Source: a virus
Lineage: Duplodnaviria > Heunggongvirae > Uroviricota > Caudoviricetes
Direction: 5' to 3' (one strand)
Length of the DNA stretch: 8,877 nucleotides
Virus record (IMG/VR): IMGVR_UViG_2660237953_000005
In this document: piece after piece, positions 1 to 8,877 of the stretch
How positions within the stretch are numbered: the stretch's first letter is position 1
Layout of the letters: every line of letters starts with the position of its first letter
Notes under the pieces: generated by a model
The model's database searches: none
The model's input: the letters and a program-made list of their open reading frames with translations, nothing else
Told to the model about the DNA's origin: nothing
Position numbers and translations under genes: made by a program

Positions 1-12
1 ATTACCACCTCC
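1..12 (-). promoter_or_regulatory. Shine-Dalgarno region for the next downstream gene (expected major tail protein V; its start codon lies just outside the window)
   Basis: Minus-strand reading after the U stop (TAA, 13..15) is GGAGGTGGTAAT, a strong SD-like motif placed where a start codon would fall just past position 1. In lambda, V follows U after a short spacer. Confidence 0.4.
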
Positions 13-414
13 TTAATTCGTGTACGTGATCTGGTACGTGATTTCCGCCATCGCCCAGGTGGCCATCTCATTATCACGTTGATAGTTAAAACCGAGTGGG
101 ATCATGGTGTCGATGAGTCCGGAAAGCACCGGAATATCCTTCATGGCCGGAAATATGGTGTTCTCCATCCACGTATCCAGCTCAGAATCCGGCGCCTGTG
201 CACGGACGAAAACGGCAATATGCAGAACAGCCTGCCAGTCGTCCTCATCCGTCATTTTTCCGGTGTACTGCGCATCACTCAGCCACACCGCCACGGCGGG
301 CAGTTCCTGCGCATCAATAAATGCCGGAAGCCCGTCAAAAAACGTGGCGCTGTCTCCACACTGTTCCCGAAGGCGTGCCAGCACGCTCTGACGGATTTGT
401 GTGTGTCGGTTCAT
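13..414 (-). CDS. U: tail tube terminator protein, lambda gpU-like
   Basis: 133-aa ORF. Shares motifs with my recollection of lambda gpU (ATFFDG, PAVAV, YTG, PDSELD.WME, DIP.LS.LI, ITY.ITY). ATG at 412..414 overlaps the Z stop (ATGA), as in lambda. Confidence 0.85.
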   Translation of the reverse strand: MNRHTQIRQSVLARLREQCGDSATFFDGLPAFIDAQELPAVAVWLSDAQYTGKMTDEDDWQAVLHIAVFVRAQAPDSELDTWMENTIFPAMKDIPVLSGLIDTMIPLGFNYQRDNEMATWAMAEITYQITYTN

Positions 415-998
415 TTACTCAGATGTAACCTCAGTTGTTGTTTCAGGGCATACCCCAGCTGTTTCGGCATTTCCGCAGCAATGATGCGGTCGCGGGCATC
501 TTCAAATGCCTGTGTCAGCGGTCCGGACATCGGGATTTTCACCACATCAATGGGGTAACGATTTTTGCCGTCAATACGCCGCATCACATGCCAGCGACCA
601 TTCGCCAGTTGCTGAATAAACGCATCCCGGAAAAGGTATTTCCCCACTTTCAGTACGCTGCCACGATGACGTGAGTTGCTGCCATGCCGGGAGCGGGCCA
701 GTCTGACCTGTGCGGTACCCAGCTTAATGGCGGGCAGGTTACCCCGGTTAACACGCATGCGGGCATACATTTTTCCTGAGGGGCTGGCTTTAAGCAGCCT
801 GACACGCTCCCTGACCGTTTTCAGGGGAATACCTTTCACCTGGTTATCCCCGGCAACGGTATTCTGCGCAACCTGCCGTGTGGCGACAGAAACAATCTTT
901 GCCGCCACACGGTTTACCGCCCATGCGCTGGTCTGTGGCACCATGCGGGTATCGAGGCTGTTCAGATTGCGGATGGCATTCTCAAGTCCCTTCATCAT
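411..998 (-). CDS. Z: tail completion protein, lambda gpZ-like
   Basis: 195-aa ORF (lambda gpZ is 192 aa). Conserved blocks KGLE, NRVA, RVNRG.LP.IKLG, FIQQL.NGRWHVM.R..GKNRYPIDVVKIPM, LGYAL..QLR. ATG at 996..998. Confidence 0.85.
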   Translation of the reverse strand: MMKGLENAIRNLNSLDTRMVPQTSAWAVNRVAAKIVSVATRQVAQNTVAGDNQVKGIPLKTVRERVRLLKASPSGKMYARMRVNRGNLPAIKLGTAQVRLARSRHGSNSRHRGSVLKVGKYLFRDAFIQQLANGRWHVMRRIDGKNRYPIDVVKIPMSGPLTQAFEDARDRIIAAEMPKQLGYALKQQLRLHLSK

Positions 999-1359
999 AT
1001 CGCCTCATTCTGGCATTATTCTGTGGGGCAGGACTGCCCCGCCTTAACCGGATATAACAGCATCCCCCGTCATCCGGAGTAATACGATCCACAAAGAAAG
1101 AATCATCCCCGATAGTTAACGTATCCTGACGGCGTAACTGCGATATATCTGCCGTTTTCACAAACAGGCACGGTGAGGAATCCTCAAGCCGGATCCCCCC
1201 GGCAACAAAAGAAATACTTTCGGGATCATCAAAAACCCCTGTCAGGTGTGTCCCCTCAAGTTCTCCGGACGTAATGACGGCGCTGATCCCCATATCACGG
1301 AGAATGACTTCATTGACACCGGCAAGCGCAGCATCAAACAGATTATCGAAACCGTCCAC
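982..1359 (-). CDS. FII: head-tail joining (head completion) protein, lambda gpFII-like
   Basis: 125-aa ORF. Conserved FDNLFDAA, GVFDDPE.IS, SSP.LFV.T, QLRR.DTLTIG, VDR..PDDGG. Apparent GTG start at 1357..1359 with AGGAG 5 nt upstream. 3' end overlaps the Z start by 17 nt. Confidence 0.8.
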   Translation of the reverse strand: MDGFDNLFDAALAGVNEVILRDMGISAVITSGELEGTHLTGVFDDPESISFVAGGIRLEDSSPCLFVKTADISQLRRQDTLTIGDDSFFVDRITPDDGGCCYIRLRRGSPAPQNNARMRRYDEGT

Positions 1360-1370
1360 GACATCTCCTG

Positions 1371-1757
1371 TTACTGCCTTTTTGCCAGACCACCTGCCGC
1401 CATGCTGGCAGCCACCTCAGCAGAAACACGAAACGACGTTCCCGGTGAAACAAATATCACTGAACCATTACATTTTGTATGCAGTGTCGCCAGTGCCACC
1501 ACCGTAACCTGCCCCGTTTCGTCTCCGGTAACAATGCCTGGCTGTTCAGGAACTGACTCGCCTTTATGCGCGGTCGGATCATCTTTCGATGGTGAGTACG
1601 TATCCGGCTCTGCGACCTCCCCCGCATCTCCAAGCTCTTCCTCCAGTTCCGCCACTCGCTGCGCAATATCTGCCGCACTACCGGAGACATCCGGTTCACG
1701 CCCCAGCCTCTCAGCCAGCTCACAAAGACGTTTCAGGTTTTCTTCTTTCGTAGCCAT
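1371..1757 (-). CDS. FI: DNA-packaging accessory protein, lambda gpFI-like
   Basis: Homology to lambda gpFI (RVAEL.EEL, VTVVAL..LHT, PGT.FRVSA.VAA.M...GLA). Chosen start is the ATG at 1755..1757 (MATKEENLKRL), which matches the lambda N-terminus and has AGGAG 5 nt upstream. The ORF track's earlier start at 1790 lies inside a hairpin and adds 11 non-homologous residues. Confidence 0.8.
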   Translation of the reverse strand: MATKEENLKRLCELAERLGREPDVSGSAADIAQRVAELEEELGDAGEVAEPDTYSPSKDDPTAHKGESVPEQPGIVTGDETGQVTVVALATLHTKCNGSVIFVSPGTSFRVSAEVAASMAAGGLAKRQ

Positions 1758-1776
1758 ACCCGCTCCTGATTGAATG

Positions 1777-1800
1777 AAAAACGGGAGCATTTAGCTCCCG
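1777..1800 (-). terminator. terminator-like hairpin between E and FI (GC-rich 7-bp stem, 5-nt loop, U5 tract)
   Basis: Plus 1782..1788 cgggagc pairs with 1794..1800 gctcccg around loop attta. On the minus-strand transcript this reads CGGGAGC-UAAAU-GCUCCCG followed by UUUUU (plus 1777..1781). It starts 8 nt after the E stop and ends about 20 nt before the FI start. Confidence 0.4.
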
Positions 1801-1808
1801 CTCACGGA

Positions 1809-2837
1809 TTATTTCACCTGCACCACCACAAACTCATCCGGATCCGGCAGCACCATCAGCGGCGCGGACTGCGTCATGGTGAATTCACGCGCCGGATCAC
1901 CCACGGTCAGCCAGTGTTTCGGATAACGGGAAGACGCCACCACGCCTTCAGACAATGCCTGCGCATCCTGAATGGCACCGTAGCAACGAATACCCTCTGC
2001 GGCCGTATTTCCCAGTACCAGTGTGCCGTCCGGCAGATAACGTTTTTCGGTACCGTCCTCTGCCACATAGGACGTTTTTGCCACCACGATTGCCAGATCA
2101 CCATAATACCCTTTGAAGGACACCACCGCCCCCAGGTCTTTCACTGCCGTTTCCAGCTGTGAATTTGAGCCACGACGGGTATCCAGTTTTTCGCGGAACA
2201 GCTTAAAGCCATTCAGCAGACGCCAGACCTTACCATCCATAATGGCAATATTGATGGTGCCGGAAGCAAAATCACAGTACGCATCCAGATCATGCGTCGG
2301 ATCAAAGGTATCGCGGTCCTGAGCGCTCCACTCCGTCCCTCCTGCCTGCGTAATGTTATTTCCCACCGACCGGCCAAAATCGACCTCAACAGTTTCAAAC
2401 TGCTCTCCTTCCATGGTGTATTTGCCATACAGCACGGCATTCACCGCCTGCATCTCTTCCACCTGGACAATGGCGTGCTCTTCCTGTTTGAGGTTATCGG
2501 TGATGATACGCAGGCGACGGTAAGCCGGGCCGTTCAGCTGGGCCGGATCTTCACCGGGAAGACGCTCCACCGCCTGCTGGTAATTAAATTCGTGTTTCGG
2601 CTTAACGTAGCCCGGGCGCAGTACACGAGTTTCACCGCCACGGTGACGCAACACCTTTCCTTCAACAACCGGGGAGACATAGGCCGCCACCGGCGTTTTT
2701 CCGGTAATTTTGTCCAGCATTACCTCTTCGGTATGGAAATTCACCGTACGGCGGAAAAACAGCTCCAGAAACAGCGCACGAAATTTAACTTTTTGTTCGG
2801 TATAACCGAGTAACTGGCGGGTCGTAAACAATCCCAT
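1809..2837 (-). CDS. E: major capsid protein, lambda gpE-like
   Basis: 342-aa ORF (lambda gpE is 341 aa). Extensive conserved blocks: PGYVKPKHE, AIVQVEEMQAV.AVL.GKYTM.GE, NNITQ.GGTEWS, KLDTRRGSNS.LETAVKDLG, LGNT, GDPAREFTM.QSAPLM.L.DPDEFV.VQ. ATG at 2835..2837. Confidence 0.92.
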   Translation of the reverse strand: MGLFTTRQLLGYTEQKVKFRALFLELFFRRTVNFHTEEVMLDKITGKTPVAAYVSPVVEGKVLRHRGGETRVLRPGYVKPKHEFNYQQAVERLPGEDPAQLNGPAYRRLRIITDNLKQEEHAIVQVEEMQAVNAVLYGKYTMEGEQFETVEVDFGRSVGNNITQAGGTEWSAQDRDTFDPTHDLDAYCDFASGTINIAIMDGKVWRLLNGFKLFREKLDTRRGSNSQLETAVKDLGAVVSFKGYYGDLAIVVAKTSYVAEDGTEKRYLPDGTLVLGNTAAEGIRCYGAIQDAQALSEGVVASSRYPKHWLTVGDPAREFTMTQSAPLMVLPDPDEFVVVQVK

Positions 2838-2894
2838 AAATCAGTTCCTTTCATTCAGAAATCAGTCAGGCTACCGCAGTGACCTGATAAAATG

Positions 2895-3242
2895 TTACGG
2901 CAGCGCTGCGTGACTCAGGGCACTGCCGGCAAAGGCATTCGCCTTTTTGTGTGTATCCACTCTCTCAGGCCAGTGGATGGCCTCCGTCGCAAAGGTCCCC
3001 GACTTGTAATACGTCAGCACCGTCTCTGTACCTTCAAGCGGCAGTACCAGTATGCCAACCACATGGCCTGCCTTCTGTCCGTCCCAGACCACCAGTTTCC
3101 CGGTATCCTCATCCAGCATCAGGGGCGTCAGAGCCGGTGTTGCCGAGGAAATCCCGCTGCAGCCTGTGGCGGTATGGGCCGGATCATTACCGGCAAAAAT
3201 ACGTACTTCCGCACGCTGTTCAGTGATGGTTTTCGTTACCAT
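2895..3242 (-). CDS. D: head decoration protein, lambda gpD-like
   Basis: 115-aa ORF (lambda gpD is 110 aa). Conserved DPAHTAT, TPLMLD, KLV.WDG, VGIL, YKSGTF, WPE, AFAG. ATG at 3240..3242 with GAGG about 10 nt upstream. Confidence 0.85.
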   Translation of the reverse strand: MVTKTITEQRAEVRIFAGNDPAHTATGCSGISSATPALTPLMLDEDTGKLVVWDGQKAGHVVGILVLPLEGTETVLTYYKSGTFATEAIHWPERVDTHKKANAFAGSALSHAALP

Positions 3243-3301
3243 ATTGTAAAAACCTCATATTGATGGTCAGCACTGACTTCATGGCATGGCCATGAGCATT
3301 T

Positions 3302-4156
3302 TCACGTCCGCATCACCGTCTGCTGACGTCTGTGGCACGCCACCCTGTACCGCTGCCGGTGAATGGTTCGCCATGNNNNNNNNNNNNNNNNNNNNNNNNN
3401 NNNNNNNNNNNNNNNNNNNNNNNNNNNNNNNNNNNNNNNNNNNNNNNNNNNNNNNNNNNNNNNNNNNNNNNNNNNNNNNNNNNNNNNNNNNNNNNNNNNN
3501 NNNNNNNNNNNNNNNNNNNNNNNNNNNNNNNNNNNNNNNNNNNNNNNNNNTTCAGCCTGCGCCTCTGCCCCTTTTGCCTCATCCAGGGCCATAATCTGAT
3601 CACGAAGTGAGGGTCCGGCATTCGCCTGCGGTGAAGCAGCCAGAATCGGACGGGCTTTTTCCACCGTCATCTCCGGCATCGCCGCCAGCGTTGCCGCCAG
3701 TTGTTCACGTCCTTTCGCCTCTTCACATGCCATAATGCGATCGGCTTCACTCTGCGCAGATACACCAGATTGTTGCGGTGCCGCCACGGCCAGAATCGCC
3801 CGGGCCTGCTCAACGCTCATACCCTGTTGCCCTGCCAGCATCGTGGCCAGTTGTTCACGTCCTTTCGCTTCCTGACACGTCAGGATCCCCATCACTCGCT
3901 GGTTCTCCTGCGCGGCAGCCTCCGTTGCAGTTAATTGCGGCATAGTGCCTCCTGTATCGTGTGTGTTCAGCGTCGCAGCCATCACGCTGATGGCGTCCGA
4001 CGCATTGATTAATTCATCCGCCAGTTCGGCCTCAATACCGGACTGACCTTCAAAAACGGCGGCCTCTGTTCCCATAACCGCATCCACAGATAAACCGGTA
4101 TACATCGCCACTTTTTCAGCAAACATCCGGCGCGCCGCATCAATGCGCTGCTGCAT
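3302..4156 (-). CDS. nu3: possible nested scaffold protein Nu3, translated from an internal in-frame start within C; start and end both uncertain
   Basis: In lambda, Nu3 is the C-terminal part of the C reading frame made from an internal start near C residue 239. Here in-frame ATGs lie at 4154..4156 (MQQRIDAARR) and 4124..4126 (MFAEKV), the region aligning with the lambda Nu3 start. Neither has a convincing SD. The 3' end is affected by the gap. Confidence 0.3.
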   Translation of the reverse strand: MQQRIDAARRMFAEKVAMYTGLSVDAVMGTEAAVFEGQSGIEAELADELINASDAISVMAATLNTHDTGGTMPQLTATEAAAQENQRVMGILTCQEAKGREQLATMLAGQQGMSVEQARAILAVAAPQQSGVSAQSEADRIMACEEAKGREQLAATLAAMPEMTVEKARPILAASPQANAGPSLRDQIMALDEAKGAEAQAEXXXXXXXXXXXXXXXXXXXXXXXXXXXXXXXXXXXXXXXXXXXXXXXXXXXXXXXXXXXWRTIHRQRYRVACHRRQQTVMRT

Positions 4157-4846
4157 GTCCTGGCGAACCTTTGCTGGCAGGGATTCAAACTGATTGCCAT
4201 CCACCTTGTGCGATCCGGCGTAAATCAGCGTGATATCCACACCGGCCTGTGCCAGATGACCGGCATAGCTGACATGGCCCATCATCACCCCAATGGAGCC
4301 GATACGGGATGTCTGGGTAACCAGCCGTCGGGAGCAGGCCGATGCCAGTAACATGGCGGCTGAACAGGCCGTGTCATTGCACAGTGCCCAGACAGGCTTC
4401 AGCTGCCGGAGACGGTAAATCATGTCAGCGCAGTCAAACGCGCCGGTGGCCTGCCCGCCAGAACTGTCAATGTCCAGCAGTACGCCCCGTACCTGAGTGT
4501 CCGCCATTGCCTGCTGAAGACAGGCGACAATGCCGTCATAGCCAGTCATTCCGGAAAATGGCCGCATGCCACCCAGCCGGTGTACCAGCGTGCCGGTCAC
4601 CGGCAGTACAGCAATACCGTTCACCACCCGGTAAACACGGGCAGGTCGTTTGCCTCCGGCCATGTACTCGTCCGTTTCAGCCAGCATCCCGGGAGCGTCA
4701 AGCTGTACCTGCTGTTGCGGTACCGAAAGGCTTGCTGCGCCCATCTCACGCCCGAGCGCGCAAAAGAAAACCCGCGCATAGGCGGGCTCCAGAAGCAGCG
4801 GCTCATTGAATGCCGCAGCGATAATATGTGAAAGATTACGTCTCAC
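3302..4846 (-). CDS. C: capsid assembly protease C with C-terminal scaffold (Nu3) domain, lambda gpC-like; interrupted by an assembly gap, so the 3' end and stop are unreliable
   Basis: N-terminal 300 aa match lambda gpC (AFNEPL.LEPAYARVFFCAL, NGIAVLPV.GTLV, GMTGY.GI...LQQA, GAFDCAD.I.R.R..KPVWAL.ND, LLASA.SRRLVTQT.R.GSIGVMM.H, TLIY.GSHKVDGN, YTGLSV, TEAAV). Apparent GTG start at 4844..4846 overlaps the B stop by 11 nt. The ORF runs through the 175-N gap (3376..3550), so the frame and stop after the gap are arbitrary. Confidence 0.75.
   Translation of the reverse strand: MRRNLSHIIAAAFNEPLLLEPAYARVFFCALGREMGAASLSVPQQQVQLDAPGMLAETDEYMAGGKRPARVYRVVNGIAVLPVTGTLVHRLGGMRPFSGMTGYDGIVACLQQAMADTQVRGVLLDIDSSGGQATGAFDCADMIYRLRQLKPVWALCNDTACSAAMLLASACSRRLVTQTSRIGSIGVMMGHVSYAGHLAQAGVDITLIYAGSHKVDGNQFESLPAKVRQDMQQRIDAARRMFAEKVAMYTGLSVDAVMGTEAAVFEGQSGIEAELADELINASDAISVMAATLNTHDTGGTMPQLTATEAAAQENQRVMGILTCQEAKGREQLATMLAGQQGMSVEQARAILAVAAPQQSGVSAQSEADRIMACEEAKGREQLAATLAAMPEMTVEKARPILAASPQANAGPSLRDQIMALDEAKGAEAQAEXXXXXXXXXXXXXXXXXXXXXXXXXXXXXXXXXXXXXXXXXXXXXXXXXXXXXXXXXXXWRTIHRQRYRVACHRRQQTVMRT
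3376..3550. other. assembly gap (175 N) inside the C/nu3 coding region
   Basis: Run of n characters. It is flanked on the 5' side by tandem repeats, consistent with a collapsed or unresolved repeat. Confidence 0.99.
3551..3895 (-). repeat. in-frame tandem repeat array (at least 3 copies, unit about 141-159 bp, 47-53 aa) in the scaffold-domain part of C/nu3, abutting the gap
   Basis: Exact 23-nt repeat gccagttgttcacgtcctttcgc at 3696..3718 and 3846..3868 (150 bp apart). Protein copies VMGILTCQEAKGREQLATMLAGQQGMSVEQARAILAVAAPQ / IMACEEAKGREQLAATLAAMPEMTVEKARPILAASPQ / IMALDEAKGAEAQAE-(gap). Unit boundaries at plus 3590..3595, 3731..3736, 3890..3895. Confidence 0.8.
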
Positions 4847-6429
4847 GTGATGTTGTCTCCTCTTCCGGCCTGCGACTCTCCGCTATCTGCTGCTGATACG
4901 CCTGGGCTATCCACACCGGACGTGAGAGTCCGGCTTTTTCGCGCTCTGCGGATTCCCTGACCTGCTGGCGGAAAATGTCCTGATAATCTTCGCCCATCAG
5001 TGCCAGTTCTTTCTCATACGTGCTCAGTCCGGCCTCAATGCGCATCACCGATTCCTGGACCTCCTTGAGCCCGTCAATGGCCATTCTTCCGGAGCTAATC
5101 CACTCTGCCCGTGACCAGGCTGAACGCGCCTGGTAAAAATCAAAACGCGCCCGTGGCGGACGAATAATCCCCCGAAGAAGCGCCTCTTCCAGCCAGCAGG
5201 AAAACATCTGCGTGGCCAGCCGGGCCGCAATAAATTTTCGCCGCCCCATAAAATAGCGCCACGACTCATTGGCGGAGGCGCGGGCACTTGAGTAACTGAC
5301 CTTCGAGTAATCACGGGACAACTGTTCGTAGGAAACGCCAAGACCGGCTGCAATATACCGCAGCAGCGCCTGTTCAAGCGCCGAAAATCCATTGTCTGAA
5401 TCCTGCGCTGTCTGCAGGTTCAGCGCATCGCCAGGAAAAAAGGTGCGGAATTTTAACACCGCCCAGCGTCACGTTATTCGTGTCATACCAGCGGGTGAAC
5501 TTCTCCAGAATATTAATAAGCGGATTATCCTGCTGACCTTGCGGTGCCCCCGCGATATATTCAAATGCCTTTTCGGTATCAAGTTCACTTTCGATTGTGG
5601 CTGCATACATCGCCTTCACAATGGCCGACTGAAGCTGCGTGGCCTGCAGGGAGTCCAGCATCTTCATCCGCTCCATTACGCTGTAAAACTGATTAGCCCC
5701 ACGGGTCTGCCCGTCCTCCACCGGCTCAAAAATATGCAGCATGGCCGGACGCCCGGTGGGAAGCTCACGCGGGATCCGCTCCCAGCGTCCGGCACCAGAG
5801 AACGGAAAATCATCCTCACAGATATGGTACGCAATCGCCCGCCCATACCGATCGACCTCAACCCCGGCCCGCAGAAAGTGGTTCCCCATACCGTGTCCTG
5901 GCGTGTCCACCCGTTTCGGACTCACGGCTTTAAAACGCGTACGGAATAACTGCGTGGTTTCCGTATCCCAGACCGGCTGCACAAAGATTTCGCCGTTAAA
6001 GGCATGCACGCCCACCCCTTCACGGATAAATTCCGTAAACGTGCGTTTCCCTTCCACGTCGATCTCGCCAAACATTCCTTCTGCGTATTCCGACCAGGCT
6101 GCTTCCACCTCCCCGACAAAACTTTTTGCCGTGGTCTCCCGCATCCCCAGCCAACGCCAGTTCAGACGGTAGCTGATAAGAAACATGTGCCCGACGATAT
6201 GATCCTTATGCAGGGCCACCGCATTAGCCGCGATACCGTTATTGCGCACCAGATCATCTGCCCGGGCATTCCCCAGACGCAATGCAGGCAACAGGGCCGC
6301 ATCGGCACTCTGCGCCGGTGGTAACCACTCTGCCATTTGCCCGCCAAATCCTGCGCCGCCTCCGTTGTAGCTGAGACTCTCACGAAGCGGAACGCCGTTC
6401 ACATCAATCAGGACAGGCGTTCGTTTCAT
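4836..6429 (-). pseudogene. B: portal protein, lambda gpB-like; as assembled, the frame is broken by a 1-nt indel in a homopolymer (A6 on plus, 5436..5441), giving two ORFs (5374..6429 and 4836..5459)
   Basis: The upstream ORF (351 aa, ATG 6427..6429, MKRTPVLIDVNGVPL...) and the downstream ORF (ending ...RRPEEETTSRET) together equal the ~533-aa lambda portal. Homology continues across the junction only after a frame change within ccgcaccTTTTTTcctggcgat: HLF in one frame, then FPGDALNLQTAQDSDNGFSALEQ in the next. Confidence 0.85.
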
Positions 6430-6629
6430 AACCTCACTCCCAGCGGTCGGCGGCGTCGGGTCGTACCCAGAACCGACTCCGCATCGTTGATCGCACGGTT
6501 AAGCTCATTCAGGGACGCTGCCGTATATTCGATCCTGCGACCGTCTTTCTGTACCGACACAACCCGTTTACCGGTTAATAAATCAAGGCGCGCCTGACGC
6601 AGCGCCTGCAGTTCAGCGACTGTAACCAT
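6426..6629 (-). CDS. W: head completion / head-tail connector protein, lambda gpW-like
   Basis: 67-aa ORF (lambda gpW is 68 aa). Conserved L.TGKRV..VQKDGRR.E.TA.S and the RRR motif near the C-terminus. ATG at 6627..6629 directly follows the A stop, with GGAGGAG upstream. Stop overlaps the B start (ATGA). Confidence 0.85.
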   Translation of the reverse strand: MVTVAELQALRQARLDLLTGKRVVSVQKDGRRIEYTAASLNELNRAINDAESVLGTTRRRRPLGVRL

Positions 6630-8540
6630 TCACTCCTCCGGACAGCTTCGCTGCCAGTTCTTCAAGGGTCGGTTGTGCAGTTGCATCCTTGCGGGATGCA
6701 ACTGCACAGCCAGATCAAGTTGCCAGCGTTGCACGGACACACGTAATGCCGCATAGGCATACACCAGGCAGTCCAGCGCTTCGTTACGCCGCTTTTTGTT
6801 ATCCCACAACAGACGCATCTTTCCTTTTTCCCACTTTTCCACCAGTTCCTCCGCCACCAGTTGTTGTGCCTCTGTCTGCGAAAAAATCTCCGGATTATCA
6901 GGAAAGCGGATGGCATACGATGTGGCCTCATTCACAGGGGTGGGATCGGCCTTCATTCGGGCATAGAGAATTTCTTTTGCGGTATCCGTCCCCACCTCAC
7001 ACAGATACACACCCCGCTGATTGCGGGTTTTCGGCATGGTGATCACCGGCTTGCCATAGACAGAGGCACCTTTTACCGGCAGTACCCGGAAAATACCGTG
7101 TTTTTTTGACCTCTGATACACGATTTCGCCATCGATCCCCCCGATATCCCAGCAGACACGGGAAATGGTCATTTCGGTACCGTCTGCATGGCGGTATTTT
7201 TTATTGATCGCCGCATCCACACGTAACAGCGTCTCTTCCTCATCAGGACGTCCCATGATGATGATTTTATCCACCAGAAAGGCTTCCTCTCCCGGAGCCC
7301 ACCCCCAGACATACATCTCAAAACGGTTTCGCTGCGAGTCAATGCCCGCCGTCAGATAAACCACCCGGACAGGCACCGTTGCCGTGTAAGGCACAACCTT
7401 ATCCATCAGTACCTGGTGATCGAGTTTTTCGCCCACGGCCTCTTCCCAGGTCTCGCCCAGCGTGGTGTTCACAAAAGTTTTCACGCCGTTGGGATCTTTC
7501 AGTGCATCCAGCCAGTCACAGACTATCTGTACCCTGGTGGTGAACGGACTGTACGCCGTCCATATATGGAAAGTGATGGAGCGCGGCGGCGGAATTTCAT
7601 TACCCGAAGCACTGAAAAACGTCAGACCGTCACACGTCCACATCCCGGTATTGTCACAAATCCAGCGCCCCCCGGTCTGATCAAGTTCAGACTGACGGAT
7701 CACGCAGCCATTATGTTCACACAGGTAATACACCGTTTCCGGTTTACCCTTCTCCCATTTCAGGCCAAACGACGTCGCATCATCGCCAAACTTCAGATAC
7801 TGCTCCTCCCCGCAATGAGGGCAAGGGACATAAAACCGCATGAAATGCGCAGATTCATTCGCAGCTTTTTCAATCTGACAGGAGCCTTTAATTTTTGGCG
7901 TTGAACCGCGTATGGATTTTGGCCATACCGAACCTTCAATACGTTTATCGCCAAGCAGTGTTGGCGAACCTTCTTTTTCCACATCCGGTTCAAACGAGGA
8001 GAGTTCGTCATAGCAGACCACATCGACAGATTTTTCACGGTAGTTTTTGGCAGCAGCACCACCCAAACACCAGAACCCCACACCAGAGGAAAAACGCTTC
8101 AGTGTGAGCGTATTATCCCGGTGTTTCCGGCCCAGCCAGGGAGAAAGTTTTTTCAGGCAAGGAACATCACGAATTGTTGCTTCCACGTGAGACTTCATAA
8201 AATCTTCAGCAGCTGAGTCCGTCGGCTGAAAAAGAAGAGTGTTGCGGGATTTGTGCTCAATAAAATACCCGATCACACCAAGCACCATTTTTGTATAACC
8301 AACACGGGCAGATTTAATCAGGTTAACTGTACGAATCTCGTCATTGCCCATGCAGTTCATGATGGCGACCTGAAACTGCAGCGTTTTCCATTCCCCCTCA
8401 CCGTATGACGATTCTTTAGGCAGGTAATAATTTTGATCGGCCCATTCTACAGCCGTCACCGGCAATACCCTGACCAGTGGCTGCAGTGCGATAGTGACTG
8501 CCACCATCATATTACTCAGTTGTTGTTCTGATATATTCAT
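6630..8540 (-). CDS. A: terminase large subunit, lambda gpA-like
   Basis: Strong homology across about 600 aa (TAVEWAD.NYYLPKES, KSARVGY.KM, YFIEHK.RNTL, RDNTLT.KRF, GFWCLGG.AAKNYREKSVDV, GSPT.LGDKRIEGSVWPKSIRGSTPK, HFMRF.V.CPHCGEEQYLKFGD, FHIWTAYSPFTT, KTFVNTTLGETWE, YLTAGIDSQ, GIFRV.P.KGASVYGKPV, WD.KKRRNEALDC). Start taken at the MNISEQQ methionine (8538..8540), matching the lambda gpA N-terminus (MNIS...), not the ORF-track start at 8597. The start overlaps the nu1 3' end by 29 nt, similar to lambda. Confidence 0.92.
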   Translation of the reverse strand: MNISEQQLSNMMVAVTIALQPLVRVLPVTAVEWADQNYYLPKESSYGEGEWKTLQFQVAIMNCMGNDEIRTVNLIKSARVGYTKMVLGVIGYFIEHKSRNTLLFQPTDSAAEDFMKSHVEATIRDVPCLKKLSPWLGRKHRDNTLTLKRFSSGVGFWCLGGAAAKNYREKSVDVVCYDELSSFEPDVEKEGSPTLLGDKRIEGSVWPKSIRGSTPKIKGSCQIEKAANESAHFMRFYVPCPHCGEEQYLKFGDDATSFGLKWEKGKPETVYYLCEHNGCVIRQSELDQTGGRWICDNTGMWTCDGLTFFSASGNEIPPPRSITFHIWTAYSPFTTRVQIVCDWLDALKDPNGVKTFVNTTLGETWEEAVGEKLDHQVLMDKVVPYTATVPVRVVYLTAGIDSQRNRFEMYVWGWAPGEEAFLVDKIIIMGRPDEEETLLRVDAAINKKYRHADGTEMTISRVCWDIGGIDGEIVYQRSKKHGIFRVLPVKGASVYGKPVITMPKTRNQRGVYLCEVGTDTAKEILYARMKADPTPVNEATSYAIRFPDNPEIFSQTEAQQLVAEELVEKWEKGKMRLLWDNKKRRNEALDCLVYAYAALRVSVQRWQLDLAVQLHPARMQLHNRPLKNWQRSCPEE

Positions 8541-8835
8541 CGAGTAAATCCGGTAATTTATCCCCCGCACGCGCGCACTGATTCGCTCCCTTAGCAATAA
8601 GGATTTTCAGATGATCAATATGACGCGGCGTTAAATCCGGGAACTGTCGTTGCATGGACAAAGGAATGGAGTCAAGCGTACTGGATAAAGCCATCGCCAG
8701 CTTACTAAGGGCAAAAATACAAAATCCGGTATCGATAAGATTTCCTTTTGACACCTGATTTTTTAACTGCTGTGCGACAGCCTGTTCTGCGGTCAGTTCC
8801 CATCTGGCAATGAGTAGTTTGAGGTGTACTGGCAA
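8512..8835 (-). CDS. nu1: terminase small subunit, lambda Nu1-like, C-terminal region only; the N-terminal DNA-binding part is not found in frame within the window
   Basis: The C-terminal ~100 aa align with lambda Nu1 (LT..QA.AQ.LKN, FC.F.LS..A...S.LD..PLS.QR.FP.L..RH.D.LK, LP.LL.EYI). The ORF-track start is a TTG at 8833..8835. The same frame has a TAG at 8845..8847 and a TAA at 8863..8865 immediately upstream. Confidence 0.55.
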   Translation of the reverse strand: MPVHLKLLIARWELTAEQAVAQQLKNQVSKGNLIDTGFCIFALSKLAMALSSTLDSIPLSMQRQFPDLTPRHIDHLKILIAKGANQCARAGDKLPDLLDEYIRTTTE

Positions 8836-8877
8836 TAGCGGACACTACCATTTGTTCTTTTTTTAAGCAGCCATCTG

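Follow-up and report, generated by a model that had tools for sequence, protein, structure and literature searches.

The repeat in the protease/scaffold gene of a phage-21-type lambdoid prophage is the annotated Tri-box array, and a run of Ns very probably covers the rest of its third unit

Scaffold function inside the HK97-fold procapsid is served by helical tethers such as the C-terminal coat-binding helix-turn-helix of the P22 scaffolding protein and the delta domain of HK97, which are removed before or during maturation. The P22 scaffold exits intact, and in HK97 the scaffold forms a fusion with the capsid protein and not with a protease. In lambda, the gene for the S49 prohead protease gpC also encodes the scaffold gpNu3 from an in-frame internal start. 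Nu3 is reported to interact with itself and with C, B and E, and to be needed to incorporate the portal (PMC3224144). In the GenBank record of the phage 21 head operon (M81255.1), gene 5 encodes a protein of 501 aa, and the nested gene 6 encodes 200 aa from an internal ATG with its own RBS. Three repeat_region features are annotated within gene 6 as 'Tri1 box', 'Tri box' and 'Tri3 box', each with the remark 'function unknown; putative'. The two products are named 'capsid protease/scaffolding protein' and 'scaffolding protein' in the phage 21 genome OL657228.1.

In this study, we analysed a window of 8,877 nucleotides, the whole stretch of DNA presented here, in which a tandem repeat in a C/Nu3-type gene runs into a block of Ns. 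Judged from the GenBank feature table of M81255.1, this repeat is already known and is the annotated Tri-box array of the lambda C/Nu3 analogue of phage 21. Genes in the window were assigned with Pfam and with tblastn using phage 21 proteins. All of them are encoded on the minus strand and follow the gene order of the lambda head and tail operon, with the synteny U-Z-FII-FI-E-D-[C/Nu3]-B-W-A (Table 1). On this strand, the portal gene precedes the S49 protease/scaffold gene, and the decoration and major capsid genes follow it, which is the placement of the gene in the lambda family.

Table 1. Positions of the genes, domains, repeat units and gap in the window
Feature	Position	Strand	Remark
U	13-414	-	
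FII	982-1359	-	
FI	1371-1790	-	
Major capsid protein E/gp7	1809-2837	-	Phage_cap_E PF03864
Decoration protein D/shp	2895-3242	-	HDPD PF02924
3' end of protease/scaffold CDS, MANHSPAAVQGGVPQTSADGDADVKMLMAMP and stop	3279..3375	-	stop TGA at 3279-3281; frame 1 translation
Run of 175 N	3376..3550		113 nt in relatives
Tri unit 3, first 16 codons, QIMALDEAKGAEAQAE	3551-3598	-	abuts the Ns; start of 'Tri3 box' of M81255.1
Tri unit 2, 47 aa (141 nt), RIMACEEAKGREQLAATLAAMPEMTVEKARPILAASPQANAGPSLRD	3599-3739	-	'Tri box' of M81255.1
Tri unit 1, 53 aa (159 nt), RVMGILTCQEAKGREQLATMLAGQQGMSVEQARAILAVAAPQQSGVSAQSEAD	3740-3898	-	'Tri1 box' of M81255.1
Internal in-frame start and RBS of nested scaffold protein (gene 6 / Nu3 analogue)	3941..3954	-	ATG 3943-3941; AGGAGG-type RBS 3948-3954
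S49 peptidase domain, residues 147-292	3971..4408	-	Pfam PF01343
5' part of gene 5 / C-like prohead protease-scaffold CDS, 432 codons to gap	3551..4846	-	GTG start at 4846, open frame
S49 protease gene	start at 4846	-	
Portal, two ORFs	4836-6429	-	PF05136
W/gp3	6426-6629	-	
Large terminase	6630-8597	-	
Small terminase, partial	beyond 8512	-	

The identity of the gene was examined on the window's own translation (3551-4846, minus strand), in which the S49 peptidase family scored 115.7 bits (E=2.4e-33) against a cut-off of 24.9. The visible protein was 94% identical to residues 1-432 of phage 21 gp5, and its GTG start agreed with the start annotated in M81255.1. Beyond the Ns, gp5 residues 471-501 matched 3374..3282 at 97% in tblastn. 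By homology, the gene is a phage-21-type counterpart of lambda C/Nu3, that is, an S49 prohead protease gene with a nested scaffold gene. The minus strand reads AGGAGGcactATG at the internal start, and the start and RBS occupy the position annotated for gene 6 in both M81255.1 and OL657228.1. From these signals, a nested scaffold protein of 200 aa when complete is predicted. Residues 300-501 had no match to a Pfam family and were matched by PHROGs families in three stretches. A PDB sequence search with the 200-aa scaffold protein returned nothing at E<=1.

The window copy was compared with the described systems. It shares with genes 5 and 6 of phage 21 the GTG start, the internal start, the RBS, the positions of the units as far as they are visible and the neighbouring genes, and differs from them by substitutions only (~6-7% of the DNA), apart from the N gap, a frameshifted portal gene and a different small terminase. 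Lambda gpNu3 is nearly equal in length (201 aa against 200 aa in the phage 21 type) and shares homology in a unit, RIMGILNCEEAHGREEQARVLAETPGMTVKTARRILAAAPQ, and in the C-terminal tail. However, the only unit of lambda Nu3 follows a long linker without counterpart in the phage-21-type protein, and Nu3 starts further upstream, inside the protease end, whereas the scaffold of the phage 21 type, with three units, begins shortly ahead of unit 1. In the window, at least 2.3 units lie directly behind the internal start, and the gene thus departs from the lambda-type single-unit architecture, although its scaffold is a homologue of lambda Nu3 nonetheless. The gpC homologue of the Salmonella phage Gifsy-1 and S49 proteins of Salmonella prophages also have three units, identically ordered, and are 57-64% identical to the scaffold part. 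In this group, unit 3 retains the canonical KGREELA core, whereas the phage 21 type has KGAEAQAE.

Two whole Tri boxes and 16 aa of a third are visible in the window, all within the last 116 of the 432 codons open from 4846 to 3551, and the remainder of unit 3 lies under the Ns. The units have the common motif IM..EAKGRE.LA..LA...GMTVE.AR.ILA. The first-pass annotation had placed an in-frame tandem repeat in the scaffold domain at the C-terminal end of a C/Nu3-type gene, with its last visible copy entering the gap, and this description was correct, as was the core motif that it quoted for the translated units. It had also given lambda one clear copy. We confirmed this: lambda Nu3 contains a single unit, to which all three units aligned (E=1e-16, 2e-11 and 1e-8).

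We then asked what lies under the Ns. The N run corresponds to 113 nt both in phage 21, whose identity to the window is ~92%, and in an E. coli O121 prophage, for which it is 95-98%. Two complete near-identical genomes were retrieved with an exact 60-nt pattern. In E. coli ECMA0423, identity to the window was 99.97% on one flank and 100% on the other; in S. flexneri SFBU1023, it was 99.8% over 562 nt of the left flank and 99.96% on the right flank. These two genomes carry the same 113 nt at the gap, which encode the remainder of unit 3, KLAACPGMTVENARAVLAAASGRAEPVSASTTAMFEHF. When the 113 nt were inserted into the window, the product was a 501-aa protein with exactly three units, identical to that of SFBU1023. 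The tail MANHSPAAVQGGVPQTSADGDADVKMLMAMP is in phase with the upstream part at 113 nt, or an equivalent length, and out of phase at 175. Because the frame is broken at 175 and restored at 113, the N run is a gap of estimated size and not of true length, and a length-preserving mask was ruled out as its origin. From this comparison, the true content of the gap is almost certainly the 113 nt of the near-identical genomes. A sliding identity profile was also inspected for a divergence hot spot at the gap-equivalent, and only moderate variability was found there (82% identity to phage 21 in one 60-nt block, 100% to the O121 relative).

We conclude that the feature is very probably the triplicated Tri-box module in the scaffold domain of a phage-21-type lambdoid prophage of E. 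coli or Shigella, with three units in all and the rest of the third in the gap. The gap can be filled with confidence from the near-identical genomes, and the appropriate annotation is that of an intact S49 protease/scaffold gene encoding 501 aa, neither truncated nor expanded. The earlier suggestion that the copy number may be under-assembled was not supported, because the 113-nt fill completes unit 3 and adds nothing more.

The repeat itself had been proposed as a likely cause of the assembly break. In this account, three units are present and the tandem repeat broke the assembly by collapse or by ambiguity in the graph. The longest exact DNA match among the units, 23 nt in the EAKGREQLA core shared by units 1 and 2, is in its favour. 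Deletion and duplication alleles join equivalent unit positions, so that co-resident prophages could differ exactly there. Public 'partial' proteins also often begin or end in the array, with 19 of 32 mapped cut ends in residues 317-470, but this tally is biased, since the scaffold region itself had served as the query for these proteins, and we rejected it as proof of breaks linked to the array. Moreover, the gap lies in unit 3, whose longest exact match to units 1 and 2 is 10 nt, and exact matches of the gap-equivalent elsewhere in the window do not exceed 12 nt. Both lengths are below usual assembly k-mers. Direct collapse at unit 3 is therefore unlikely. Related places numbered 2,922 in 1,870 E. 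coli genomes, with up to five per genome, and paralogous prophages are an equally good cause of a break. Taken together, we regard a break caused by the repeat as unlikely, although the contig-end cuts inside the array suggest that the repeat region may contribute indirectly to assembly breaks. Most likely, the gap has another cause, for example co-resident related prophages, including those with length alleles, or local coverage.

Length alleles were tallied in the 120 closest protein clusters at 90% identity, and the numbers are counts of clusters and not abundances. Three full units were found in 16 clusters of ~460-501 aa, which are of the phage 21 type, some with short deletions elsewhere. 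The largest class, with 64 clusters, consisted of proteins of 482 aa with ~2.4 units, in which the second half of unit 2 is deleted; one of these clusters occurs on at least 1,000 contigs. Two units were found in 25 clusters (451 or 452 aa), four units in two clusters (551 aa; P0002 and P0003), and five or more units in one cluster of 657 aa known from a single record. The two-unit form arises by two routes, either as a hybrid of units 1 and 2 joined in the EAKGREQLA core, where the 23-nt exact DNA repeat lies, or by precise loss of unit 2. Proteins that represent length alleles among the relatives are P0002, P0016, P0030, P0085, P0114, P0001 and P0144. In P0144, from another E. coli lineage, there are four full units that are more alike, and a distant stand-alone scaffold, P0297, has two. 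The allele junctions sit at equivalent positions of different units, as unequal or microhomology-mediated recombination would give.

A broader reading of these alleles is that the Tri array is naturally polymorphic and prone to recombination in E. coli and Shigella prophages, that unit number tunes the binding valency of scaffold and protease, and that the gap in the window could hide a non-standard allele. As a whole, we consider this reading quite improbable. The first-pass annotation had treated copy-number variation as a plausible tuning variable for size or assembly. Variants do exist (2, ~2.4, 4, and 5 or more units), but there was no evidence that the number matters to function. Among the records listed, the genomes of phages with three units (42.9-54.4 kb) overlapped in size with those of phages with one unit (41.6-52.4 kb), so an effect of unit number on capsid size is unlikely. 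In four further proteins (P0084, P0087, P0088 and P0189), unrelated tail-fibre-like sequence is fused right after unit 3. These fusions are likely to be deletions in prophage remnants or assembly chimeras.

A rival explanation is that the gap hides at least one extra unit, so that the locus would have a four-unit or larger allele, a true local expansion beyond the reach of the assembler. The 551-aa alleles show that four units can occur with the same flanks, and the extra unit would then lie wholly in the region covered by the gap. The 657-aa allele and the four full units of the other E. coli lineage likewise extend the range, and the stated gap of 175 N is larger than 113. However, both complete genomes with 99.8-100% flank identity have exactly 113 nt at this place. 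A fourth unit needs ~263 nt, and 175 is nearer 113; it is out of frame anyway and thus an estimate. Four-unit alleles make up only 2 of the 120 closest clusters. We therefore hold an extra unit in the window to be very unlikely, and prefer the reading in which the gap holds only the rest of unit 3.

The units themselves were compared at the DNA and protein levels. A search for diverged repeats recovered a 94-nt pair with 73% identity at a spacing of 150 and a 32-nt pair with 75% identity at a spacing of 141. Tandem Repeats Finder, with a minimum score of 30, reported no repeat in the array region, because the DNA copies are too diverged. In BLASTP with compositional adjustment, unit 1 matched unit 2 with 63% identity over 38 aa (E=2e-14) and matched the complete unit 3 of a near-identical genome with 48% identity over 48 aa (E=1e-10). 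When 38 units from relatives were aligned without gaps, six columns were invariant (A18, G20, E22, A25, L28 and A39) and five more were conserved at 90% or above. A profile of the unit (40 positions) was searched against 1.84 billion representative proteins, of which 406 matched at E<=1e-3. Chance similarity in a low-complexity, alanine-rich region, for which the abundance of Ala, Gln and Pro and the blank Tandem Repeats Finder result might speak, is contradicted by the adjusted BLASTP values, the conserved columns and the profile matches, and can be set aside as extremely unlikely. These results demonstrate that the tandem in-frame repeat is real and not an artefact of composition.

We next examined how common the three-unit form is. 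The array region matched 1,870 of 5,426 complete E. coli genomes and was covered over at least 80% in 1,860-1,865 of them; about one third of complete E. coli genomes have the protease/scaffold gene. Among 60 evenly sampled complete E. coli genomes, 58 carried all three units, collinear and at full length, at the best place in the genome. DNA-level matches with the span seen in phage 21 came from 19 records of the phage collection. At the protein level there were 123 phage matches, 20 of which (the phage 21 group and Gifsy-1) covered the whole scaffold protein and 103 of which covered less than 80%. Nearly all of the records listed with less than 80% cover match over one unit only. The one-unit records listed comprise lambda, 434, N15, phi80, HK225, HK629/630, mEp237, Stx1a phages, Xylella Sano and Burkholderia AH2. 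A single matched stretch was likewise found in 129 of the best 150 of the 406 profile matches. This stretch lies near the C-terminus of S49 proteins of 400-550 aa or in stand-alone proteins of 120-200 aa.

The flanks of the unit in lambda are collinear with the sequence upstream of unit 1 and with the tail after unit 3. Since lambda and most relatives have one unit, the triplication is old, internal and lineage-wide, and not peculiar to the window. As far as sequence comparison goes, three units are the norm of the phage 21 head module family. The array had initially been presented as a notable expansion, which is at odds with its standard place in this module and its presence in 1,860-1,865 complete E. 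coli genomes. A recent local expansion, or an under-assembled repeat, was considered and rejected: the units are 73-75% identical at the DNA level, their longest exact match is 23 nt, and the copy number equals that of the close relatives. Three copies had been expected to be ordinary family architecture if close relatives, lambda included, carried them and the gap added none. Close relatives do share three copies, and the gap-equivalent holds no further copy, but lambda has one. The triple repeat was annotated before and the gene is common in E. coli, so that the discovery value is small.

The fold of the units was predicted with AlphaFold2. For the 199-aa scaffold protein (23-sequence alignment), three helices were predicted per unit with pLDDT 82-89, the linkers had low confidence, and the pTM was 0.31. 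For a single unit (38-sequence alignment), the mean pLDDT was 83.4, the core reached 91-93, and the pTM was 0.63. The low linker confidence and the pTM of 0.31 mean that the relative arrangement of the units is undefined. These models suggest that each unit is an independent small three-helix module on flexible linkers. With the whole scaffold model, Foldseek had no significant match in the PDB, and among viral models it found only local matches of 46-49 residues to other phage S49 proteins. Tandem three-helix-bundle binding modules, such as staphylococcal protein A domains, the GA module and UBA/CUE domains, were named among the closest systems. No sequence or fold match between the array and the P22 scaffold or the HK97 delta domain was found with the PDB sequence search and Foldseek. 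The Tri unit, which recurs in residues 300-501 of the reconstructed protein (window 3279-3947), is also a candidate for a new domain family, with no Pfam model, 406 profile matches and a confidently predicted three-helix fold.

A role for the array can be proposed by analogy with lambda Nu3 and C. Gene 5, the analogue of lambda C, would supply the N-terminal S49 prohead protease, and initiation at 3943 would yield only the last 200 aa, the scaffold protein encoded by gene 6, the analogue of Nu3. Because this internal start is in frame, protease and scaffold would both carry the three-unit array (~40 aa per unit, with Pro/Ala/Gln-rich linkers). The units may act as protein-protein interaction modules that hold the scaffold and the protease in the assembling procapsid through the major capsid protein, the portal, the protease and other scaffold molecules. 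With three of them, binding might then be multivalent, and the protease would remove the scaffold domain after assembly. More generally, the Tri unit is a widespread and well-conserved three-helix module of phage scaffold and protease proteins with a putative binding role. The natural alleles in unit number could be ready material for studying how lambda-type scaffolds engage the procapsid.

The state of the source prophage was also considered. The portal gene is read as two ORFs on the minus strand (5374-6429 and 4836-5459), owing to a one-base insertion in a T run at 5436-5441, which is TTTTTT in the window and TTTT-C in phage 21. No indel was found between the window and S. flexneri SFBU1023 at this run. 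Since SFBU1023 has the same frameshift, it is probably genuine, and the prophage is probably defective. The protease/scaffold copy of the window, in a prophage that is probably defective, may not be under selection.

Several further observations were made along the window. In the large terminase gene, two compensating one-base indels, 128 nt apart, separate the window from SFBU1023 at ~7943 and ~7815. The window's terminase frame is collinear with phage 21 gp2, and SFBU1023 would then read ~43 codons out of frame. At the 3' end of the same gene (6616-6711), the match to the final 27 residues of phage 21 gp2 lies in another frame than the rest. In the window, the terminase ORF stops at 6630, immediately ahead of the W/gp3 start, and its C-terminus is thus unlike that of phage 21. 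Within the scaffold gene, the pattern TTGYN6TTGY matched on the plus strand at 3691-3704 and 3925-3938, and homologous sites are annotated as CII binding sites in OL657228.1. Two observed matches against 1.62 expected are at chance level and give no support for a function as CII binding sites here. The O121 prophage (L002) is 100% identical to the window type from ~nt 900 of gene 5 to the gene end and only 88-98% identical, mostly 92-97%, upstream of it. A recombination junction in this prophage therefore lies at gene 5 nt ~880-900 (window ~3950), close to the internal scaffold start and the boundary of protease and scaffold. The small terminase (8527-8805) has 39% identity to phage 21 gp1, against 88-97% for other head proteins; judging by this drop, it is a mosaic boundary, probably with a different cos-binding specificity. 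The FI-like protein (Pfam Packaging_FI; 1566-1757 in the gene at 1371-1790) has 58% identity to phage 21 ORF1 over 64 residues only, and by the same comparison a second mosaic boundary lies here, immediately downstream of the gene for the major capsid protein.

What the first reader, a model, noticed from the sequence alone, without database searches (positions are those of the whole stretch)
5430..5445. Portal gene B interrupted by a single-base indel in an A6/T6 homopolymer
Homology to lambda portal is continuous only if the frame shifts by one base within ccaggAAAAAAggtg (plus 5431..5445; the A run is 5436..5441). As given, the upstream frame reads ...IPHLF then 20 non-homologous residues and a stop, while the adjacent frame picks up FPGDALNLQTAQDSDNGFSALEQ.... 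With five A's instead of six the gene would encode one ~533-aa portal. This is either a homopolymer sequencing error (plausible given the N gap) or a real inactivating mutation marking a defective prophage. The portal is essential, so the distinction decides whether this head module is functional.
Basis: seen in the sequence. Interest (0 to 1): 0.5.

Follow-up and report, generated by a model that had tools for sequence, protein, structure and literature searches.

The report
Real frameshift in Shigella prophage portal
The extra base that splits the phage portal gene is a genuine inherited mutation, found in every Shigella flexneri copy examined, in a prophage that is also broken elsewhere, so it is an ordinary dead gene and not a sequencing error.

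Summary
Plus-strand A6 at 5436..5441 (T6 in the minus-strand gene) splits a phage-21/lambda-type portal gene. The pieces are a 351-aa ORF (331 native residues, 20 out-of-frame residues, then a stop) and an overlapping ORF that carries residues 332-530.

Removing one base gives a 530-aa portal. It is 96.6% identical to phage 21 gp4, 61% to lambda gpB and 99.8% to an intact E. coli prophage portal.

This is not an assembly error. Outside its N gap the window is 100% identical to complete Shigella flexneri chromosomes. All ten independent S. flexneri assemblies fetched carry the six-base run. The exact truncated protein is on record on at least 1000 contigs, named only as S. flexneri. All 20 phage hits and all 30 listed E. 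coli copies carry five bases and an intact gene.

The break maps to the clip domain of lambda gpB. It removes the second stem helix, the rest of the wing and the crown.

The portal does not decide whether the module works. IS600 has removed the first 67 codons of the small terminase gene. A second frameshift displaces the last 28 residues of the large terminase.

Nothing suggests programmed recoding. This is routine prophage decay of low interest.

The parts
5436..5441 (-). Frameshift site: T6 in the coding sense (A6 on the plus strand). Intact relatives have T5. The sense context is CAC CTT TTT TCC TGG.
   Evidence: Searches give the sequence. One search shows the single-base indel against E. 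coli L001 and L002. One search shows a run of 6 in the window and L003-L012, and a run of 5 in L001 and L002.
5374..6429 (-). Portal pseudogene, 5' fragment: 331 native residues, 20 out-of-frame residues, then a stop (351 aa).
   Evidence: One search gives the translation. One search shows 100% identity to residues 1-331 of an intact E. coli portal. One search reports Pfam PF05136. One search shows this exact protein is deposited as 'Head-tail preconnector gp5 [Shigella flexneri]'.
4836..5459 (-). Portal pseudogene, 3' fragment: this ORF carries portal residues 332-530 (homologous from 5435 downwards) and has no native start of its own.
   Evidence: One search gives the translation. Searches give the alignments. 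One search reports PF05136 on the 207-aa product.
6426..6629 (-). gpW-type head-tail adaptor gene, intact (67 aa).
   Evidence: One search shows 100% identity over 67 aa. One search reports PF02831.
6630..8540 (-). Large terminase gene (gpA type) with a second frameshift. A complex change at 6700..6704 (3 substitutions and a 1-bp deletion) puts the last 28 codons in another frame, giving 636 aa instead of 642.
   Evidence: One search shows residues 1-612 in one frame and 615-642 in another. Searches show the site and its distribution among strains.
8515..8820 (-). Remnant of the small terminase gene (Nu1 type). Only residues 68-169 remain, and the N-terminal part is missing from the window. 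In lambda that part is the cosB-binding domain (textbook knowledge, not tested here).
   Evidence: One search shows that tblastn covers only residues 68-169. In one search the alignment to intact prophages ends at 8820.
8821..8877 (-). End of an IS600 copy that abuts the truncated small terminase gene.
   Evidence: One search shows the 58-base stretch repeated at other IS copies in the loci. One search shows the full element in L005 is 99.7% identical to annotated 'IS3-like element IS600 family transposase'.
3279..4846 (-). S49 protease/scaffold gene (gpC/Nu3 type). It appears intact but holds the assembly gap 3376..3550, where 175 N stand for 113 real bases.
   Evidence: One search reports a 501-aa PF01343 product in the gap-free loci.
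13..3242 (-). The remaining head and head-tail genes, all with full-length matches: decoration protein 2895..3242, major capsid protein 1809..2837, FI 1371..1757, FII 982..1359, Z 411..995, U 13..414.
   Evidence: full-length tblastn matches; gene calls and Pfam families in the identical loci.

Best explanation
The window is the head-gene end of a cryptic phage-21-like (lambdoid) prophage of Shigella flexneri. One T was inserted into a T5 run at codon 331/332 of the portal gene, most likely by replication slippage. The mutation became fixed before the sampled S. flexneri lineages diverged. Translation now leaves the portal frame inside the clip domain and stops 20 codons later. The product lacks the second stem helix, the second half of the wing and the crown, so it cannot be expected to form the dodecameric DNA channel. 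The gene is a true pseudogene. It sits in an element that is independently disabled: IS600 has removed the 5' end of the small terminase gene, and in this sub-lineage a second frameshift hits the large terminase C-terminus. What is shown: the mutation is real, it is derived, it is lineage-wide, and the accompanying lesions exist. What is inferred: slippage as the cause, loss of portal function, and failure to make particles.
For: The sequence and reading frames are as described. Outside the N gap the window is 100% identical to L003 (WACK01000005.1) and L005 (CP012735.1), and identical over 5327 bases to L010 (AE014073.1). It is also identical to two IMG/VR contigs. All ten separate S. flexneri assemblies have T6, while E. 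coli L001 and L002 have T5. The exact 351-aa product is indexed in 2587 blocks, 31 of which hold it on contigs longer than 1 Mb. It is seen on at least 1000 contigs and is named only as Shigella flexneri, including strain 301. A scan of species-representative genomes for the A6 30-mer finds only S. flexneri SFBU1023 and a 4.44-Mb genome labelled E. coli ECMA0423. All 20 phage hits and all 30 listed E. coli hits align 1593 bases to the 1594-base query, one base fewer, and are annotated as a single portal CDS. No RefSeq complete E. coli genome holds the 81-mer with A6. The repaired protein is 530 aa, 99.8% identical to an intact E. coli portal and 96.6% to phage 21 gp4. It matches the lambda gpB structure 8K38 at E = 4e-213. 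The break aligns to gpB residue 334/335, inside the clip domain (residues 280-342), ahead of stem 343-367, wing 368-452 and crown 453-511 (PMC10721106). Other lesions in the element are the Nu1 truncation by IS600, the terL frameshift and two further terL indels in strain L008.
Against: No reads, expression data or induction data were available, so non-function is inferred from the sequence. The other head genes (W, C, D, E, FI, FII, Z, U) still have full-length matches, so the decay is recent and partial. A low level of spontaneous +1 slippage on the U6 run could restore the native sequence and cannot be excluded by sequence alone.
Confidence: 0.95

Rival explanations
1. The extra base is a homopolymer sequencing or assembly error in a draft assembly, and the real gene has five A/T and is intact.
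For: The window holds an N gap, so it comes from a draft scaffold. Homopolymers are a known weak point of some sequencing platforms (general knowledge).
Against: The same six-base run is present in ten independent assemblies, several of them complete chromosomes. The same truncated protein occurs on at least 1000 contigs. Outside the gap the window has no difference at all from L003 and L005. None of the other ten homopolymers of 6 bases or more in the window differs from the S. flexneri references.
Confidence: 0.01
2. The T6/U6 run is a recoding site. A +1 ribosomal frameshift (tRNA-Phe slipping from UUU to UUU) or loss of one U by RNA polymerase slippage produces a useful amount of full-length portal, so the gene is functionally intact.
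For: A +1 slip on CUU UUU UCC would restore exactly the native ...HLFPGD... sequence (read from the sequence). From memory, transcriptional slippage on long A/T runs is known in S. flexneri (mxiE and others).
Against: The shift is not conserved: all 20 phage hits and all 30 listed E. coli copies have T5 and one ORF. There is no Shine-Dalgarno-like stimulator upstream and no rare or stop codon in the A site. The local RNA fold is no better than shuffled sequence, z = -0.82. A run of 6 is shorter than the runs of about 8-9 or more known to give efficient transcriptional slippage (general knowledge). Restoration would serve no purpose because Nu1 and terL are also broken.
Confidence: 0.02
3. The truncated portal fragment has been kept because it is useful to the host, for example as a dominant-negative subunit that poisons head assembly of superinfecting lambdoid phages.
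For: The allele is fixed across S. flexneri, and the N-terminal 331 residues are unchanged from an intact E. coli portal.
Against: Fixation is explained just as well by inheritance in a young clonal lineage with many pseudogenes and IS copies. The few strain-to-strain differences are scattered, and further inactivating lesions accumulate in the neighbouring terL. That pattern indicates neutral decay, not selection. No evidence of expression is available.
Confidence: 0.02

Closest known systems
Phage 21 portal gp4 (gene 4; Jouyvirus) and its intact E. coli prophage orthologues
   Same: The repaired protein is 96.6% identical over 530 aa to phage 21 gp4 and 99.8% to the E. coli CFSAN029787 prophage portal. 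The gene order is the same: Nu1-A-W-portal-C/Nu3-D-E-FI-FII-Z-U.
   Different: The S. flexneri copy has one extra T at codon 331/332 and is split into two ORFs.
Lambda portal protein gpB (PDB 8K38 and related entries; Pfam PF05136 Phage_portal_2)
   Same: Homologous over the full length: 61% identity, E = 4e-213. The segment just after the break (PGD.LNLQTAQD.DNG...LLRYIAAGLGVSYEQLSR) is nearly invariant between the two.
   Different: Lambda gpB is 533 aa and much less similar than phage 21 gp4. The window copy stops in the clip domain, equivalent to gpB residue 334/335.
Cryptic (defective) prophages of Shigella and E. coli that decay through IS insertion, deletion and frameshifts
   Same: IS600 cuts the small terminase gene. 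There are frameshifts in the portal and the large terminase. Individual strains carry further lesions. A genome paper describes S. flexneri phage regions as mostly cryptic after gene loss (PMC6424224).
   Different: Nothing essential differs. Most structural genes here still have full-length matches, so the decay is at an early stage.

Membership tests
Lambda-family portal protein (PF05136; lambda gpB / phage 21 gp4) | Sequence homology across the whole protein | tested here: met
It matches PDB 8K38 at E = 4e-213 over residues 5-527. Both fragments hit PF05136.
Lambda-family portal protein (PF05136; lambda gpB / phage 21 gp4) | One uninterrupted reading frame of about 530 aa | tested here: not met
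   The frame changes at 5436..5441. The products are 351 aa and an ORF of 207 aa.
Lambda-family portal protein (PF05136; lambda gpB / phage 21 gp4) | Position between the gpW-type adaptor gene and the gpC-type protease/scaffold gene | tested here: met
   W lies at 6426..6629 and C at 3279..4846, on either side of the portal fragments. The order matches phage 21 and lambda.
Lambda-family portal protein (PF05136; lambda gpB / phage 21 gp4) | Assembly into a dodecameric channel that supports DNA packaging | not testable with these tools
   Loss is inferred because the second stem helix, the second part of the wing and the crown are missing.
Frameshift pseudogene in a defective prophage | The indel is derived relative to intact orthologues | tested here: met
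   There is T5 and a single CDS in E. coli L001 and L002. All 20 phage hits and all 30 listed E. coli hits are one base shorter than the query.
Frameshift pseudogene in a defective prophage | Reproducible in independent assemblies, so not an artefact | tested here: met
   Ten separate assemblies carry T6. The exact product is on at least 1000 contigs. The A6 30-mer is found in S. flexneri SFBU1023.
Frameshift pseudogene in a defective prophage | Other inactivating lesions in the same element | tested here: met
   Nu1 residues 1-67 are missing from the window at an IS600 junction. There is a terL C-terminal frameshift. Strain L008 has extra terL indels.
Frameshift pseudogene in a defective prophage | No particle production on induction | not testable with these tools
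   This needs an induction experiment.
Programmed frameshift or transcriptional slippage site | The shifted arrangement is conserved among relatives | tested here: not met
   Only S. flexneri carries the six-base run. The phage and E. coli relatives examined are unshifted.
Programmed frameshift or transcriptional slippage site | A slippery motif with stimulatory elements (upstream SD-like sequence, slow A-site codon, downstream structure, or a long A/T run) | tested here: not met
   The context AAAAUUCCGCAC CUU UUU UCC UGG has no SD-like element and no rare or stop codon in the A site. The fold z-score is -0.82. The run is only 6 bases long.
Homopolymer sequencing error | Absent from independent, high-quality assemblies of the same lineage | tested here: not met
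   The run is present in every S. flexneri assembly retrieved, including complete chromosomes.

The most novel reading that the evidence does not exclude
The fixed, truncated 351-aa portal fragment is not neutral debris. It would be expressed and act on superinfecting lambdoid phages as a dominant-negative portal subunit, or be partly rescued by +1 slippage on the U6 run so that the remnant still contributes portal protein. Nothing here supports this. The sequence data simply cannot exclude it.
Probability: 0.03. Interest if true: 0.45.

Novelty: already known. Interest (0 to 1): 0.08.

Why it matters
The six-base run is genuine, so the portal gene is a pseudogene, and annotators should mark it as one rather than correct the sequence. 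It also shows the question carried less weight than assumed, because the packaging genes next to the portal are independently broken. Beyond that it is one more example of prophage decay in the IS-rich, pseudogene-rich S. flexneri genome. The shared T6 allele, the IS600/Nu1 junction and the sub-lineage terL lesion could serve as minor phylogenetic markers.

Tried and rejected
1. Sequencing error. I rejected this after finding the exact truncated protein and the identical DNA in many independent assemblies.

2. Programmed recoding. I examined the codon context and folded 131 nt around the site (z = -0.82). I found no stimulators and no conservation of the shift.

3. A6 carriers among RefSeq complete E. 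coli genomes. An 81-base query found none with an identical match; the five best hits each differ by the single-base gap. Megablast needs an exact 28-base word, so divergent copies were not assessed this way.

4. Literature. No paper in the held library discusses this specific lesion. The 2457T and 301 genome papers are not held. Only a general statement that S. flexneri prophage regions are cryptic was found.

5. Searches not run. I did not run the large protein database searches or a structure prediction, because exact-match look-ups and the solved lambda gpB structure already answered the question.

Full report
**Observation**

The plus strand reads gccaggAAAAAAggtg, with the A run at 5436..5441. 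All genes in the window lie on the minus strand, so the run is T6 in the coding sense: CAC CTT TTT TCC TGG.

ORF 5374..6429(-) ends ...GGVKIPHLF, followed by 20 unrelated residues (SWRCAEPADSAGFRQWIFGA) and a stop. ORF 4836..5459(-) reads ...FFPGDALNLQTAQDSDNGFSALEQ....

tblastn with an intact E. coli portal matches residues 1-331 at 100% identity in one frame and the remainder to residue 530 in the adjacent frame. Deleting one base gives a 530-aa protein.

**What the gene is**

The repaired protein compares as follows:

| Comparison | Identity |
|---|---|
| Phage 21 portal gp4 | 96.6% |
| Lambda gpB | 61% |
| E. coli CFSAN029787 prophage portal | 99.8% (1 difference) |
| E. coli FDAARGOS_943 prophage portal | 99.6% (2 differences) |

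It matches the solved lambda portal 8K38 at E = 4e-213 over residues 5-527.

The window carries the usual lambdoid head order. A small terminase remnant and the large terminase come first, then W, the portal and C/Nu3, then D, E, FI, FII, Z and U.

**Error or mutation**

This was the open question, and the evidence is clear.

An exact-sequence look-up of the truncated 351-aa product found it in 2587 blocks of the public assembly index. In 31 of those blocks it sits on contigs longer than 1 Mb.

Ten loci from ten different assemblies were retrieved (L003-L012). All ten have the six-base run. Outside its N gap the window is 100% identical to L003 (WACK01000005.1) and L005 (CP012735.1). It is identical over 5327 bases to L010 (AE014073.1). 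It is also identical to two IMG/VR contigs.

The cluster look-up shows this exact protein on at least 1000 contigs. Its only names are 'Head-tail preconnector gp5 [Shigella flexneri]', including strain 301. From memory, the listed accessions AAN42336, AAP16213, ABF04804 and ADA73063 belong to strains 301, 2457T, 8401 and 2002017. These were sequenced by different groups with different methods.

A scan of species-representative genomes for the A6 30-mer hit only 'Shigella flexneri strain SFBU1023' and a 4.44-Mb genome labelled E. coli ECMA0423.

The relatives differ. All 20 phage hits and all 30 listed E. coli hits align 1593 bases to the 1594-base query and are annotated as one portal CDS. L001 and L002 have a five-base run. 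No RefSeq complete E. coli genome holds the 81-mer with A6.

The six-base run is therefore a derived, inherited allele of S. flexneri and not an artefact of this draft.

**Consequence for the protein**

In the alignment to lambda gpB, residue 331 corresponds to gpB 334. The published gpB domains are (PMC10721106):

- wing: 24-249 and 368-452
- stem: 250-279 and 343-367
- clip: 280-342
- crown: 453-511

The reading frame is lost near the end of the clip. The second stem helix, the second part of the wing and the crown are not made. The lost part includes the best-conserved stretch of the family. Loss of function is an inference, but a safe one.

**State of the rest of the module**

It does not.

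1. Only residues 68-169 of the small terminase remain. Homology to intact prophages stops at 8820. Positions 8821..8877 are the end of an insertion sequence identified as IS600. In the window-type strains the upstream Rz-type lysis gene is also shortened, to 134 aa against 155 aa. This points to a deletion that probably took the cos region as well, but that was not checked directly.

2. The large terminase carries a complex change at 6700..6704: three substitutions and a one-base deletion. It puts its last 28 codons out of frame, giving 636 aa instead of 642. Five of the ten S. flexneri loci have this change and five keep the E. coli-type sequence. It therefore arose after the portal frameshift.

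3. Strain L008 has two further single-base indels in the large terminase.

The remaining head genes have full-length matches. Decay is recent and continuing, as expected for cryptic prophages of S. flexneri (PMC6424224).

**Recoding considered**

A +1 slip of tRNA-Phe on CUU UUU UCC would restore the native ...HLFPGD... sequence. Four points argue against a programmed event:

- The shifted arrangement is confined to S. flexneri among the relatives examined.
- There is no Shine-Dalgarno-like element upstream and no slow or stop codon in the A site.
- The local RNA fold is unremarkable, z = -0.82.
- A run of six is short for transcriptional slippage (general knowledge).

Any restoration would also be useless, given the broken terminase genes.

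**Verdict**

The lesion has been deposited as two separate CDSs in public S. flexneri records. It is a routine case of prophage decay. Interest is low.

Noticed in passing
window 6700..6704 (terL, minus strand): There is a second frameshift in the window. A complex change (AACT here against CGCCA in E. coli and in half of the S. flexneri loci) deletes one base and puts the last 28 codons of the large terminase out of frame. From memory, the equivalent C-terminal tail in lambda gpA binds the prohead.
   Followed up: partly
window 8515..8877: The small terminase gene lacks its first 67 codons and abuts the end of an IS600 copy (junction 8820/8821). In window-type strains the neighbouring Rz-type lysis gene is also shortened, which suggests an IS-associated deletion that may have removed cos.
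   Followed up: partly
window 3376..3550: The 175-N gap inside the gpC-type protease/scaffold gene stands for only 113 real bases in the identical complete genomes, so the gap length is an estimate. The missing sequence codes for residues of about 433-470.
   Followed up: yes
window 61..298 (gpU-type gene): A cluster of 22 substitutions separates the window, L003, L005, L007 and L008 from the other S. flexneri loci, including 2457T, while the surrounding DNA is nearly identical. This looks like a short gene-conversion patch from another lambdoid prophage.
   Followed up: no
L008 / L022 (CP178302.1), equivalent to window 7814 and 7942: This 4.44-Mb genome is titled Escherichia coli ECMA0423, yet it carries the S. 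flexneri-type prophage with the portal frameshift plus two further single-base indels that split the large terminase gene. It may be a mislabelled Shigella or a close relative.
   Followed up: no
L003 2321..3742: One S. flexneri strain has a group II intron-type reverse transcriptase gene (RVT_1 and GIIM domains) inserted between the Q antiterminator gene and the holin gene of this prophage. It is absent from the other loci.
   Followed up: no
window 982..1757 (FI and FII genes): These two genes are only 54-65% identical at protein level to those of E. coli CFSAN029787, but the DNA is about 98% identical to E. coli FDAARGOS_943. This is typical lambdoid mosaicism. In FDAARGOS_943 the FII gene is itself frameshifted at a C5/C6 run (window 1195..1200) and adjoins an ISEc60 copy.
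   Followed up: partly
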